Virus record (IMG/VR): IMGVR_UViG_3300021426_000069
Length of the DNA stretch: 64,000 bases
Strand: one strand, 5' to 3'
Source of the DNA: an uncultured virus (IMG/VR IMGVR_UViG_3300021426_000069)
Lineage: Duplodnaviria > Heunggongvirae > Uroviricota > Caudoviricetes
The translations under genes were made by a program, and so were the position numbers. Positions 1 through 64,000 of this stretch are shown here, one piece after another (position 1 is the first letter of the stretch; each line of letters opens with the position of its first letter). Below the pieces are notes generated by a model, which was not told the origin of the DNA, did no database searches, and saw only the letters and a program-made list of their open reading frames with translations.

Positions 1-477
1 AAAAAAAAAAAAAAAAAAAAAAAAAAGACAATACTTTCCCATTATATTATAATATATTTTTTAAATAAAATCAAATAATATAAATTAAGCATCGTCTAAA
101 TCGTAAAAAGGACGCGGTCGGTTTCCGCATCCTATTATTATTATTCTCTCCCATTATAATTATATCAAATTTTTTAATAAAAATCAAGAGAAGCAAAATA
201 AGCCTCGAAAAGTTAATTATTTTTATTAGTTCTTAACATTTTTACGTCAAAAGTATAAAGTCAATAGATAAAGCCAAATTACAAGTCAAGAGCCTAACAA
301 AAAAGAGTTCTTTAAACTCTTCATTTTTTATATATAACAAAAACGATAACGATAAGGATGAAATAAGAAGCTCATATATCGGGACCCGAGGCACCACACA
401 TCGCCCATTCCTTAATCCAGACCATATATTTCTTATATCAATAGCAAATCAATCAAGCTATCGTTCTTATCTCTTAT

Positions 478-747
478 CTACCATCGTCCACCGGAAAAAT
501 AAGTAATACTATTGTTACCACTAATAATAATAGTGTCTTCATCTTCCTTTATTTGTGCCTTTCTTACAATTTCATCAAACTCTTCTAAACCTGCAAAACA
601 ACCTTCTACTTCAGCTTTTAACTTCCTTATATCTCTATCTTTACTATCAATATATTCTTTACATGCGGCAGCCACTTTATTCTTATAACCATCTACTATA
701 AAATTTATCTCATCAATAGTCAAATCTAATTTATCTACTTCTACCAT
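478..747 (-). CDS. hypothetical protein
   Basis: 89-aa ORF with GAGGT RBS-like site upstream; no recognisable motif. Confidence 0.6.
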   Translation of the reverse strand: MVEVDKLDLTIDEINFIVDGYKNKVAAACKEYIDSKDRDIRKLKAEVEGCFAGLEEFDEIVRKAQIKEDEDTIIISGNNSITYFSGGRW

Positions 748-798
748 ATGCGGTAATACCTCACTTTCTATCTCCTCATATCGGATCAGCCCAGCCTT

Positions 799-1135
799 AA
801 AAAAGAGCGAAGCTCTTTTTTCTTTTCAGAATTTGTCTGAATTCTGAAAATTCTCTTATATTATATTAGTTTTTCAGAATACTCCGAAAAGACTCTTTTT
901 AGAATCGGAAAAGACTCTGAAAAAGACTCTTTTTCCGACAAATTCATTAACTTTTCAGACAAATCTAGCATTTTATTTAAGCATTTTTGTCTTAAAACTT
1001 GTCTTAAAAGACTCTTATAAGATTCCGAAAAGATTCTTTTTCAGACAAAATCATATACTTTTCAGACAACTCGTCGGAAAAACCATTTGTCGACTTTTCA
1101 GACATTTACAGAATTTTTCGTCCGAAAATTCCAAA
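799..1135. repeat. cluster of short direct and inverted repeats (candidate origin/iteron region)
   Basis: Non-coding; several copies of TTTTC(A/C)GACA and AAAAGACTCT plus inverted repeats such as TTTTCAGAATT...AATTCTGAAAA; lies just downstream of a replication-initiator-like gene. Confidence 0.55.
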
Positions 1136-1217
1136 AAGTAATTCTTAAATTTTGCAACTTTCAATCTTAATCATGCGGAAGCACCCCCTAAAAGATCTTT
1201 GATCGAGAACTACCGCC

Positions 1218-1676
1218 CTAAAAAGTAAAGTCTTTTTTACTTGTAGGAGTTTCATCTACGCCCCCTAAAAAGTTGGGATCTTTTCTATTTATCCAACCCT
1301 TATTACTATATAGACCTTTTAGATTAACTTCGCCCCCATATTTTTCTTCAAGAGCATTAGCTACTTCTCTTCCTGTTTTAAATTGTTGACATAATTGCCA
1401 AACTTCAACAGCATCATATTTTTGCGGTCTTCCATTATCTTTACTACCGCCGCCTTCAAATTTTTGTTTATAATTGCTTATTCTATCTATATTAGGATAG
1501 ATTAAGTTTAAAGACATCTTAACTGTCTTATTTTCAGGGTTTATTTTTTCATCATATAGCCCGTACATAACAATTCCATATATATATTCTTTAAGTTCTT
1601 CTTTGTCAAGTAATTCAAGAGCACTATCAATCCATTCTTGACGAACTGTAATTTTCTTATCTTCCAATGCGGGCAC
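1218..1676 (-). CDS. DUF6291-like phage replication initiator/organiser protein
   Basis: N-terminal helical domain ending IDR...Y...GG.K..GRP as recalled for DUF6291, followed by an HTH-like segment. Confidence 0.5.
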   Translation of the reverse strand: MPALEDKKITVRQEWIDSALELLDKEELKEYIYGIVMYGLYDEKINPENKTVKMSLNLIYPNIDRISNYKQKFEGGGSKDNGRPQKYDAVEVWQLCQQFKTGREVANALEEKYGGEVNLKGLYSNKGWINRKDPNFLGGVDETPTSKKDFTF

Positions 1677-1851
1677 CCCCTTTAATGTGCATAAAGTCTA
1701 GATGAAAGGTTTTATCAACTTCAAATACCCAACACATAAAGCTAGGTTTCTTTGGATTAGGAAGTGTTTCAACGACTTTATGCCCCATATTTTTTAATTC
1801 CATTGCGTACTTCATATTGTACACTGTAAAGTACTTTGTCTTTGTATCCAT
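1657..1851 (-). CDS. DUF5659-like small protein
   Basis: Pattern A.EL...GH......PNPKKP....WVFE. Confidence 0.55.
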   Translation of the reverse strand: MDTKTKYFTVYNMKYAMELKNMGHKVVETLPNPKKPSFMCWVFEVDKTFHLDFMHIKGGARIGR

Positions 1852-1852
1852 C

Positions 1853-2071
1853 TTACTTATCTCCTTTGCTTTCTTTGTATTCTCTTCTCATTTTCTCTAG
1901 ATAAGTTTCTTTATCTTCATCTTGTTCTTCATATTCTATTTCGTAATCATCTACGCCCCATTTAGTAAGAATGATACCTTTCTTTTTCAACGTTTCTTGG
2001 GTTCTTTTAAAGTTTTTATAGATAGTGCTTTCACTTTTCCCAAGTTGTTGAGCGACTTCTCTTAAAGTCAT
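1853..2071 (-). CDS. HTH DNA-binding protein
   Basis: N-terminal MTLREVAQQLGKSESTIYK helix-turn-helix. Confidence 0.7.
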   Translation of the reverse strand: MTLREVAQQLGKSESTIYKNFKRTQETLKKKGIILTKWGVDDYEIEYEEQDEDKETYLEKMRREYKESKGDK

Positions 2072-2228
2072 AATTGTATCTCTCCTTTCTAATCATATAT
2101 CAATATTTTGTTGATAAAATTAATTATGATTGTCCACAGTAAGTTGAATATATTCGTTTTTCTCTGTCTTAAAACCCTTCTTAAAAAGACAACGATTTTT
2201 AAGACACAATAGTAAAAAAGAAGAGCCC

Positions 2229-2411
2229 TTATATAGATATATCAGACTCTTCCTCCTCTTCAAAATCGTCCTCTGTGAAATTATCTTCTGTATCGAAGAA
2301 TTCACTATATGGTCTTATAATGACCATTTGAGGCTTTCTTACTTCGTGAACTATGATAGTTCCAAAGATTAGTTTCAATAGGATAAGTATCCCAATCAAT
2401 ATTTCTAGCAC
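2229..2411 (-). CDS. small membrane protein with acidic tail
   Basis: Hydrophobic N-terminus, acidic C-terminus, GAGGAGG RBS. Confidence 0.5.
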   Translation of the reverse strand: MLEILIGILILLKLIFGTIIVHEVRKPQMVIIRPYSEFFDTEDNFTEDDFEEEEESDISI

Positions 2412-2413
2412 TT

Positions 2414-2752
2414 TTATTCCTCCTCAACTTTATATGAGTTACCAACTACTTTGATTACATCTAAATCCACATCTGCTAATAATATAAAGTTAAACGGTGC
2501 GGAAACTCGCTTCAACCAGAAATCAGTCCCGTCAAATGTAACTTCGTAGTATTGGTTCGTTTTTAAGTTTAATATAATATCGTTCTCAAAAATTTTTATT
2601 CCAAAACAATCATGTAATCCTGAACTAAATCCCACCGAGTTAAGGTCTACCTTATGGCAATCAGTGTCATATATAATATCATCGCCAATCAAACTACCGT
2701 AGACCCATTTATTAGGAGTATCTTTTTGTTGTCCTCGAAATTCAAATCTCAT
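2414..2752 (-). CDS. YopX family protein
   Basis: FRG...WVYGSL...GLHD..G.KIFENDI...VVGN signature. Confidence 0.8.
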   Translation of the reverse strand: MRFEFRGQQKDTPNKWVYGSLIGDDIIYDTDCHKVDLNSVGFSSGLHDCFGIKIFENDIILNLKTNQYYEVTFDGTDFWLKRVSAPFNFILLADVDLDVIKVVGNSYKVEEE

Positions 2753-2785
2753 TATGTAATCTCCTTTCTTTATATAGAAAAGAAA

Positions 2786-2959
2786 TTATTTCCAGTATCG
2801 TTCACAAATTGTTGATATATAATTTTCATTAGGTTCTAGTTGATAGCATTGGTGGTCAATATACATTCCAATAATTACATTTATTACCATTAAAACAAAT
2901 ATAACTACGATAATTATTGCTACTATTGCTAGTATATTTAACAGTTGTTCTTTCTTCAT
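2786..2959 (-). CDS. small membrane protein (57 aa, absent from ORF track)
   Basis: AGGGGG RBS, ATG at 2959, MKKEQLLNILAIVAIIIVVIFVLMVINVII..., TAA at 2786. Confidence 0.6.
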   Translation of the reverse strand: MKKEQLLNILAIVAIIIVVIFVLMVINVIIGMYIDHQCYQLEPNENYISTICERYWK

Positions 2960-2977
2960 AATGCAGTCCCCCTAATT

Positions 2978-3385
2978 TTATTTTTCTTTTTTCTTTCTCT
3001 TTTGAACAAGGTCTAATCTGAATTCATCATCTCCAATATTGAAAGTAATTAACTTAGCCTTGTTTTCTATTTTGATATTAGTTGCAAAAGCTGGAAGTAT
3101 TTTTGCTATTTCTGAGATAACCATTTCTTTTGTTGGATTGTCTTTTACAACTTTTTCTTTTTTGTTTTTTAATACGATAGGTGCTTTTCTTTCGCCCCTA
3201 GTTTTTACTTTGTTCTCTTTTGCTTTTCTGCAAAGTGCTTCTTGTTCTTCATTGATTAAGTATCCTTCGTCTTCTAACCATAGTTGAACAGCTTCATCTT
3301 GGTTTAATTTCATAGTAGACATTAATCTTTGGATATCCTCATCTGGAATTCTAATTTCCTTCGTTTCATTTAATTTATATCTCAT
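2978..3385 (-). CDS. hypothetical protein
   Basis: ORF with own sigma-A-type promoter and RBS; start adjusted to ATG at 3385. Confidence 0.7.
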   Translation of the reverse strand: MRYKLNETKEIRIPDEDIQRLMSTMKLNQDEAVQLWLEDEGYLINEEQEALCRKAKENKVKTRGERKAPIVLKNKKEKVVKDNPTKEMVISEIAKILPAFATNIKIENKAKLITFNIGDDEFRLDLVQKRKKKEK

Positions 3386-3552
3386 AACAATCACCCTTCC
3401 CTTTCATAAGAATTTTTATTATTTTTTCATTTTCTATATATATTATAACATATTTTTTTAAAAATGTCAATAGATTTTTAACCTATTTTTTAAAAAAGTC
3501 GGTGCGGAAATGGGTTGAAAAGAAAAAGAGGGATCTAGCCCCTCATATTATC

Positions 3553-3915
3553 TTAGTCAGCGTTTACTGAGAAGTAAGATTTTTTCTTGTCGATAGTCTT
3601 AACTATTCTACCAGCATTTACTAACATTCTTAATAATGCAGATAATTTTTGGTTTGAGTAGTTAGCCATATCTTCATTTGCTTCTTGTAACTCAGTAACA
3701 GTTACAGGTTTAGCAACAGCAACTAATGCTTCATATACTCCTTCTACTAAAACTTCATTTTCTTTTTGAGTTTTTGTTTTAGTGTTTGATTTCTTTGATA
3801 ACAATTCAACTTGTCTGTCGATGAATTTTATGATTTCATCTCTGTTATCAACATTAACTCCTTCTACGATTTTTTTGATTTCTCCAAAATATTCTTTTTT
3901 AGTCATTTTTTCCAT
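3553..3915 (-). CDS. winged-helix-like DNA-binding protein (paralogue of 25180..25545)
   Basis: N-terminal helices plus C-terminal wHTH-like segment (TVTELQ...SNQKLSALLRMLVNAGRI). Confidence 0.6.
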   Translation of the reverse strand: MEKMTKKEYFGEIKKIVEGVNVDNRDEIIKFIDRQVELLSKKSNTKTKTQKENEVLVEGVYEALVAVAKPVTVTELQEANEDMANYSNQKLSALLRMLVNAGRIVKTIDKKKSYFSVNAD

Positions 3916-4409
3916 TTCTCCTCAATTCCTTTCTTTATATATATTTTTACGAGTGGGTTTAAGTCAACTCGCGGTAACTACGCCCTCTTATATAGCGTCG
4001 GTCGCTCTACGCTTTCTATATTATCGTTTAGGGATAAGGTCTATATCAAACCCCTAAACGGTTATTAGGTTAAAACCGTTTCGCCACTAATAAGACCTTT
4101 TCAGGAAGAAACTTTATCGGCCTCGTCACCAAGTATTCTTGGTAGGTTGGTTCAACTATTTTTCTTTCTTTCTATATATATTATATAATAATTTTTAATT
4201 ATTATCAAATAATCTTTTAAGAATTGGCTGATATATTTCGCTACTCAGTAGCTCAGTATATACTTAACTCCTTCTACCAACAGTGAGTACCAAACCATAT
4301 ATTTATCTTTTTCTTAACTTTTCTATATATATTATATTATATTTTTTATAAAAAATCAAATTATTTTTGAGTACTCAGTAAAATAATTTTTTAGTATATT
4401 TTTTGAGAT

Positions 4410-5140
4410 ATACAAGCTCCCATATTTTGGCTGACTAACCTTCTACAGCAATATGGCGGCACTTTCAACGGGATGCGTCTGCTATAACCCGGCATCCATA
4501 GGTGCTTTTTCCTCCCTCACGGCTGGCATCTAGCTTACCCAGTGAGTCTCCCCAATTTTGTCATTCAGGTTTGGGGTTCGGTCGTGACCTGTAATAATTA
4601 AATTAAATTGGCTTGTTTTCGAGTTCCCCTAAGGCAGTATACCACTCGACGGGATTATCAGCCATTCCATTAAAACTCCACTACATCCTCTTTTATCCTG
4701 CCCTGTAGCCGACAGTCGAGTGAGACTCAGGATAACCTTTTTATTCTCATTCGCATATGCCCCTGATTACTCTTTTTATATATAAACTACCTCCAATTTT
4801 GTCCACAGTCTCTGGCACATACCAAACTTAATCAGTATGGAGGGATCGGGCCCCGTGCGTAATTCTCATATGAGTTGACGCAGGTAGTTTTTAGAAATTG
4901 GATTGCTTTATTTAATGGACTTCTACTTACAGGCTGTACTTCCACCTTTACAGACCTAGCCAATTATTAGTTTTAGGAAGGGAGCTAAAACGTTCCTCGC
5001 AATTACAGCTACTATGTAGCAAACGATACCCGCAATTATATAGCTCCATATGAAGTGGGCTTATTGCCGTAGTTTTTGTTTATGGGAGAACCTCTGTTTA
5101 AGCATTACCCTGCTCACTTAGTGGGTTTCACAAACTCCCG
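4410..5140 (-). ncRNA. large (~700 nt) structured non-coding RNA, family unknown
   Basis: ORF-free, GC-enriched, multiple helices (CACTCGAC/GTCGAGTG, TTATCCTG/CAGGATAA, GGATGC/GCATCC) and long-range CTCCCATA 4417-4424 / TATGGGAG 5081-5088; strand inferred from flanking transcription. Confidence 0.6.
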
Positions 5141-5145
5141 AGTAA

Positions 5146-5376
5146 TTATAGTATTCTTTCTCCTTCGCTGTATTCATATTCTAAATCAGCAATTACTCTT
5201 TTTAATGTGTCTATTGATACTCTATAAGTAGCCATATTTAATATTTTAAGAAATGCTATTATTGCTTCATTACTTGAAATATCTTCATTTAAAGTAATAA
5301 CAGTTTCAATATCATAAGGTTGACCACCAGTGTGTTCATAATGATATGATTCTTGTTTATAAGTAATCTTTATCAT
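5146..5376 (-). CDS. hypothetical protein
   Basis: ORF with promoter and AAGGAG RBS. Confidence 0.65.
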   Translation of the reverse strand: MIKITYKQESYHYEHTGGQPYDIETVITLNEDISSNEAIIAFLKILNMATYRVSIDTLKRVIADLEYEYSEGERIL

Positions 5377-5434
5377 TTTTATCACTCCTTTTTTTATCTA
5401 TATATATTATATTATATTTTTTTATAAAAATCAA

Positions 5435-5707
5435 TTAATCTTTTTTTGAGGCACTTAAGAATGTTATTTTCTCTGCTTCTATAATAATATTATCTTTTTC
5501 AGTTGATACTTTACCTTTTACTCCAATAATGTCCTTAATAGAGCAATAATCTTGAACAGTATCATTTAATTGCCCTCTTACAAAAACAGTTATTAAATCA
5601 TTATCATATTCTCCATTTTCGTTTTTGTAATTTCTTGGGATAGATATTATAATTTTCCCTTCATGCATTTCTTTAATTCTTCCAATTAATACTACTTGAT
5701 TTAACAT
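5435..5707 (-). CDS. ssb: short single-stranded DNA-binding protein (OB fold only)
   Basis: MLNQVVLIGRI...RNYKNENGEY..D.I....IIGVKG...AEKITFL; start adjusted to ATG 5707 after AAAGGTG RBS; no acidic tail. Confidence 0.8.
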   Translation of the reverse strand: MLNQVVLIGRIKEMHEGKIIISIPRNYKNENGEYDNDLITVFVRGQLNDTVQDYCSIKDIIGVKGKVSTEKDNIIIEAEKITFLSASKKD

Positions 5708-5768
5708 TTTTATCACCTTTCCTTTTTTTTCTATATATATTATATAATAATTTTTATAAATTATCAAA

Positions 5769-6023
5769 TTAGATTTCTTCTTCATCATCAAATAATTCAA
5801 TAGCATAATCTAAGATTTCTTCATTGATGAAACCTCTAATATAGTCTTTGTCAAAATAATAATCTATTACTTTGTCTAATTTTTCTTCATCTTCAGGTTT
5901 AATTTCTTGAAGTCCTACATTCCAAGCAACTAATGCTTTGTAGATTTCATTGATATCTCCTTGTGATAACTCTCTATTGATACTGTCTAATAATTCATTT
6001 GCAGTAAATTTTGTATTTTTCAT
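5769..6023 (-). CDS. hypothetical protein
   Basis: ORF with own promoter and RBS. Confidence 0.65.
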   Translation of the reverse strand: MKNTKFTANELLDSINRELSQGDINEIYKALVAWNVGLQEIKPEDEEKLDKVIDYYFDKDYIRGFINEEILDYAIELFDDEEEI

Positions 6024-6080
6024 AATATCACCTTCCCTTTTCTTATTACATATATATTATATAATAATTTTTATTAAAAA

Positions 6081-6317
6081 TCAATAATTAATTAACAACC
6101 CCCAATTTTTAATTATTTTATATATCTCTTGCACTTCTTTGCTTTCTATATGAGTTAATATATAATTCAATATTTCTTGTGTCATATCTTGATATCTATT
6201 TAATTCAAGAGTAGTATGATATAACCATTTATTAGCTTTTTGTTCTTCTGGAGTCTCTCCCTTAAATGCAATATCATCATCTTTTATAATTACATAGGGT
6301 TCTAAATTCTTTTCCAT
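6081..6317 (-). CDS. hypothetical protein
   Basis: 78-aa ORF in gene run. Confidence 0.6.
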   Translation of the reverse strand: MEKNLEPYVIIKDDDIAFKGETPEEQKANKWLYHTTLELNRYQDMTQEILNYILTHIESKEVQEIYKIIKNWGLLINY

Positions 6318-6341
6318 TTGTTTATCACTCTTTTTTTATTT

Positions 6342-6734
6342 TTATAATTCTATAAAACCATAATTTTTTGCGTCTTTTTCATCAATAACAGATAAATGTG
6401 TATCTCCTCCAAAATAAGGTAAATGTCTAATAAAATAATATTCATTTTTATATTTAAAACAAATGCAAGGATAAGATAAGAAATTACTGCCTGTTTCTTC
6501 TAATATATTATATGTTTTAGTAATTTTTTCAGAAAGACTAAAATCCAAACCCGCAATATAATCACATAAATCTATCAAAGCACAACCTTTTTCTATATCT
6601 TCTTCTGTTCTAGTATCATTTATGAATTCACAAGCACAATCTTCACTACCTATCCAATCTAAAGCCGTTTCATCTTCTTTTATTTTTTTTACTAACCATT
6701 CTAAATATTCATACATCTCTTCTTTACTTTTCAT
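6342..6734 (-). CDS. hypothetical protein
   Basis: ORF with own promoter and RBS. Confidence 0.65.
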   Translation of the reverse strand: MKSKEEMYEYLEWLVKKIKEDETALDWIGSEDCACEFINDTRTEEDIEKGCALIDLCDYIAGLDFSLSEKITKTYNILEETGSNFLSYPCICFKYKNEYYFIRHLPYFGGDTHLSVIDEKDAKNYGFIEL

Positions 6735-6808
6735 TATTATCACTTTTCCTTCCTTTTTTATTTTACATATATATTATATTATATTTTTTATTAAAAATCA
6801 AATATAAA

Positions 6809-6975
6809 TTTTAAACTCTTCTTAAAATATAATTGCCGCACAAGTCTATTACCCTATTGTTCACCCTGTGTCTATATACTAACGACTATATACTTTGCGG
6901 CGGTTCGTTATACCTTACTCGATCTTTCACTTTCGGTCTCGCCACCGACAATTGTATTTTAAGAAAAGTTTAAAA
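6809..6975 (-). ncRNA. structured element closed by a 27-bp terminal inverted repeat
   Basis: 6809-6835 pairs with 6949-6975 (25/27 complementary); GC-richer internal helices TCGGT/ACCGA and CCGCA/TGCGG. Confidence 0.5.
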
Positions 6976-7128
6976 TAAACTTTTCTTTTCAGGTGCTTTA
7001 GGTTTGTATCCCATTAGTTTCTTTTCAATTTCAACTAATTCTGCACCTATTTTGTCAAGGTCGGCATCATCAGCCTTCACAATCTCAATAAGTATTTCGT
7101 GAAGTCTTTTCATAATTTTCTTTTTCAT
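6970..7128 (-). CDS. small hypothetical protein (52 aa, absent from ORF track)
   Basis: Promoter, GAAGGG RBS, MKKKIMKRLHEILIEIVKADDADLDKIG... Confidence 0.6.
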   Translation of the reverse strand: MKKKIMKRLHEILIEIVKADDADLDKIGAELVEIEKKLMGYKPKAPEKKSLF

Positions 7129-7203
7129 TAAAATCCCTTCCTTTCTTTTTTACAATATAATTATATAATAATTTTTATAAAAAATCAAAGAAGTTTATTT
7201 ATT

Positions 7204-7992
7204 TTAATCTAAGTCTACTAATTTGCGGATATACTCTCTATTTTCAGTAAAAATAGGTATCTCAGTATCTATGAACCATTTACCATCTTCATCTTTTATT
7301 GCACAAGCCCCGCGTTTAAAATCTGTTCTTTGTTCGTTCCAATTTATGCCTTTTTCAGTAAACATTTTATCTTGTAAATCTTTGCTATTGATACCCTGTA
7401 ATTCTTTATGTGGGTATAATGATTGAGCTAATAAGTTTACACTATTTCTTGTGCAATCTTGTTGACGCCAGATTAAGTTGTTAACTACCTCATATGTTGG
7501 CATATTAAATGCTCTTGCATCAAAGTTAGCCTTATATCTTTTATCTCTTAATAATTCAGCTTTTTTCCAACAATAAAGCTCTTCATCTAACATAAAGTTT
7601 TGATTATGCCATTGAGCATCTATTTCTAACATTTCTATTTCTTTGTCAAGAGCCTTTTGAAAAGCGTTAGTTGCAATACTTGCGGCAACTGAACACATTT
7701 TTTGAACTTGATTATCATACCAAGCCATACTTTCTACTCTTTGATAGTCTACTAATACAAGAGTAATCTCATCAGATTGAGTATAACCCAATACACACCC
7801 TTGAATTTGTTCACATAAAGATTTCATTGTTTTTTGCATTATGTTAATAAGGTTTGTATCATAAGGTCGATCTAATCCTCTTGTCCAAGTGTGGAAATGA
7901 CAACCATCCAATCTAATAATTACTGGTGTTCTACGAAGTAATCTTGTTCTAGATTGCATTTCATATTCTTTCATTCTTTCTCCAAGTGTCAT
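7204..7992 (-). CDS. Thg1-like protein (tRNA-His guanylyltransferase family, 3'-5' polymerase)
   Basis: IIRLDG..FH and YTQSDEI catalytic motifs, FDARAF and WRQQDCTRNS motifs. Confidence 0.95.
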   Translation of the reverse strand: MTLGERMKEYEMQSRTRLLRRTPVIIRLDGCHFHTWTRGLDRPYDTNLINIMQKTMKSLCEQIQGCVLGYTQSDEITLVLVDYQRVESMAWYDNQVQKMCSVAASIATNAFQKALDKEIEMLEIDAQWHNQNFMLDEELYCWKKAELLRDKRYKANFDARAFNMPTYEVVNNLIWRQQDCTRNSVNLLAQSLYPHKELQGINSKDLQDKMFTEKGINWNEQRTDFKRGACAIKDEDGKWFIDTEIPIFTENREYIRKLVDLD

Positions 7993-8008
7993 TTCAATTC
8001 CTCCTTTA

Positions 8009-8434
8009 TTAGTCTATTTGTTCTATTTTTTCAGGTATTTTCTTTTCTTCTAAATTAAAATTTTTAAAATCATATTTTTTTATATACCATTTATCATTTT
8101 CTTTATAAAAATAGCAATTATCTAAATGTAATTTATCAATTCCTAAATCATTTTCATCTAAAGTAATAATACAATCTCTTTTATCATTATTTATATTGAA
8201 TTCTATATCATTAGCATGTAATTCTTTTTCTTCTTCTAGGATTTCTACTTCAGTATTTAAAATATTAAAATTCCATTTTCCGAATAAATAATCTTCTATA
8301 TCTTGATAATTTGCTTTTTCAGTACAATACATATAACCTCGATATTCATATATAATATTATTTATTTTTATTTTCTTTGGTACTTCTTCACCATTTGCTA
8401 TTTTATTTAACAAATCTATTATTCTCATAATCAA
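8009..8434 (-). CDS. hypothetical protein
   Basis: 141-aa ORF in gene run. Confidence 0.65.
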   Translation of the reverse strand: MIMRIIDLLNKIANGEEVPKKIKINNIIYEYRGYMYCTEKANYQDIEDYLFGKWNFNILNTEVEILEEEKELHANDIEFNINNDKRDCIITLDENDLGIDKLHLDNCYFYKENDKWYIKKYDFKNFNLEEKKIPEKIEQID

Positions 8435-8450
8435 TTCACTTCACTTTCAT

Positions 8451-8621
8451 TTAATCTTCGTCTATCTTTTTTATTAACTTTTTAACATTATAATCAAAAT
8501 CATAAACTATCAACCCTGGATAAAACTTATCTCTTTCTATTAGTTCAAAATATGTTTTAGTTTGATTTTGTAATACAATAAGCATTTTTCTTATTTCTTC
8601 TAACTTTTCTTTTTCTGTCAT
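8451..8621 (-). CDS. small hypothetical protein (56 aa, absent from ORF track)
   Basis: AGGAGGTG RBS, ATG overlapping the upstream stop. Confidence 0.6.
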   Translation of the reverse strand: MTEKEKLEEIRKMLIVLQNQTKTYFELIERDKFYPGLIVYDFDYNVKKLIKKIDED

Positions 8622-8806
8622 TATTCCACCTCCTTTTTTAAATTTTTTATCTTCTTTCTAAATTTTTTGTTTTCATTTCTTAGTCTTTCTAATTCTAAAG
8701 GTTCATTTATCTTTTTTATAAACTCTTTAAATAAACCATCTTTGATTATTTCTTTGCGTAAATGTTGGATAACATACGCTAGGAATCCAACCCCCATGAT
8801 CTTCAC
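8621..8806 (-). CDS. hypothetical protein
   Basis: 61-aa ORF; start uncertain. Confidence 0.45.
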   Translation of the reverse strand: MKIMGVGFLAYVIQHLRKEIIKDGLFKEFIKKINEPLELERLRNENKKFRKKIKNLKKEVE

Positions 8807-8860
8807 AAGTCATACTAGTTACTACATACACTATTTCTTTTTTTTTTAATAATATAGAAA

Positions 8861-9295
8861 TTACACTCCTAATTTTCTTATTAACTCATTACATTGTTCT
8901 TTATGGTTTTCGTAATACCACACTCCCCAAGAAGTCGCTTCAAACTCCATAGGAATTAAAAAGTATTTATGATTATATTCAGCGACATCTGATTTACCTT
9001 CTTCATAGTCCAATCTTAATAAACCATATAGAATATCTCTTCCTTCTTCAAGTTCATCTTCATAAGTCATAATATGACCAACTTCATGAAGTAAACTCAT
9101 TAAGAATACATTATATCTTTTACCAAATTGTTCATATAAGAAGTCATCATACATCTTATTTAGTTCTTTATCTTGGTCAAATGTTATATAAATATGTTCT
9201 TCAGGTATATCTACCTCAAAAGTATCAGTGAAAGAAACCTTAAAATCTTTGTCTATACTTTTAACAAATTTTCTAATTAAATCTTTCTTTAACAT
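8861..9295 (-). CDS. HExxH zinc metallopeptidase-like protein
   Basis: SLLHEVGH motif and downstream E..A helix. Confidence 0.7.
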   Translation of the reverse strand: MLKKDLIRKFVKSIDKDFKVSFTDTFEVDIPEEHIYITFDQDKELNKMYDDFLYEQFGKRYNVFLMSLLHEVGHIMTYEDELEEGRDILYGLLRLDYEEGKSDVAEYNHKYFLIPMEFEATSWGVWYYENHKEQCNELIRKLGV

Positions 9296-9354
9296 AATCA
9301 CACACACCTTTCTTATTTATTATATATATATTATATAATAATTTTTATATAAAA

Positions 9355-9633
9355 TCAAAGATGCTTTTTATTTTCATTTATCATTTTTAGAAGTTCTGCT
9401 ATAGCCCTCTCATCTTTAGATAATGAGAAGTCGTGCTCAGTCAAAAGCTCTAAACAAGATACTCCATAAAGTTTTGAGAATTTGATAAGTATGCGGCTGT
9501 CAGGGCACTTTTCCCCAGACTCATATGCCTCAATATCATCAATTTCCATATGCATTACTGCCGCGACTTGTTCGACAGTTAAGTCTAAATATTTTCTTGC
9601 TTCTTGCAAATTCATTCCTATAATATTTTTCAT
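9355..9633 (-). CDS. XRE-family HTH transcriptional regulator
   Basis: IG.NLQEAR...LT.EQVA......I..YESG...PD...L..FSKLYGVS. Confidence 0.85.
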   Translation of the reverse strand: MKNIIGMNLQEARKYLDLTVEQVAAVMHMEIDDIEAYESGEKCPDSRILIKFSKLYGVSCLELLTEHDFSLSKDERAIAELLKMINENKKHL

Positions 9634-9706
9634 ACTTATCACTTCCTTATATAAATATTATATCATAATTTTTATATAAAAACAATAAGAAAGAGTAGCT
9701 CTAAGA

Positions 9707-11221
9707 CTACTCATTTATATATACAACTTTATTATATCTTTCAGCTTGAAGCACTTCTAACATTAATTGTTCCCCTGTTTTACCAGTCATAACGCTCTTA
9801 AAGATTATTGGTGAGCATCCACTTACGTAAGATACATCCCAGCCTAAATCTAAAATACGATTATTTCTAGCATTTACATTCCAATAAACTAATTTTGGAA
9901 GTCTTAGCCCAGATAAAGCCCATTGTTCTCTGATTTTTTCCATTTCAGTTAGAGTTTCTTGTTCAGATCTCCAATAACTTCCTCTGTCGATCTCCATATC
10001 AGAGATTACAACAATTGTTTCAGGAATATCAGATTTTGGTATATCATGCCCTAAGATTGTTGATTTTAGTAATTCAAAGACTGCGGAAAGGTCAGTATTG
10101 TCGCATAAGTCTTGTTTATAAATTCTTTGTACTTTATCTACAAAATCTACTCCTTCAACTTTTATAAATTGTGGTCTGCTAGCAAAACTAATAAAATAGT
10201 TTTTAAATGGCTCCCCAATTCTTTCTGCACAATACATTCCAAGTGAAATTGCAACATCAATAGGTCTAACAGATCTGCTTGAGCAAGTCATAGATCCAGA
10301 TGTATCTACAACACACATCATTTTACATTTTTTACCTTCTAGATAATCGTTTTGATTATCCCAGTATTTTTGTAAAGTTGCTCTTTCAGTTTCTGTCATA
10401 TTTATTCCATAGTAAGACATTTTATCAGTTACCTTCTTAACTATCTCATATGGGAATAATGATTTAGCATTTACTTTATTGGCTTTATTTGCCATGAATT
10501 CTGCATATTTGTCTTCAATTATATCTTTGTGAGCAAAAGTATTACTATATTGTAAACCTGCTTTAGAAGGTAGTTTATCAAATTCAATTTCTTCCCATCT
10601 ATTTTCAGACATTAATTTCTCAACAATATTAATTCTAGTTCTCAATGCGGCAAGCATTTTTCTATATTCTTTATGGGACATACCTAGATGTTCTCTAGTT
10701 TTATTTCCAAGTTCTTTAGTTTCAACAGATGAAGCATTTTCACTTTTAATCCATTTAGCTAATAAAGATACTCCTGTATTTTCACTGTTTGCTAAACTTG
10801 TGATGTCTGCTTGTAATTGTTTTTCCATAAAGTCGAACATAGCTAATTCAGCAGGAGTCCCTACTAAACAATATAAATCATCATATCGACCATATTCAGC
10901 AATATTAGAGATATTTGCAATAGCAATTTGTGGATACTCTTTTGCTAACCAATGGAAGCATACACGGAAAAATCTTCTTTCTCCTTGTCCACCCCTAATA
11001 TCACGAAGATAGAATAAGCATTTTAAAGCTAATTCTGGGTTTTCTTCAAACGCATTTTTAAATAATAATATACAATCATTATCTTCACGCATTCTATATG
11101 CTCCACCAAAAGCGAACATATCATATAATGCGGAAAGCGTCGATTTATGAGCTAAAGCTCCGTTCTCAGTTTCTTCAAAATTTGTGGTTTCTAATAAACC
11201 CTCTACTAATTTATTATTCAT
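9707..11221 (-). CDS. DUF2828 family protein (TROVE/Ro60-like helical domain + C-terminal vWA domain)
   Basis: TENGA, RDIRGGQGER, EYGRYDD, LAKW motifs; vWA MIDAS DTSGSM, T and ISDMEID; VYWNV. Confidence 0.85.
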   Translation of the reverse strand: MNNKLVEGLLETTNFEETENGALAHKSTLSALYDMFAFGGAYRMREDNDCILLFKNAFEENPELALKCLFYLRDIRGGQGERRFFRVCFHWLAKEYPQIAIANISNIAEYGRYDDLYCLVGTPAELAMFDFMEKQLQADITSLANSENTGVSLLAKWIKSENASSVETKELGNKTREHLGMSHKEYRKMLAALRTRINIVEKLMSENRWEEIEFDKLPSKAGLQYSNTFAHKDIIEDKYAEFMANKANKVNAKSLFPYEIVKKVTDKMSYYGINMTETERATLQKYWDNQNDYLEGKKCKMMCVVDTSGSMTCSSRSVRPIDVAISLGMYCAERIGEPFKNYFISFASRPQFIKVEGVDFVDKVQRIYKQDLCDNTDLSAVFELLKSTILGHDIPKSDIPETIVVISDMEIDRGSYWRSEQETLTEMEKIREQWALSGLRLPKLVYWNVNARNNRILDLGWDVSYVSGCSPIIFKSVMTGKTGEQLMLEVLQAERYNKVVYINE

Positions 11222-11269
11222 TTTTCATTCTCCTTCTATTCTTTTGCAAGAATTTTTCCTTACATATAT

Positions 11270-11298
11270 ATTATATCATTTTTTTATGAAATTGTCAA
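11270..11298 (-). promoter_or_regulatory. sigma-A/70-type promoter of the DUF2828 gene
   Basis: TTGACA-N17-TATAAT with extended -10 TG. Confidence 0.85.
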
Positions 11299-11299
11299 A

Positions 11300-11332
11300 A
11301 TAAAAAAGTGAGGTTCTCGAAATAAGAACCTC
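11300..11332 (-). terminator. intrinsic terminator of the upstream small RNA
   Basis: GAGGTTCT/AGAACCTC hairpin followed by U tract on minus strand. Confidence 0.7.
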
Positions 11333-11357
11333 GGAAAGGGAATTGAAATGAAAAATC

Positions 11358-11534
11358 TAGACAAGAAGTGTGTTCATACTCTCGTTGTGCGTGTTATAAC
11401 ATCACCACAATTCACACGATTCCTACGATCCCGCCATGCGGGCTGTGCTTAACTCCATCTATACGATTCTGCTAATCCTAAGTATAAAACTTTCTGAAAC
11501 TTTTTGTTCCCTTTGTTTGCTGATTTCTTGTCTA
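11358..11534 (-). ncRNA. 177-nt small RNA, terminal stem + CAGCAA motif (copy 1)
   Basis: 10-bp terminal stem UAGACAAGAA/UUCUUGUCUA, then AUCAGCAAA; own promoter and terminator. Confidence 0.7.
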
Positions 11535-11552
11535 ATTTATTTTTTCAATAAT

Positions 11553-11581
11553 ATTATATCAAAAATTTTTTAGTTTGTCAA
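11553..11581 (-). promoter_or_regulatory. sigma-A/70-type promoter of the 177-nt RNA
   Basis: TTGACA-N17-TATAAT with extended -10 TG. Confidence 0.85.
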
Positions 11582-11719
11582 AAAATTTTTCATATTCTTT
11601 CTTGCATAATATTTCCATTTCAAAAAATAATAAAATGCCCTTACATATTTTTTATAATACTTATTTATTATATATCTTCTCTCTGCATATATTTCAAGTT
11701 CAGTTAATGTTTTTTTCAT
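11570..11719 (-). CDS. small basic hypothetical protein (49 aa)
   Basis: GAGGTG RBS before ATG 11719; the longer track ORF wrongly extends over tRNA-Ala. Confidence 0.5.
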   Translation of the reverse strand: MKKTLTELEIYAERRYIINKYYKKYVRAFYYFLKWKYYARKNMKNFLTN

Positions 11720-11744
11720 ACATTTCACCTCACTAATAATCAAA

Positions 11745-11820
11745 TGGTGGAGAGTAGGGGGATCGAACCCCTGACCTCCACGTTGCAAGCGTGGCGCTCT
11801 CCCAGCTGAGCTAACTCCCC
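11745..11820 (-). tRNA. tRNA-Ala(UGC)
   Basis: Canonical cloverleaf, G3-U70, encoded CCA. Confidence 0.95.
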
Positions 11821-12093
11821 AAGAATACATTTCTAAACATTTAAAATCTAATGTCTGTGCCTCACCACACTTGTAAGCGATAAGTGATTAGCTTACCCCA
11901 AACTTGTAGAAATGCACCTCAATTCAAACTATTAAATATAGCCACCATCGTTGTTTGTTTCCAATACAACCACATCCCATCTAGGGTTCTCACCTAGCAC
12001 TTTTCTCTACTAAACCATAAAAGTAAACTTTATTAGGTCATTATCATAGGCATACCACCGTATGAGTAGATCTAGTCTATATTCAGCTCTCCT

Positions 12094-12167
12094 TGGCGTC
12101 TATCACGAGATTTAAACTCGTACCCCTTGTGTATCAAGCAAGTGTTCTTCTATTAAACTACATAGAC
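12094..12167 (-). pseudogene. degenerate tRNA-like element (Ile GAU-like loop)
   Basis: Cloverleaf with CCA but G-G acceptor mismatch, C-A anticodon-stem mismatch, T loop UUUAAAU. Confidence 0.6.
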
Positions 12168-12175
12168 ATAATCAA

Positions 12176-12252
12176 TGGTGGAGGTACTAGGACTCGAACC
12201 TAGGACCCCTTGCTTGTAAGGCAAGTGCTCTAACCAACTGAGCTACACCTCC
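12176..12252 (-). tRNA. tRNA-Val(UAC)
   Basis: Canonical cloverleaf, CCA. Confidence 0.95.
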
Positions 12253-12254
12253 AA

Positions 12255-12440
12255 TTAGTTTTTAAATATTTTTTTATCTACAAAGAAGAATATACACCCT
12301 CCAATAAGATTTGAAATAATTGTGTTCCAAAATGTCCCTAAATGCAAGAAACTTAAACATATAAATAATATTGGCGTAGATAACTGCCATCTAATTAAAT
12401 ACAATATAAACTTTTTCAACCTTAACCCTCCTACTAACAA
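12255..12440 (-). CDS. small two-helix membrane protein
   Basis: Two hydrophobic segments; true start probably the TTG after GGAGGG. Confidence 0.6.
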   Translation of the reverse strand: MLVGGLRLKKFILYLIRWQLSTPILFICLSFLHLGTFWNTIISNLIGGCIFFFVDKKIFKN

Positions 12441-12442
12441 AA

Positions 12443-12519
12443 TGGCGTCCCCTCTAGGATTCGAACCTAGGACACTCGCCTTAGAAGGGCGATGCTCTAT
12501 CCAGCTGAGCTAAGAGGAC
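12443..12519 (-). tRNA. tRNA-Arg(UCU)
   Basis: Canonical cloverleaf, CCA. Confidence 0.95.
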
Positions 12520-12524
12520 ATCTA

Positions 12525-12612
12525 TGGCGCCGTGCACAGGATTCGAACCTGCAAGTCAGTTGCCCGACCAACGGTTTTCAAGACCGCTCCCTCAGCCACC
12601 CGGACACACGGC
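12525..12612 (-). tRNA. tRNA-Ser(UGA)
   Basis: Cloverleaf with long variable arm, CCA. Confidence 0.93.
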
Positions 12613-12623
12613 ATATGGGTTAA

Positions 12624-13046
12624 TTACCACCATAAGTCGCAAAAGTATTTAGCATATAATCTTAACCCAAATCTTATTTGTTTCCATCTATTTTTTGATG
12701 CTTTCATTCTTTCTTCTTGTGATATAGTATAATCAAACTCTTCATCTACAAGAATTAATTCAAAAGCCTTAATCATTGCATCTATATAATGTTTCCATTG
12801 TTCAAATGATATGTTAGGTGGATAACAATGTAGACAGTGATCGCGGAAATAGCATAGATAAGAATAATTTATCATAGCAAGAGTAGTGTTTAAATTCCAC
12901 GCATCAGCCTCTATAAAACCATCTTCATCTGGTTGGTATCTTGGGTCAAAATCTTTTGCTTCATCATTGTATGCCCAATATTTATCTTCAGTAATACCTA
13001 TATTTTTTAGATATTTATTAAAACCTATTTTATGCATCATATACAA
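12624..13046 (-). CDS. hypothetical phage protein
   Basis: 140-aa ORF ending ...YAKYFCDLWW, AAGGAGG RBS. Confidence 0.75.
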   Translation of the reverse strand: MYMMHKIGFNKYLKNIGITEDKYWAYNDEAKDFDPRYQPDEDGFIEADAWNLNTTLAMINYSYLCYFRDHCLHCYPPNISFEQWKHYIDAMIKAFELILVDEEFDYTISQEERMKASKNRWKQIRFGLRLYAKYFCDLWW

Positions 13047-13317
13047 TCCCTCCTTAGAATAATTATTAGGTGGCGGAGATGGTAAACAATTTAATTAAAA
13101 TTGCATCTGCCTGACCAGTACCATCTCTGAAATCCATATGCATTGTACTTCTTTTTAAACATATTTTTAATCCACCTTAATGCGTTTTAGTCAGGATAGA
13201 AGCCACGCATTATTTATTATAAGTTTGGAAAAAATCAAATATATATTAAAGGGGCCACTCGCGTCCCACCGTCCTGTTTCATACGCCTAAGCCTTGTCCG
13301 CCCCTTAAATATCAAAA

Positions 13318-13392
13318 TGGCTGCCGGGGTTGGATTCGAACCAACGCATCCATGAGTCAAAGTCATGTGTCTTACCGCTTGACTACCCGGCA
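13318..13392 (-). tRNA. tRNA-Gln(UUG)
   Basis: Canonical cloverleaf, CCA. Confidence 0.95.
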
Positions 13393-13395
13393 ATA

Positions 13396-13470
13396 TGGCA
13401 GGGGAACTAGGACTCGAACCTAGATCAACGGTTTTGGAGACCGCTATGCTAGCCATTACACCATTCCCCT
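13396..13470 (-). tRNA. tRNA-Trp(CCA)
   Basis: Canonical cloverleaf, CCA. Confidence 0.95.
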
Positions 13471-13773
13471 AAATACACGACTTAATTAATGATGACGCAT
13501 TAATAAGTCTATTCTTTTGATTTAACCTATCTCTAGTCCATACCTTAGCTTACAAGGTAAATGAATCTCGCATTCATTCATCACGAACGGATACTTCCCA
13601 TTGATTAATAAGGCTGATAGTACCAAACAACCTTAGATACAACTATTTGTCATATAGACCTATACATATCAAGTCTAGGATTTTAGGGATGGAGGTTTAA
13701 AAATAAACCCTCGCCTCCACCACTTATTTTCTAAAAAATAAGAAACATCTATAACATATAATTATATTCATTA

Positions 13774-13849
13774 TGGCGGTGCCTACGGGACTTGAACCCG
13801 TGATCTCCTGCGTGACAGGCAGGCGTGATAACCACTACACCAAGGCACC
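13774..13849 (-). tRNA. tRNA-Asp(GUC)
   Basis: Canonical cloverleaf, CCA. Confidence 0.95.
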
Positions 13850-14052
13850 ATTATGAACCCGAACTGTGGCTTCTTGTCCTTTGAGTCAGTCTATATCTCA
13901 GTCCTCACACGTTTCAAGGTCGACTAAATAGACTTGGATACTGAGTTAGGTTCAAAAAATTATTAAGGATTTCGCCCGAGACATATTACTCCCGTCAACG
14001 GATCAGCATTTCTTTATATTATGGACGCTTCACTCCCCGTTGTGTTTTCAGA

Positions 14053-14207
14053 TAGGGATATGCCAATGAATGTTTTATAATGCGCGGGCGCCAGAGTTCT
14101 ATCGAGGAAAGTCACTGGACTAGCCTTTACCTTTTGTTGAACGTCACCTCGATTGCTAGTTGTATAGTTCAACATATCATTATAAAGCACTCATTGCCAT
14201 ATCTCTA
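14053..14207 (-). ncRNA. 155-nt element: 30-bp imperfect terminal stem around a multiply pseudoknotted core
   Basis: 14053-14082 pairs with 14178-14207; three crossing internal helices of 8, 6 and 7 bp. Confidence 0.6.
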
Positions 14208-14219
14208 AAAATATATATA

Positions 14220-14387
14220 AAATCAGTTAGGACTCACACCTAAACCCTACCCCTCCACGGGGTAAGCTCTGGACAACATATGTATTTCTGCAGATGCGTA
14301 TGCTGGACTATAGGACTTTTATTGCCAACAGGCTCTGTTAGATTTTGAGCTCGCCTGAAGTTCCTCCTCATCTTAAGCTACTGATTT
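14220..14387 (-). ncRNA. tRNA-like RNA with ~105-nt structured D loop
   Basis: Acceptor AAAUCAG/CUGAUUU, U8-A9, D stem GCUU/GAGC, anticodon stem UACCC/GGGUA with 7-nt loop, T arm UUAGG-UGUGAGU-CCUAA. Confidence 0.65.
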
Positions 14388-14397
14388 ATTAACTAAT

Positions 14398-14474
14398 TGG
14401 TGACGCCGTCGGGATTCGAACCCGAGAGTGCTGCCGTGAAAGGGCAGTGTGTTAAGCCACTTCACCACGGCGCC
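14398..14474 (-). tRNA. tRNA-Glu(UUC)
   Basis: Canonical cloverleaf, CCA. Confidence 0.95.
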
Positions 14475-14505
14475 ATTTTAAAAGCACATTTATTCACCCG
14501 TGCTT

Positions 14506-15176
14506 AATAGGCTGGTTTTATGTTTGAGGACGAACATCACCACCGAACCATATTAAAACAAAAATCATTTGGTAGGACTTTTGCATACCTACAAGTCTTT
14601 TTCAAAATAACTGTGTATTCAGTCACAAGATAGGAATGATACCTATAAACTCGGCATAGACTGGAGTACTGTAATTCAGATATTTTGCCATCATCTTCCA
14701 AAATATCAGATAATCATTTATCCTTTTTAAAAGTGGTTTTCTTATATGCCCATATGCCAAACTGTTATACTTGGTTTAACCCAATTCAACCACCTAGAGC
14801 TCACTTCCTCTGCAGTTCTCCCGCTTACGTCCTGGCACGGATCGTATCGAGGCATGCTCCCAGTCGCATACAACTTTCTCTACACTCACTATATTTTCGC
14901 CTGCTCACTTAAGTTCAACAACCTTTTTTCCTTTTTTCATAGGCTATGACCACAGCCACTTACAGCGTCTACTGTTCTTAGTGTACATATCCCTAAGGAA
15001 TATGGAAATACTTCTACCAGCGTATTTCAATAATATAATGAATAGATATAAAGCTACTATACACTTAATCGTTGGCCGACGACTAAGTCTTACTGTATAG
15101 AGAGGATTTTTTATACCTCCAACATATAAGGTTCTTCTTGCCATTTACTACAACGGATTTATGCCTGTTGCCTACT
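14506..15176 (-). ncRNA. ROOL-like large non-coding RNA (~670 nt)
   Basis: Blocks resembling ROOL as I recall it, in order: AAGACUUAGU, GAAAUACGCUGGUAGAA, ACAGUAGA...AAGUGGC, AUAGGUAU...CCUAU..UGUGACUGAAUA, CUUGUAGGUAUGCAAAAGUCCUAC; terminal pairing AGUAGGC/GCCUAUU; tRNA-cluster context. Confidence 0.65.
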
Positions 15177-15189
15177 GCTTTCTTATTTC

Positions 15190-15595
15190 AACCGCTAAGG
15201 TTCTGCCATCTGTTTGTTTGCGACGCCAACTCGCACATAACATTGAACCACGAAATCAGTAGCACCTTACACTCGCTATTTCGACAACCCCTTTCCCTCG
15301 TTGCTCTCAACTATTGACGAACCTTTTGAGTCCGTGTAAAAGGGTACTCTTAGAACGAAACCTATTCTTTTTTGAGTTACAAATAATTTTTTTCAAAGAA
15401 CTAATGTCGACCCAACCCATACAAACGGTCTTCAGGAGAGCCTTTGGTCCCTAGCCCATACTCACCACCCCCTGAGGGATAAGTATAGGATACTCTCGTT
15501 TCCACTTAATATAATCTTACTACACAACTTATATACTTTATTCGTAGTTGCCAAACGAATGTGGTTTATAAGGCTTTTCCCACTGCCAAACTTTA
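15190..15595 (-). ncRNA. ~400-nt structured RNA between promoter and ROOL-like RNA
   Basis: ORF-free, GC-enriched, many hairpins (AUACUUAUC/GGUGAGUAU, CCUUUU/AAAAGG, UGCGA/UCGCA, UUCGU/ACGAA). Confidence 0.55.
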
Positions 15596-15658
15596 TTTTT
15601 TCTTAACTTTTCTATATATATTATATAATATTTTTTAAAACTATCAAATATTCTTAAT

Positions 15659-15733
15659 TGGAGCGGGTAGCCGGATTCGAACCGGCATTATCAGCTTGGA
15701 AGGCTGAAGTCCTAGCCCTTAAACGATACCCGC
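15659..15733 (-). tRNA. tRNA-Gly(UCC)
   Basis: Canonical cloverleaf, U73, CCA. Confidence 0.95.
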
Positions 15734-15985
15734 ATACGGTGGTGTGTTTCTTTATAAGTAAAGAACACTCCGTAAGAAACCTACTAATTGTTTAACAATA
15801 GTGTTGTAACCCCTGTTTTAACTAGCTTTCTGCACTCAACTCTGACCTTGCTAGATGGTAAGTCCTAGCGCCCCGAGCAATTGGTGGCACTTACTTTTTC
15901 CAAGTATGTTGTTTTTCACAACTTTCTTAACCTTACATATATATTATATTATAATTTTTTGAAAAAATCAATTTAAGAAGTATAA

Positions 15986-16148
15986 TGGCAAGCCGTTGGA
16001 TAATATTGTGACTTAGGTCAAGGAGATTTTCTCCGTGAATTACACTCCGTTACCAGATATGCACTTTCGTTTCAAAATTCAGGTATGCGGTTGCCCTACA
16101 TACGCCTTGATTACCACTTAGTTCACACTCTAATTCCAACGAGTTTAC
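15986..16148 (-). ncRNA. ~160-nt rod-like RNA ending in GCCA
   Basis: Nested end-to-end helices CGUUGGA/UCCAACG, UGUGA/UCACA, UCAAGG/CCUUGA. Confidence 0.5.
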
Positions 16149-16184
16149 GCCCTAGAAGTTTTCCTTGCAATAATTTGCTTGTGA

Positions 16185-16481
16185 CTAGGATAACGCGCCA
16201 TCAATAGCGATGTCATCAGGATAGTCTGATTTGATGTCCTTTAACATATTTAACATTTGTCTTAATATCTTTTCAGTATATTGTCCGTCTTTTTTCACTT
16301 TTATATCTAGGACACCATTAACATCTGTTGAGTCAATAGTATCTTCAATAAGTTCTATATAATTAATAGTAGCTATTGACAGTGCGGAAACCGCTGCACA
16401 GACGTTATTGTCGCGACAATGTCCTGTAAAAGTGATTTCTTTTATTAAATTATTTTCTTCAATAACTTGTACATTAACCAT
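16185..16481 (-). CDS. prp: ribosomal-processing cysteine protease Prp (DUF464)
   Basis: TGH....VCAAVS His-Cys dyad motif and C-terminal I...YP..I. Confidence 0.85.
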   Translation of the reverse strand: MVNVQVIEENNLIKEITFTGHCRDNNVCAAVSALSIATINYIELIEDTIDSTDVNGVLDIKVKKDGQYTEKILRQMLNMLKDIKSDYPDDIAIDGALS

Positions 16482-16504
16482 ACTATCCCTCTTTCGCTAT
16501 AATA

Positions 16505-17521
16505 CTAATACCAGCCTTTGCTTTGAGAATTAGCCCAAGCTGCTGATGGTGAACCATATCTACCTTTTATGTATTTAAGTCCCCATCTAATTTGAGTATA
16601 ACCATTTGTATAATAATCTGCTCCCTCGCTCGCCATTTTAGAAGCGGGTAGTGATTGCGGAATTCCATGTGCTCCAGATGAACTGTTATGTGAGTTAGGA
16701 TCCCAACCAGATTCTCTATTCCATAGTTTAACTAAACACTCAAAATCGTATTCAGACCATCCATATGTGTTAATTACTAAATCTTTTGCATATGCTTGAT
16801 AGTCAGATAAACTATACGATCCAGAGCTACTGCTTTGGGCAGTCGTTGTGGATTGCTCTTTTTCGCGTCTAGCTTTCTCTTCAGCTGCTTTTCTTGCTCT
16901 TTCTTTCGCCTCAGCTTCAGCTCTTAATCTCGCTTGCTCGGCTTCATATGCTTCTTTTTTCATACTTATTATATTAAATAAATCTTCTTCTTTTGTTTCT
17001 TGGTAAATAATTTTCTTAGTTGTTTCAATTGTGTATTCTTGACTATCATATTCGTTTATTTTATGAATAAAATCTTCACATTCACTATTATTTTTAAATA
17101 AATAATCATTTCCATCAATTTGAACCTTGTAATAAGTTGCATAAAAATCATATCTTGATATGATTGTTTCTTTAATCCTATCTTCTATATTCCCTCGACT
17201 TGTTACATTTACATTTCGTCTTGGAACATTATTTTTTTCTACGGTTTCTACAATTTTATTTAACTCATACGTTACATTTTCATATCCCTTTGCCTCGATT
17301 GTCTTCACGTGGTCGTCTAAAACTTGTTTCTCAAGACTTATTCCTTTAGCTTGGACAATGACATTGGCATTTTCAGTTTTTATATCAATGCAAGTTCTTA
17401 TGATAAAAACAGAAAATATACTTATCAATATAGCTAAAAGTAAACCAATGACCTTTCCATTTTTAAAAATCTTCCTTATTAATCCCTTAAGGGAGGGAAG
17501 TTTTCCTTTTAGATTTGTCAT
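16505..17521 (-). CDS. membrane-anchored lytic transglycosylase (SLT-type)
   Basis: N-terminal TM helix, coiled coil, C-terminal CL..LWNRESGW...SGAHGIPQ...QI.WGL.YI..RYG. Confidence 0.85.
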   Translation of the reverse strand: MTNLKGKLPSLKGLIRKIFKNGKVIGLLLAILISIFSVFIIRTCIDIKTENANVIVQAKGISLEKQVLDDHVKTIEAKGYENVTYELNKIVETVEKNNVPRRNVNVTSRGNIEDRIKETIISRYDFYATYYKVQIDGNDYLFKNNSECEDFIHKINEYDSQEYTIETTKKIIYQETKEEDLFNIISMKKEAYEAEQARLRAEAEAKERARKAAEEKARREKEQSTTTAQSSSSGSYSLSDYQAYAKDLVINTYGWSEYDFECLVKLWNRESGWDPNSHNSSSGAHGIPQSLPASKMASEGADYYTNGYTQIRWGLKYIKGRYGSPSAAWANSQSKGWY

Positions 17522-17555
17522 AAATATCCTTTCTTCCACAACTATAAAAATAAAA

Positions 17556-17631
17556 TGGCTCCTCAGGCAGGACTTGAACCTGCGACCTGATGGTTAACAG
17601 CCATCTGCTCTACCAACTGAGCTACTGAGGA
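17556..17631 (-). tRNA. tRNA-Asn(GUU)
   Basis: Canonical cloverleaf, CCA. Confidence 0.95.
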
Positions 17632-17641
17632 ATTTAACAAA

Positions 17642-17728
17642 TGGTGGGCAGCGAAGGATTCGAACCTTCTCAGCCGTTAGGCAACGGATTTACAGTCCGC
17701 TCCGACTCTCCCACTTCGGCGCCTGCCC
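17642..17728 (-). tRNA. tRNA-Tyr(GUA)
   Basis: Cloverleaf with variable arm, CCA. Confidence 0.93.
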
Positions 17729-17736
17729 ATATATAA

Positions 17737-17943
17737 TTATTTTGTTAATTTCTTGACTGGCTGCTTTTGTTCTGTTTTATATCCAAATTCTGTTAACAAC
17801 TCTTCAAATGTTTTCATCTTATTATCTGGAACATAAATTCTACAAGCTAATTCATATGCTACCATATTTATCATACTTTGTTCTTTTGTTTCGCATAAGA
17901 TATGAATGAGTGTTACAGTTGGAATGGTTTTTATGTTATCCAT
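17737..17943 (-). CDS. hypothetical protein
   Basis: AGGAGGT RBS, 68 aa. Confidence 0.7.
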   Translation of the reverse strand: MDNIKTIPTVTLIHILCETKEQSMINMVAYELACRIYVPDNKMKTFEELLTEFGYKTEQKQPVKKLTK

Positions 17944-17967
17944 ACCTTATTTACCTCCTAATAAAAA

Positions 17968-18044
17968 TGGTCGGGGCGACACGATTTGAACATGCGACCT
18001 CTTGGTCCCAAACCAAGCGTTCTACCAAACTGAACTACGCCCCG
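17968..18044 (-). tRNA. tRNA-Pro(UGG)
   Basis: Canonical cloverleaf, CCA. Confidence 0.93.
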
Positions 18045-18053
18045 ATAAGAAAC

Positions 18054-18115
18054 AAGACAGGTTATGTTTAGTATTCCTAGCAAACTAAAGTATATATACT
18101 TTGCTGACCTGTCTT
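18054..18115 (-). ncRNA. 62-nt RNA, terminal stem + CAGCAA motif (copy 2)
   Basis: AAGACAGGU/ACCUGUCUU stem followed by CAGCAAA; between tRNA-Leu and tRNA-Pro. Confidence 0.6.
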
Positions 18116-18147
18116 TTTATATATGAAAAACAATTTGAATACTTAAT

Positions 18148-18235
18148 TGGTGGGAGCGGAGGGACTCGAACCCTCACGGGATTAACTCCCAACGGATTTT
18201 AAGTCCGTTGCGTCTACCTATTCCGCCACGCTCCC
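18148..18235 (-). tRNA. tRNA-Leu(UAA)
   Basis: Cloverleaf with variable arm, CCA. Confidence 0.95.
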
Positions 18236-18278
18236 AAATGGTGCCGGCTGTAGGACTTGAACCCACAACCTACTGATT

Positions 18279-18597
18279 CATTACTACATTGATTTCTCAT
18301 TGTAGTCTGGACTTTCTCTTCTCCATATCTTTTAACTTAGGAGTTCCGTATAAAGTCTCTACACTCGAAGAATTAATCTTCTAGCTCGGGATTGTCATAA
18401 AGAGAATATTTTTTTCTATCTTTTCTACCCAAAGTTTATGTTGATAATCAGCTTGACACTTATTATTACAATATTTTCTAGTTTTTAAGATTTCTTTTCC
18501 ACAATTAAGACAGTTCATAACTAATCTTCTCTCCTTAGATTTCCCCGAATTAGCGGAATTTTTCAATACAAGTTTCCTTGTAAAGTTGCAATTTTTT
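18279..18597 (-). mobile_element. group I intron (319 nt) in tRNA-Thr anticodon loop
   Basis: 5' exon ends in U, intron ends in G; core P AAUUCGGGGAA, Q AAUCCCGAGC, R GUAGAGACUUUA, S AAGAGAAAGUCC. Confidence 0.9.
18381..18518 (-). pseudogene. truncated intron-encoded homing endonuclease (zinc-finger remnant, 45 aa)
   Basis: AAGGAG RBS, MNCLNCGK...KYCNNKCQ; no nuclease domain follows. Confidence 0.65.
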
Positions 18598-18751
18598 ACA
18601 AGTCAGTTGCTCTACCATTTGAGCTAAGCCGGCATAAAGTGGAGAACTTGCCTAATTTATATTGCGGTATTCAGCCTTCTCCATCCCTGGTCCCGCTAAC
18701 ATCAATAGATTTCTCTATGATAGGACTTATCTACCTCTAGGGCAGTAAGTA

Positions 18752-19087
18752 TTAGTCAATAGTATCATATAAAGATTTTAATTGACCATCTGTATATTCT
18801 AGGGCTTTAGAATATGAGTCTATTTCTTTATTGCATCTAGTAGCAAAGTTAATCCAACTACTTTCATTATATGCTAATGTTTTTTCATATTCTCTCTTGA
18901 AGAACTTATACATTTTCTTTTGTGCTTTTAGTAATGCTATTTCATATCCTAATTTTTCATCAAAAGTGTCTTCTTCCATACACCAACTTTGCCCTTTGAA
19001 CTTATGACCAAATTCATCGAATAAGAATACGATAACTGTTCTTTTTTCTTCATTTTTGTAAACTTTTTCATTTACTACTTTAACCAT
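18752..19087 (-). CDS. hypothetical phage protein
   Basis: G.S.C..ED.FDE..G..IA motif, also seen in weaker form in 31426..31836. Confidence 0.7.
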   Translation of the reverse strand: MVKVVNEKVYKNEEKRTVIVFLFDEFGHKFKGQSWCMEEDTFDEKLGYEIALLKAQKKMYKFFKREYEKTLAYNESSWINFATRCNKEIDSYSKALEYTDGQLKSLYDTID

Positions 19088-19104
19088 AAACTAAAGTCCT
19101 TTCA

Positions 19105-19855
19105 TTCAAAGTTTGTAGGTCTGGGCTACCTACTTGGGATTTTTCAGTGTTAATACCACGGGACTCCTACACTCTCATACGAGAGAAACCTCCGCCCATT
19201 ATTAACTGGGAACCTCCATCGAGGAAAGCAGTCCTTTTACCCCTTTTTATTCTCACAGCTATCGATGAAAGCCATTTCCTAGTCGTTCCTAAGGATGTCA
19301 GCACTTCGGACCATCTTTCATTATTATAGGATCTATTGTTAGGCTGTGGTGAGCTTTTATCTCGAACACTCTCACTAACGATTTGTGCTTTAATTAGCAC
19401 TATTCTAACGATATAACTAGTATGACCTTTAATGGCGGGCAGGGTAGGTAAAACTCGAGTCCCTGCTCTAGGGTATATCATTAGAATACTACTAATTAAA
19501 GATAGTGGATTGCCCTTTCCTGTGCTTGAGTGTAAAGGGTTAGTTGTCTCCGGGGTATTCAAGGCACCCCCAGCCTACACATCCACTCTGTGCTTTTGAC
19601 AATAGTCAACACTAATTAAAGTAACTCCCTAGGCGTTCTTTAATCATAAGGTTTCATTTCCTCTCGCAAGAGGTTTATAAAGATTTAATAAGTTTTTACT
19701 ATTCCTTCAGTTCACAGTTAAGCAATAGCTAAGCGACTGTCTATCTCTTTCACCATAGCGGCGGTGAGGTTCTCTTACGCCCAAATCCTCACTAAACGGT
19801 GTGGTCTATTTGCCAGAAAAACTTTAACTTGGCGTGCGTGACACAGCCCGCACAT
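19105..19855 (-). ncRNA. large (~750 nt) highly structured non-coding RNA, family unknown
   Basis: Own promoter (19928-19956); many helices including UAUUCUAAUGAUAUA/UAUAUCGUUAGAAUA, AGUGGAU/AUCCACU, GUGAGG/CCUCAC, UAGGCUG/CAGCCUA. Confidence 0.7.
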
Positions 19856-20124
19856 TTTTTCTTATTCTATTTTCTATTTCCTAAATCTATATGAATAAAA
19901 ATTATTATCTTTTCAATTTACATATATATTATATAATAATTTTTAATAAAAATCAACATAAGGGTTTGATTCCCATTAGATAATGATAAATCAAACCGAA
20001 GATATATATAAACGGGCGCAATGCCCAGTTAAAAAGGAAATATTCTATTTTTTTAGTCCTGATGACAAAGCGAAAACAGAATAAGAAAACTTTAATCTAT
20101 ATATACTTGATATATCTTACTTAA

Positions 20125-20216
20125 TGGCGGTGGTTGAAGGGCTCGAACCTTCGCGCCGAATAAATCGACCTAAGAGTTTAGCAAACTCTCCTCTTCACCA
20201 ACTTGAGTAAACCACC
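20125..20216 (-). tRNA. tRNA-Ser(GCU)
   Basis: Cloverleaf with long variable arm, CCA. Confidence 0.95.
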
Positions 20217-20285
20217 AAATATAGTGTGCTTACTTTATTTTCAAAAATATTATATCAAAATTATTAAAAATTGTCAAATTTATTA

Positions 20286-20360
20286 TGGGGTAAGATAAGG
20301 GTATCGATCCCCTACCTCCAGTGCCACAAACTAGCGTGCTACCATTACACCAATCTCACC
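20286..20360 (-). tRNA. tRNA-His(GUG) with encoded G-1
   Basis: 8-bp acceptor GGUGAGAU/AUCUUACC + CCA; T loop AUCGAUA. Confidence 0.9.
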
Positions 20361-20363
20361 ATA

Positions 20364-20449
20364 TGGTGTGGGATACAGGACTTGAACCTGTAATGGGTAA
20401 CCCCACCAGTTTCTAAGACTGGCGCCTATACCAATTCGGCTAATCCCAC
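20364..20449 (-). tRNA. tRNA-Leu(UAG)
   Basis: Cloverleaf with variable arm, CCA. Confidence 0.93.
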
Positions 20450-20670
20450 AAAAATGTTAGCCCATATTTGGATACTATCCCCAGTTGTTCCTCAGCCCTG
20501 CTGCTCCTTGGGTTTACGATATTTTAACACGTTACGCTTTATTTTTCTACCAAGTCAATCGCCCATCCTACCTGTGGTCTCTAATTGGAACATATGTCTA
20601 ACTCATACGGTACTCTAGTCGGGTAGGTCCCGATCCGTATGCTATATATCATTAAAATTATTATCTAAAA

Positions 20671-20746
20671 TGGTGGCTCCGGTGAGGTTCGAACTCACGA
20701 CCCTTTGATTAAAAGTCAAATGCTCTACCTGCTGAGCTACGGAACC
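20671..20746 (-). tRNA. tRNA-Lys(UUU)
   Basis: Canonical cloverleaf, CCA. Confidence 0.95.
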
Positions 20747-20747
20747 A

Positions 20748-21192
20748 TGGTGGACCTGACGGGATTCGAACCCGTGTCCAAAAACCAATTACTAATTAGA
20801 AATCTCATTCTTACGTTACAAGTTTTACCATACATCTATATGGGTCAAGGTGACGATTCGATCCCTATCTCATTATGTTCACCTACGTTCAGAGAGGGCT
20901 TCTATATTAAAAGTAATTCACAATAGTCAATCATATAGAAGAAGAATTGAACTATGCGGCAATCTTTGCTCGTTAATACGACTATGCTTTTTCTGATTGC
21001 TCTCTGATACTAACATAGAAGTTTCTTAGTCTTACGCAAAGGCTACGCAATTGAATGCGAATAAAGATTTAACTTTATTAGAAATTTTTGTAAATAAGTT
21101 TCCATTTATTTTTATTTGTTTGCCTTTTAACTAACTGCCTAGTACTTGTATTCTAACTTTTCATCAATTCCTGTCGAAACCTAAACAAGCCC
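20748..21192 (-). ncRNA. ssrA: tmRNA (445 nt); tag (A)GNLFTKISNKVKSLFAFNCVAFA*
   Basis: 5' GGGCUUGUUUAGGUUUCGAC, 3' GACACGGGUUCGAAUCCCGUCAGGUCCACCA, G3-U pair; tag ORF 21103-21032 after AUAAAU. Confidence 0.93.
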
Positions 21193-21275
21193 GTATAAGA
21201 AAAGCAATTTTGCTATTATTCCAAAATTGCTTTCGTTAAGGTGGTGATCTCCATGAAAGGATTACTATTTTGGGG

Positions 21276-21385
21276 ATTTAGTCCCCTCTAAGGAATGTTT
21301 TAACAAGATGCTTATAACAAAAACAATCAATATACATATTATAATAAAACTTTTATCCTGCAACATTCCTTAGAGCGGACTAAAT
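21276..21385. repeat. 24-bp inverted repeat (1 mismatch) around a 62-nt AT-rich loop
   Basis: 21276-21299 vs 21362-21385. Confidence 0.8.
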
Positions 21386-21419
21386 AGTCCAGCTCATTTA
21401 TAGGAAGGTTATGATATAA

Positions 21420-21488
21420 AGCCGTAAATTGGATTTGAACCAATATTGCTAATATTTCTATTAGTGTTTTCCATTAAACTATTACGAC
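21420..21488 (-). ncRNA. tRNA-like RNA with GAAA tetraloop replacing the anticodon loop
   Basis: Acceptor GUCGUAA/UUACGGC, D arm GUUU/AAAC, CUAAUA-GAAA-UAUUAG, T arm AUUGG-UUCAAAU-CCAAU; no CCA. Confidence 0.7.
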
Positions 21489-21492
21489 ATAA

Positions 21493-21569
21493 TGGTAGCG
21501 GCAGTAGGATTCGAACCTACGACCTATCGGGTATGAACCGATTGCTCTAGCCAACTGAGCTATACCGCT
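21493..21569 (-). tRNA. tRNA-Met(CAU), elongator-type
   Basis: Canonical cloverleaf, loop UU-CAU-AC, paired 1-72. Confidence 0.9.
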
Positions 21570-21572
21570 ATA

Positions 21573-21651
21573 TGGTTGCGGTGGGTTGGATTTGAACCAA
21601 CGACCTCTAGGTTATGAGCCTAGCGAGCTGACCAGACTGCTCCACCCCGCG
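21573..21651 (-). tRNA. initiator tRNA-fMet(CAU)
   Basis: C1-A72 mismatch, CGCGGGGUGGAGCAG start; AGG/CCU anticodon stem; one bulged A in acceptor stem. Confidence 0.88.
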
Positions 21652-21782
21652 ATATATAAATATGAATTCAAACGAATTCGACGTCCCACCTCACACCCAT
21701 CAATATAAAATTGACACTAACCATAGAATAAGTTTTAACTTTTTCTATATATATTATATAATAATTTTTTTAAAAAATCAAA

Positions 21783-21959
21783 TTATTTCACTTTTTCCCA
21801 AGTACACTTAAATGCTTTGCCTTTATTTATCATAGCATAAGCAATAAACATTTGTATTTTCCAATTATCCATTCTAGACTTGATAGATTTACTAGCTTCG
21901 TCTATTGTGTTGAAATAATTAACTTCTTTTGTTTCTGTATTTACACTTTTTATTCTCAT
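21783..21959 (-). CDS. small NUMOD1/HTH-like protein
   Basis: F.TIDEASK pattern; GAGGT RBS before ATG 21959. Confidence 0.55.
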   Translation of the reverse strand: MRIKSVNTETKEVNYFNTIDEASKSIKSRMDNWKIQMFIAYAMINKGKAFKCTWEKVK

Positions 21960-21986
21960 AATATTACCTCTTTTCTTCAAATATTA

Positions 21987-22062
21987 TGGTGGTCGGGGCA
22001 GGGATTGAACCTGCGACACCGGGATTTTCAGTCCCGTGCTCTACCAACTGAGCTACCCGACC
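21987..22062 (-). tRNA. tRNA-Phe(GAA)
   Basis: Canonical cloverleaf, CCA. Confidence 0.95.
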
Positions 22063-22067
22063 AGGTT

Positions 22068-22157
22068 TGGCAGAAGGTTGGATTCGAACCAACAACTCAC
22101 GTGTCCTGGTTGTTAAGATTGCGTACGCCCACACTCTTCCAATTGAGTTACTTCTGC
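22068..22157 (-). ncRNA. tRNA-like RNA with intact acceptor, D and T arms but no canonical anticodon arm
   Basis: GCAGAAG/CUUCUGC, ACUC/GAGU, GUUGG-UUCGAAU-CCAAC; ~38-nt irregular central region. Confidence 0.7.
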
Positions 22158-22160
22158 ATA

Positions 22161-22237
22161 TGGTGCGGGTGGGAGGATTCGAACCTCCGACATCACGCGT
22201 ATCAGACGTGCACTCTAACCAACTGAGTTACACCCGC
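22161..22237 (-). tRNA. tRNA-Ile(GAU)
   Basis: Canonical cloverleaf, CCA. Confidence 0.95.
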
Positions 22238-22246
22238 ATGAAAAGA

Positions 22247-22477
22247 TTAAGCAGCTTTGCTTTCATCTTTCTTATTTCTGCGACCACTTCCTGCTGGGTG
22301 TTCCTTAGCAAAAGCTGCAGCCGCCTCTATAATTTCTTTGCCTCTGGCAGTAAGATATTTAGATGCCATAGGATTTCTTTTTAATTTCTTATTTGTTTTT
22401 CCTTTTTTATCTAGGTTAGCTTGAGTAATAATATAATGTCCTTCTCCGCTACCTGATTTACCTTTTCTTTTTGCCAT
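22247..22477 (-). CDS. small, highly basic protein
   Basis: Own promoter, AGGGAG RBS, K/R-rich. Confidence 0.7.
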   Translation of the reverse strand: MAKRKGKSGSGEGHYIITQANLDKKGKTNKKLKRNPMASKYLTARGKEIIEAAAAFAKEHPAGSGRRNKKDESKAA

Positions 22478-22854
22478 ATACGAATACTCCCTTTCTTTTT
22501 TATTTACATATATATTATATTAAAATTTTTAATTAAAATCAATAAAGAAAATCAGATTTCGTATAACAAGCTTCTTATGGTAGTATCAAAATCTTTGATA
22601 TGTTTTTATAATCGCTTGCCCCATCCTTTTCTTATTTTTAATTCCATAAAATATGTAAATTTTCTTCATCATAGGCGGTTACCCTATGCTTTTTGTAACA
22701 ATAGCATTACTTAAAAATACTAAGAGGAGCCCGTCAATGAGGAACGTTTTCCCCGTTTAAGTCAAAGACTAACATATCTTAAATAGTTCTAATGAACAAA
22801 TAGACCTTTCTATCTTGTCAGTCCATTTACAGTGATTAAACTTCCTTAAAACTC

Positions 22855-22906
22855 AAGATACAGAGTCACAAAATTGATTAGATACCTTTTTCGCTGTTTG
22901 TATCTT
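22855..22906 (-). ncRNA. 52-nt RNA, terminal stem + CAGCGAA motif (copy 3)
   Basis: AAGAUACA/UGUAUCUU stem followed by AACAGCGAAA. Confidence 0.5.
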
Positions 22907-23044
22907 TAGGGTTAAAAAGAATGTTACTAAATCTGATTGTGAAAAGATTGTTGGTTCTCACTAGGGGTTCTCTTTTCACTACTACCTAGTTTGAGTTTAA
23001 AATCATAGTCTCCGGAGAGACTGTTTGCAGTATCGCCCCGTTTT

Positions 23045-23096
23045 AAAGAGATTAGTAAAAACGCCAACGCCGCGGGAAGGCTCTCTTTATGTTGGC
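23045..23096 (-). ncRNA. minimal HDV-like (theta-type) self-cleaving ribozyme
   Basis: P1 GCCAAC/GUUGGC, P2 AAAGAGA/UCUCUUU, P3 GCC/GGC, L3 UUCCCGC, J4/2 CUAA; G1 lies 1 nt after the tRNA-Cys CCA. Confidence 0.85.
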
Positions 23097-23097
23097 A

Positions 23098-23172
23098 TGG
23101 AGCACCCTGCTGGATTTGAACCAGCGATCACGGAGTTGCAGTCCGTTGCCTTACCAACTTGGCTAAGGGTGC
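23098..23172 (-). tRNA. tRNA-Cys(GCA)
   Basis: Canonical cloverleaf, U73, CCA. Confidence 0.95.
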
Positions 23173-23222
23173 AATGACGCTTGTGCATCAAAGATAAAAA
23201 ACAATATGTTTATTTTATTTTA

Positions 23223-23621
23223 TTATAGAATTTCTATTGTATCTTTAGTTGGTTTTTCAGGTTTTTTTGTTGGAATAATAATGTATAGTAACCCATTTCT
23301 CATACTAGATTTGATGTTAGAAAGGTCTAACCCCTCTTCATTTAATGCAAATCTTGAACTGACTGAGTATTCTCTTTTTGTTAGGCTATCTTTTGTTTTA
23401 CCTTCTATTGCAATATAAGTCGTTCCATTTTCCTTCTCTTTTGTTACTTTCAAATCTTCCTTGTTAATACCTAAAACATTGTGAACAATAATTGTTTTTT
23501 CTTCGTCTGAGGAAATTGAATATGGATGCATATCTTTTTCTCCTCTATTAAATCTGTAATTTTTCTTGTCCCAATCTAATAAAATTGGTGTAAAAATATC
23601 ATCAAAATCAAAATCAAACAT
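23223..23621 (-). CDS. Hsp20/alpha-crystallin small heat-shock protein
   Basis: V.GINKEDLKV...IEG...F.L.....I.SSMRNGLL.IIIP; start adjusted to ATG after AAAGGAG. Confidence 0.85.
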   Translation of the reverse strand: MFDFDFDDIFTPILLDWDKKNYRFNRGEKDMHPYSISSDEEKTIIVHNVLGINKEDLKVTKEKENGTTYIAIEGKTKDSLTKREYSVSSRFALNEEGLDLSNIKSSMRNGLLYIIIPTKKPEKPTKDTIEIL

Positions 23622-24010
23622 ACTAAAATCTCCTTTCGTAAAAAACAACTTTGACGCACAAACATAATTTATATGGAAAAGGTTCTTTACCTTTTTCATA
23701 CTTATATTATATCATTATTTTTTACAAAAGTCAAACTTTACTCTGTAACAAGAGTGCACTCAACTACAATAAATCTGTTTTTTAAATATTGTAAATAAGG
23801 TAGGTGCGTTACTGTAGCAAGGTGTTTTCTACCCTCGTCATCAATATACATTACTCTATAATAAGGTGGTTTAATAACCTCAGTTTCGTCATCATAATAA
23901 TCTTTGTTTTCCATATATAATTCCTCCTTTATTTACATTATTATTATATAATATTTTTTCAAAAAAATCAAATTAAAAATAGGCGGAAATGCCGCCTACT
24001 TTTATTAAAA

Positions 24011-24313
24011 TTATAAGTTTAACATTTGCATTAATTTTTGCACATTGTCTTTTTCTTCTTGCGTAGGTTCTACAAATGTTTTTTCACTTGCGGGAATGCC
24101 TGCGGCAGCTGGAGTTACTTCTCCTGGAATCGCGTTCTCTCCATTAGGTTCTACATTTATTTTTGCACAAGTTAAAACACATTTTAATTGAATTTGATTT
24201 CCATCTTCTTCCATAGGAATTCTAATTTCTTTTTCATATTGGAAACTTCCTTCAAAAGTTTCAAGTATTTTCTTTGCTACTATTTCTTTACTTATACTTC
24301 CTTTTAAAGCCAT
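24011..24313 (-). CDS. hypothetical protein
   Basis: GAGGAGG RBS, translationally coupled to upstream gene. Confidence 0.75.
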   Translation of the reverse strand: MALKGSISKEIVAKKILETFEGSFQYEKEIRIPMEEDGNQIQLKCVLTCAKINVEPNGENAIPGEVTPAAAGIPASEKTFVEPTQEEKDNVQKLMQMLNL

Positions 24314-25122
24314 TATTCTTCCTCCTCTTTTTTCATTACTACTTTTATTTTTTGTTCTTCTAATGTTTTTGCTAAATGTGCAATAGTTTCACATATAGTA
24401 CAGTTAGATCCCTTTAAGCATTTCTTTCCGCATCTTATACGATTTTCCGCAAATCTTGGAACTATATATTGACTACTAATATCAATATTGCAATCGCTAA
24501 TGATTTCTTTTAGAGGCCCATTCCATTTTTTATCAACAGCATAAATATCATATAATACACCTTCTTTTGATGTATCTGTTGTGATAAATTCTAAAACATC
24601 TAAATAAGGTTCATATTGAACGACATCTTCAGGTCTAATAAAAAACTTTTTAATTTCTGGTGTATCAATCCAACTTGCTTGAGCAATATTAGGAAAGGCT
24701 CTTAATTGAATATTTGCGGCATGCGCCTTTTCTGCACATAGATCTAATTCAAAACCTAAATGTTCAACTATATAAATATCAGATACTCCTAATTTTATTA
24801 AAGCATTAAAAGTATCCCAATCATTAACTAATTTGCTTAAGAAATAAGGCATATGAGCTTCTTTTGTATCTTCCACGAACTTTTTATCATAAGTAGAAAA
24901 TTTTAAAGTAAAAATAGGTTGCTTCTCATATATCGCTTTAAGAAGCTTCATATCTTCATCTGTAAAGTTTTCTATATCTATATTTATTATTATTCTTTTC
25001 TTTCTATATTTTTCTAAAAACTCTGGTAAAGTGGTATCTGATCTGTTAAAGTTTATAGATAACTCATCTGCTTTATTCATTAACTGTTCTTTATTTGGTC
25101 GATAAGTTAAACAATATTTCAT
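24313..25122 (-). CDS. hypothetical protein, possibly peptidase-U32-like with Cys cluster
   Basis: LGVSDIYI...FFIRPEDV..YE; C-terminal C...C.....C..C. Confidence 0.55.
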   Translation of the reverse strand: MKYCLTYRPNKEQLMNKADELSINFNRSDTTLPEFLEKYRKKRIIINIDIENFTDEDMKLLKAIYEKQPIFTLKFSTYDKKFVEDTKEAHMPYFLSKLVNDWDTFNALIKLGVSDIYIVEHLGFELDLCAEKAHAANIQLRAFPNIAQASWIDTPEIKKFFIRPEDVVQYEPYLDVLEFITTDTSKEGVLYDIYAVDKKWNGPLKEIISDCNIDISSQYIVPRFAENRIRCGKKCLKGSNCTICETIAHLAKTLEEQKIKVVMKKEEEE

Positions 25123-25179
25123 ATTTCCACCTTTCTTAACTAGAAATAGAGCGGGTTTAAGCCCGCCCTGTTAATGTTA

Positions 25180-25545
25180 TTAAACTAATTTATATGCTTT
25201 TACTGTTTTTCCAGTTTCTTCATTTTTAACATCAGTTTTTTCAGCGATTTCAGCTTTAACTAATTGAGTTAATCTAGCAGTAACTTTTGCTTTTGTTACT
25301 TCTTCTCCTTCAACTTTTCCTGTGATTTCATCGATAGTTTGGAATTCATTTGTTAATACAGCTTGAACTGCTTCTCTTAAAGCATCTCCTTCTGCTCTCT
25401 TAGCTGCTGCTCTTTCTTTTGCTTTTTCAGCTTTTGCATCAATTGCTGCGATTTCTTTTTCACAGAATGCAACTAATGTTTCATCTTCTGCAACGATTTC
25501 CTTAATCATTTCATAAAATTCTCTTTTTGTAGTTTTCTTTTCCAT
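25180..25545 (-). CDS. winged-helix-like DNA-binding protein (paralogue of 3553..3915)
   Basis: Same architecture: MEK.T(T)K.E....IK.IV ... T..EI ... KVTARLTQLV. Confidence 0.6.
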   Translation of the reverse strand: MEKKTTKREFYEMIKEIVAEDETLVAFCEKEIAAIDAKAEKAKERAAAKRAEGDALREAVQAVLTNEFQTIDEITGKVEGEEVTKAKVTARLTQLVKAEIAEKTDVKNEETGKTVKAYKLV

Positions 25546-25622
25546 AATATTTTTCCTCCTTCATTTTTTCTATATTTATTATATCAAAATTTTTTGTAAA
25601 AATCAACTGGGTCTCGTGCGGA

Positions 25623-25916
25623 CTAGAACAATGATTTATGGACTTCTTTATAATACTTTTCAATGTCCTTTTTTAGTTTGTTTAAATCAAAAGGTGTTAA
25701 ATCAGATGGACTACAATTTAATTGTTTAAATATTATATTTTGAATATCTTCATCATTGATGTCATACCCTTCGTCTATTGCTTGTTTAAAGCCATCTGTT
25801 AATTTTTGTCTGTCAACATCACTTTGCATTATCCAGCCTGTTGCTCCATTAAACTTTCCATTATAAGCATCATCGCCTCTAAATGTGCTAAATGGATGTA
25901 GAATATCGAAATCCAT
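25623..25916 (-). CDS. hypothetical protein
   Basis: ORF with own promoter and RBS. Confidence 0.65.
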   Translation of the reverse strand: MDFDILHPFSTFRGDDAYNGKFNGATGWIMQSDVDRQKLTDGFKQAIDEGYDINDEDIQNIIFKQLNCSPSDLTPFDLNKLKKDIEKYYKEVHKSLF

Positions 25917-25985
25917 AATAATCACTTCCTTTTTTCTTTTTACATTATTATTATATAATATTTTTTTATAAAAATCAATAGCAAA

Positions 25986-26666
25986 TTATGAATCGAATGA
26001 TGAATAATCAACTAAGACTGGTCTATTTCCAATATACCCAATATTACCATCGTGCAAGTCGTTAATTCCTACTGTTCTAATAAACTCTAATAATTTATGA
26101 AATACCTTTTCTCCATAATAATGAAATGCATCGCTTAACCATTCAAGGTTAAACATATAAAAATTATTACTATTACAAATTGAACTTACTTGACGACTAT
26201 CTTCTTCAGTATGTGAAGATTGATAATCAATACTTTTATAAATATCTGCAAGTTCTTGCATATATATTGGGTATCCATCAATATCTCCTATTTTTTTAGT
26301 TTTTGCAAAACATTGTGCTAAACCTTCTTCTTCAGCTCTTTCATATTTATTTGCCTCTGCCTCACAATAATCCCAACCATTGTCAGTATCCGCACCAGTA
26401 AAATAACAACATTCATATTCACCATATGCACTGTTGTAATAACAATCTTCTGAATTACGACAGAAAGGTATTTTGATTACAAACCCTAATTGTTCAAATA
26501 TTAAGACACCTTTAGTAGCCCCTGTTGCATAATCAAATGGTTTCTTATATTTTTCTGAAAAGGGTTGAACCACGATTGGATAAAAATCAGCCTCATCATT
26601 TTCATCAAAAGTTCCATATGATAATGCCTCTAATATTTCATCTAAATCTTCTTTTCGTGCTTCCAT
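25986..26666 (-). CDS. protein-kinase-like (PKL fold) protein
   Basis: GATKGV loop, FVIKIP lysine, E..E helix, DLHDGNIG catalytic loop, LVDY. Confidence 0.75.
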   Translation of the reverse strand: MEARKEDLDEILEALSYGTFDENDEADFYPIVVQPFSEKYKKPFDYATGATKGVLIFEQLGFVIKIPFCRNSEDCYYNSAYGEYECCYFTGADTDNGWDYCEAEANKYERAEEEGLAQCFAKTKKIGDIDGYPIYMQELADIYKSIDYQSSHTEEDSRQVSSICNSNNFYMFNLEWLSDAFHYYGEKVFHKLLEFIRTVGINDLHDGNIGYIGNRPVLVDYSSFDS

Positions 26667-26845
26667 AATTCCCTCTCCTTTCTTTTTACATTATTATTAT
26701 ATTATAATTTTTGTAAAAAATAAAATAAGAAACTTTAAAAAAGTCCTTAGTGAAATTTTGTGCTTTTCAAATTTCTAAAACAATTTTATAATAAAATATG
26801 AAAAAAATCAAAAAGGTTTCTTTGTTTGAGTGCGGAAATGATTAA

Positions 26846-26874
26846 TTGATTTTATAAAAAAATCATTATATAAT
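26846..26874 (+). promoter_or_regulatory. first rightward sigma-A/70-type promoter at the strand switch
   Basis: TTGATT-N17-TATAAT. Confidence 0.75.
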
Positions 26875-26906
26875 ATATATAATATTAAAAAAAGGAGATG
26901 ATTTAT

Positions 26907-27599
26907 ATGGCTAAATATGCTTTTACTGATATTCATGGCAACTATGATTTATGGTTAGCCATAAAGAATTATTGTAAAGAAGATGATGAAATATTCTTTC
27001 TAGGAGATGCAATTGATCGCGGTCCAGATGGAATTAAAATTATGCAAGAATTATTTAAGGATAAAAGAGTTACTTATATAATAGGTAATCACGAAGATAT
27101 GTTTTTAGATTATGTAAAAAATATTAATATGGCGTTATTAGTACAAAAAAGTATAATTATAGAAAATAAAACACTAGTAACACTTCGAGCTTTTCAAGCT
27201 CTAAGTGAACAAGAGCAAGAAGAATTAGTATATAACTTAAAAACAAAAACTGTTTATAAAACATTATATATAAATAAGGATAATAAAAAAATTTATTTAT
27301 CACATTCTGGATTTAGTTTTAAAGATTTATTAAGTGATAGACCTGCGGATTTCATCTGGAACCGCAATCATTTAACTGAGACAGAATGGTATGGAGATGA
27401 AAATACTTATATAGTACATGGACATTCACCTGTTCAATATCTACAAACAAAAGTAAAAGAATTGGAAGGGAAAAAGTCTATAACTATTTGTAAATATTGT
27501 CATCAACATAAAATAGATTTAGATCTAGCAACTTTTGTATCAAAAAAAATTGCTTTACTTGATTTAGACACCCTAGAACCTATATACTTTGTAGAATAG
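26907..27599 (+). CDS. Ser/Thr protein phosphatase-like metallophosphoesterase
   Basis: DIHG, GDAIDRG, GNHE, SHSG, HGHSP motifs. Confidence 0.9.
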   Translation: MAKYAFTDIHGNYDLWLAIKNYCKEDDEIFFLGDAIDRGPDGIKIMQELFKDKRVTYIIGNHEDMFLDYVKNINMALLVQKSIIIENKTLVTLRAFQALSEQEQEELVYNLKTKTVYKTLYINKDNKKIYLSHSGFSFKDLLSDRPADFIWNRNHLTETEWYGDENTYIVHGHSPVQYLQTKVKELEGKKSITICKYCHQHKIDLDLATFVSKKIALLDLDTLEPIYFVE

Positions 27600-27653
27600 T
27601 TGATATTTTTCAAAAATTATTATATAATATATATAGAAAGGGAGGAATTTGAT

Positions 27654-28199
27654 ATGAAGATTATGTTGCCAAAGATAAATATAAACATAGAAAGATGGAA
27701 ATATAATAAAGATTACGAAATTTATGTTTCAACTCTTGGTAATTTTAAAGACAAAAATAAAAAGACACTGCCTTTGAAAATTCATAGCGGAAAAGGGTAT
27801 GTAATGATACCAACCCCTCACGGAATAAAGGCTGCTCATAGATTGGTTATGTTAACATTTAAACCAAATAAAAATGCTTCTGAATTAACTGTTGACCATT
27901 TAGACCATAATAAGAGAAATAATAGTCTTGCTAATTTAGAGTGGGTTAGTGTTAAAGAGAACTTACAAAGAGCTCAAAGAGATTTATATGAAGAAGAACT
28001 TCATTCTAATCGTGATAAAAATAAATTACAACTCACAGCGAAAGGGCAGTTTTTTAATAGCCTTGATGAAGCGGTTGAATGGTTGGTTGCAGAAAAACTT
28101 ATAATGCCTAATTCAAGTATATTAAAATTAAAAAAAGGTATTAAACATTCAATAAGAACACAAAAGCCTTATTGTAATGTGCAATGGGATTTAGTTTAA
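27654..28199 (+). CDS. HNH homing endonuclease (NUMOD4-like N-terminus)
   Basis: YVSTLG, HRLV...F, VDHLDHNKRNN...NLEWV...EN. Confidence 0.88.
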   Translation: MKIMLPKININIERWKYNKDYEIYVSTLGNFKDKNKKTLPLKIHSGKGYVMIPTPHGIKAAHRLVMLTFKPNKNASELTVDHLDHNKRNNSLANLEWVSVKENLQRAQRDLYEEELHSNRDKNKLQLTAKGQFFNSLDEAVEWLVAEKLIMPNSSILKLKKGIKHSIRTQKPYCNVQWDLV

Positions 28200-28218
28200 T
28201 AAGAAAGGAGAATTAAAA

Positions 28219-29481
28219 ATGTTAAATCCAAAAACAAAACAAAGAGAACTTGCTTACACTGTTAAAATTGATGATATACTTCCAATAGAAGGTTCAGATA
28301 ATTGTGAATGTGCGGTAGTAGGTGGATGGCATGTAATGACTAGAAAAGGTACTTTTAAACCAGGCGATATAGCTGTTTATTTTGAAATAGATAGTAAATT
28401 ACCTGAAAGACAATGGTCAGAGTTTCTAGCTTCTAAACATTATAAAATAAAAACTCAAAAATATACTTTTGGAGGAAAAGGAAACTTTGTATCTCAAGGT
28501 TTACTTATGGCTCTTGGAGATTTTTGTGAAAATGGAGGAACACTTGCTTGCATTGCCGCAATTCAAATGGGTTGGAATGTAGCTAAGCTACATGAACTAC
28601 CAGGTGATGAATATATAAATATTCCATTAACTGATGAACTTGGAGTTATTTATTCTGTCATAGAAGATAATAAAAGAAAATCTAATGCTGATAAATATAG
28701 TAGAATGTATCAAAGACACATAAAATTATTTAAAAAGCATAAATTATTAAGAACTCTATATAAATATACTTGGGGTAAAAAATTCTTATTTATCTTCTTA
28801 GGAAAGAAAAGAGATGGAAGAAGCTGGCCTGCATGGGTAGTTAAAACAGATGAAGAAAGAGTTCAAAATATGCCATTCTTATTCCCTGGTAACCCAGAAA
28901 AAGAATGGATGGTAACAGAAAAAATTGATGGAACTTCAACAACATTTACTATGAAAAGACTAAAAAGAAATAAGTATGACTTTTATGTATGTTCAAGAAA
29001 TGTATGTTTTGATAAACCTGATAAAAAATGTTATTATGAAACAAATGTTTATACTGAAATGGCAGAAAAATACAATGCCGAAGAAGTTTTAAAAAACATT
29101 TTAGATACTCATAAAGAATTTGAATTTGTAACAATTCAAGGAGAAACTTATGGTAAGAGTGTTCAAAATAGAGATTATAGCATAGACTATGTTGATTTTG
29201 CAGCATTTAACTTAATATTTGGATACAAAGATGGAGCAACAAAAAGATTAAATCCAAGAGAAATGACTGAAATATTAGTAAATACATATAATATTCCTTG
29301 TGTTCCAATATTAGACGAACATTTCATTTTACCAGAAACTTGTGATGAAATGGTTGCATATGCAGATGGCATATCGCAACTAGATGGAGAAATGAGAGAA
29401 GGAGTTGTATTAAGAACTCTAGATGGTAGAGAAAGTTTTAAAGCTGTATCTAACGAATTCTTAATTAAATACCATCAATAG
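28219..29481 (+). CDS. RNA ligase (Rnl2 / DRB0094-like) with N-terminal OB domain
   Basis: TEKIDG motif I, SRN, QGETYG, FAAFN, EGVV, FKAVS. Confidence 0.9.
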   Translation: MLNPKTKQRELAYTVKIDDILPIEGSDNCECAVVGGWHVMTRKGTFKPGDIAVYFEIDSKLPERQWSEFLASKHYKIKTQKYTFGGKGNFVSQGLLMALGDFCENGGTLACIAAIQMGWNVAKLHELPGDEYINIPLTDELGVIYSVIEDNKRKSNADKYSRMYQRHIKLFKKHKLLRTLYKYTWGKKFLFIFLGKKRDGRSWPAWVVKTDEERVQNMPFLFPGNPEKEWMVTEKIDGTSTTFTMKRLKRNKYDFYVCSRNVCFDKPDKKCYYETNVYTEMAEKYNAEEVLKNILDTHKEFEFVTIQGETYGKSVQNRDYSIDYVDFAAFNLIFGYKDGATKRLNPREMTEILVNTYNIPCVPILDEHFILPETCDEMVAYADGISQLDGEMREGVVLRTLDGRESFKAVSNEFLIKYHQ

Positions 29482-29573
29482 TAAGATTACCGCCTTATAA
29501 AGCGGTAATTTTATTTTTATAAAATTTTATGATATAATATATATGTAAATATAAAAGAAAGGAAATGATAATT

Positions 29574-29795
29574 ATGAATAAGATAATAAAAAATGCAGTA
29601 AAATGTTTAAAATGTGGCGATATTATCGAGTCTGTTCATCGTCATGATTTTGTAACTTGTTCATGCGGAAATGTGTCAGTTGATGGTGGAAAAGACTATC
29701 TTCGTAGATGCTTCCAAGAAGAGAACAGTTACATTGAAATGTCTAAAACAGAGGAGGTAGTCGATAATGTCGAAAACATTCCAAATAAAGACTAG
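29574..29795 (+). CDS. small zinc-ribbon protein
   Basis: C..CGDIIES..RHDF..C.CG.V.VDGG. Confidence 0.75.
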   Translation: MNKIIKNAVKCLKCGDIIESVHRHDFVTCSCGNVSVDGGKDYLRRCFQEENSYIEMSKTEEVVDNVENIPNKD

Positions 29796-30135
29796 TAGAT
29801 TTTTCTGCACTAAATGCGGAAAAGAAGGACTTCCAGTTCATCGTAAAAAAGGTCAAGAAAGAAAAGGTGGACATTTAAAGAAATTATATTGTATTTATTG
29901 TGGAGAGGAAACAAATCACGCAGAAATAAAAGAAAATGATAATTATACTTATGAAACTTTTAGAGAAGAGTTTGAAGCAGGAAGATTTGTAGAAGGTAAT
30001 CGTTATGAGATTAATGAGCTTTTAAGTTGCACAAAAATAGATTGCCCATATAATAAGAATGGTAGGTGTTGGAACTCAGACTTTTCAAATGATTGTGGTC
30101 ATAGAATAAAAAAGGAGTTGAATGAAAATGAGTAA
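29767..30135 (+). CDS. Cys-rich zinc-binding protein
   Basis: CTKC, HLKKLYCIYC and a second Cys cluster. Confidence 0.7.
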   Translation: MSKTFQIKTSRFFCTKCGKEGLPVHRKKGQERKGGHLKKLYCIYCGEETNHAEIKENDNYTYETFREEFEAGRFVEGNRYEINELLSCTKIDCPYNKNGRCWNSDFSNDCGHRIKKELNENE

Positions 30136-30637
30136 ACTATATATTATGATGGGAATACCTGGTTCAGGAAAATCAACTTGGTGTGAAGAAAATATATCTA
30201 ATAAAGATAATTACGTATCAAGAGATAGAGTTAGATTTGGCTTGCTAAAAGCAGGAGATAGTTATTTTTCAAAAGAAAATGAGGTTTATAAAGAATTTGT
30301 TAATATTATCAATAGAAAATTAATGACAAATAAAGAAGTTTATGTTGATCAAACCTCTTTAGACTCAAGAGCAAGAAAAAAACTATTAAATTCTTTACAA
30401 GTTAAACCTGATGAAGTTCATGTTATCTGGTTAAAAACACCTCTTCAAAAAAGTTTACTTTATAATGCAAAAAGAAAAGGTCTTGAAAGAGTTCCCGATC
30501 ATTCTATTATACAAATGCATAGTAGGCTAGAAAGACCAACTTGGTCCGAAGGAATAAAATATCTTCATATTATAGAAAATGGAAAAGAAACTATTATAGA
30601 TTTAGAGGCGGAGGCGAATAAAGAATGGATTCTTTAG
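30128..30637 (+). CDS. polynucleotide kinase-like P-loop protein
   Basis: GIPGSGKST Walker A, SRD..R, VDQT, R...RVP, PT..EG. Confidence 0.85.
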   Translation: MSKLYIMMGIPGSGKSTWCEENISNKDNYVSRDRVRFGLLKAGDSYFSKENEVYKEFVNIINRKLMTNKEVYVDQTSLDSRARKKLLNSLQVKPDEVHVIWLKTPLQKSLLYNAKRKGLERVPDHSIIQMHSRLERPTWSEGIKYLHIIENGKETIIDLEAEANKEWIL

Positions 30638-31221
30638 AAAGAAAAATTTGGTTTACAAGCGATACCCATTTCGGACATCAAAGAGATTTTCTTTACGAAC
30701 CACGCGGATTTGCTAGCTCAGAGGAACATGATGCCGCAATCATTAAAAATTGGAACTCTGTTGTTGGCCCTGACGATGAGGTTTACCATCTTGGAGATGT
30801 GATGCTTGGAGATAATGAACACGGTATAAAATGCCTAGAGCAATTAAATGGAAGAATTCATATTCTTATAGGAAATCATGATACAGATACTCGTATTCAA
30901 CTTTATAGACAATGTAAAAATGTTGTTTCTATTGATTATGCTTTAAGAAAAAAGTTCGGGAAATACCACGTATGGCTATCACACTATCCAACAATTACCG
31001 CAAACTATGATGATGATAAGCCATGGGCTAAACATATGGTAAATATTTATGGACATACACATCAACAATCTAAATTTTATTCAGATAACCCATATATGTA
31101 TTGCGTTTGTCTAGATGCCCATGATAATAAGCTAGTTTCTCTTGAGCAAATAGTAGAAGATGTAAAAGAGAAAAAAATTGCGTTAGATAATTCCATAGGC
31201 GGACAGCCTTGGTTCTATTAA
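30625..31221 (+). CDS. calcineurin-like phosphoesterase
   Basis: SDTHFGH, HLGD, GNHD, SHYP, GHTH. Confidence 0.9.
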   Translation: MDSLERKIWFTSDTHFGHQRDFLYEPRGFASSEEHDAAIIKNWNSVVGPDDEVYHLGDVMLGDNEHGIKCLEQLNGRIHILIGNHDTDTRIQLYRQCKNVVSIDYALRKKFGKYHVWLSHYPTITANYDDDKPWAKHMVNIYGHTHQQSKFYSDNPYMYCVCLDAHDNKLVSLEQIVEDVKEKKIALDNSIGGQPWFY

Positions 31222-31230
31222 GGAGGAAAT

Positions 31231-31419
31231 ATGTTAGGTTTATATGCGATTTTAAGAACATTAATTACAATAATATGGATTGTCGATATATTAAATATAG
31301 ACTTTCTTATTAATGGGGTTCATGTAGCAGAATTCCTTGATGTTACAGTCCCAATAAACGGTTGGTTTTGGCTATTAATATGGTTATGTTTACCAACAAT
31401 AAGTTCTAGAGAGGAGTAA
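31231..31419 (+). CDS. small membrane protein
   Basis: Hydrophobic, AAGGAGG RBS. Confidence 0.65.
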   Translation: MLGLYAILRTLITIIWIVDILNIDFLINGVHVAEFLDVTVPINGWFWLLIWLCLPTISSREE

Positions 31420-31425
31420 GATAAG

Positions 31426-31836
31426 ATGTTTAAATTAGTAAAATCAAATTATGATAAAGAAGATGGAGTTTCTTTTGTTGAAATCCAAACTGATTATGGT
31501 AATTTCTGCGACTATTCATTTTTAAGTCCTGATGATAAAGACGTAGCATCTAGCTTTTTAGGATGCGAATTAGCAGAATATAGAGCTACTATACAATATT
31601 TTGAAAAGTGCTTAGCAAGAGTAAACATTCAAATAAATTGTTTAGAAGATTTAAAAACTAGATTAGGACATGAAGAACCTGCGTTAGAAAAAAGATTAAA
31701 ACAATATAAAGATTATAAAAAAGAAATTACAAGCAATATAAAATCTTTAAAAGAAGTTATTAACAATAAACTAGAGAACAGACTAGTTATAATTGACCAT
31801 ATGAAAAAATTAAAAGAAAAAAAGACAGAGGAGTAA
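31426..31836 (+). CDS. hypothetical protein
   Basis: 136-aa ORF, RBS. Confidence 0.7.
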   Translation: MFKLVKSNYDKEDGVSFVEIQTDYGNFCDYSFLSPDDKDVASSFLGCELAEYRATIQYFEKCLARVNIQINCLEDLKTRLGHEEPALEKRLKQYKDYKKEITSNIKSLKEVINNKLENRLVIIDHMKKLKEKKTEE

Positions 31837-31899
31837 ATCCTCTGTTTTTTATTTGATTTTTTATAAAATATATAATATAATGAAATAAAGGTGATAAAA

Positions 31900-32400
31900 A
31901 TGATTAAAATATATTGTGATGGTAGTAGCCGCGGAAATCCTGGTGAAGGTGGATTTGGAGTGGCAGTAACCACTGAAAATAAACTAATAACAACTTATGG
32001 TAAACAATATGAAAATATTACTAATAATCAAGCAGAGTTAAAAGGACTCATATGGGCACTTAACCTAGCTACCACAGATTATAAAGACCAAGAAGTTGAG
32101 ATATATTCTGACTCTGCCTATTGTGTGAATATGTTTAATAGTTGGATTCATACTTGGGCTGGAAATAATTGGTTAAATAGCAAGAAAAAAGAGGTAGAAA
32201 ATATAGAGTTAGTAAAAACTTTATATCCTTTTGCGTGTATTGGTTTTCCTAACTTTGTAGTAAGAGATGTTCCAGGACATGCGGGAATACTTGGAAATGA
32301 AATAGCAGATGCGGTAGCATCAAAAAATCAGGCAAAATTAGAAAAGATTTTTGAAAATCATAAAGATTTCTGTTTCTCAAGTAAAATTTTTGATTTTTAA
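31900..32400 (+). CDS. rnhA: ribonuclease HI
   Basis: YCDGS..GNPG.GG, TNNQAEL, SDSAY, GHAG..GNE.AD. Confidence 0.93.
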   Translation: MIKIYCDGSSRGNPGEGGFGVAVTTENKLITTYGKQYENITNNQAELKGLIWALNLATTDYKDQEVEIYSDSAYCVNMFNSWIHTWAGNNWLNSKKKEVENIELVKTLYPFACIGFPNFVVRDVPGHAGILGNEIADAVASKNQAKLEKIFENHKDFCFSSKIFDF

Positions 32401-32451
32401 GAAAAATTATGATATAATAGATATATAGAAAAATGAAGAGAGGAGAAAAGT

Positions 32452-34392
32452 ATGGCAGATAAGAAATTATATACAAAGGATTCAATCGAGTCATTAAGTC
32501 CACTTGAGTTCACAAGACTTCGTCCTGGAGTTTATGCAGGAGACACTACTTATTCAACTCAATTATTAGTTGAAATAGTTTCTAATGCAGTGGATGAATT
32601 TAGACTAGGTCATGGGAATAAAATTGAAGTTAAAATAACTAAAGATCACATGATAGTTCGTGATTATGGACAAGGATTTTTAGTTAATGAAATGCGTGAA
32701 GACGGTAAAACAGTTCTTGAAGCAGCATTTAGTGTATTAAACACTTCTGGAAAATATAGAGAAGACGGTACTTATGAAGGAACTTCATTAGGTAGTTTTG
32801 GTATCGGTAGTAAAATAACAAACTTTTTAAGTCACAGATTAGATGTTACAACTTATAGAGATGGTAAATATGAAAATATTATATTTACAGAAGGAGTATT
32901 TGAGAGTAGAGCAACAGATACAATAGAAAATTTAATTAAAGCAACAAAGTGTGATGACCCTAATAGATTTGCGACAGGAACTGAAATTTATTGGTGGCCT
33001 AGCGAAGAATTCTTTACTCATACTGAAGTAGAAATAAGTAAAGTAAAAGATTTATTTAATGTTATTACATGTCTATGTCCAGGATTGCATATTAATTGCA
33101 ATATTTATGGAGAGGAATTTGATTATTATTCAGAACATGGTTTAAACGACCTTGTAGATGAAGCTGTAAAAGATAAAGAAATTATTACTAATAGATTTAA
33201 TATGAATTACAGTGAAGGTAAAGAAAAAATAGATATGGTATTAACTTATACTTCTAATTATTCACTTACTCTTGTTCCTTATGTTAATACAGGTTTAACA
33301 GAGAAAGGACCTCATATAACTCAAGTTAAAACAATCATAACAAGAGAATTTAATAAATTCTTTAGAGATAAAAAATGGTTAAAAGATAAAAATGAAAATT
33401 TAACTGGAGATGATATTCAAGAGGGAATGTATATAGTATTTAATATGACAGCCCCTAATGTTGCATATGATGCTCAAGTTAAATCAACAGTAACAAAATT
33501 AGATATGTCTAACTTTGCATCTATTATTGCAGTTAATCTTCAATATTGGTTAGCCTCTAATGAAAAAGAAATAAAAACTATCTTTGATAAAGCGGCAGCC
33601 GCTAGAAAAGCGAGAGAAGCAGCAAAGAATGCAAGAGAAAGAATTAGAGAAACTAATAAGAAAAAAGAAAAAGTATTAAAATTTGATAGTAAATTAGCAG
33701 ATTGCTTCAGTAAAGATAGAAGTAAATGTGAAATATATATCACAGAGGGAGATTCTGCAAGTGGAAACTTAAAGACGGCTCGTGATAATGAGTTCCAAGC
33801 TGTAATGCCAGTTCGTGGTAAGATACTTAATACTCAAAAAGCAACATTAGATAAAATTCAAAAAAATGCAGAAATTATGACAATGATAGAAGCATTTGGT
33901 TTAACTATTGATGTAAAGAATATGAAAGTTACATATGAGCCTGAAGATTTAAGATATGGCAAAATAATTATAATGTCAGATGCCGATGTCGATGGTGCTC
34001 ATATTAAGAACTTATTCTATACTTTTATATGGAATTTCTGTCCACAACTTATTCAAGATGGATATGTTTATGCGGGAGTACCTCCATTATATAAAGTAAC
34101 AATAGGAAAAGAATATAAATATATAAAGAATGATGAAGAATTAGAAAAATTTAAAAAAGAAAATCCAACAAAAAAATATACTGTTAATCGTATGAAAGGT
34201 TTAGGAGAAATGTCTGTTGAGGAAACCGAACAAACATTAACAGATCCAAATGAAAGAATTTTGAAACAAATAACAGTAGATGATGTTAGTGCAGCTAATG
34301 TACTATTTGAACAATTAATGGGAACAGGTGTAACAGCAAGAAAAGAATATATTAGATTACATTCTCAAGAAGCTGTTTACAACGCAGAATAG
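32452..34392 (+). CDS. gyrB: DNA gyrase / type IIA topoisomerase subunit B
   Basis: GHKL N..DE, D.GQG; TOPRIM EGDSA, PVRGKILN, DADVDG; KGLGEM. Confidence 0.93.
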   Translation: MADKKLYTKDSIESLSPLEFTRLRPGVYAGDTTYSTQLLVEIVSNAVDEFRLGHGNKIEVKITKDHMIVRDYGQGFLVNEMREDGKTVLEAAFSVLNTSGKYREDGTYEGTSLGSFGIGSKITNFLSHRLDVTTYRDGKYENIIFTEGVFESRATDTIENLIKATKCDDPNRFATGTEIYWWPSEEFFTHTEVEISKVKDLFNVITCLCPGLHINCNIYGEEFDYYSEHGLNDLVDEAVKDKEIITNRFNMNYSEGKEKIDMVLTYTSNYSLTLVPYVNTGLTEKGPHITQVKTIITREFNKFFRDKKWLKDKNENLTGDDIQEGMYIVFNMTAPNVAYDAQVKSTVTKLDMSNFASIIAVNLQYWLASNEKEIKTIFDKAAAARKAREAAKNARERIRETNKKKEKVLKFDSKLADCFSKDRSKCEIYITEGDSASGNLKTARDNEFQAVMPVRGKILNTQKATLDKIQKNAEIMTMIEAFGLTIDVKNMKVTYEPEDLRYGKIIIMSDADVDGAHIKNLFYTFIWNFCPQLIQDGYVYAGVPPLYKVTIGKEYKYIKNDEELEKFKKENPTKKYTVNRMKGLGEMSVEETEQTLTDPNERILKQITVDDVSAANVLFEQLMGTGVTARKEYIRLHSQEAVYNAE

Positions 34393-34402
34393 GAGGTGTC
34401 TT

Positions 34403-34579
34403 ATGAAAATAATGGTAAATGAAGAAACTCTTAAAATGATGAAAGACTTAATCCCAGACACTAAAAATGTTTTCGCAAAACTAAAGGCGGCAACAGATTT
34501 AATAAATAGTATAAAAGTTGAGATTAATAATAATTTAAAAGATGGAGAAATGATAATGGTAAAGGAGGATAATGAATAA
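34403..34579 (+). CDS. small hypothetical protein (58 aa, absent from ORF track)
   Basis: AGGAGGT RBS; stop overlaps gyrA start. Confidence 0.6.
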   Translation: MKIMVNEETLKMMKDLIPDTKNVFAKLKAATDLINSIKVEINNNLKDGEMIMVKEDNE

Positions 34580-36921
34580 TGATAACAAATGATTTAGTAC
34601 ACGAATTAGGAACGAACTTTATTGAATATGCTGTTGCTGTTAATACAGATCGTGCTATTCCTGACGCATTATCTGGACTTAAACCAGTAGCAAAAAGAAT
34701 ATTATGGTCATCTTTTGAAAGCGGAAGAACATATTCTAAACCCCATGTAAAAGCGGCTAGAATAGTCGGAGATGTTATGGGTAAGTATCACCCACATGGA
34801 GATAGTTCTATTTATGGAGCTATGGTTAGATTATCTCAAGATTGGGTTATGAGATATCCTCTTATAGATTGGCATGGTAATAATGGTAATATCGCAGGAG
34901 ATGGACCAGCTGCAGCTCGTTATACAGAAGCAAGACTTTCAAAAATTGCTGAAGATGGAATGTTAGCTGGAATTAAAAAGAATAATGTAGATTTTGTTCT
35001 TAACTACTCTGAAGATGCAGATGAACCAGTTACTTTACCTGCTATATTCCCTAACTTATTATGTAATCCAAATAGCGGAATTGGTGTCGCAATGGCATGT
35101 AATTGGCTACCTCATAACTTAAAAGAAGTAGCTCAAGCAATTTATGATTATATGGATGGTAAAGAACCTATGTTACCAGGACCAGATTTTCCAACAGGCG
35201 GAATTGTTATAAATAAAAATGATATTCCAGCAATAATGAAAACTGGACATGGAAGTGTAAAAGTTAGAGCAAGATATAAAGTTGAAAAAGGTAATTTAGT
35301 ATTCTATGAAATTCCTTATGGAACAACAATAGAAGGATTAATGAGTGAAATTGGTGCTGTTTGTGACGCTAAAGAAATCGAAGGAATTGCGGAAATCCGT
35401 GATGAAAGTAATAAAAAAGGTTTAAGAATAGTTGTCATATGTCAAAAAGGTATAGATCCTGACTCAATCGCAAAGAAATTATATTTAAAAACTAATTTAC
35501 AAACTTCTATATCATATAATCAAGTTGCATTAATTGATAAAACTCCAACTGAATTAAACTTAAAACAATGTATAAAACTTTATGTAGACCATAATGTAAA
35601 TTGTGTTGTGAAAGAGGCAACCTTTGATTTAGCAAAAGCAAAAGCAAGACAAGAAATTGTTGATGGTTTATTACGAGCTTTAGAAGATATAGATAACATA
35701 ATTGCTTTTATTAAAAAATCTGCAAGCAGTGCTGCCGCAAAAGAAGGTTTAATTAAAGAATATAAATTTACTGAACCTCAAGCAAAAGCAATTATAGATA
35801 TGAAACTAGGAAAATTAGCAAGTCTTGAAAAAGTAGAATTAAATGAAGAAAAAGCTGAATTAGATAAATCAATAATCGAATTATCTCATTTAATTGAAAG
35901 TAGAGAAGATCAAGAGAGAACTGTTCGTGAAAGACTTGAATCTATTGTTAAAAAATACGGAGATGATAGAAGAACAGAACTAGATCATATCGAAATCAAG
36001 CCAGAAGAAAAAGAGATTGAAACAGTTACTCCTGAAGATGTAGTTGTAATCATATCTAATTCTGGAGAAATCAAAAGAGTTGCAAAATCTAGCTTTAGAG
36101 TACAAAGAAAAGGCGGAAAGGGCGTTAAGACAGAAGACGACGCGATCCTTGACACAATAGCAACAAATACAATAGATACATTATTAGCTTTCACTAATAC
36201 AGGAAAAATGTATAGATTATTAGTTGATAATATACCAGCTGGAACAAATGCATCAAAAGGCGTTGGTATTGGTAGCCTTATAAATATGGAACCTACTGAA
36301 AAAGTAATTGCCGTAACAACATTAGAAAGAAAGAATAATAAAAAATATGTTATATTCATAACTAAAAAAGGACTTTTAAAGAAAACTTTATTAGAAGAAT
36401 ACATTAAAACTAAGAGAAGTACAGGAATTGCGGCAATCAAAATAAAAGATGGAGATAGTATCGCTAATATCGAAATCATGGATGAAGAAGAAATGATAAT
36501 TATAACTAAAAAAGGTCAATGTATCCATATAGATACTAAAGATGTTTCTGCAATAGGAAGAGCTACATCAGGAATTAAAGCAATAAAACTAGCAGAAGAC
36601 GATGAAGTATTAGTTGGATTACCTATAATAGATAAAAATGAACAATTAGCAGTATTTACAAAATATGGATATGGAAAGAAAACTCATTTAGATGAATTTC
36701 CACTTCAAGGCAAAAATGGAAAAGGAGTAATCATATATAAAGAAACTCCTGGAACAGGTCCAGTAGTAGGTGCAGCAATGGTTTCAGAAACTGATAATTT
36801 ATTATTGTCAGGTAAGAACGCAATTTGCATAGCCGCTAATGAAGTCCCTCTATTAGGACGTACTGCAACTGGAAATATTATGATTAAGCAAGGCGAAATA
36901 GGCTCTATTATAAAATTATAA
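34579..36921 (+). CDS. gyrA: DNA gyrase subunit A
   Basis: GLKPV, YHPHGD, AAARYT, GyrA box QRKGGKG, beta-pinwheel repeats. Confidence 0.95.
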   Translation: MITNDLVHELGTNFIEYAVAVNTDRAIPDALSGLKPVAKRILWSSFESGRTYSKPHVKAARIVGDVMGKYHPHGDSSIYGAMVRLSQDWVMRYPLIDWHGNNGNIAGDGPAAARYTEARLSKIAEDGMLAGIKKNNVDFVLNYSEDADEPVTLPAIFPNLLCNPNSGIGVAMACNWLPHNLKEVAQAIYDYMDGKEPMLPGPDFPTGGIVINKNDIPAIMKTGHGSVKVRARYKVEKGNLVFYEIPYGTTIEGLMSEIGAVCDAKEIEGIAEIRDESNKKGLRIVVICQKGIDPDSIAKKLYLKTNLQTSISYNQVALIDKTPTELNLKQCIKLYVDHNVNCVVKEATFDLAKAKARQEIVDGLLRALEDIDNIIAFIKKSASSAAAKEGLIKEYKFTEPQAKAIIDMKLGKLASLEKVELNEEKAELDKSIIELSHLIESREDQERTVRERLESIVKKYGDDRRTELDHIEIKPEEKEIETVTPEDVVVIISNSGEIKRVAKSSFRVQRKGGKGVKTEDDAILDTIATNTIDTLLAFTNTGKMYRLLVDNIPAGTNASKGVGIGSLINMEPTEKVIAVTTLERKNNKKYVIFITKKGLLKKTLLEEYIKTKRSTGIAAIKIKDGDSIANIEIMDEEEMIIITKKGQCIHIDTKDVSAIGRATSGIKAIKLAEDDEVLVGLPIIDKNEQLAVFTKYGYGKKTHLDEFPLQGKNGKGVIIYKETPGTGPVVGAAMVSETDNLLLSGKNAICIAANEVPLLGRTATGNIMIKQGEIGSIIKL

Positions 36922-36931
36922 GGAGGATTTT

Positions 36932-37150
36932 ATGGATAAGAAAGAAACAAGTAATATCACTGTTGGATATTATCATGCTTTAGATGAAAAACAAATCACA
37001 ATTCCCCTAGAAGAATATAAAGAATTGTTAATTATAAAAGGAAAATATGAAGAATTAAAATCACAATATCCTTGTTATAAACCTACAATTACTTTTACTG
37101 GCGGAAACGATGACTATGGTCTAGAAGAACCATATAAGGTAACCTGCTAA
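36932..37150 (+). CDS. hypothetical protein
   Basis: AAGGAGG RBS. Confidence 0.65.
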   Translation: MDKKETSNITVGYYHALDEKQITIPLEEYKELLIIKGKYEELKSQYPCYKPTITFTGGNDDYGLEEPYKVTC

Positions 37151-37211
37151 AGGTTACCTTATTTGATATTTTTTAAAAATAATGATATAATATTTATATA
37201 AAGGAGTTGAG

Positions 37212-39161
37212 ATGACTATGGAACTTTCAAAAATTAAAGAATTGGTTGAAAAATTAAATTATTATACTAAACTTTATGATGAAGGCCGCCCAGAAATTTC
37301 TGATAAAGAATGGGATGATATGTACTTTGAGCTTCAAGAAATGGAAAGAGAAAGCGGAATTTATTTAGAAGATAGCCCTACTCAAAGAGTTAATTTTCAA
37401 GTTGTAAATAAATTAAACAAAGTAAAACATAATCACCCTATGTTATCACTTGATAAAACTAAATCAATAGATGCAATTAAATCTTTTTTAGATAATAAAG
37501 ATTGTATTTGTATGGCTAAAATGGATGGTTTAACTTGTTCATTAAGATATGTCGATGGTAAACTTGTATCTGCAGAAACTCGCGGAAATGGTATTGAAGG
37601 AGAAGATATTCTTCATAATGCTTTACAAGTAAAAAATATTCCTAATAAAATTAACTATAAAGAAGAATTAATTATAGATGGAGAAATAATTTGTACTTAT
37701 AATGATTTTAAAGATTTTGAAAAAGAATATAAAAATCCTAGAAATTTTGCAAGTGGTAGTATTAGATTATTAGATAGTAAAGAAAGTGCTTCAAGAAATC
37801 TTACTTTTGTAGCATGGGATTGTATTAAGGGATTAAATGATAATTCATTATTTAACAAATTAGTTAATTTGAAATCTCTAGGTTTTACTATTGTTCCTAA
37901 TATTATTGTTGATGATTTATTTCCTTCTTGGAATAAGTTAGAAAAACAAATAGAAAAATTAAAAGATAATTGTAAATCTTTAGGTTATCCAATTGATGGA
38001 CTTGTTTTTAAGTATGATAATTGTGATGAATATACTGCCGCTGGTAAAACAGACCATCATTTTAAAGGTGGATTAGCATATAAATTCTACGATGAAGAAT
38101 ATGAAACAACATTAAGAAATGTAGAATGGACTATGGGAAGAACAGGAGTTCTTACTCCTGTGGCTCTATTAGAACCTATAAATATTGATGGTAGTGAAGT
38201 ATCTAGAGCTAGTCTTCATAATATTAGTATTATGGATGAACTAGGAATTAGATACCAAGATACAAAAGTGATGGTTTATAAAGCAAATATGATTATTCCT
38301 CAAATATCTAGGGTACTACCTTACGAAGGAGAAATCGCAAGTTTAATTAATATTCCTGCCGTATGTCCTATTTGCGGAGAACCTACGATTATAAAAGGTG
38401 AAAATGGAGTAAGAGTTTTGTATTGCTCTAACCCTAGTTGTGAAGGAAAACTAATCAATCGTTTAGACCATTTCTTTGGAAAGAAGGGCTTAGATGCAAA
38501 AGGATTATCAAAGGCAACCTTTGAAAAACTTATTGATTGGGGTTGGGTTGAAAATATTAAAGATGTTTTCAAACTTCAAGAACATAAAAAAGAATGGGAA
38601 AAGATGCAAGGATTTGGTGAGAAGTCTGTTGAAAAAATACTACAAGCCATCGAAGATTGTAAATCTTGTTCTCTTGAAGCCGTCATCTCTGCAGCGGGTA
38701 TCCCTCTTATTGGAAGAACAGTCGGAAAAGATTTATCCAAAAGATTTGGGACTTACTCTGAATTCAGAGAAGCCGTTGAAAGTGGTTTTGATTTCACGAG
38801 TTTCGGCGGATATGGCTGGGAAATGCACAAAGCAATAAGTGATTTTGATTATAGTGAATTAGATTATATTGTAGATAATTATTTACAAATAAAAGAAAAT
38901 AAAAAAGAAGATAATGAACTAAAATTAAAAGACTTAACTTTTTGTGTAACAGGTAAGGTACACATATGGAAAAATAGAGACAGTTTATCAACTCTTATTG
39001 AGTCCCTAGGTGGTAAAGTTACTGGCTCTGTATCAAAAAATACAAATTACCTAATCAATAATGATATTAATTCTACGTCAGCTAAGAACAAAAAAGCACA
39101 AGAATTGGGTATACCAATCCTGTCAGAAGAAGATTTTCAAAAAATATTTGACATAAATTAA
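37212..39161 (+). CDS. ligA: NAD-dependent DNA ligase
   Basis: HPMLSLDK, KMDG, TRGNG..GED, NPRN, zinc finger, BRCT. Confidence 0.97.
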   Translation: MTMELSKIKELVEKLNYYTKLYDEGRPEISDKEWDDMYFELQEMERESGIYLEDSPTQRVNFQVVNKLNKVKHNHPMLSLDKTKSIDAIKSFLDNKDCICMAKMDGLTCSLRYVDGKLVSAETRGNGIEGEDILHNALQVKNIPNKINYKEELIIDGEIICTYNDFKDFEKEYKNPRNFASGSIRLLDSKESASRNLTFVAWDCIKGLNDNSLFNKLVNLKSLGFTIVPNIIVDDLFPSWNKLEKQIEKLKDNCKSLGYPIDGLVFKYDNCDEYTAAGKTDHHFKGGLAYKFYDEEYETTLRNVEWTMGRTGVLTPVALLEPINIDGSEVSRASLHNISIMDELGIRYQDTKVMVYKANMIIPQISRVLPYEGEIASLINIPAVCPICGEPTIIKGENGVRVLYCSNPSCEGKLINRLDHFFGKKGLDAKGLSKATFEKLIDWGWVENIKDVFKLQEHKKEWEKMQGFGEKSVEKILQAIEDCKSCSLEAVISAAGIPLIGRTVGKDLSKRFGTYSEFREAVESGFDFTSFGGYGWEMHKAISDFDYSELDYIVDNYLQIKENKKEDNELKLKDLTFCVTGKVHIWKNRDSLSTLIESLGGKVTGSVSKNTNYLINNDINSTSAKNKKAQELGIPILSEEDFQKIFDIN

Positions 39162-39355
39162 TTTTTATGGTATAATATTATTAGAAAAGATGAGAGAAGA
39201 ATATTTAATCTTTTCACAAATTACTAATCAAGAACGAGATAAACAAATAATGTGTCTAGATTAAAGAAATATATTATTGACAAAAAAATAATTTTTTGAT
39301 ATAATATATATGTAATAATAATTACGAATACAACAAAAAGAAGGAGAGAAAGAAA

Positions 39356-39625
39356 ATGTTAAAAGAAAATAGTAAAATCGTATTTAATTATGTAAAAGCT
39401 CATGAAGGAGAAAATATTACTGCAGCTGATATCGCTGAAGGAACTGGATTAGAAGTAAGATCAGTAAACGGAATCGTTACTTCAGCATTCCAAAGAAAAG
39501 GATTAATGGCTAGAAACGCAGCTGAAATCGAATTAGAAGATGGAAGCCACAAAGCAGTTAAATTCATCGTTTTAACAGATGAAGGAAGAAACTTTGATCC
39601 TGAAGCTAAAGAAGACGCTGAATAA
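39356..39625 (+). CDS. winged-helix DNA-binding protein
   Basis: TAADIAE.TG...RSVNG...LTDEG; perfect TTGACA-N17-TATAAT promoter at 39277-39305. Confidence 0.7.
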   Translation: MLKENSKIVFNYVKAHEGENITAADIAEGTGLEVRSVNGIVTSAFQRKGLMARNAAEIELEDGSHKAVKFIVLTDEGRNFDPEAKEDAE

Positions 39626-39649
39626 TTTTAATATAAATAAAGCGAGTGA

Positions 39650-39678
39650 GAGGTGGGAGTAATCCCACCTCCTTTTTT
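39650..39678 (+). terminator. intrinsic terminator
   Basis: GAGGTGGGA/TCCCACCTC hairpin + T tract. Confidence 0.8.
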
Positions 39679-39697
39679 ATTAGAAAGGAAAGTTTTA

Positions 39698-40564
39698 ATG
39701 ATATTTTTTATAATAGGGTTAATCTTATTTATTATTTCTTTATTTTTATTTATTAAAACTAATAAGAAAGTAGAAATAAATAAAGAAATAGAAGAAATTA
39801 ATAAAGGATTAGAAGAAGAAAAACAAAGAAAAGAAAAAGAAATTCAAATGTATGAACAGACAGTCGGACATATGAAAAAAAATATGTCAAATGCTATGTC
39901 TGTTTATTCTGACCAATTAGATTTATTATATAATGAAAAAGAAAAAGAATATGATGCAAGAGTAGCTAGATTAGAAGAGGCATATGACCAATCCCAACAA
40001 GGAATATTAGAAAAAATCGAGTATAATAAAAAAGAACTCGATAAAATCGCTTCAACCCGTGCTGCCGCAATTAATGCTCAACTTAAAGAGCAGGAAATCA
40101 AAGAGAATAAAGACTTTTACACTTTAACTATTCCTGATGTTGAAAAGAGAGAAATAAAAATTATCAAAAGTATAGAAGATATGTTAAGAGATCCCCGCCC
40201 ACTTAGAATGTTGATATGGAGTACTTATTATCTTAAAAAAGCAAATACTTTATGTAGTAATGTTCTAGGCCCAAATAAAAAGACTGGGATCTATAAAATT
40301 ACAAGTCTAATTGATGGTAGGTGTTATATAGGGCAGGCGGTAGATGTAAAAGAGCGTTTCCGCGATCATATGAAAGCCGGTTTAGGAATTGATGCCCCTC
40401 AAAATAAATTTTACGAAATAATGCAACAACAGGGATTAGAGAATTTCACTTTTGAATTACTTGAAGAGTGCCCAAAAGATGAATTAAACGAAAAAGAAAA
40501 ATTTTATATAGAATTATATAAAAGTTATGATTATGGTTTAAATAGTACAAGAGGTAATAATTAA
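39698..40564 (+). CDS. membrane-anchored coiled-coil protein with C-terminal GIY-YIG domain
   Basis: N-terminal TM helix, long coiled coil, GIYKI...YIGQ...R...H...E..YI......GLN. Confidence 0.8.
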   Translation: MIFFIIGLILFIISLFLFIKTNKKVEINKEIEEINKGLEEEKQRKEKEIQMYEQTVGHMKKNMSNAMSVYSDQLDLLYNEKEKEYDARVARLEEAYDQSQQGILEKIEYNKKELDKIASTRAAAINAQLKEQEIKENKDFYTLTIPDVEKREIKIIKSIEDMLRDPRPLRMLIWSTYYLKKANTLCSNVLGPNKKTGIYKITSLIDGRCYIGQAVDVKERFRDHMKAGLGIDAPQNKFYEIMQQQGLENFTFELLEECPKDELNEKEKFYIELYKSYDYGLNSTRGNN

Positions 40565-40629
40565 AAGAATTAATTTGATAAAATATAAAAAATATAATAT
40601 AATATAAATAGAAAAGGAGAAAAGATATT

Positions 40630-41268
40630 ATGTGGCATATAACAAATACTAAAAACCCTCAAAATTGGAGAGATACATATGTAAATAAAACTTTTACTAA
40701 TTTTGATGGAAACCTTGAACAGCTTTATACATCTATTGAGGTAACAAGTCATTTAAATCGAGAATTCTATTTAGATAACATTACTCCAACAATAGCCAAT
40801 CAATTTGATAAATTTGTACGCTTTTGGAATAATGTAGACGAAGATAGTATAATGACTCAAAGAGAACCTATTAAACTTTATATTGATTCACGTGGAGGTT
40901 CTTTATCTGCGGCATTGACTATTATAGACACTATCAAACTATCTAGAACTCCAGTTTATACAGTAAATATTGGAAATGTATTTAAAGAAGCTTTTTATAT
41001 TTATTTAGCTGGATTAAAAAGATATTCTTATCCTAGAGCATCTTTCTATTATGAAAAAGATTTAGCATTTTTTAATTTAGGAGAGGCTCAATCTAACTAT
41101 GAGGATTTCATAAAAGAGCAACAAACTGAATTACATGATATGCTTATGGAAGGAACAAAAGTAACTGAATCTGACTATGAAAAACGTAACGGATGGTGGT
41201 TAACTCCTGAAAAGGCATACAACCTACATATTTGTAATGAAGTGCTTCGATCAAAACATATAGCCTAA
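40630..41268 (+). CDS. ClpP-like protein, catalytic residues apparently lost
   Basis: PIKLYIDS.GG, IIDTI...PVYTVNIG, LAG.KRY..P.A.F, W.TPE.A. Confidence 0.75.
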   Translation: MWHITNTKNPQNWRDTYVNKTFTNFDGNLEQLYTSIEVTSHLNREFYLDNITPTIANQFDKFVRFWNNVDEDSIMTQREPIKLYIDSRGGSLSAALTIIDTIKLSRTPVYTVNIGNVFKEAFYIYLAGLKRYSYPRASFYYEKDLAFFNLGEAQSNYEDFIKEQQTELHDMLMEGTKVTESDYEKRNGWWLTPEKAYNLHICNEVLRSKHIA

Positions 41269-41346
41269 TTCTACAATTATGGCTCTTTTGTTGATAAAAA
41301 TTAAAAAATATGATATAATATAATTAGAAAGGAAAGGTAAGAGAAA

Positions 41347-41703
41347 ATGGAAAAAGAAATTAAAGAATTTTTAGAACAACATTTTAATCATACTGTTGAT
41401 AATTATGAGTTCAACCAAGAAGATATAAATAAGTTAATAGCAATGTTTAAAGGCGGAAATGGCTCAAAAACATTCACAGAGAACGGGCTTAAAATTTTTA
41501 AATGTATGAGAGAAAATGAGCAAAAATATATAAATGTTTTCAAAGCAAAAGAAATTGGAGAACTGTTGTTTATGACACCTCGTTCAGTTTCAGGTTCAAT
41601 GAAGAAATTAATTGCTGATGGCTTCGTAGAAAAGGTTGGTGCCAACCCTGTTGCATATGGGTTAACTGAACTAGGAAAATCGTATGAGTTTGACAAAGAA
41701 TAA
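41347..41703 (+). CDS. winged-helix DNA-binding protein (related to 39356..39625)
   Basis: TENG.KI, AKEIGE.L...PRSVSG.MKKL...G, LTELG. Confidence 0.7.
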   Translation: MEKEIKEFLEQHFNHTVDNYEFNQEDINKLIAMFKGGNGSKTFTENGLKIFKCMRENEQKYINVFKAKEIGELLFMTPRSVSGSMKKLIADGFVEKVGANPVAYGLTELGKSYEFDKE

Positions 41704-41764
41704 AAATTTTGATATAATATTTATATAAGTTTGAAGAAAAAGAGAAAAGGAGAAGAAAAGTATT

Positions 41765-42700
41765 ATGAAAAAAATGATTAACACAGAAAGAATTGAAGGA
41801 AGAGTTTATCAACATAATTTAACTATTAAAACAGTTCAAAATCAAACTTCAGCAAACTTTGGAAAAGAATTTATCTCAGGTCAATTAGAAGTTGCAGTAG
41901 ATGAAGAAGGATTAAATATTATCCCAGTTCACTACACATATGTAACTGAAACTACATCTGCAGGTAATAAAAATGCAACTTATGCAAACTTAAAAAAGAT
42001 AATTGATGAAGGAAAAACTTGGATTGCAAATGGTAAAGATGAAGCTCAAAAAGTTAGAATTGATACAGCTATCGCATTAAATGACTTCTATACAGGAGAA
42101 AATAATGATGAATTAGTATCTGTAAAAACTAATGAAGGTGGATTTGTAACTTTAATTAATGAACTAGGAGCAGAAGGAGAAAGAAATACATTCTCAGCTG
42201 ACATGGTAATCACAGGAGTAAAAGAAGTAGAAGCAAACGAAGAAAGAAACGAAGATGCTTATGTAACTGTAAAAGGTGCAATTTTCAACTTCAGAAAATC
42301 ATTATTACCAGTTGAATTCACAGTTAGACATAAAGATGGAATGAAATATTTCTTAGATTTAGAAGTATCTAATTCAGCTCCAATCTTCACAAAAGTTTGG
42401 GGAAAAATTGAATGTATGAATATTCCAGTTGAAATTAAAGAAGATTCTGCATTTGGTGAAGAGTCAGTAAGAACTTATACAAGAAAAACAAAAGCATGGA
42501 ACATCACAGGAACTGCAAAAGTACCTTATGATTTTGGAGATGAAAAAATATTAACAAGTGAAGAATTAACAAAAGCTATGCAAGATAGACAAACTTTATT
42601 AGCAGAAATTAAAACTCGTAGCGATGAATATAGAGCTCAAAAAGCAGCTTCAGCTTCAACACATGTAACAACTGCAGCACCAGGCGGATTTAATTTCTAA
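41765..42700 (+). CDS. phage single-stranded DNA-binding protein (putative, tandem OB folds)
   Basis: beta-rich duplicated architecture, C-terminal ...FNF tail, position before recombinase and helicase. Confidence 0.6.
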   Translation: MKKMINTERIEGRVYQHNLTIKTVQNQTSANFGKEFISGQLEVAVDEEGLNIIPVHYTYVTETTSAGNKNATYANLKKIIDEGKTWIANGKDEAQKVRIDTAIALNDFYTGENNDELVSVKTNEGGFVTLINELGAEGERNTFSADMVITGVKEVEANEERNEDAYVTVKGAIFNFRKSLLPVEFTVRHKDGMKYFLDLEVSNSAPIFTKVWGKIECMNIPVEIKEDSAFGEESVRTYTRKTKAWNITGTAKVPYDFGDEKILTSEELTKAMQDRQTLLAEIKTRSDEYRAQKAASASTHVTTAAPGGFNF

Positions 42701-42769
42701 GATAAAAATTAACTAACTAAAGGGCGGCATCCCGTCGTCCTTATTTTTTAATAAGAAGGAGAGATAAAA

Positions 42770-43792
42770 ATGGCAATAGATATTTTTAATATTCAACCTC
42801 ACCAAGTTAGTTATAATTTAAAGGGATATTCAGTTTTCTTTTATGGAGATCCAAAGACTGGTAAAACAACGACTGCCGCTCGTTTCCCTCATTCATTATT
42901 ACTAGCTTTTGAAAAAGGTTATATGGCTATTCCTGGAATTATGGCTCAACCTATTAATAACTGGGCTGAATTCAAAAAGGTTTTACGCCAATTAAAAGAA
43001 GATAAAGCAAAAGAAATGTTTGAAACTATTATAATCGATACTGCGGACATTGCTTATGATTATGTAACAAAATATATATGTGATAATGCGAAACGTTCAG
43101 ATGGAAGTTTCGGAGTAGACAGTATTAGTGATATTCCTTTTGGTAAGGGGTATGGTCAAGTTGCACAAGAATTCGATGAAAGTTTAAGAAGCATCGTACA
43201 AATGGGATATGGCTTAGTATTAATCAGCCATGCAACTGATAAAACTTTTACTGATGAACAAGGACAAGAATATAATAAAATTGTTCCAACTCTTGATAAA
43301 AGAGCAACAAATATTGTTTCTCGTATGACAGATATAATTGGATACTCAAGAGTAGTAACAAATGATAAAGGAGAACTTGAAACTAAATTATTTATGAGAG
43401 GTACTCCAAGATATATGGCTGGATCTAGATTCAAATATACTCCAGAATATATTGATTTTAGTTATGATAATCTTGTAAAAGCAATAGGTGAAGCTATTGA
43501 CAAACAAGCTAACGAAGATGGAAAAGAATTCTTCACAGAGGAAAAATCTAACGCATATCAAGACACTACCAAAGAACTTGATTTTGACGAACTTGTATCT
43601 ACTTTCAACAACATCGTAAGTGGAATCATCGAATCAGCTGGTGAAGAAAAATTCGTAGCTGAATGGCAACCTAAAATTGTTCAAATCACAGATAAATATC
43701 TAGGACGCGGAAATAAGGTTAATCAATGTGATAGAAACCAAGTTGAAGCAATCAGTTTAATCGTATCAGATTTACAAGACCTAGTTAAATAA
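42770..43792 (+). CDS. AAA_24 / Sak4-like P-loop ATPase
   Basis: YGDPKTGKTT, EKG, IIIDT, LISH. Confidence 0.8.
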   Translation: MAIDIFNIQPHQVSYNLKGYSVFFYGDPKTGKTTTAARFPHSLLLAFEKGYMAIPGIMAQPINNWAEFKKVLRQLKEDKAKEMFETIIIDTADIAYDYVTKYICDNAKRSDGSFGVDSISDIPFGKGYGQVAQEFDESLRSIVQMGYGLVLISHATDKTFTDEQGQEYNKIVPTLDKRATNIVSRMTDIIGYSRVVTNDKGELETKLFMRGTPRYMAGSRFKYTPEYIDFSYDNLVKAIGEAIDKQANEDGKEFFTEEKSNAYQDTTKELDFDELVSTFNNIVSGIIESAGEEKFVAEWQPKIVQITDKYLGRGNKVNQCDRNQVEAISLIVSDLQDLVK

Positions 43793-43908
43793 GAGAGATA
43801 AAAGGAGATGAAAAAGAGAAGATATATTATATGCAACTATCTTCTCTTTTTTGATTATTTTATTAAATTATGATATAATATTTATGTAAGGAAAAGAAGG
43901 TGTTGAAT

Positions 43909-44442
43909 ATGGCAGCAACGCGTATGGTTAAATGTAAATATTGCGGAATCCAATTTAATAGAAATGCAGAACCTTTTGTCGAAGTGGGCGGACGTCGTTA
44001 TGCCCATAAAGAATGTGCTGAAAAATATCAACAATCTATATCTCAAGAAGAACGAGATTATATGGAGTTAGAAAAATACATTAAAAAACTTTTTAAGAAA
44101 AATGTTGTAAGTGCAAGAATTAAAAAGCAAATAAAAGATTTTAAACAAGAATATAAATATACTTATTCTGGGATGCAAAAAACATTATATTGGTGGTTTG
44201 AATTAAAACACAATTCAATAGAAAAAGCAAATGATGGAATAGGTATTGTACCTTTTGTTTATAATGATGCTTTAAACTACTTTTATAATCTATATTTAGC
44301 GGATATAGCAAATAAAGCAGCACCTGAAAAAATTAAAAAGCCAGAGGTTCAAGAAATTGAAATTGGATCTCCGAGAGTATATGTAGCGCCGCCAAAGTTA
44401 TTTGATTTTGGTGAAGAAAGTATTGGTGAGAAGAATGAGTAA
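43909..44442 (+). CDS. hypothetical zinc-binding replication-associated protein
   Basis: CKYC...H..C, GIGIVP motif, directly upstream of helicase. Confidence 0.65.
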   Translation: MAATRMVKCKYCGIQFNRNAEPFVEVGGRRYAHKECAEKYQQSISQEERDYMELEKYIKKLFKKNVVSARIKKQIKDFKQEYKYTYSGMQKTLYWWFELKHNSIEKANDGIGIVPFVYNDALNYFYNLYLADIANKAAPEKIKKPEVQEIEIGSPRVYVAPPKLFDFGEESIGEKNE

Positions 44443-45979
44443 TAGTGTAAAATATGTAGATATATCCGCAATTATTCAGGTTATAGGAAGCGTTTATCAA
44501 AACCCAACGTTACTTGATAATGAAAACTATACTTTTAATACGGATGACTTTACCGAAGAATTTCATAAGATTTTATTCGGTTCAATATATAATTTATATA
44601 AACTTGGAGCAAAAAGTATCACAGTTAATGCTATTGAGGATTATTTAAAAGATAGACCTAAAAGTTTAGCTGTATATAAAACTCATAAAGGTGCTGAGTA
44701 TTTAGAGAAAATATCTAAAAATGTTCAACTTTCTACTTTTGATTATTATTATAAAAGAATGAAAAAAATGACTTTATTAAGAATGTATCAAAAGATAGGA
44801 ATGAATTTATCTTGGTTATATGATATAAATAATATATTAGACGCCAAGAAAAAACAAGCACAAGAGGATTGGTTAGATAGCACTTCTCTTGAAGAAATCG
44901 CAGATATAATTGATGATAAAATAACTGATATTAAAATGAAATATATAGATGATGCAGATGAAGATATGCAACCTGCGGGAAATAATATTATTGAATTAAT
45001 TGAAAGTCTTCAAAAGCATCCTGAACTTGGTTATCCTATGTACGGGCCTCTTATGAACACTGTAACAAGAGGTGCAAGATTAAAAAAGTTCTATTTATTT
45101 AGTGCGGCAACCGGTGTAGGAAAAACAAGGTTTATGGCAAGTCAATTTGCATCTATAGGATGTAATGAACTATATGACAATGCGGTTGGGGCTTGGGTAG
45201 AGAATGGAACCAAAGAGCCTGTAATGTTTGTTACAACCGAACAAGAAATAGATGAAATCCAAACATTATTATTAGCCTTTATAGCGGGGGTAAATGAAAC
45301 CCATATTATTTATAATAACTACGAGGGTGATGAATACGAAAGAGTATTGCACGCTGCGGAAATCATTCAAAAGAGCCCAATATATATTAAAAAACTTCCA
45401 GACTTCTCATTGAAAGATATTGAAAATACAATTAAATATGGTATTAGAGAATGGGGGGTTCGTTATATATTTTTTGATTATCTTCATACGAGTATGAAAA
45501 TATTAAGTGAAGTAACATCAAAAACAGGAATTAAAGGCTTAAGAGAAGATAATGTATTGTTTATGATTTCAATAAGATTAAAAGATTTATGCAATGAATA
45601 TGGTGTATTTATAATGTCTGCTACACAATTGAATGCTGATTATGTTACAGCACAACAATATGACCAAAACTTATTAAGAGGTGCTAAATCAATAGCAGAT
45701 AAAATCGACTTAGGTGCTATCATGTTACAAACTTCACAAGAAGATAAAGAAGCGCTTCGAGAAATTATTGCAAAAGGTGGTTTTGAAGAACCTAATATAA
45801 AAATGTCTATATATAAAAATAGACGTGGACAATATAAAGATATTCTGTTATGGTGTAAAGCAGATAGAGGTCAATGCAAATTTATTCCAATGTTTGCAAC
45901 AGATTATCAATATAAAATGGTAGAAATGACAGATTTAAAAATTAAAATTAATCCAAAAATAGAAAGCTCTGCTTTCTAG
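44435..45979 (+). CDS. dnaB: replicative DnaB-like helicase
   Basis: AATGVGKT Walker A, TTEQ, FFDY, ATQLN, KNRRG. Confidence 0.9.
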   Translation: MSNSVKYVDISAIIQVIGSVYQNPTLLDNENYTFNTDDFTEEFHKILFGSIYNLYKLGAKSITVNAIEDYLKDRPKSLAVYKTHKGAEYLEKISKNVQLSTFDYYYKRMKKMTLLRMYQKIGMNLSWLYDINNILDAKKKQAQEDWLDSTSLEEIADIIDDKITDIKMKYIDDADEDMQPAGNNIIELIESLQKHPELGYPMYGPLMNTVTRGARLKKFYLFSAATGVGKTRFMASQFASIGCNELYDNAVGAWVENGTKEPVMFVTTEQEIDEIQTLLLAFIAGVNETHIIYNNYEGDEYERVLHAAEIIQKSPIYIKKLPDFSLKDIENTIKYGIREWGVRYIFFDYLHTSMKILSEVTSKTGIKGLREDNVLFMISIRLKDLCNEYGVFIMSATQLNADYVTAQQYDQNLLRGAKSIADKIDLGAIMLQTSQEDKEALREIIAKGGFEEPNIKMSIYKNRRGQYKDILLWCKADRGQCKFIPMFATDYQYKMVEMTDLKIKINPKIESSAF

Positions 45980-45994
45980 GAGAAAGAGGTAACG

Positions 45995-46213
45995 ATGTTT
46001 ATGATAACAATAAAAGAAAATGGAAAAACTTACTCTATTGTAAATAGTAGAGAAAAATGGATAGAGATTAACGGTGTTAGATATCCATTCCCAAAAAGAG
46101 CAAAAGGATATTCAGTTTCTCAAATTGATAATCATATTTTTGTTGATGGTTATGAATTCATAGATGGTAAATTTAAAAGAACTTTAAAAGCTCTATATCA
46201 TTTATTCTTCTAA
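45995..46213 (+). CDS. hypothetical protein
   Basis: GAGGT RBS. Confidence 0.6.
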   Translation: MFMITIKENGKTYSIVNSREKWIEINGVRYPFPKRAKGYSVSQIDNHIFVDGYEFIDGKFKRTLKALYHLFF

Positions 46214-46265
46214 TTGAAAAAATCATTAAAAAATGATATAATATATGTAAAGGAGAAAAGATGAG

Positions 46266-47360
46266 ATGGAAAATATAAAAGAATGGTCAGAAAATATAAA
46301 AAATGAATTAACAATAGAACAAGTTTATGATTTATTAATGTCATATGGCGGTGATCCAACAATTAAGGGTGGTTTAATTATTTCTCGAACAATATGCCAC
46401 GGAGGACACAGCCATAAGTTATATTATTACGAAAATACAAAATTATTTAAGTGTTATACAGATTGTCTTGACTCTTTTGATATATATGAGCTAATTATAA
46501 AAATAAATAAATTAAATGGAATTAAAATTTCATTATTTCAAGCAATATCTTATATTATTAATTTTTATGGATTAAGCATTGAGAGTCCATTTTCAGAAAA
46601 TCATGAGGAAGAAATTCAAGATTGGAAAATTCTTAATAGATATGATAGAAATAATTCTCAAGAGAGAAAAGAAAAAATAATGGACTTTGTTTATTATGAT
46701 AAAAGTATTTTAAAATATCTTCCTAGACCGCACATTATACCTTGGGAAGAAGAAGGTATTACTCGAGAAGTTATGATGCATAATGATATATGTTATGACC
46801 CGGTAATGTGTGGAATTGTAATTCCTCATTATAACATTGATGGGGAATTGATAGGAATAAGAGAAAGGACTTTAATAAAAGAAAATGAAGAAAATGGTAA
46901 ATATAAACCAGCGATATTAAATTATAAAATGTATAATCACCCATTAGGTTTTAATTTATATAATTTAAACAATAGCAAACAACAAATAAAAAACTTAAAA
47001 AAAGTAATAGTATTTGAAGGAGAAAAAAGTTGTTTATTATATCAAAGTTATTTTGGAATAGATAATGATATAAGTGTAGCGGTATGCGGAAGTAGCTTAA
47101 TAAATTATCAAGTTCAGTTATTAAAATCTTGTGGAGCAGAAGAAATCTGTATAGCATTCGATAAACAGTTCCAGGAGCTTGGAGATGACGAGTGGAAGAG
47201 CTGGACAAAGAAATTAAAAGATATAAATAAAAAATATGGAGATGAAATACAAATAAGTTTCTTATTTGATAAATGGAACTTATTAGGTTATAAAGACAGT
47301 CCCATCGATCGAGGACCAGAAATATTTATGGAATTATTTAATAGAAGGGTGGTATTGTAA
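46266..47360 (+). CDS. DNA primase (zinc finger + TOPRIM)
   Basis: CH...C..C zinc finger, IPH...G.LIGIR.R, KY, VFEGEK, AFD, KD. Confidence 0.88.
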   Translation: MENIKEWSENIKNELTIEQVYDLLMSYGGDPTIKGGLIISRTICHGGHSHKLYYYENTKLFKCYTDCLDSFDIYELIIKINKLNGIKISLFQAISYIINFYGLSIESPFSENHEEEIQDWKILNRYDRNNSQERKEKIMDFVYYDKSILKYLPRPHIIPWEEEGITREVMMHNDICYDPVMCGIVIPHYNIDGELIGIRERTLIKENEENGKYKPAILNYKMYNHPLGFNLYNLNNSKQQIKNLKKVIVFEGEKSCLLYQSYFGIDNDISVAVCGSSLINYQVQLLKSCGAEEICIAFDKQFQELGDDEWKSWTKKLKDINKKYGDEIQISFLFDKWNLLGYKDSPIDRGPEIFMELFNRRVVL

Positions 47361-47584
47361 TGGATAGAGAAATCATTGAATACAGACAAAAGCATCCTAA
47401 GTGTAAATGGTGCAAGTATTATAAACATCATTATGATGAAGTAGGAATAGACATATATTGTTATGATACTTGTGAATTAAAAGACAAAATTATTTATTTT
47501 ATAAATTTATTAAGGTTATGTAAATATTATCAGGTAGAGGAGGAAGAAGAAAAGAATGAAATTAAAACTACTAGGAGTAAATAA
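47360..47584 (+). CDS. small Cys-rich protein
   Basis: CKWCKYY...C...CKYY. Confidence 0.6.
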   Translation: MDREIIEYRQKHPKCKWCKYYKHHYDEVGIDIYCYDTCELKDKIIYFINLLRLCKYYQVEEEEEKNEIKTTRSK

Positions 47585-49304
47585 TCCAAATTATAGTACA
47601 TTAGAACAAGTTTTAGTAAATAGAAAAATTCCTTACAATGAAACTCATCATTATATGAATACTTCTGACGCCGATATTTCTGATCCAACCGCATTTGGAG
47701 ATTGTATAGAGAAAGGTGCAAAAATGTTAGTATCTAACATTCAACAAGAGTCAAACACCCTAGTTATTTGTGATTGCGATTGTGATGGTTTTACAGCGGC
47801 TGCACTTTTAATAAATTATTTGAATGACTCATTTCCTAGCTTTGTACAAAACAATCTAAAATGGTATGTTCATGAAGGAAAACAACATGGATTATCAGAT
47901 TGTATGGATTATATAAATCAAAAAGATTTTAAATTTATTATCGTTCCAGATGCTGGTAGTAACGATTATGAATTACACAAAGAACTTAAAGACCGTGGAA
48001 TTGATATTCTAGTAATGGATCACCACGAAGCTGAGTATATTAGTGAAGATGCTTGCATTATCAACAATCAGTTAAGTAATTACCCAAATAAAGAATTATC
48101 CGGGGTTGGAGTCACTTGGCAATTTTGTAGATATTTAGATAGATTGTTAGGAACATCATATGCCGATTATTATATAGATTTAGTAGCTCTTGGAAATACA
48201 GGAGATATGATGAGTTTAACATCAATAGAAACAAAACATTTAATAAATAAAGGTTTTCTACCTGAAAATATCCACAATCCATATATTTATGAAATGTGGC
48301 AAAAAAACAAATTCAAACTTGGAGAACATATAACTTCGATTGATGCAGCATTTTATATAGTTCCAATGATAAATGCAGTTCAAAGAAGTGGTAGTATTGA
48401 AGAAAAAGAATTATTATTCAAATCTATGTTAAAATCAGATGCTTTTAAAATGATACCTTCAAACAAAAGAGGACATAAACCAGGTGAAGAAGAAAGATTA
48501 GTAGATCAAGCAGTTAGAATGTCTACAAATGTAAAAAATAGACAAACAAGAACGCAGGATGCGGGAATGGAATTACTAGAAAAGAAAATTGAAAAAGAAG
48601 GTCTATTAAAACATAAAGTCTTATTATTTACATTAAAAGATGGACAAGTAGATAGAAATATAGCTGGTTTAATTGCTAATAAACTTGCTGCAAAATATCA
48701 AAGACCTTGTTGTGTTATTACTGAAACTGATAATAATTATCAAGGAAGCGCAAGAGGATATGAAACATCAGGGTTAACTAATTTTAAAGATATATGTGAA
48801 GAAAGTGGCGTAGAGTGGGCTCAAGGTCATCAAAACGCATTTGGTGTATGTATCGCCGCAGATAAATTAGAAAGTTTCATAGATAATACTGATAGAGCTC
48901 TTGCTGATATGAGTTCTGAACCAGTATACTATGTTGATTATATTTATACAGGCGGAGATGTAAATCCACAAGATATATTAACTATTGGCGGATTAAAAGA
49001 ACTATGGGGAAAAGATTTTAACGAAGCTATGGTAGCAATAAAAGATTTAAAAGTTAGTAAAGATATGGTTCAAGTATATAGAAAATCAAGTAATACATTA
49101 AAAATTACTTTACCAAATAAAGTTAATATAATGAAGTTTAATGCTACTGATGAAGAATGTGAAATGTTAGAAAATCAAACTGGAGCTTATGTTCAAATGG
49201 ATGTAGTAGGAACTTGTCATATAAACGAGTTCTTCGGAAATGTAACACCTCAGATTTTTATGGAAGAGTATGAGATTACAGGTTCTGGAAAATACTTATT
49301 CTAA
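47556..49304 (+). CDS. recJ: RecJ-like ssDNA exonuclease (DHH family)
   Basis: DCDCDG, HG, PDAG, DHH, GSAR, GH..A.G. Confidence 0.92.
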   Translation: MKLKLLGVNNPNYSTLEQVLVNRKIPYNETHHYMNTSDADISDPTAFGDCIEKGAKMLVSNIQQESNTLVICDCDCDGFTAAALLINYLNDSFPSFVQNNLKWYVHEGKQHGLSDCMDYINQKDFKFIIVPDAGSNDYELHKELKDRGIDILVMDHHEAEYISEDACIINNQLSNYPNKELSGVGVTWQFCRYLDRLLGTSYADYYIDLVALGNTGDMMSLTSIETKHLINKGFLPENIHNPYIYEMWQKNKFKLGEHITSIDAAFYIVPMINAVQRSGSIEEKELLFKSMLKSDAFKMIPSNKRGHKPGEEERLVDQAVRMSTNVKNRQTRTQDAGMELLEKKIEKEGLLKHKVLLFTLKDGQVDRNIAGLIANKLAAKYQRPCCVITETDNNYQGSARGYETSGLTNFKDICEESGVEWAQGHQNAFGVCIAADKLESFIDNTDRALADMSSEPVYYVDYIYTGGDVNPQDILTIGGLKELWGKDFNEAMVAIKDLKVSKDMVQVYRKSSNTLKITLPNKVNIMKFNATDEECEMLENQTGAYVQMDVVGTCHINEFFGNVTPQIFMEEYEITGSGKYLF

Positions 49305-49390
49305 AAGCATAAGCTTTTAGCTTTTTATTGATTTTAAATAATAATTATGATATAATATATATATAGAAATAAAGAAAAAGGAGAAAAGAA

Positions 49391-49663
49391 ATGATAAAAG
49401 ATATTATTTTTAACTTTTTAGATTATATTGAAGAAAGATTTCATTTTACATCAAAAGATTTACAATTAGTAATGTGTTATACAACTTATCTTGAATTTTA
49501 TAGAGAAGTTGGGTATGACTACCCTGCACAATTAGGGTACGACAACGACAAAAATGTTGAGATTTATTATGGTATGGCGGTAAGGAAAGATGAAGAAGCG
49601 CTACCAGGTCTTATTTATATAGTAAAAGATAAAGTTGTATTAGGAGTTTTTAAAGTAATGTAA
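49391..49663 (+). CDS. hypothetical protein
   Basis: Own promoter and RBS. Confidence 0.65.
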   Translation: MIKDIIFNFLDYIEERFHFTSKDLQLVMCYTTYLEFYREVGYDYPAQLGYDNDKNVEIYYGMAVRKDEEALPGLIYIVKDKVVLGVFKVM

Positions 49664-49675
49664 GGAGGCGTAAAA

Positions 49676-50872
49676 ATGGAACTTAATGAAAAGCAAAGAC
49701 AAGGTTTACAAATAGCAGTAGACCGCTATAATTCAGGAAAAAAATGTACTATTATTTCAGGGTATGCTGGTACTGGTAAATCTACATTAGTTAAGTTTAT
49801 CATTTCCGCTCTACACGTTGAAGATAAAGATGTTGTTTATACTAGTTTCACAGGAAAAGCAACTCAAGTATTAGCAAAAAAAGGTAACACTAATACAAGA
49901 ACTTTACATAAGCTATTGTTTATTAGTCACCCTAAACCAGATGGAACATATGTTAGAATTCCTGTAACAACTATCCCTTATAAAATAGTTGTAGTAGACG
50001 AAGTCTCTATGGTTCCAAAGTCATTGATGGAAAAATTGGCATCATATCCTAATATTTATATTTTGTGTTTAGGCGATCCATTTCAATTACCACCAATAAA
50101 TAAAAATGAAGATAATCATTTACTTGACCACGCTCATATATTTTTAGATGAGGTTATGCGTCAAGAGGAAGGCTCTGAAATAGTTCAACTTTCTATGAAA
50201 ATCAGAAATAGAGAGCCTATTGGTACTTATAAAGGGAAACAGGTTCAAATATTTTCAAGAGCAGAATTAAATACGGGTATGTTACAGTGGGCTGACCAGA
50301 TATTAGTTGCTACTAATGATACTAGAAAAAAAATAAATGCTCAAATGAGAGATTTATTAGGTCACTCTGGAGATCCTGAAGATGGAGATAAAATTATTTG
50401 TTATAGAAATTATTGGGAAGATGAATGTCAGGGCGGCAGCGCCTTAGTAAATGGAACTATTGGGACAATAAAAGATAGTTATTCATCTTTTGAGATTATA
50501 CCGGGAATGTTAAATAAACTTCATTATGGACAGCCTAGAAGAATTGAAACATTAAATTGTGATTTCGTTGAAGAAGGCGGAGAGGTTTATTCCGATTTAA
50601 TTATGGATAAAAATATGATATTAACGGGAGAAAAAACTTTAGATTGGAAAACTGAATACGCTATTAGTCAAAATAAATTATATAGACATTTATTACCATA
50701 TGAATTTACTTATGGCTATGCTATCACAACTCATAGAGCTCAAGGTTCAGAATGGGATAAAGTATTAGTTATCGAAGAAAAGTTTCCTTTTAATGAAGAA
50801 GAACACGCTAGATGGTTATATACAGCGGTAACTCGTGCATCTGAGAAGCTGGTACTCATCCGCGCAGACTAA
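49676..50872 (+). CDS. RecD/Dda-like SF1 helicase
   Basis: GYAGTGKST, DEVSM, GDPFQLPP, YAITTHRAQGSE, YTAVTRA. Confidence 0.92.
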   Translation: MELNEKQRQGLQIAVDRYNSGKKCTIISGYAGTGKSTLVKFIISALHVEDKDVVYTSFTGKATQVLAKKGNTNTRTLHKLLFISHPKPDGTYVRIPVTTIPYKIVVVDEVSMVPKSLMEKLASYPNIYILCLGDPFQLPPINKNEDNHLLDHAHIFLDEVMRQEEGSEIVQLSMKIRNREPIGTYKGKQVQIFSRAELNTGMLQWADQILVATNDTRKKINAQMRDLLGHSGDPEDGDKIICYRNYWEDECQGGSALVNGTIGTIKDSYSSFEIIPGMLNKLHYGQPRRIETLNCDFVEEGGEVYSDLIMDKNMILTGEKTLDWKTEYAISQNKLYRHLLPYEFTYGYAITTHRAQGSEWDKVLVIEEKFPFNEEEHARWLYTAVTRASEKLVLIRAD

Positions 50873-50927
50873 CTTGATTTTTATTAAAAAATATGATATA
50901 ATATATATAAGAAAGGTGGAAATATTT

Positions 50928-53900
50928 ATGAATAAAAGGTTTGAAGTTCATAGTCATACTCACTATTCGAATTTAAGATTATTAGATTGTATTAATAGAC
51001 CTAAAGATTTAATTAACAGAGCTATTGCGTTAGGATTAGCTGGTATAGCAATAACTGACCATGAAGCTTTATGTGGTCATATAGAAATAAATATGTATCA
51101 ACAGGAGTTATTAAAAGAACATCCTGATTTTAAAGTGGCTTTAGGAAATGAAATATATTTAACTGATACTCGTGATATGGGACAAAGATATTATCACTTT
51201 ATCTTAATAGCAAAAAATAAAGAAGGACATAGAGCGTTAAGAGAATTATCTTCAAGAGCCTGGATGAATAGTTATTGGGATAGAGGTATGGAAAGAGTTC
51301 CAACTTTAAAAAGTGATATAGAAGAAATTATGAAAAAGTATCCTGGAACTTTAATAGCAACAACAGCATGTTTAGGTGGAGAGTTAAGTGTTAATACTTT
51401 AAACTTAATAAATGCAGAAGCAACAGGAGATAAGAATGGTGCGGAAATAGCTCATAACAATATAGTTAATTTTATGTTATGGTGCAAAGAAATATTTAAA
51501 GATGATTTTTATGTAGAATGTGCGCCAGGTGCATCTAGAGATCAAATATTAGTAAATAAAAGATTAGTTTCTATTGCACAAGCATTTGGATTAAAAATGG
51601 TAATTGGTTCAGATGCCCATTATTTAAAGAAAGAAGATAGATATGTTCATAAAGCATATTTAAACTCAAAAGGTGGAGAAAGAGAAGTAGATGAATTTTA
51701 TGAATTTGCATATCTTCAAACAAATGAAGAAATTATAGAAAATTTGAAAAAATCTGATTTCAGCGAAGATTATATAATGCAAATGTTTGATAATAGTTAT
51801 GGTATTTTTGAAAAAATAGAAAACTTTAGTTTAGCACATAAACAAACAATTCCAAAGGTTAGTGTACCTGATTATCCAAAGAAAAGTTTTGATAAAGAAC
51901 ATTATCCTATATTAGCATCTATGTTTGAATCAGATGATAAAGTAAATAGATATTGGGTTAATAAGTGTGTAGATAAACTAGAAAAATTAGATTTATATAA
52001 TGACACATATTTGAGTAGATTAGAGGAAGAAGCAGATATTAAACAAACAATAAGTGAAAAACTTGAAACAAATATGTTTAGTTATCCAGTAACTCTAGAA
52101 CATTATGTTAATTTGTTCTGGGAGTGCGGAAGTATGGTTGGAGCAGGACGTGGATCAAGTTGTTCAGGTTTAAACCATTATCTTTTAGGAATAACTCAAT
52201 TAGATCCGATTAAATGGAATCTTCCATTCTGGAGATATTTGAATAAAGAAAGAGTTGAATTAGGAGATATAGATTTAGACTTATGTCCAAGTAAAAGACC
52301 AAGAATATTAAATGAAATTAAAAAAGAAAGAGGTCAATTCTTTAGACCTGATATAGATGAATTAAGTAGAGAAAATTTAGGTTGTACTTTAATAGCAACA
52401 TTTGGAACTGAAGGAACTCGTTCAACAATTTTAACAGCTTGTAGAGGTTATCGTGCAGAGGGATTCCCAGATGGTATAGATGTTGATACAGCTCAATATT
52501 TATCATCATTAATTCCTAGTGAACGTGGATTTTTATGGTCATTAAGTGATGTTGTTAATGGTAACCCTGAAAAAGATAGAAAACCAATAACTTTATTTAT
52601 AAATGAAGTTAATCAATATCCTGGATTATTAGATATAATGATTGGTATTGAAGGTTTAGTAAATAAAAGAAGTAGCCATGCTTCAGGAGTAATATTATTT
52701 GATGAAGATCCATACGAATTTGGTTCATTTATGAGAACTCCAAAAGGAGAAATTATTACAGCATATGATTTACATATGTGTGAAGCAGCAGGTATGACAA
52801 AATATGACTTCTTAGTAACAGAAGTTCAAGATAAATTAACAGAAGCAATAAGATTATTGCAAGATTATGGAGAGGTTGAAAGTAATTTAACATTAAGAGA
52901 AATTTATGATAAATATTTTCACCCAAATGTTCTTCCTATTGAAGATCAAAATATATGGAAAGCTCTTCAAGAGAATAGTGTTTTAAATATCTTTCAATTT
53001 GATAGTGAAGTAGGTAGTCAAGCAGCAAAGAAAATTAAACCTAAGTCAATGTTAGAAATGGCGGATGCAAATGGATTAATGAGACTTATGACTGCCGAAA
53101 AAGGTCAAGAATCTCCAATGGATAAATATATTAGATATAAAAATAATATTAACTTATGGTATCAAGAAATGGATAATTATGGATTAACAAAACAAGAGCA
53201 AGAGTATCTTAAACCTTATTTTGAAAGTTCATATGGAGTTCCACCAAGTCAAGAGCAATTAATGAGAATGTTAATGGACGAACATTTATGTAATTTCTCA
53301 CTTAAAGATGCGAATGCAGCTCGTAAAGTTGTAGGTAAGAAACAAATGAATAAAATCCCAGCATTAAGACAACAAGTATTAGATCAGGCGGCAAGTCCTT
53401 GTTTGGGAAATTATATCTGGACATGTGGAGTTGGACCTCAAATGGGATATTCATTTAGTATCATTCACGCATTAGCATATTCATTTATAGGTTTCCAAAC
53501 AATGTATATAGCAACAAGATGGAATCCAATATATTGGAATACAGCATGTTTAATTGTTAATAGCGGAAGTCTTGAAGAAGAAAGTGATTTTGAAGAAGAT
53601 GAAGATACAGGTGAAGTAGCAAAGAAAAAAGAAAAAACAACTGATTATGGGAAAATTGCAAAAGCGCTTGGAGATATTATTAGTAAAGGAATTAAAGTAA
53701 GTTTAGTAGATATAAATAAATCAAGTTATAGTTTTGAGCCAGATGCAGATAATAATGTAATATTATTTGGTATGAAAGCATTAAGTAATGTAGGAGGTCC
53801 AATAATAGACAAAATAATTGCAAATAGACCATATATTGGAATAGCAGATTTTATGGCAAGATGTCCATTAAATAAAAGTGCAATGTTTAGTTTAATTAAA

Positions 53901-54875
53901 GCTGGTGCATTTGATAAAGTAGAAGAAAAATGGGCTAAAGAGTTGGGGGTAGAATCAAGACAACTAGTTATGACATATTACATCTCAAAAGTTTGTGAAG
54001 CAAAGAAAAGAATAACATTACAAAACTTTAATGGTTTGATACAACATGATTTAATTCCTGAAGAATTAGATTTACAAAAAAGAGTATTTAACTTTACAAA
54101 ATATTTAAAAGCAAATAAAAAGGTTGGTAAATACTTCGTATTTGATAATATATGTGAAGAATTTTATAGTAAATATTTTGATATGGATTTATTAGAAGTT
54201 ATAAATGGATTAACTTGTATAGAACAAACTAAATGGGAAAAAATTTATAAATCAACAATGGATAAGGCAAGAGACTGGATAAAAGAAAATCAAAATGAAA
54301 TTTTAGAAAAATTTAATACAATATTATTTAAAGAAATGTGGGACAAATATGCAGGAAAAAGTATTAGTGCATATGAAATGGAATCTTTATGCTTCTATTA
54401 TCATGAACACGAATTAAAAAATGTTAAAATAAATAAATATGGTATAGTAGATTTTAATGATTTATCATCAGAGCCTGCAATAGATTATTTCTTTAAGAGA
54501 AATGGAAGAGATTTACCTATTTATAAAATAAGTAAAATTATTGGAACTGTTATTGGAAAGAATGATACACGTTCATCAATCACATTATTAACAACAACAG
54601 GAGTAGTAAATGTAAAGTTTACAAAAGAATATTTTGCAATGTATAACCGACAACTATCAGAGAAACAACCTGACGGAACTAAAAAGGTAGTTGAAAAAGG
54701 TTGGTTTACAAGAGGTGTTAAGTTATTAGTGGCTGGATATAGACGTGATGATACATTTGTAGCAAAAACTTATAAAAATAATGGTTTTCATCAAATATAT
54801 AAAATTGTGAATGTAACTGATAATGGAGAATTAGAGTTAGTTCATGATAGACAAGGAATGGGCGACAATGAATAA
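50928..54875 (+). CDS. dnaE: DNA polymerase III alpha subunit (family C)
   Basis: PHP HSHTHYS..TDH, GRGSS, DIDLD, HASG, KYDFL, YSFS..HA.AY; start adjusted to ATG 50928. Confidence 0.95.
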   Translation: MNKRFEVHSHTHYSNLRLLDCINRPKDLINRAIALGLAGIAITDHEALCGHIEINMYQQELLKEHPDFKVALGNEIYLTDTRDMGQRYYHFILIAKNKEGHRALRELSSRAWMNSYWDRGMERVPTLKSDIEEIMKKYPGTLIATTACLGGELSVNTLNLINAEATGDKNGAEIAHNNIVNFMLWCKEIFKDDFYVECAPGASRDQILVNKRLVSIAQAFGLKMVIGSDAHYLKKEDRYVHKAYLNSKGGEREVDEFYEFAYLQTNEEIIENLKKSDFSEDYIMQMFDNSYGIFEKIENFSLAHKQTIPKVSVPDYPKKSFDKEHYPILASMFESDDKVNRYWVNKCVDKLEKLDLYNDTYLSRLEEEADIKQTISEKLETNMFSYPVTLEHYVNLFWECGSMVGAGRGSSCSGLNHYLLGITQLDPIKWNLPFWRYLNKERVELGDIDLDLCPSKRPRILNEIKKERGQFFRPDIDELSRENLGCTLIATFGTEGTRSTILTACRGYRAEGFPDGIDVDTAQYLSSLIPSERGFLWSLSDVVNGNPEKDRKPITLFINEVNQYPGLLDIMIGIEGLVNKRSSHASGVILFDEDPYEFGSFMRTPKGEIITAYDLHMCEAAGMTKYDFLVTEVQDKLTEAIRLLQDYGEVESNLTLREIYDKYFHPNVLPIEDQNIWKALQENSVLNIFQFDSEVGSQAAKKIKPKSMLEMADANGLMRLMTAEKGQESPMDKYIRYKNNINLWYQEMDNYGLTKQEQEYLKPYFESSYGVPPSQEQLMRMLMDEHLCNFSLKDANAARKVVGKKQMNKIPALRQQVLDQAASPCLGNYIWTCGVGPQMGYSFSIIHALAYSFIGFQTMYIATRWNPIYWNTACLIVNSGSLEEESDFEEDEDTGEVAKKKEKTTDYGKIAKALGDIISKGIKVSLVDINKSSYSFEPDADNNVILFGMKALSNVGGPIIDKIIANRPYIGIADFMARCPLNKSAMFSLIKAGAFDKVEEKWAKELGVESRQLVMTYYISKVCEAKKRITLQNFNGLIQHDLIPEELDLQKRVFNFTKYLKANKKVGKYFVFDNICEEFYSKYFDMDLLEVINGLTCIEQTKWEKIYKSTMDKARDWIKENQNEILEKFNTILFKEMWDKYAGKSISAYEMESLCFYYHEHELKNVKINKYGIVDFNDLSSEPAIDYFFKRNGRDLPIYKISKIIGTVIGKNDTRSSITLLTTTGVVNVKFTKEYFAMYNRQLSEKQPDGTKKVVEKGWFTRGVKLLVAGYRRDDTFVAKTYKNNGFHQIYKIVNVTDNGELELVHDRQGMGDNE

Positions 54876-55455
54876 AATAAAAGTTATCGCTCTTTTTGGG
54901 AAAAGTGCTAGCGGAAAGGACAGTATTCAGAAATGGATAATTAAGTCCTTCCCATCAGCAACGCATAGTATTATAAGCTGTACAACTAGACCAAAAAGAG
55001 ATTATGAAGAAGATAAAAAAGATTATTTCTTTTTAACAAATGAAGAGTTTACAAATAAAGTTTTAGATGGCTCAATGCTAGAAGCAACAGAGTTCAATAA
55101 TTGGTTTTATGGAACTCCAATAGAAGCATTAAATAAAGATAAAATTAATGTTGGCGTTTTCAATCCTGCGGGAATTGATGCTCTTTTAGCTGACTCCCGC
55201 ATAGAAGTTATTCCTCTTTATATTTTAGCTCCTGATAAAATTAGACTATTAAGAAGTTTAAATCGTGAAGAGAATCCCGATTGTGCGGAAATCTGTAGAA
55301 GATATTTTACTGATGCGGAAGATTTTGCAGACATTGAATGGGATTATATTCCTATATTTAATATTGGAACTACTTTTGAATTTGATTTAAATGCATATGC
55401 AGACTACATATATAATTTTGATAAGATTTATGCCGAGTTAGGCGCGGAAGATTAA
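54868..55455 (+). CDS. gmk: guanylate kinase
   Basis: GKSASGKD, TTRPKR..E....Y.F, YGT. Confidence 0.88.
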   Translation: MNKIKVIALFGKSASGKDSIQKWIIKSFPSATHSIISCTTRPKRDYEEDKKDYFFLTNEEFTNKVLDGSMLEATEFNNWFYGTPIEALNKDKINVGVFNPAGIDALLADSRIEVIPLYILAPDKIRLLRSLNREENPDCAEICRRYFTDAEDFADIEWDYIPIFNIGTTFEFDLNAYADYIYNFDKIYAELGAED

Positions 55456-55550
55456 GGTCTAAATAAATTAATTATCATATGCAAACTTTTAAATATAACT
55501 GAGGAAACGTTTGACATCCTTAAAATATTTTAAATAACTAGGAGGTAAAA

Positions 55551-57920
55551 ATGAAACAAGTCAAAAAAAGAGATGGTCGAATCGTAGATTTCGATCCAAA
55601 GAAGATTGAGAGAGCTATTCTTGCAGCGTTCATCGACGTTGATGGTGAAGCTTCAAATTACGCAAAAGAAAAAGCTGCGAACATAGCAAGTTATATTGAA
55701 GGGTATTATTTAGATGTAGATGAAATACCTGAAATCGAAGATATTCAAGATTTAGTTGAGAAAGGTTTAATGGCAACAAAAAGAAAAGATGTAGCTAAAA
55801 ACTATATCTTATACAGAGAAGAAAGAACAAAAATTAGAAATAAAAATTCACAACTAATGAAAAATATCAAAGAAAAAGTAGAAGCATCTGACGTTCAAAA
55901 TCAAAATGCTAATGTAGACGAATATTCATTTGGTGGTAGAATGGGAGAGGCTAGAAACGAATTAATGAAAGATTATGCTTTAAATTATATCGTTTCTCCA
56001 ATGGCAAGAGAAAATCATTTGAATAATGAAATATATATTCATGATTTAGACTCTTATGCAGTAGGTATGCACAATTGTTTAACTATTCCTTTTGATAAAT
56101 TATTAGCAGAAGGATTTAATACAAGACAAACTGATGTAAGACCAGCACGATCAATTAATACTGCCTTTCAATTGGTTGCTGTATTATTTCAATTACAATC
56201 TTTACAACAATTTGGTGGAGTTAGCGCAAGTCATTTAGATTGGACTATGGTGCCATACGTAAGAATGAGTTTTTATAAACACTTACAAAATAGTTTAGAT
56301 TTACAAGTTGCTTATGTTTATGGTAGTCAATTAGAAGCAAAAGAATATAAAGACTTAACTAATGAAAATCAAGAGAAAATTGATAGAATTAATGATTTAA
56401 GAGCCAAAATAGGAGAAGCTTTATATAAAAATACTATTAAAGACATTTCTATTTTAGATGAAGATTTCACTCGAAAAGAAATATATAATATGGCTTTTGA
56501 AGATGCTTATCAAAAAACTGAAAAAGAATTAAGTCAAGCAGTTCAAGGGATGTATCATAATTTAAATACTTTACAATCTAGAAGCGGAAATCAATTACCA
56601 TTTACATCAATTAATTATGGTACTTGTACTTTACCAGAAGGTAGAATGGTTACAAAAGCATTGTTAGAGGGTTCTATTGAAGGAGTTGGAAAGGTTAGAA
56701 AAACACCTATATTCCCTTGTGGCATATTCCAATGTATGAAAGGTGTAAACCGTAAACCAGGAGAACCTAACTATGACTTATTCCAATTAGCATTACGTTC
56801 AACAGCTCAAAGATTATATCCTAATTACGTAAATGTAGATTGGTCAGTAAATGCGGGATATGATCCTGAAGACCCTAAAACTTACGTTTCTACAATGGGG
56901 TGCCGTACATATAATGGTGCAGACATTAATGCAGAGCCTGGAACAAATCCTCAAACTAAGGATGGCCGCGGAAATATTTGTCCAGTTACTATTGTAATGC
57001 CTACTCTAGCTATGAAAGCTTTAGAAAAATTTAGACATAATGATATGCCAAAAACATCTAATGAAGAAGTCTATAATGGTGTTATTGAAACTTTTATGGA
57101 TATTTTAGATACTAAAATTCATGAAGCAAGAGATATGTTAGTTGAAAGATATAATTGGATAATTAGCCAAGATCCAAGTTCAGCAAAATTTATGTATGAA
57201 AATGGTGTTATGTTAGGATATGACGGAAAAACAGTAGAAAGTGCTATGAAACATGGAACTTTGGCTATCGGACAAATTGGACTAGCTGAAACACTACAAA
57301 TTTTAATTGGAAAAGACCATACAACAGAAGAAGGTATGGAATTAGCAAAAAGAATTGAACAATTATTTAAAGATAGATGCGCTCAATTTAAAAAAGAACT
57401 ACACTTAAATATTGGTGTTTATTATACACCAGCCGAAAATATGTGTTATACTTCAATGAAGAAGTTTAAGAAAGCATATGGAGAGATACCTAACGTTTCC
57501 GATAGAAAATTCTTTACAAATAGTATTCATGTTCCTGTATGGAAAGAAATGAGCCCATTTGAAAAAATTGACATTGAATCTCAATTAACTGGGTATTCAA
57601 ATGCAGGATGTATTACTTATGTAGAACTTGAGGGCGGAGTTAAAAATAATTTAGATGCTCTTGAGGAAATAGTAAACTATGCTATGGATAAAGATATTCC
57701 TTATTTCGCAATTAATGTACCAAATGATACTTGTTTAAATTGCGGATATACTGACGAATTTAATGATAAATGTCCTATGTGCGGAAGCACTCATATACAA
57801 CAATTACGTAGAGTCACAGGATATTTAACAGGAGATTATAAAACAGCCTTTAACCTAGGAAAACAACAAGAAACAGAAATGAGATTTAAACACTCTAAAG
57901 AATTAAAAGGTTGGAGGTAA
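55551..57920 (+). CDS. nrdD: anaerobic ribonucleoside-triphosphate reductase (class III) with ATP cone
   Basis: VKKRDG ATP cone, HDLD, MGCR, TPAE, C..C..C..C, RRVTGYL. Confidence 0.97.
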   Translation: MKQVKKRDGRIVDFDPKKIERAILAAFIDVDGEASNYAKEKAANIASYIEGYYLDVDEIPEIEDIQDLVEKGLMATKRKDVAKNYILYREERTKIRNKNSQLMKNIKEKVEASDVQNQNANVDEYSFGGRMGEARNELMKDYALNYIVSPMARENHLNNEIYIHDLDSYAVGMHNCLTIPFDKLLAEGFNTRQTDVRPARSINTAFQLVAVLFQLQSLQQFGGVSASHLDWTMVPYVRMSFYKHLQNSLDLQVAYVYGSQLEAKEYKDLTNENQEKIDRINDLRAKIGEALYKNTIKDISILDEDFTRKEIYNMAFEDAYQKTEKELSQAVQGMYHNLNTLQSRSGNQLPFTSINYGTCTLPEGRMVTKALLEGSIEGVGKVRKTPIFPCGIFQCMKGVNRKPGEPNYDLFQLALRSTAQRLYPNYVNVDWSVNAGYDPEDPKTYVSTMGCRTYNGADINAEPGTNPQTKDGRGNICPVTIVMPTLAMKALEKFRHNDMPKTSNEEVYNGVIETFMDILDTKIHEARDMLVERYNWIISQDPSSAKFMYENGVMLGYDGKTVESAMKHGTLAIGQIGLAETLQILIGKDHTTEEGMELAKRIEQLFKDRCAQFKKELHLNIGVYYTPAENMCYTSMKKFKKAYGEIPNVSDRKFFTNSIHVPVWKEMSPFEKIDIESQLTGYSNAGCITYVELEGGVKNNLDALEEIVNYAMDKDIPYFAINVPNDTCLNCGYTDEFNDKCPMCGSTHIQQLRRVTGYLTGDYKTAFNLGKQQETEMRFKHSKELKGWR

Positions 57921-57922
57921 AA

Positions 57923-58420
57923 ATGATTAGGATTGCCGGTATTAATGAGAATGACTTCGTTAATGGGAAGGGCGTAAGCGTTAGCTTATTCCTTCAAGGC
58001 TGCCCTTTTCATTGTAAAGGTTGCCATAATCCAGAAACATGGAATCCAGATGGAGGAGAAATCTGGGACTGGAATGAATTAATTAATCATATCTTAGAAT
58101 TAATTACCGCCAATGGTATACAAAGAAATCTGAGTATTTTAGGCGGTGAACCTTTAGATACTTATGATAAAAGAGACTTTATCAGGCTATTGATTAAAGT
58201 TGTAAAATCTCGTTTTCCAGATATTATAATATGTATATGGACTGGTTATACATATGATCAATTAATAGAAATCGTAGATGCAGGAGAAATCTTAGCAAAC
58301 ATAGATTATTTAATTGAAGGTCCGTTCATATTAAAACAAAGAGATATTACTTTAAAATGGCGTGGAAGTCGAAACCAAAACATATTGAATTTAAAAGAAG
58401 GAATAATAGAGAATGATTAA
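57923..58420 (+). CDS. nrdG: anaerobic RNR activating radical-SAM enzyme
   Basis: GCPFHCKGCHN, GGEP, RGS.NQ. Confidence 0.95.
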   Translation: MIRIAGINENDFVNGKGVSVSLFLQGCPFHCKGCHNPETWNPDGGEIWDWNELINHILELITANGIQRNLSILGGEPLDTYDKRDFIRLLIKVVKSRFPDIIICIWTGYTYDQLIEIVDAGEILANIDYLIEGPFILKQRDITLKWRGSRNQNILNLKEGIIEND

Positions 58421-58574
58421 TTTTTTAAAAATATTCTTCCCTGGACTAATGGTAACAGGAGCTCTAGGAAGCTTGATTTTAAATATTATAGTTAACAAAC
58501 AAGATTGGCCCGTATCATTACAATGGTTAGGGGCAACCTTTTTATACACAGCATTATTATTTAGAAACAAATAA
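58413..58574 (+). CDS. small membrane protein (53 aa, absent from ORF track)
   Basis: MINFLKIFFPGLMVTGALGSLILNII..., coupled to nrdG. Confidence 0.55.
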   Translation: MINFLKIFFPGLMVTGALGSLILNIIVNKQDWPVSLQWLGATFLYTALLFRNK

Positions 58575-58579
58575 GAGAG

Positions 58580-58611
58580 GAGGCTAAGTTGTTATAACTT
58601 AGCCTCTTTTT
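58580..58611 (+). terminator. intrinsic terminator
   Basis: GAGGCTAAGTT/AACTTAGCCTC + T tract. Confidence 0.85.
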
Positions 58612-58631
58612 GCGTTAAGGAAGGAAGATAT

Positions 58632-59075
58632 ATGAGAGAAGTTACTCGTAAGATGGTCAAAGAATACGAATTAAAAAAACTAGGTTATGATTTTATGGGG
58701 TATACATTTAATAATAGAAATGAATTAAGTTTTCATCACTTGATAGTTCCAAGACGAGAATGTAAGAAAAAAGGATTGGGAGAAGGATATTTAAAATGGA
58801 ATGGCGCTATTTTAAATCAAAACACTTCACATCCTTATTTACATACTATTGAAAGATTTGATAGAGAATTATTTCTTGAAATAACAAAAGAAATGGTTGA
58901 AGAAAACTTACGTGGAGAAATAAATATTGAAAACCTAAAAAGAATTAGAGAAATGTTATTATGGTTTGAAGCGCATTATGATAATGTTTATAGTTCATCT
59001 GGAAAGAAGATTATCAAACCTGAGTTTAAGACAAAAAGGTTAGTATTGCCAGGTTTTGAAGAGAGAAGAAGATAA
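58632..59075 (+). CDS. hypothetical protein with HNH-like His/Asn pattern
   Basis: FHHL...NGAIL...SH.YLH. Confidence 0.55.
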   Translation: MREVTRKMVKEYELKKLGYDFMGYTFNNRNELSFHHLIVPRRECKKKGLGEGYLKWNGAILNQNTSHPYLHTIERFDRELFLEITKEMVEENLRGEINIENLKRIREMLLWFEAHYDNVYSSSGKKIIKPEFKTKRLVLPGFEERRR

Positions 59076-59314
59076 TGTATTCTTGGGAAATATATAAGTT
59101 TTTAAAAGAAAGAGGATATTATATTGGCGGAGATGATTTAATAAAAATCACTTCCGTAAAAGAAAATCCCCAATTAAATCATATTAAATATGACCCCTAT
59201 CAAAACAGATACGAGATGTGGGATAAAGAAGGAAACTATTTTAACTTTGCACCAATACCTTACACTGAGGCTGAAGAAAAAGGTTTAGTAAAAAAGAAAG
59301 TGTTGAAAAGATAG
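59075..59314 (+). CDS. hypothetical protein
   Basis: Coupled to upstream ORF. Confidence 0.65.
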   Translation: MYSWEIYKFLKERGYYIGGDDLIKITSVKENPQLNHIKYDPYQNRYEMWDKEGNYFNFAPIPYTEAEEKGLVKKKVLKR

Positions 59315-59397
59315 AATTTGTATTCTATCTTTTTTCTTTTTTATTGACAATAGACAAAAATAATGATATAATATATATATGAAAGGAATGAAAAGAA

Positions 59398-59862
59398 ATG
59401 ATAAGAAAAATATTACAATATCCACAAGATAAAGATATATTGTTACAAAAAAGTGAAGAAGTAAAAAATATAGATGAAATAAAAGATTTAATACAAGATA
59501 TGAAAGATACTTTAAATTCTGATCCATCAGGAGCTGGGATTTCCGCAGTTCAAATTGGAGAATTAAAAAGAGTATGTATTATAAAATATGGTGGGAAAGA
59601 ATATACTCTAATAAATCCTGTTATTACATGGAAAAGAAGTGGCGCTAATGGAATAAAACCTTTTAAAGAAGGTTGTTTAAGTGCACCTGGAGTATTTACT
59701 ATTGTTAATAGACCTCAAAAAGTTATTTGTGAGTATTTAGATGAGAATGGAGAAACACAAAAACTAGACCAAGGCGGTTGGTTAAGTGCAATTATACAAC
59801 ATGAACTAGATCATTTAGAAGGCTTCTGCGAAGTATTTAAAGCAGTCGATGAACAAAATTAA
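59398..59862 (+). CDS. def: peptide deformylase
   Basis: GISAVQ, EGCLS, QHELDH motifs. Confidence 0.95.
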   Translation: MIRKILQYPQDKDILLQKSEEVKNIDEIKDLIQDMKDTLNSDPSGAGISAVQIGELKRVCIIKYGGKEYTLINPVITWKRSGANGIKPFKEGCLSAPGVFTIVNRPQKVICEYLDENGETQKLDQGGWLSAIIQHELDHLEGFCEVFKAVDEQN

Positions 59863-59882
59863 TAGAAGGAGGTTTATAATAT

Positions 59883-60176
59883 ATGGAACAGATGAAAATT
59901 AGGGGCATAGAAGTGACTTGCTATCCTGATAAAATAAAAATTGAAAAATCATATATTATAAATAATAAAGAAAAAATGGAATTGATACTAAAATCTATTT
60001 TTGAAAGAACTGAAGAATTTTTTGTCAATAGAAAAATGGAAAGTTTTATAAAAGAGTGGAGGTATCATAACCGTTTATATAAAATGCACATTTTTAGAAA
60101 AAGAAATAAAAATTTAATTTTAAAAAAAGAACAATCTAATTGGAGTAAATTTATGTGCATAATATTAGGTTTTTAA
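59883..60176 (+). CDS. hypothetical protein
   Basis: AAGGAGG RBS. Confidence 0.65.
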   Translation: MEQMKIRGIEVTCYPDKIKIEKSYIINNKEKMELILKSIFERTEEFFVNRKMESFIKEWRYHNRLYKMHIFRKRNKNLILKKEQSNWSKFMCIILGF

Positions 60177-60187
60177 GGAGAGATACA

Positions 60188-60571
60188 ATGAGTGAAATTG
60201 GTATGGGAACATTATACGATTTAAACAAGATGGCTGTTGAAAAAGGTGAAGTAGCTCTTGTTGGAGAAATGTTAGAAGAAAAAAAAGAATTAATAATGGA
60301 GTTTCTAAAAGATACTAATGCAATTTATTATATGTTATTATCAAATGAAAGAAAAGATTATACTATCTTTAGAAATGAAATGAGAAATTTTGATGAAGAA
60401 AAACTAAAATTTGAAATAAGTGAATTAATGGAATGTTTATTAAATAGAGGCTTAATTAAAGGAATAGACTTAACAAAAGACAAACAAGCAATAGAAATCT
60501 GGTTATCAATAGATGGAGAAGCATTTGTTTATTATTTCTTCCCATATGATAACGCAGTTATAGAAATTTAG
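60188..60571 (+). CDS. hypothetical phage protein
   Basis: AAGGAG RBS; YYMLL..E.KDYT.F...YFFPYD. Confidence 0.7.
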   Translation: MSEIGMGTLYDLNKMAVEKGEVALVGEMLEEKKELIMEFLKDTNAIYYMLLSNERKDYTIFRNEMRNFDEEKLKFEISELMECLLNRGLIKGIDLTKDKQAIEIWLSIDGEAFVYYFFPYDNAVIEI

Positions 60572-60589
60572 TAAAGGAGGCGGAAACGC

Positions 60590-60850
60590 GTGAAAAGAAT
60601 AATTATTTTTAATAAAATGTTTGTTTCTACAAGACGTATAGCCGTTATTGAAGATAACAATATTATTGAAGACGTTATTGCAACTCCTGAGGCTTTAATT
60701 GAAACTGTATTTAGTTTAGCTGACAGATATGATATAGATACAGTAGAAATAATAGGTTCTAGAGTCTTTTCAAAAGGATTAGAAAAAGACCTTACACAAG
60801 CTATGGGAACTACTAAATATAGTAGAAAATTAAATATAAGCATTATATAA
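60590..60850 (+). CDS. hypothetical protein
   Basis: AAGGAGG RBS, GTG start. Confidence 0.65.
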   Translation: MKRIIIFNKMFVSTRRIAVIEDNNIIEDVIATPEALIETVFSLADRYDIDTVEIIGSRVFSKGLEKDLTQAMGTTKYSRKLNISII

Positions 60851-60866
60851 GAGAAAGGAACTAGAT

Positions 60867-61124
60867 ATGAAATACTTAATTACAACAACAGAAGTATATA
60901 GAGTAGATACGGAAGAACAAGTTAAACAAATTATTGAAGAAGCTAAAACTGATAATCATTTTATCGTTACTAAATATACAAGTCAATACAAAGAAAGAAA
61001 ACAAAAAGGTGAAGTTGTAGACTCTTGGTGGAAACTTTCAATAACAAAACAATTTACCGATGAAAAAGAGCCAGAATTTCAAACAGAAATTCAATATAAT
61101 AATAGTTTGGAGAGTGCGTTTTAA
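60867..61124 (+). CDS. hypothetical protein
   Basis: AAAGGA RBS. Confidence 0.7.
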   Translation: MKYLITTTEVYRVDTEEQVKQIIEEAKTDNHFIVTKYTSQYKERKQKGEVVDSWWKLSITKQFTDEKEPEFQTEIQYNNSLESAF

Positions 61125-61558
61125 TGGATATTAGTGTAAAAAAATTAAGAGAAGATGCAACATTACCAACTCGTGGTAGTGAATATGCTGCAGGATATGA
61201 TTTATACGCAGCAATCGATGAAGCAGTAGTAATTGGACCTCATGAAACTGCAAAAATAGGTACAGGATTAGCATTTGCTTTACCTAATGGTGTATTTGCG
61301 GCAATCTTTGCTAGAAGCGGATTAGCTACAAAACAAGGTTTAAGACCTGCTAACTGCGTAGGAGTTTGTGACTCAGATTATAGAGGAGAATATATAGTTG
61401 CTTTACATAATGATAGTGAAGAAATTAGAACTATTGAACCTCAAGAAAGAATTGCACAAATGATATTAATGTCATATAATAATATGATATTTCATGAGGT
61501 AGATGAATTAAGTGAAACTGATCGCGGTGAAGGTGGATTTGGGAGCACAGGACAATAA
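61124..61558 (+). CDS. dut: trimeric dUTPase
   Basis: AGYDL, RSGLA, GV.DSDYRG, ERIAQ, RGEGGFGSTG. Confidence 0.97.
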   Translation: MDISVKKLREDATLPTRGSEYAAGYDLYAAIDEAVVIGPHETAKIGTGLAFALPNGVFAAIFARSGLATKQGLRPANCVGVCDSDYRGEYIVALHNDSEEIRTIEPQERIAQMILMSYNNMIFHEVDELSETDRGEGGFGSTGQ

Positions 61559-61767
61559 TGAACTTTCTTGTTAATCATATGGCAACTATGACTGCAATGA
61601 TGATGCAACATAATAATAGACGCCATAGAGAAGAAGAAGAGAAACATCGTAAAAAAAGACAAGAAGAATTCCAAAAGTCTAAGACAACTACCTCAAAAGC
61701 ATATATACCTAAACATGCAAAAAAAGAAGATTTAACAGAAGAAGAATTAAATTTAATGTCTATATAA
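61558..61767 (+). CDS. hypothetical charged protein
   Basis: Coupled to dut. Confidence 0.55.
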   Translation: MNFLVNHMATMTAMMMQHNNRRHREEEEKHRKKRQEEFQKSKTTTSKAYIPKHAKKEDLTEEELNLMSI

Positions 61768-61778
61768 GGAGGATAAGT

Positions 61779-62546
61779 ATGGAGAAATTTTTTAGTGTGA
61801 TTATGCCAAACTATAACAATGGAGAATGGCTTTCTCAAAGTTTATCCTCTATTTTTAATCAAACTTTTAAAGATTATGAAGTTATAGTTATAGATGATTG
61901 TTCTACTGATAATTCAATAGAAGAAATAAAAAAATTTGATGTTAATTTAATAAAATGTACTGAAAAAGTTTTTAATGGCGGAGGCCGCAATTTAGGCATT
62001 AAAGCCGCAACTGGAAAATATGTTTTATTCCTAGATAGTGATGACTGGTTTAGTGATGAAAATGTTTTTCAAAAAATATATGATAAAATTATAGAAAATA
62101 ACTATCCAGATTGTGTAAGTCTATCATACGATTGTTTAATAGGAAATAATAAAAGTTTACAAGTTATGGATAGAAACAATCAAAAAGATTTAGTAGAAAG
62201 TTTATATGTTGCTTGTTGGACTAAATGTGTAAAAAGAGAATTACTTCCACTTTTCCCTGAGAACACTTTAATGGAAGATGTAGTTCAACATATAAAATGC
62301 TGTGATAAATTAAAAACTATTGTAAGTATAAAAGAACCTATGATAGTTTGGAATAGAAATAATACAAATTCTTGTAGTAGAGAAGAAAATCAAAATTTAC
62401 AACAAGGAAAATGGCAATCTAGTATGTATAGATATGCCGCAGATTTAATGGACTTCACTTGTGAAAATCAAGTATGTGAAGACCATAGAAAATGGAGATT
62501 AGGTATTTGTTTAAATAATATAAAAGATGGAAGATATATTCAATAG
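61779..62546 (+). CDS. glycosyltransferase family 2
   Basis: SVIMP.YN, DDCSTD, RNLGI, FLDSDD, ED. Confidence 0.92.
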   Translation: MEKFFSVIMPNYNNGEWLSQSLSSIFNQTFKDYEVIVIDDCSTDNSIEEIKKFDVNLIKCTEKVFNGGGRNLGIKAATGKYVLFLDSDDWFSDENVFQKIYDKIIENNYPDCVSLSYDCLIGNNKSLQVMDRNNQKDLVESLYVACWTKCVKRELLPLFPENTLMEDVVQHIKCCDKLKTIVSIKEPMIVWNRNNTNSCSREENQNLQQGKWQSSMYRYAADLMDFTCENQVCEDHRKWRLGICLNNIKDGRYIQ

Positions 62547-62560
62547 GAAGGAGTGCTTAG

Positions 62561-63688
62561 ATGAAAAACGTATTTTATTTTCACCACTTAAATGTTATAG
62601 GTGGAGTGGAAAATATGTTCTATGAACTAGGTAAAAAATATAAAGATTGGGATATAGTTGTTTACTATGGTTCAGGAGACAAAAATCAAATTGCAAGGTT
62701 AAAACAATATGTAGATGTAAGAAAATATGAAACAGGACAAACAATAGAATGTGATAAAGTCTTTTTCAACTATCAAGCCCCTATTATTAATAATGTAAAA
62801 GCTAAAGAATATTATATGATAATCCATGCTGATTATAAAGCACAAGGAATAGAACCTCCAAAAGTACCTAAATATGTAAAATATATTGGTGTGAGTCAAG
62901 CAGTATGCGACAGTTTTACAGAAATATCTGGAAAGCCTTGTCAATTATGCTATAACCCGATAACAATAGATCCGCCTAGAAGAATCTTAAAGCTAGTTTC
63001 CGCAACTAGATTAACAAAAGAAAAAGGTTATAAAAGAATGGTTGCTTTAGCTAAAGCTCTTGATGACGCGGGAATCCCTTATACTTGGTATGTTTATACA
63101 AATAGTAAAGAAACAATTCCAAGTCCAAATGTTAAATATATGCCACCAACTTTAGATATAAATACTCAACTTGCGCAAGCTGATTATGTAGTTCAATTAA
63201 GCGACTCTGAGTCATATTGCTATACAATGATAGAGGCATTGTTATTACATATCCCAGTTATAGTAACTCCTTGGGGATGCTTAAAAGAATTAGGTATTAC
63301 AGAAGAATATGGCTTTATATTGCCTTTTGATATGAAAAATATTCCTGTTAAAGAAATTTATGAAAAAAGATTTGATTTTGATTATCAACCTCCTAAAGAT
63401 CGTTGGGACGAGATTTTAGAACCAGGAGATTCACAATATCAATATGATTTAAAATGTAAATATAAAGTTAGGGCAACAAATTTATATAAAGAAAGGAATT
63501 GCACTGACGGAGAATTAGGTTTTGTTCCTAAACCAGGATATGAGTGGACAGTTTCAAAAATTAGATATGATACATTATCTGGAAATAACAGAAATCATTT
63601 GAGATATGTTACCCTAGTTGAAAAACTTCCTCCTGAAGAAGAAAAACCTAAAAGTAAATATAAAATAGTTAATAAGATGGATAAATAG
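62561..63688 (+). CDS. GT-B fold glycosyltransferase (family 4-like)
   Basis: GGVE, VSQAV, RL..EKG, S..ESY...MIEA.....PVI. Confidence 0.85.
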   Translation: MKNVFYFHHLNVIGGVENMFYELGKKYKDWDIVVYYGSGDKNQIARLKQYVDVRKYETGQTIECDKVFFNYQAPIINNVKAKEYYMIIHADYKAQGIEPPKVPKYVKYIGVSQAVCDSFTEISGKPCQLCYNPITIDPPRRILKLVSATRLTKEKGYKRMVALAKALDDAGIPYTWYVYTNSKETIPSPNVKYMPPTLDINTQLAQADYVVQLSDSESYCYTMIEALLLHIPVIVTPWGCLKELGITEEYGFILPFDMKNIPVKEIYEKRFDFDYQPPKDRWDEILEPGDSQYQYDLKCKYKVRATNLYKERNCTDGELGFVPKPGYEWTVSKIRYDTLSGNNRNHLRYVTLVEKLPPEEEKPKSKYKIVNKMDK

Positions 63689-63842
63689 TATCCATCTTAT
63701 TTTTATGGGACGAATGGCGCGCGAACAATCGTCAACTCAAAATCAAAAAGCCATTTGGAATTTTTTAAATCGAAAATATTTTCTTGACAAAATCAATATT
63801 TTTTGATATAATGTAGATATAGGAAATAAAGGAGGAGATTTA

Positions 63843-64000
63843 ATGAAATTATTATCGTTAGATTTAAGTACAAAAAGTTCTGGATGGGCAATCTTCGCAG
63901 ATGGGGACTTAAAAGACCACGGATGTATTACATCTTCTTCAACAGACTTAATAAAAAGAATTCACATTATGGCAGATGCTATCGATGAAATTTTACAAAA
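63843..64000 (+). CDS. RuvC-like Holliday junction resolvase, N-terminal part (runs off window)
   Basis: MKLLSLDLSTKSSGWAIF; TTGACA-N17-TATAAT promoter at 63784-63812. Confidence 0.7.
   Translation, partial: MKLLSLDLSTKSSGWAIFADGDLKDHGCITSSSTDLIKRIHIMADAIDEILQ

Follow-up and report, generated by a model that had tools for sequence, protein, structure and literature searches.

Background

Does the stretch of about 750 nucleotides between positions 19,105 and 19,855 of a large rumen phage genome encode a new large non-coding RNA (ncRNA) and, if so, how far does this RNA extend and which parts of it are conserved? The DNA analysed here (hereafter "the window") is a stretch of 64,000 nucleotides from IMG/VR record IMGVR_UViG_3300021426_000069, an uncultured virus of the Caudoviricetes. 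An initial annotation, made from the letters alone, had described these positions as one densely structured RNA with its own promoter and no credible open reading frame (ORF), which could be matched to neither GOLLD nor ROOL and might represent a new class. Few large intricate RNAs without a known function have, to our knowledge, been described, and the discovery of each class has so far led to new structural biology; GOLLD, ROOL and OLE form cages and dimers. Judged by the sequence comparisons presented below, the locus does hold a real new family of phage ncRNA, one that is narrower and more modular than first proposed.

The window, which belongs to a large and AT-rich phage genome, encodes a PolC-like polymerase, a topoisomerase II, a NAD-dependent ligase, NrdD and an RtcB-type RNA ligase, as well as a protein of 504 aa that falls into PHROG family 850 and is annotated as RNA-binding. 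A Prp-type protease, also encoded in the window, hints at a Bacillota host. The flagged RNA lies inside an array of 24 tRNA genes and a tmRNA on the minus strand (11.7-23.2 kb), which includes, 3.4 kb further downstream, an OLE-like half-RNA (Table 1). Stop-codon recoding was considered for this phage and rejected, the ORFs of the first part of the window (1-11.5 kb) being not longer with TGA read as tryptophan and barely longer with TAG read as glutamine. A tRNA(UCA) is present in relatives of the window phage.

Results and discussion

A putative leader that runs from a promoter to tRNA-Thr

The best reading of the locus is that the flagged stretch makes up the 5' two-thirds of a tRNA-operon leader transcript of about 1.2 kb, which starts at a promoter and ends at a tRNA-Thr(UGU) gene (Table 1). 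The promoter supposed in the initial annotation finds a candidate in a sigma-70-like TTGATT-17-TATAAT sequence on the minus strand, of a type that is also seen along the array at 23971, 22542, 21781 and 15971; a promoter-like site lies just upstream of domain A in the window and, as judged by eye, in the related loci L003 and L024. No minus-strand terminator-like site was found between domain A and the tRNA. The end originally placed at 19105 has to be moved, as homologous leader modules resume after the small gene ORF111 and reach tRNA-Thr: since the homology to L003 sets in again with the final codons of this gene, we take the leader to continue through modules M3 and G up to the tRNA at 18633. 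The tRNA-Thr(UGU) gene is itself split here by a 319-nt insert (18595-18277) with a 61-aa zinc-ribbon ORF.

Table 1. Features of the leader, its flanks and the OLE-like RNA, in window coordinates
Feature	Position	Strand	Remarks
Promoter-like TTGATT-17-TATAAT	19928..19956	minus	behind terminator-like hairpin of the upstream unit, 20027-20013
Domain A, pseudoknotted core, 172-174 nt	19683..19856	minus	CM R1, 210.7 bits
W1, lineage-specific, ~181 nt	19502..19682	minus	homologue only in L002-type relatives
H, long hairpin, 114 nt	19388..19501	minus	common to 5 lineages
S, hairpin GUGAG-(17-nt conserved loop)-CUCAC, 42 nt	19348..19389	minus	common to 2 lineages
W2, lineage-specific, 260 nt	19088..19347	minus	ends at the ORF111 ribosome-binding site
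ORF111, 111-aa ORFan gene within the leader	18752..19087	minus	AAAGGA 8 nt upstream of ATG
M3, leader module	18696..18752	minus	86% identity to L003; 88% over 34 nt to L053/L054
G, leader module, GCGGGACCAG...CUGAAUACCGCAAUAUAAAUUAGG	18642..18696	minus	directly upstream of the tRNA; also in L046, L047, L051, L053, L054
tRNA-Thr(UGU), constant 3' neighbour	18239..18633	minus	read by eye and by comparison with the intact L002 tRNA-Thr
OLE RNA, 3'-half match	15989-16223	minus	105 bits, model positions 280-595

The flagged 750 nt are not of one kind. About 320 nt (A, H and S) are conserved beyond the lineage of the window, and about 440 nt (W1 and W2) are lineage-specific. The idea of a single class of some 750 nt is thus not borne out, only the 5' domain A (172 nt) being common to all relatives and W1/W2 being private; what survives of the proposal of a new large class is a family for which we found no earlier description, without a conserved unit of that length. 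The raised GC content is confirmed (0.38-0.42 over 19000-19750, against 0.25-0.33 in the coding flanks), and the claim of an RNA that is structured, non-coding and read from the minus strand is upheld.

Relatives share domain A and the tRNA that follows it

Relatives were gathered from IMG/VR, JGI metagenomes and GTDB genomes, which were scanned with neighbouring proteins and with patterns. They comprise near-identical copies (L002/L012/L016, L014, L017 and L019, with 97.7-98.6% identity) and a set of divergent phages (L003/L010, L018, L015, L008, L011, L013, L009, L024, L046, L047 and L049, the last from a metagenome-assembled genome, or MAG, labelled uncultured Bacilli). Only the first 170 nt or so are common to the divergent phages, at 80-93% identity, and domain A reaches 85-93% between phages whose neighbouring transglycosylase proteins are just 48-55% identical. 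A blastn search of GenBank phages in distant mode with 19050-19900 gave no match, an exact 26-mer from W1 had no match in IMG/VR, and the flagged RNA is absent from G001, the nearest record.

The first tRNA after domain A is tRNA-Thr(UGU) in all 12 lineages with downstream sequence, an assignment made by ARAGORN in ten of them and by eye in the window and L018, where the genes are split by ORF-bearing inserts. The two elements abut in L024, with 0 nt between them in a record whose completeness is rated at 97%; most lineages have 300-570 nt at this place, and the window has about 1050 nt. The upstream neighbours of domain A vary among phages. The constancy of the tRNA-Thr neighbour could be plain synteny between related phages.

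Domain A is a multi-pseudoknotted fold

On the best reading, domain A is the conserved functional core of the leader. It comprises helices P1 to P6, and four or more of its pairings are of the pseudoknot type. In P1, which covaries, one strand is formed by the 5' GUGCG (GUGAG, GUGUG or GAGGA in relatives), and the hairpin carries a 10-nt loop that is almost invariant; within it, GUGU pairs with a downstream ACAC (PK1), the two sides reading GUCU and AGAC in L024 and L047. The loop of P2 pairs with the 3' tail (PK2) and the domain is closed in this way, the first pair being A-U in six sequences and U-A in seven. P3 ends in a C-GUAA-G loop, P5 and P6 together form a compact H-type pseudoknot, and GCUAUU in the nearly invariant 17-nt loop of P4 can pair with AAUAGU (PK3), the end pair being G-U, A-U or G-C.

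With 13 sequences aligned to CM R1, 97.9% of the 572 cells are paired over the 44 proposed pairs, and both sides have changed in 18 of these pairs against 1-4 in slid-partner controls (a count on nine sequences agrees), it being understood that the structure was derived by hand from the very sequences in which covariation was then tested. None of 500 shuffles matches domain A in pairing, in both-side-changed pairs or cells, or in covariation score, a contrast that is inflated because the 13 sequences come from related rumen or gut phages. Curation by hand was preferred because RNAalifold missed P2, P4 and P6 and proposed helices that are broken in L024; its result was set aside because the helices that it missed covary. 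CM R1 makes exactly one strong match in each of the 13 loci. Among five whole viral records it finds one copy in four and none in the fifth, a fragment of 19 kb; over 121 genomes (the MAG of L049 and its relatives), it recovers the MAG itself and one match of 22.6 bits that we take as noise.

The density of structure claimed for the whole stretch holds in part. Covariation supports it in A, H and S, but the fold energy of the whole region only modestly beats shuffles (z of -2.2 for the minus and -2.4 for the plus strand, 20 shuffles each), and the sub-regions give -1.2 for W1, +0.9 for W2 and +0.1 for domain A itself, whose energy is thus no better than that of shuffles. We regard fold energy as weak evidence here, because both strands score alike and the parts are unexceptional against shuffles. 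Real structure is found only in A, H and S, and it is covariation, not energy, that reveals it. As for the long-range pair UAGGCUG/CAGCCUA, about 17 complements of 7 nt are expected by chance in 750 nt (about 750^2/2/4^7), which places this pair within chance.

A mosaic of exchangeable modules

As an all-against-all comparison shows, the space between domain A and the tRNA is pieced together from modules that recur among the phages and whose loops are conserved and whose stems covary. The arms of H form a 28-nt inverted repeat (19501-19474 and 19415-19388), for which no such match is expected in shuffles, and on the minus strand they give 25 Watson-Crick and 2 G-U pairs, with one G-G mismatch. 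The RNA is on the minus strand, because the G-U pairs would be C-A on the other; the 15-bp helix with a G-U on the minus strand only, to which the initial annotation had drawn attention, corresponds to the distal 15 pairs of this repeat and does contain one G-U. The G-G mismatch is conserved, the 58 nt between the arms contain a covarying inner hairpin, and homologues of H with compensatory changes are found in L003, L018, L047 and L049. A compensatory change is likewise seen in S, which reads GUGAG..CUCAC in the window and GUCAG..CUGAC in L047. M3 recurs in the window, L003, L053 and L054, and modules C, T, D, E and F in other lineages.

The order of these modules is variable: G comes straight after domain A in L046 and L047, and after the ORF, just before the tRNA, in the window. 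L051, L053 and L054 have leaders made of G, M3, C and D ahead of tRNA-Thr, with no domain A within 1.5 kb. Among the loci compared, the modules are confined to leaders of tRNA-Thr, with the exception of E, which is also found downstream of the tRNA in L049. When W1-H-S-W2 was compared to five whole viral records, the H arms alone were matched.

W1 and W2 behave differently from the modules, no homologue of either being found outside the lineage of the window among the loci compared. A single compensatory double change is seen in W1 (window versus L002, GG..CC to AA..UU), beyond which, as far as these alignments go, W1 and W2 are without support as structured RNA, and W2 may simply be the 5' UTR of ORF111. 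The second half of W1 is a 109-nt three-way-junction module with 11-nt direct repeats on either side, and these repeats are the two copies of CUUUAAUUAGU (19621-19611 and 19501-19491) that had been reported together with a single complement (19397-19388). All three sequences are present as described. A conserved switch, with two "competing" CUUUAAUUAG copies, is not supported: the copies are restricted to this lineage, the second CUUUAAUUAGU copy is absent in L003-type leaders and one copy is mutated in L002. Because they flank an inserted module, we think that the "competing" copies are an insertion scar. Just two homologues of ORF111, both close (88-92% identity), were found, and the gene has a weak, sub-threshold Pfam match to Phage_gp49_66 (24.8 bits for a cut-off of 27). 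The best reading of W1, W2 and ORF111 is that of a lineage-specific accretion.

Evidence from RNA libraries

Fourteen runs recorded as RNA, drawn from 8 studies of the gut (bovine, sheep or unspecified), contain 28-43% of the words sampled over 18200-20000, and contigs from four RNA libraries of four studies cover 18637-19964; these runs were picked for containing this stretch, RNA libraries can carry DNA, and contigs show neither ends nor strand. The contigs of library X7 extend over 18637-19336 and 19522-19964, those of X6 over 18747-19387 and 19520-19843. The adjacent 344-aa gene has zero cover in X7, and in X6 the cover is zero over 16505-16906. Most of H (19424-19519) is sparsely covered, which we consider uninformative because inverted repeats break assemblies. 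Two contigs reach beyond the predicted start, by 20-50 nt in the upstream direction (X7 to 19964, X10 to 19933), and a joined form of tRNA-Thr that skips 18277-18595 is present in RNA-library contigs of X5 and X7. The cover of the contigs fits a transcribed and fairly abundant RNA, and is not a proof of it.

Comparison with known RNA families and systems

That the RNA could be matched to neither GOLLD nor ROOL, as stated in the initial annotation, is borne out: a cmscan of 18500-20300 against the 4227 families of Rfam 15 gave no match to any family at E<=10. GOLLD and ROOL gave no row at the gathering threshold, nor at E<=1 on six relatives or E<=0.5 on five more, and since this model-match test failed, the flagged RNA is not to be counted as a member of either family. 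Several other identities were considered and rejected. OLE RNA (RF01071) gives no row at the flagged locus (18500-20300, E<=10). No group I or group II intron family appears at E<=10 or E<=5, the unit starts at a promoter, and no exon halves are seen at its flanks. A T-box leader has no Rfam row either, L024 leaves no room for an expression platform, and the complementarity between domain A and tRNA-Thr is equalled by 39 of 500 shuffles, a figure that also disposes of a pairing of domain A with this tRNA. A derivation of domain A from tRNA-Thr, suggested by the common GCUUAGCU, rests on a local score of 16 that is equalled by 128 of 500 shuffles and exceeded by three other tRNAs.

Mimicry of ribosomal RNA (rRNA) fared no better. 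Two short motifs of H43/H44, from the uL11-binding centre of 23S rRNA, had 0 and 3 matches with up to three mismatches, none of them in the region, and the three found outside it are within chance. No 23S rRNA was found in the MAG of L049, and the E. coli rRNA operon was used as a substitute. In blastn comparisons of the leader variants with E. coli 16S, 23S and 5S, the best match, a 13-nt identity of module D to 16S, scored 26.3 bits and was equalled by 2 of 20 shuffles; we rejected rRNA mimicry because module D folds as a covarying hairpin of its own and shuffles score alike.

Some known systems resemble this locus in their organisation. The tRNA cluster of phage T4 contains the small stable RNAs C and D (species 1 and 2), which are co-transcribed with the tRNAs and released by tRNA-processing enzymes. 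As in T4, a non-tRNA RNA accompanies phage tRNAs here, a likeness of description; unlike RNAs C and D, domain A heads its unit instead of lying between tRNAs, and it is more conserved and more knotted. In eukaryotes, the 3' end of the MALAT1 ncRNA is set by an RNase P cut at a tRNA-like structure (mascRNA). The tRNA directly 3' of our leader would set its 3' end in the same manner, with the difference that we are dealing here with a genuine tRNA gene and that the cleavage is only proposed. OLE RNA is, like the flagged RNA, a large structured RNA of Bacillota-type hosts, but the flagged RNA has no match to the OLE model.

A parallel in setting is that with GOLLD and ROOL. Both are phage-borne, lie in or beside tRNA arrays and are large and multi-pseudoknotted, with a conserved and a variable part; they too come from rumen and gut material and have no assigned function (PMC12286853). 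The placement of the flagged RNA in a phage tRNA island, with its 24 tRNAs and tmRNA, agrees with theirs. In GOLLD, the 3' part is the conserved one, the 5' part is less so, and the linker contains tRNAs (PMC12286853). The conserved part of the flagged RNA, by contrast, is only 172 nt long and 5'-terminal, its variable part can be absent, and the whole is tied to one tRNA. The literature, as far as its accessible text goes, yielded general papers only (PMC12286853, PMC10690425, PMC5737381, PMC8040213) and no prior description of this RNA. Four motif strings of domain A are absent from six supplement files of PMC10690425, a work that lists 10,006 candidate viral RNAs and whose alignments possibly include it as an anonymous partial entry.

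What the leader may do

The reading that we tentatively prefer, although we would not quite call it probable, is that of a new modular, tRNA-linked phage leader RNA which is freed by RNase P and whose domain A persists and acts in trans. A transcript would run from the promoter to the tRNA, with domain A first, then a train of exchangeable modules (here H, S, the inserted ORFan gene, M3 and G, with W1 and W2 as filler), then tRNA-Thr(UGU). The RNase P of the host would cut at the 5' end of tRNA-Thr and free the leader, a model for which the position of the tRNA gene, 3' and on the same strand in 12 of 12 lineages, is suitable, and release of the leader at this point is probably what happens. 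Domain A, its 3' tail being buried in PK2, would then persist as a compact RNA that resists nucleases, and would act in trans during infection in a way that resembles other RNAs of phage tRNA islands, the modules behind it being accessory and exchangeable.

An unlikely alternative, yet one that deserves discussion, is that the whole leader (A, W1, H, S, W2 and beyond) is one integrated large ornate RNA, a single particle that might multimerise like GOLLD and ROOL, with its variable part as the counterpart of the variable half of GOLLD. The layout of a conserved and a variable part near phage tRNAs does mirror that of GOLLD (PMC12286853), the modules have covarying stems and conserved loops, and RNA-library contigs are unbroken from W2 via ORF111 toward the tRNA. 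It is difficult, however, to reconcile such a particle with L024, where domain A stands alone against the tRNA, with a module order that differs between lineages, or with a protein gene inside the leader of the present one; moreover, W1 and W2 are confined to a single lineage and fold no better than shuffles, and the UAGGCUG/CAGCCUA pair that would tie distant parts together is within chance. Neither do we find it likely that domain A serves only its own transcript, in cis, be it as a 5' stabiliser against a 5'-3' exonuclease, as a scaffold for processing of the first tRNA, or as an element promoting read-through by the polymerase in the manner of put or EAR. Such a role would agree with the invariable position of domain A, directly behind the promoter and ahead of the first tRNA of the unit, at a distance from this tRNA that is allowed to vary; its very high conservation would suit the binding of a conserved host machine; and the operon downstream is possibly long and untranslated, because no minus-strand terminator-like site was found from 19956 to 11332. 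Against this, there is no expression platform and domain A touches the tRNA in L024, several further promoters lie within the array, domain A is single-copy and other tRNA units do without it, L053 and L054 have the same tRNA-Thr behind a leader devoid of domain A, and no leader or antitermination family of Rfam is matched.

Two further hypotheses concern parts of the region. The segment from S/W2 through ORF111 (~19384-18766) may be a mobile insertion into an older and shorter leader of the L003 type, for example a homing-type gene that stands free and brings its own UTR, or an intron that has degenerated, so that about 40% of the flagged region would have no share in the function of the RNA; this is compatible with the modular, RNase P-released leader that we prefer, but in itself we consider it improbable. 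The homology with L003 is indeed lost beyond the 3' arm of H and found again from the final codons of ORF111 onward, this gene is an ORFan of the lineage, neighbouring tRNA genes in these phages bear ORF-carrying inserts, and the W1 module sits between 11-nt direct repeats. Yet S, at the putative start of the insert, is also found in L047, which has no ORF111, no intron family is matched at E<=5, and ORF111 has no match to a nuclease domain. Finally, it is hardly credible that the region encodes a protein. As a caveat to the annotated lack of a credible ORF, a frame of 131 aa does exist on the minus strand (19562-19167), and it is open in the window, L002 and L017; we nevertheless agree in judging it non-coding, since it starts with TTG, has no PHROG or Pfam match, is broken by a 1-nt deletion in L014, varies at five amino-acid positions among sequences that are ~98% identical in DNA, and overlaps H and S, whose stems covary.

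Conclusion

Going beyond the leader as such, one may ask whether domain A represents a new autonomous class of functional RNA, perhaps a catalytic RNA, a fold that binds a ligand or a protein, or the seed of an assembly made of RNA alone, which would be attached to tRNA-Thr(UGU) for the sake of its maturation. We hold this to be a rather unlikely proposition, but if it were true, the leader would be a natural modular scaffold with structured cassettes (H, S, G, M3, C, D and E) that move between phages as units, in what would be domain shuffling at the level of RNA. The flagged RNA adds to the impression, now growing, that in big phages of the rumen and gut the tRNA arrays are operons of many non-tRNA RNAs, which include, in the present case, the OLE-like half-RNA. 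Domain A is a compact and highly conserved multi-pseudoknot whose size (172 nt) is suited to probing and cryo-EM; the loci compared amount to a natural experiment in modularity, in which one core is combined with 0 to ~1000 nt of exchangeable cassettes; and the strict tie to one tRNA gives a concrete handle on the maturation and the function of this RNA.

OLE-like RNAs and other candidate structured RNAs

The tRNA array of the window holds an RNA that is strongly matched by RF01071, the model for OLE RNA, over the 3' half only (approximately model positions 280-595). Matches of this kind, scoring 100-108 bits, were found in the window and in the related phages L009, L011, L013, L046 and L053, in all cases in the setting of phage tRNA arrays. 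The OLE-like RNA usually follows a tRNA-Gly or tRNA-Asn gene, beginning either directly behind the gene or within its last part. In two phages, L046 and L053, the leader (the exchangeable structured cassettes ahead of tRNA-Thr(UGU), headed in the window and L046 by the conserved pseudoknotted domain A, which L053 lacks within 1.5 kb) is followed by tRNA-Thr, tRNA-Gly and the OLE-like RNA, in this order. No description of OLE half-RNAs carried by phages turned up in our literature search.

The array probably contains more structured RNAs in a GC-raised stretch with spacers of about 550 and 1180 nt (see the table); no ORF of at least 90 aa is present between window positions 13046 and 16185. L009 and L018 also gave weak matches, below the cut-off, to HDV-F-prausnitzii, a family of HDV-like ribozymes. 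Both lie directly 3' of tRNA-Thr, the position in which the "theta" ribozymes, HDV-like and associated with tRNAs, have been reported in gut phages.

Features of the tRNA array, its flanks and related phage loci
Feature	Location	Strand	Remarks
PHROG 850 ("RNA-binding protein"), 504 aa	window 9707-11221	minus	Pfam DUF2828 and DUF7788; faint vWA match
ORF-free stretch	window 13850-15660	minus	GC 0.39-0.44; amid tRNA-Asp, tRNA-Glu and tRNA-Gly
OLE-like RNA, 3' half only	window 15989-16223	minus	RF01071 match
tRNA-Thr(UGU), split	window 18239-18633	minus	319-nt insert, 18595-18277
tRNA-like gene	window 21420-21488	minus	Anticodon unassigned by ARAGORN; Rfam tRNA model, 49.9 bits
RtcB-type RNA ligase	window 28219-29481	plus	
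HDV-F-prausnitzii match	L009 1025-1081	minus	24.7 bits (cut-off 44)
HDV-F-prausnitzii match	L018 2601-2657	plus	28.2 bits (cut-off 44)

Split and unusual tRNA genes

The tRNA-Thr(UGU) gene of the window is broken in its anticodon loop by an insert and was therefore missed by both ARAGORN and the Rfam tRNA model. This insert, which matches none of the Rfam intron models, carries a 61-aa zinc-ribbon ORF (18566-18381) whose score against DUF2116 (25.2 bits) is under the cut-off; ORF-bearing inserts are also present in the tRNA-Thr genes of L018 and L051. Contigs of two RNA libraries, X5 and X7, contain a joined tRNA-Thr(UGU) without the insert, which could come either from splicing or from intron-less relatives. 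In L002, a 98%-identical relative, it is tRNA-Leu(UAA) that is apparently split (3395-4216), by an insert of about 750 nt whose ORF, on visual inspection, resembles an HNH gene, whereas tRNA-Leu(UAA) is intact in the window (18148-18235); tRNA inserts are therefore gained or lost between close relatives.

Other tRNAs are unusual in themselves. The UGU tRNA abutting domain A in the divergent phage L024 (reverse complement of 1548-1632) has a type II body of 85 nt with a long variable arm, in contrast to the 76-nt tRNA-Thr of other phages. The tRNA-like gene of the table, adjoined by two tRNA-Met genes, has an odd anticodon loop, read by ARAGORN as a two-base "aa" in the window and a four-base "gaaa" in L002. 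Finally, a tRNA with a UCA anticodon, called tRNA-SeC by ARAGORN, stands beside tRNA-Trp in L002 (8971-9066) and the divergent L003 (3319-3414); none was called in the window. Reading TGA as W does not extend the ORFs of window 1-11.5 kb, and reading TAG as Q barely does, so this region gives no sign of stop-codon recoding.

Flanking proteins and module insertion

This RNA-rich array is flanked by the PHROG 850 protein and the RtcB-type ligase, which together look like a kit for RNA repair or quality control. Within W1, the lineage-specific leader segment behind domain A, 11-nt direct repeats (window 19491-19501 and 19611-19621) bracket a self-contained 109-nt three-way-junction module. These repeats look like the footprint of a module insertion, and the repeat-flanked module hints at the route by which cassettes pass between leaders.

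Follow-up and report, generated by a model that had tools for sequence, protein, structure and literature searches.

The stretch of DNA analysed here, a window of 64,000 nucleotides, comes from a low-GC (30.8%) phage of the cattle gut and encodes 24 tRNAs called by ARAGORN, a tmRNA and long open reading frames under translation table 11. The sequencing runs that contain its DNA are animal-gut metagenomes. On the minus strand, a predicted sigma-70-like promoter (23706..23734; TTGACT-17-TATAAT, a consensus match only, at 11/12) is followed by an Hsp20-family gene (23223..23699; Pfam HSP20, E 2e-9), by a tRNA-Cys gene with anticodon GCA and an encoded U73-CCA end (23098..23172; called by ARAGORN and scoring 68.7 bits with the Rfam tRNA model), by a single U (23097) and by a 52-nt element (23045..23096) that a descriptor and three covariance models (R1, R2 and R3, see below) assign to the minimal HDV-like ribozymes of the theta type. 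Beyond this element, RNA contigs and the alignment with two diverged relatives, L003 and L135, delimit a conserved and transcribed non-coding region (22570..23044, the 3' limit being approximate) on the same strand. In both relatives the hsp20 gene is syntenic with tRNA-Cys and the ribozyme. From 23172 to 23045, the minus strand matched the transcription given in the initial annotation base for base.

Candidate RNA-repair genes sit on the plus strand, across a divergent junction from this locus. The genes on that side include an RNA ligase of the DRB0094/Naegleria Rnl5 type (28219..29481), recognized by Pfam RNA_ligase, the PHA02142 OB match and PDB 5cot (E 3.8e-27), for which TIGR02306 was the best match, at a score below its cut-off. 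They further include a P-loop Pnkp-like kinase (30122..30637) and a metallophosphoesterase whose gene overlaps that of the kinase (30625..31221), both putative end-healing enzymes, and a putative calcineurin-like phosphoesterase (26898..27599).

Architecture of the element behind tRNA-Cys

HDV ribozymes carry a G (G1) at the cut, held in a G.U or G-C first pair, and a U...C.CG core in L3; a catalytic C opens J4/2 and is followed by two A, and the ends produced by cleavage are a 2',3'-cyclic phosphate and a 5'-OH. Theta ribozymes (Kienbeck et al. 2024, PMC10879173) are minimal HDV-like ribozymes that occur in association with tRNAs in gut Caudoviricetes, and our segmentation follows the convention of Supplementary Data 1 of that work. 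The element thereby reads P1/J1-2/P2/P3/L3/P3'/P1'/P1.1/L4/J4-2/P2', with a 5-nt L4 instead of P4. The 5' strand of P1 (GCCAAC, 23096-23091) forms six Watson-Crick pairs with P1' (GUUGGC, 23068-23063) and is followed by J1/2 (AU, 23090-23089); the 5' strand of P2 (AAAGAGA, 23088-23082) pairs as a pseudoknot with P2' (UCUCUUU, 23051-23045); and P3 (GCC, 23081-23079) together with P3' (GGC, 23071-23069) encloses L3 (UUCCCGC, 23078-23072), which is parsed as U, UC and CCGC and has the form N-NN-NCGY. P3' is invariant in the relatives, as are P3 and the form of L3. The 3' side of P1.1 (GU, 23062-23061) contributes one pair, G23062 with C23076, its U23061 facing U23077. L4 (UUUUA, 23060-23056) takes the place of P4, and J4/2 (CUAA, 23055-23052) opens with C23055, the predicted catalytic cytosine. 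Each of the 16 base pairs that make up P1, P2 and P3 is of the Watson-Crick type. P2 spans 7-8 bp, and counting an eighth pair (U23089-A23044) brings the element to 53 nt. Both the sequence parse and the descriptor give the nested double-pseudoknot domain order of HDV-like and theta ribozymes. The P1/P2/P3/L3/J4-2 order proposed initially is thus retained, but GUUUUUA, which had been read as one J/P4 block, is divided: its first G pairs with C23076, the U after it lies opposite U23077, and the remaining UUUUA forms L4.

The first P1 pair is G23096-C23063, that is, a G at +1 paired with a C, as the HDV-like class requires. By analogy with HDV-like chemistry, the predicted cut would fall 5' of G23096, with the single U at 23097 as the -1 nucleotide. 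G23096 lies 1 nt past the CCA of tRNA-Cys, inside the ±5-nt distance from the 3' end of a tRNA that defines theta ribozymes as tRNA-associated, and the CUCCA-U-G junction is common to the window, to the near-identical phage L001 and to L003 and L135. An alternative register, with a 7-bp P1 starting at U23097 and a cut directly after CCA, was rejected, because its +1 nucleotide would have to be U and no P1.1 would be left.

Support for the fold from searches, models and relatives

A strict descriptor (Watson-Crick P3, L3 NNCNCGY, a G after P1', J4/2 CNAA and a 7-bp P2 with at most one mismatch) returned one site on both strands of the window, with the catalytic C in place. Replacing that C by A, T or G left no site in the window, and none was returned in 300 Markov-1 windows simulated from the dinucleotide statistics of the window. 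In this strict form, the HDV-like descriptor search suggested in the initial annotation has the element as its single match. With a looser descriptor, every 128 kb contained a few sites by chance, none adjoining a tRNA, and since unrelated sites are found at this rate, topology alone is weak evidence. The minimum free energy (MFE) fold of the bare sequence was unremarkable (z -0.56) and contained only the P1/P3 hairpin, as expected for a pseudoknot, which is invisible to the MFE program. The HDV-type families of Rfam 15 gave no match at E <= 10 over 22950-23200, nor in the relatives. A gathering search of the window and E-value searches likewise returned no ribozyme or ncRNA family at the locus beyond the tRNA; weak matches to snoRNA, TarB and PhotoRC families were dismissed as chance. 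Nothing matched in a blastn comparison with 50,697 phage records.

Covariance models were built from theta-type ribozymes that a short motif pattern drew from IMG/VR, at no fewer than 122 loci. Among these at least 122 matches listed, 79 had both helices and 71 were unique sequences with a CC/GG-type P1.1. Since MAFFT aligned the 71 sequences in a way that disagreed with the structure at the 5' end, the models used 18 of them with one architecture, a 6-bp P1 and a one-base J1/2; and because one covariance model cannot carry both arms of the pseudoknot, the same 18 sequences were split into R1 (P1 and P3) and R2 (P2 and P3). With filters off, the element ranked first in the window with both R1 (17.6 bits, E 0.075; runner-up 11.6 bits) and R2 (22.5 bits, E 0.0051; runner-up 15.8 bits), the E-values of all models being rough owing to a shortened calibration. 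The homologue in L003 scored 39.4 bits with R1 and 40.0 bits with R2. R3, built from 27 phage ribozymes of the subgroup described below, none of them from the candidate's own lineage, again placed the element first in the window (49.6 bits, E 3.2e-11; runner-up 20.2 bits). This runner-up (29268-29305), which is without P3/L3 and runs antisense inside the ligase gene, was set aside as spurious. Ten pattern loci on genome contigs, none matched by R2, were treated as chance, and seven of nine loci of a viral P1-anchored pattern were rejected, being without an R2 match and without a tRNA.

A scan of metagenomic and two scans of viral sequences recovered near-identical phages (L001 and L004-L008) as well as the diverged L003 and L135; a protein search of viral contigs with Hsp20 found only the close relative. 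One complete relative of 135,791 bp (direct terminal repeats, CheckV 100%) has one ribozyme and ~25 tRNAs. In four of the six near-identical copies P1' is GUUGGU, so that G1-C becomes a G1.U wobble; G1.U is also the state in L003 and L135, as it is in L001, and the window copy has G1-C. All lineage variants have the same P1.1, one C-G pair (C23076-G23062) plus a U.U mismatch (U23077/U23061). In L135, a 21-kb viral contig, an Hsp20-like gene is followed by a CCA-bearing tRNA-Cys, by a U and by the ribozyme (GCCAAC, A, AGAGAAA, GCC, UUCACGU, GGC, GUUGGU, GU, UUUCA, CUAA, UUUCUCA). L003 retains the order Hsp20, tRNA-Cys, ribozyme, the last two being separated by a tRNA-like minihelix of 38 nt with UCCA at its end. 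Identity to the window in L003 and L135, respectively, was 83 and 77% for the tRNA, 87 and 81% for the ribozyme and 48 and 45% for the next 150 nt. Across four distinct lineage sequences 98.6% of the cells were paired, against 40-56% in slid controls. In L003/L135, two of the P2 pairs have changed on both sides in a compensatory manner (A-U to G-C and G-C to A-U), and the outermost P2 pair is broken (A.A) in L135. This covariation favours the predicted fold, if thinly, as it comes from four distinct sequences and about two evolutionary events.

A larger sample was obtained with the pattern GCCTTCNCGYGGC-N6-GTTTT, which leaves the 5' strand of P1 and P2 free. It matched 101 IMG/VR loci, 91 of them with both helices, corresponding to 43 unique sequences; the ratio 91/101 is the unbiased pairing figure for this subgroup. 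In 28 of the 43 unique sequences, an ARAGORN tRNA 3' end lies within ±1 nt of G1, the tRNAs being Thr (12), Ser (6), Cys (4), Gln (2) and others (4). For the alignment, 28 of the 43 with identical segment lengths were combined with L003 into 29 sequences, the other 15 being left out to keep it gap-free. In these 29, 97.6% of the cells were paired, against 73% in shuffles, and none of 500 shuffles reached that value, which is itself inflated because the selection excluded any sequence with two or more mismatches in one helix. Double changes occurred at 11 of 17 pairs, including six of the seven pairs of P2. The C-G pair of P1.1, the U/U columns and the catalytic C were each invariant in 29/29. 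G1.U was also invariant in the 29 and present in 42 of the 43 unique sequences, the G1-C of the window copy being 1/43; among the matches listed, G1-C occurs in 18 of the 71 unique CC/GG-type ribozymes. A 6-bp P1 is found in 25 of those 71, again among the matches listed, and in published rows, and an L4 of TTTTA in 17 of the 43 subgroup sequences, as well as in published rows.

In sum, fold, conservation, covariation, family likeness and the position at a tRNA end give good support to a genuine HDV-like, theta-type ribozyme, as judged from sequence. The initial proposal of a minimal HDV-like theta ribozyme at the tRNA-Cys trailer is thereby upheld, on the strength of descriptor statistics, covariance models, covariation and tRNA adjacency. 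Every defining theta feature tested was found, save the second P1.1 pair.

The downstream RNA and competing explanations

Four RNA runs from three studies were considered, as assembled contigs. Those over the downstream region extend over 22400-23079 (X15), 22820-23062 (X16), 22579-23086 (X18) and 22605-22996 (X19), so that in three of the four runs, covering the three studies, the downstream contig ends at 23079, 23062 or 23086, 10-34 nt short of the cut. Contigs over hsp20 end at 23175, 23190 and 23189, and the site itself is spanned by one contig only, of depth 3 (23073-23269). tRNAs are poorly recovered in RNA-seq, and assembled contigs cannot show true RNA ends; as a weak hint, then, the contig ends fit a tRNA that is processed on its 5' and its 3' side. 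The initial annotation had the ribozyme set the 5' end of a ~500-nt transcript. In this, transcription of the region is borne out, and the contigs, stopping at 23079, 23062 and 23086, lend weak support to such a 5' end.

L003 and L135 share conserved blocks of the downstream region. The RNAalifold prediction has a long-range helix beginning ~5 nt past the ribozyme and, further inside, a second helix in which two pairs are compensatory; a comparison of the region with Rfam returned no family. A promoter-like repeat is present 31 times in the window at E < 1e-3, and the region stops ahead of the next of these copies. A terminator-like hairpin at 23022-23007 was rejected as the stop, since the contigs X15, X16 and X18 run through it and L003 and L135 differ there. 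Searches for a 'CAGC-stem' motif gave one and three matches, which were uninformative.

From these observations we consider it likely that an active self-cleaving ribozyme, minimal, HDV-like and of theta type, is encoded at 23096-23045 on the minus strand, cleavage itself being deduced from the sequence. The promoter at 23734-23706 could drive hsp20, tRNA-Cys, the ribozyme and the non-coding RNA as one transcript, and probably does so if the four are co-transcribed as proposed. RNase P would cut 5' of tRNA-Cys, and the trailer would fold into the nested double pseudoknot (P1 of 6 bp, P2 of 7-8 bp, P3 of 3 bp, P1.1 as C-G plus U.U, no P4), in which C23055 of J4/2, acting with Mg2+, would promote the cut between U23097 and G23096. 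If the chemistry is that of HDV-like ribozymes, the tRNA-Cys product would end in CCA-U with a 2',3'-cyclic phosphate. It would need end healing and the loss of one U, to which the phage kinase/phosphoesterase set and host exonucleases may contribute; healing of CCA-U>p by a phage phosphoesterase, part of the initial proposal, is plausible given the genes present. The other product would be a 5'-OH RNA that begins with the ribozyme and continues into the conserved ~500-nt non-coding RNA.

An explanation that overlaps with this one places the selective value elsewhere: the ribozyme is active and was selected to form the 5' end of the non-coding RNA, as in R2 elements, and tRNA-Cys is set free incidentally, a step within the reach of host RNases as well. 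Conservation of the downstream region in L003/L135, with its closing helix ~5 nt past the ribozyme, is in keeping with such a role, as are the RNA contigs that start inside the ribozyme and extend ~500 nt. In L003 the ribozyme follows the 38-nt minihelix and not the tRNA itself, the complete 135.8-kb relative has a ribozyme at only one of its ~25 tRNAs, and R2 ribozymes define the downstream RNA's 5' end, in the account given in PMC3774820. Against this, the 3' end of a tRNA directly adjoins the ribozyme in 28 of the 43 subgroup sequences, and even in L003 the upstream element still ends in UCCA-U, so that a tRNA-like 3' end is the conserved link within the subgroup. We therefore regard selection for the non-coding RNA alone as a minority possibility, though one to be taken seriously.

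Less probable is a fold that descends from a ribozyme and no longer cleaves, having been kept as a 5' module of the non-coding RNA or as a processing signal for protein RNases; we think this improbable. It would account for the U.U in P1.1, a weakness found in no member of the published search, for the rarity of G1-C in the subgroup (1/43) and for the low-depth contig that spans the site. Yet G1, the C and G of L3 and the J4/2 C followed by NAA are invariant in the 29 aligned sequences, and such invariance of all residues needed by the HDV mechanism argues against decay; G1-C is no rarity among the CC/GG-type matches listed (18 of 71 unique sequences), and the abundant RNA contigs stop short of crossing the site. 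That the P1/P3 hairpin and GUUUUUA simply form an intrinsic terminator of tRNA-Cys, with the P2 complementarity a coincidence, seems hardly credible. The GC-rich stem is indeed followed by a run of five U, and the MFE fold consists of that hairpin only; however, the terminator scan made no prediction at the hairpin, whose stem contains a 9-nt asymmetric bulge, and contigs from the three studies extend ~500 nt downstream of it. Moreover, P2 covaries, the U-rich L4 is a family feature seen in published rows (and as TTTTA in 17/43 of the subgroup), and the descriptor expectation is below one in 300 windows.

Within the preferred reading, that of an active ribozyme at the tRNA end, the separate strands may be combined more boldly, into an unlisted but widespread theta branch with a one-pair P1.1 that is at once the built-in 5' module of a new non-coding RNA and the means of a phage-controlled activation of tRNA-Cys. 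We offer this conjunction as speculation that is rather unlikely to hold in full. It would comprise a structured non-coding RNA of about 330-520 nt derived from one hsp20/tRNA-Cys/ribozyme/ncRNA transcript, and an uncharged 'pro-tRNA' ending in CCA-U>p, whose activation would depend on the phage kinase/phosphoesterase/ligase set. Were it true, the phage would control when its tRNA-Cys becomes usable. In any case, a single cut would both release a tRNA and give an abundant and conserved non-coding RNA of the phage its 5' end, a dual-product use that is not discussed in published work and may explain some of the 'isolated' theta ribozymes. The encoded CCA plus one U also makes a specific candidate substrate for the RNA end-healing genes of the phage.

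Relation to known HDV-like ribozymes

The nearest published theta ribozymes, in the rows compared from PMC10879173, are of the 6-bp-P1 type GCC-T-TC-NCGY-GGC...GA (numbers 150, 167, 174, 219 and 339). The element shares with theta ribozymes a P1 of 6 bp, a J1/2 of 1-2 nt, a P2 of 7 bp, P3 GCC/GGC, a 7-nt L3 ending in CGY, a short L4 and J4/2 CTAA, together with a cut at the 3' end of a phage tRNA, an animal-gut phage as carrier and a DRB0094-type RNA ligase in the phage; ligases of that family occur in 54.5% of theta-carrying phages (PMC10879173). The segments GCC-T-TC-ACGC-GGC and GT-TTTTA-CTAA both recur in published rows, most of the rows compared have CTAA as J4/2, and L3 has the N-NN-NCGY form in 37/37 rows of one set and in the others compared. 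The initial annotation had set the element apart as serving a sense tRNA in a standard-code phage. This is true, in view of the tRNA-Cys, the long table-11 reading frames and the lack of any suppressor tRNA called by ARAGORN in the window, yet it is not unusual among theta ribozymes: suppressors make up only every fifth theta-associated tRNA according to PMC10879173, and 'Cys' has 45 occurrences in its Supplementary Data 1. The association with an encoded CCA and a 1-nt spacer also has a precedent, number 219 of the same table, so that a sense tRNA, tRNA-Cys and this spacing are all already known from the published table. The element differs from theta ribozymes in that its tRNA retains CCA, as do 4.5% of theta-associated tRNAs (PMC10879173), in that there is one ribozyme per genome, and in the conserved non-coding RNA downstream.

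The distinguishing structural feature is P1.1. Its second pair is C-G, U-A, G.U or A-U in the published rows compared and U.U in the element, which thus departs from the two-pair P1.1 of published theta ribozymes and for this reason misses the published descriptor. The types found in these rows are CC/GG, UC/GA (numbers 150, 167, 174, 219 and 339), GC/GU (number 420) and AC/GU (number 1024). When seven strings of the UC/GU form were sought in the available text of eight supplement files of PMC10879173, five were absent and the remaining two were confined to numbers 420 and 1024, in which P1.1 is paired. The contig of a close relative is absent from the match lists of that work, in the portions available, though other contigs of the same sample are present. 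A literature search found no other paper on such one-pair-P1.1 variants. Membership in the wider HDV-like class is therefore well supported, and strict membership in the set defined by the published descriptor is not. By its sequence, the element is assigned to a branch with a 6-bp P1 and a one-pair P1.1 that is common in IMG/VR and absent from the published lists examined; these branch features leave its kind unchanged, that of a variant theta-type ribozyme. The published theta lists thus miss a branch of at least 43 unique IMG/VR sequences, most of them at tRNA ends, because the published descriptor demands a fully paired P1.1, and counts of ribozyme-processed phage tRNAs are consequently underestimates. 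The U.U position also provides a natural test of how much P1.1 an HDV-like core needs.

With the genomic and antigenomic HDV ribozymes, the element shares the G1 pair, the L3 core and a J4/2 C followed by two A; it differs in having a P1 of 6 and not 7 bp, no P4, a single Watson-Crick pair in P1.1 and no match to the Rfam HDV models. The P4-less minimal ribozymes of the drz-Mtgn type have the same nested double pseudoknot without P4, as described in PMC10879173 (its reference 18), and differ in being metagenomic and of unknown origin and context, the comparison being one with that description alone. Finally, R2 retrotransposon ribozymes belong to a eukaryotic mobile element and have 28S rRNA, not a tRNA, as upstream partner; like the element, they free a functional downstream RNA from a structured upstream RNA and stay on as its 5' end, and some natural R2 copies also do without P4 or carry mismatches in P1.1/P3 (PMC3774820).

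Base preceding the predicted cut in the UC/GU branch

Among the 43 unique IMG/VR sequences of the UC/GU branch (loci L151-L247), in which P1.1 of the ribozyme consists of one C-G pair and a U.U, C precedes the predicted cut in 25, where the upstream sequence finishes in, for example, ...GCUC, ...GCGC or ...GUGC. Because C occupies this place so often, the sequences suggest that many of the adjoining tRNAs may be cut after C74 and not after the discriminator. CCA-U before the predicted cut was found within this set only in the tRNA-Cys lineage of the window phage.

RNAs flanking the tRNA-Cys and ribozyme

Directly 3' of the ribozyme lies a non-coding RNA (window 22570-23044, minus strand) that is conserved and, judging from RNA contigs, transcribed. 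Alignment showed that sequence blocks of this region are common to the window and to L003 and L135, two diverged relatives with the same order of Hsp20 gene, tRNA-Cys and ribozyme. A long-range helix, GGGGC/GUUCC, is predicted to enclose ~320 nt, and two compensatory pairs occur in a further predicted helix inside it, AAGAUACA/UGUAUCUU; comparison of the RNA with Rfam matched no family. In L003, a tRNA-like minihelix of 38 nt (483..446, minus strand) is located between the tRNA-Cys and the ribozyme. It consists of a 5-bp acceptor-like stem and a 6-bp arm, has UCCA at its 3' end and folds with an energy of -13 kcal/mol (z -2.5), and it may be either a tRNA remnant or a tRNA mimic.

On the other side of the tRNA-Cys, RNA run X15 yielded a circularly permuted contig (window 23175-23669, minus strand; depth 707), in which position 23175, located 3 nt before the 5' end of tRNA-Cys, is connected to 23669, the end adjoined by a 12-bp hairpin (23672-23700). 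The contig, which is present in this run only, could represent a circular RNA, a ligated RNA or a library artefact.

Promoter-like repeat, and features of the tRNA region

An AT-rich repeat of ~55 nt with TTGATT-17-TATAAT occurs in 31 copies in the window at E < 1e-3 (for example at 22488-22550, 6748-6801, 19908-19956 and 29510-29562). Among its top matches (E <= 2e-11), those at coordinates below ~26.7 kb are on the minus strand and those at higher coordinates are on the plus strand; the repeat is probably the promoter consensus of the window phage.

Other features, all on the minus strand, include a phage-encoded tmRNA (20748-21192, 61.6 bits), a tRNA to which ARAGORN assigns a 2-nt anticodon (21420-21488) and an 89-nt Rfam tRNA match absent from the ARAGORN calls (22069-22157, 42.7 bits). 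Situated among the tRNA genes are those for a Thg1-like tRNA-His guanylyltransferase homologue (7204-7992, E 4e-32) and a DUF2828/DUF7788 protein of 504 aa (9707-11221), both of which hint further at phage-run tRNA/RNA metabolism. Also within the tRNA region, Rfam matched the OLE (Ornate Large Extremophilic) RNA at 15969-16305 (minus strand; 107.2 bits, E 3.7e-27), with model positions 1-616 covered by just 337 nt; a phage-borne OLE-like RNA would be unusual.
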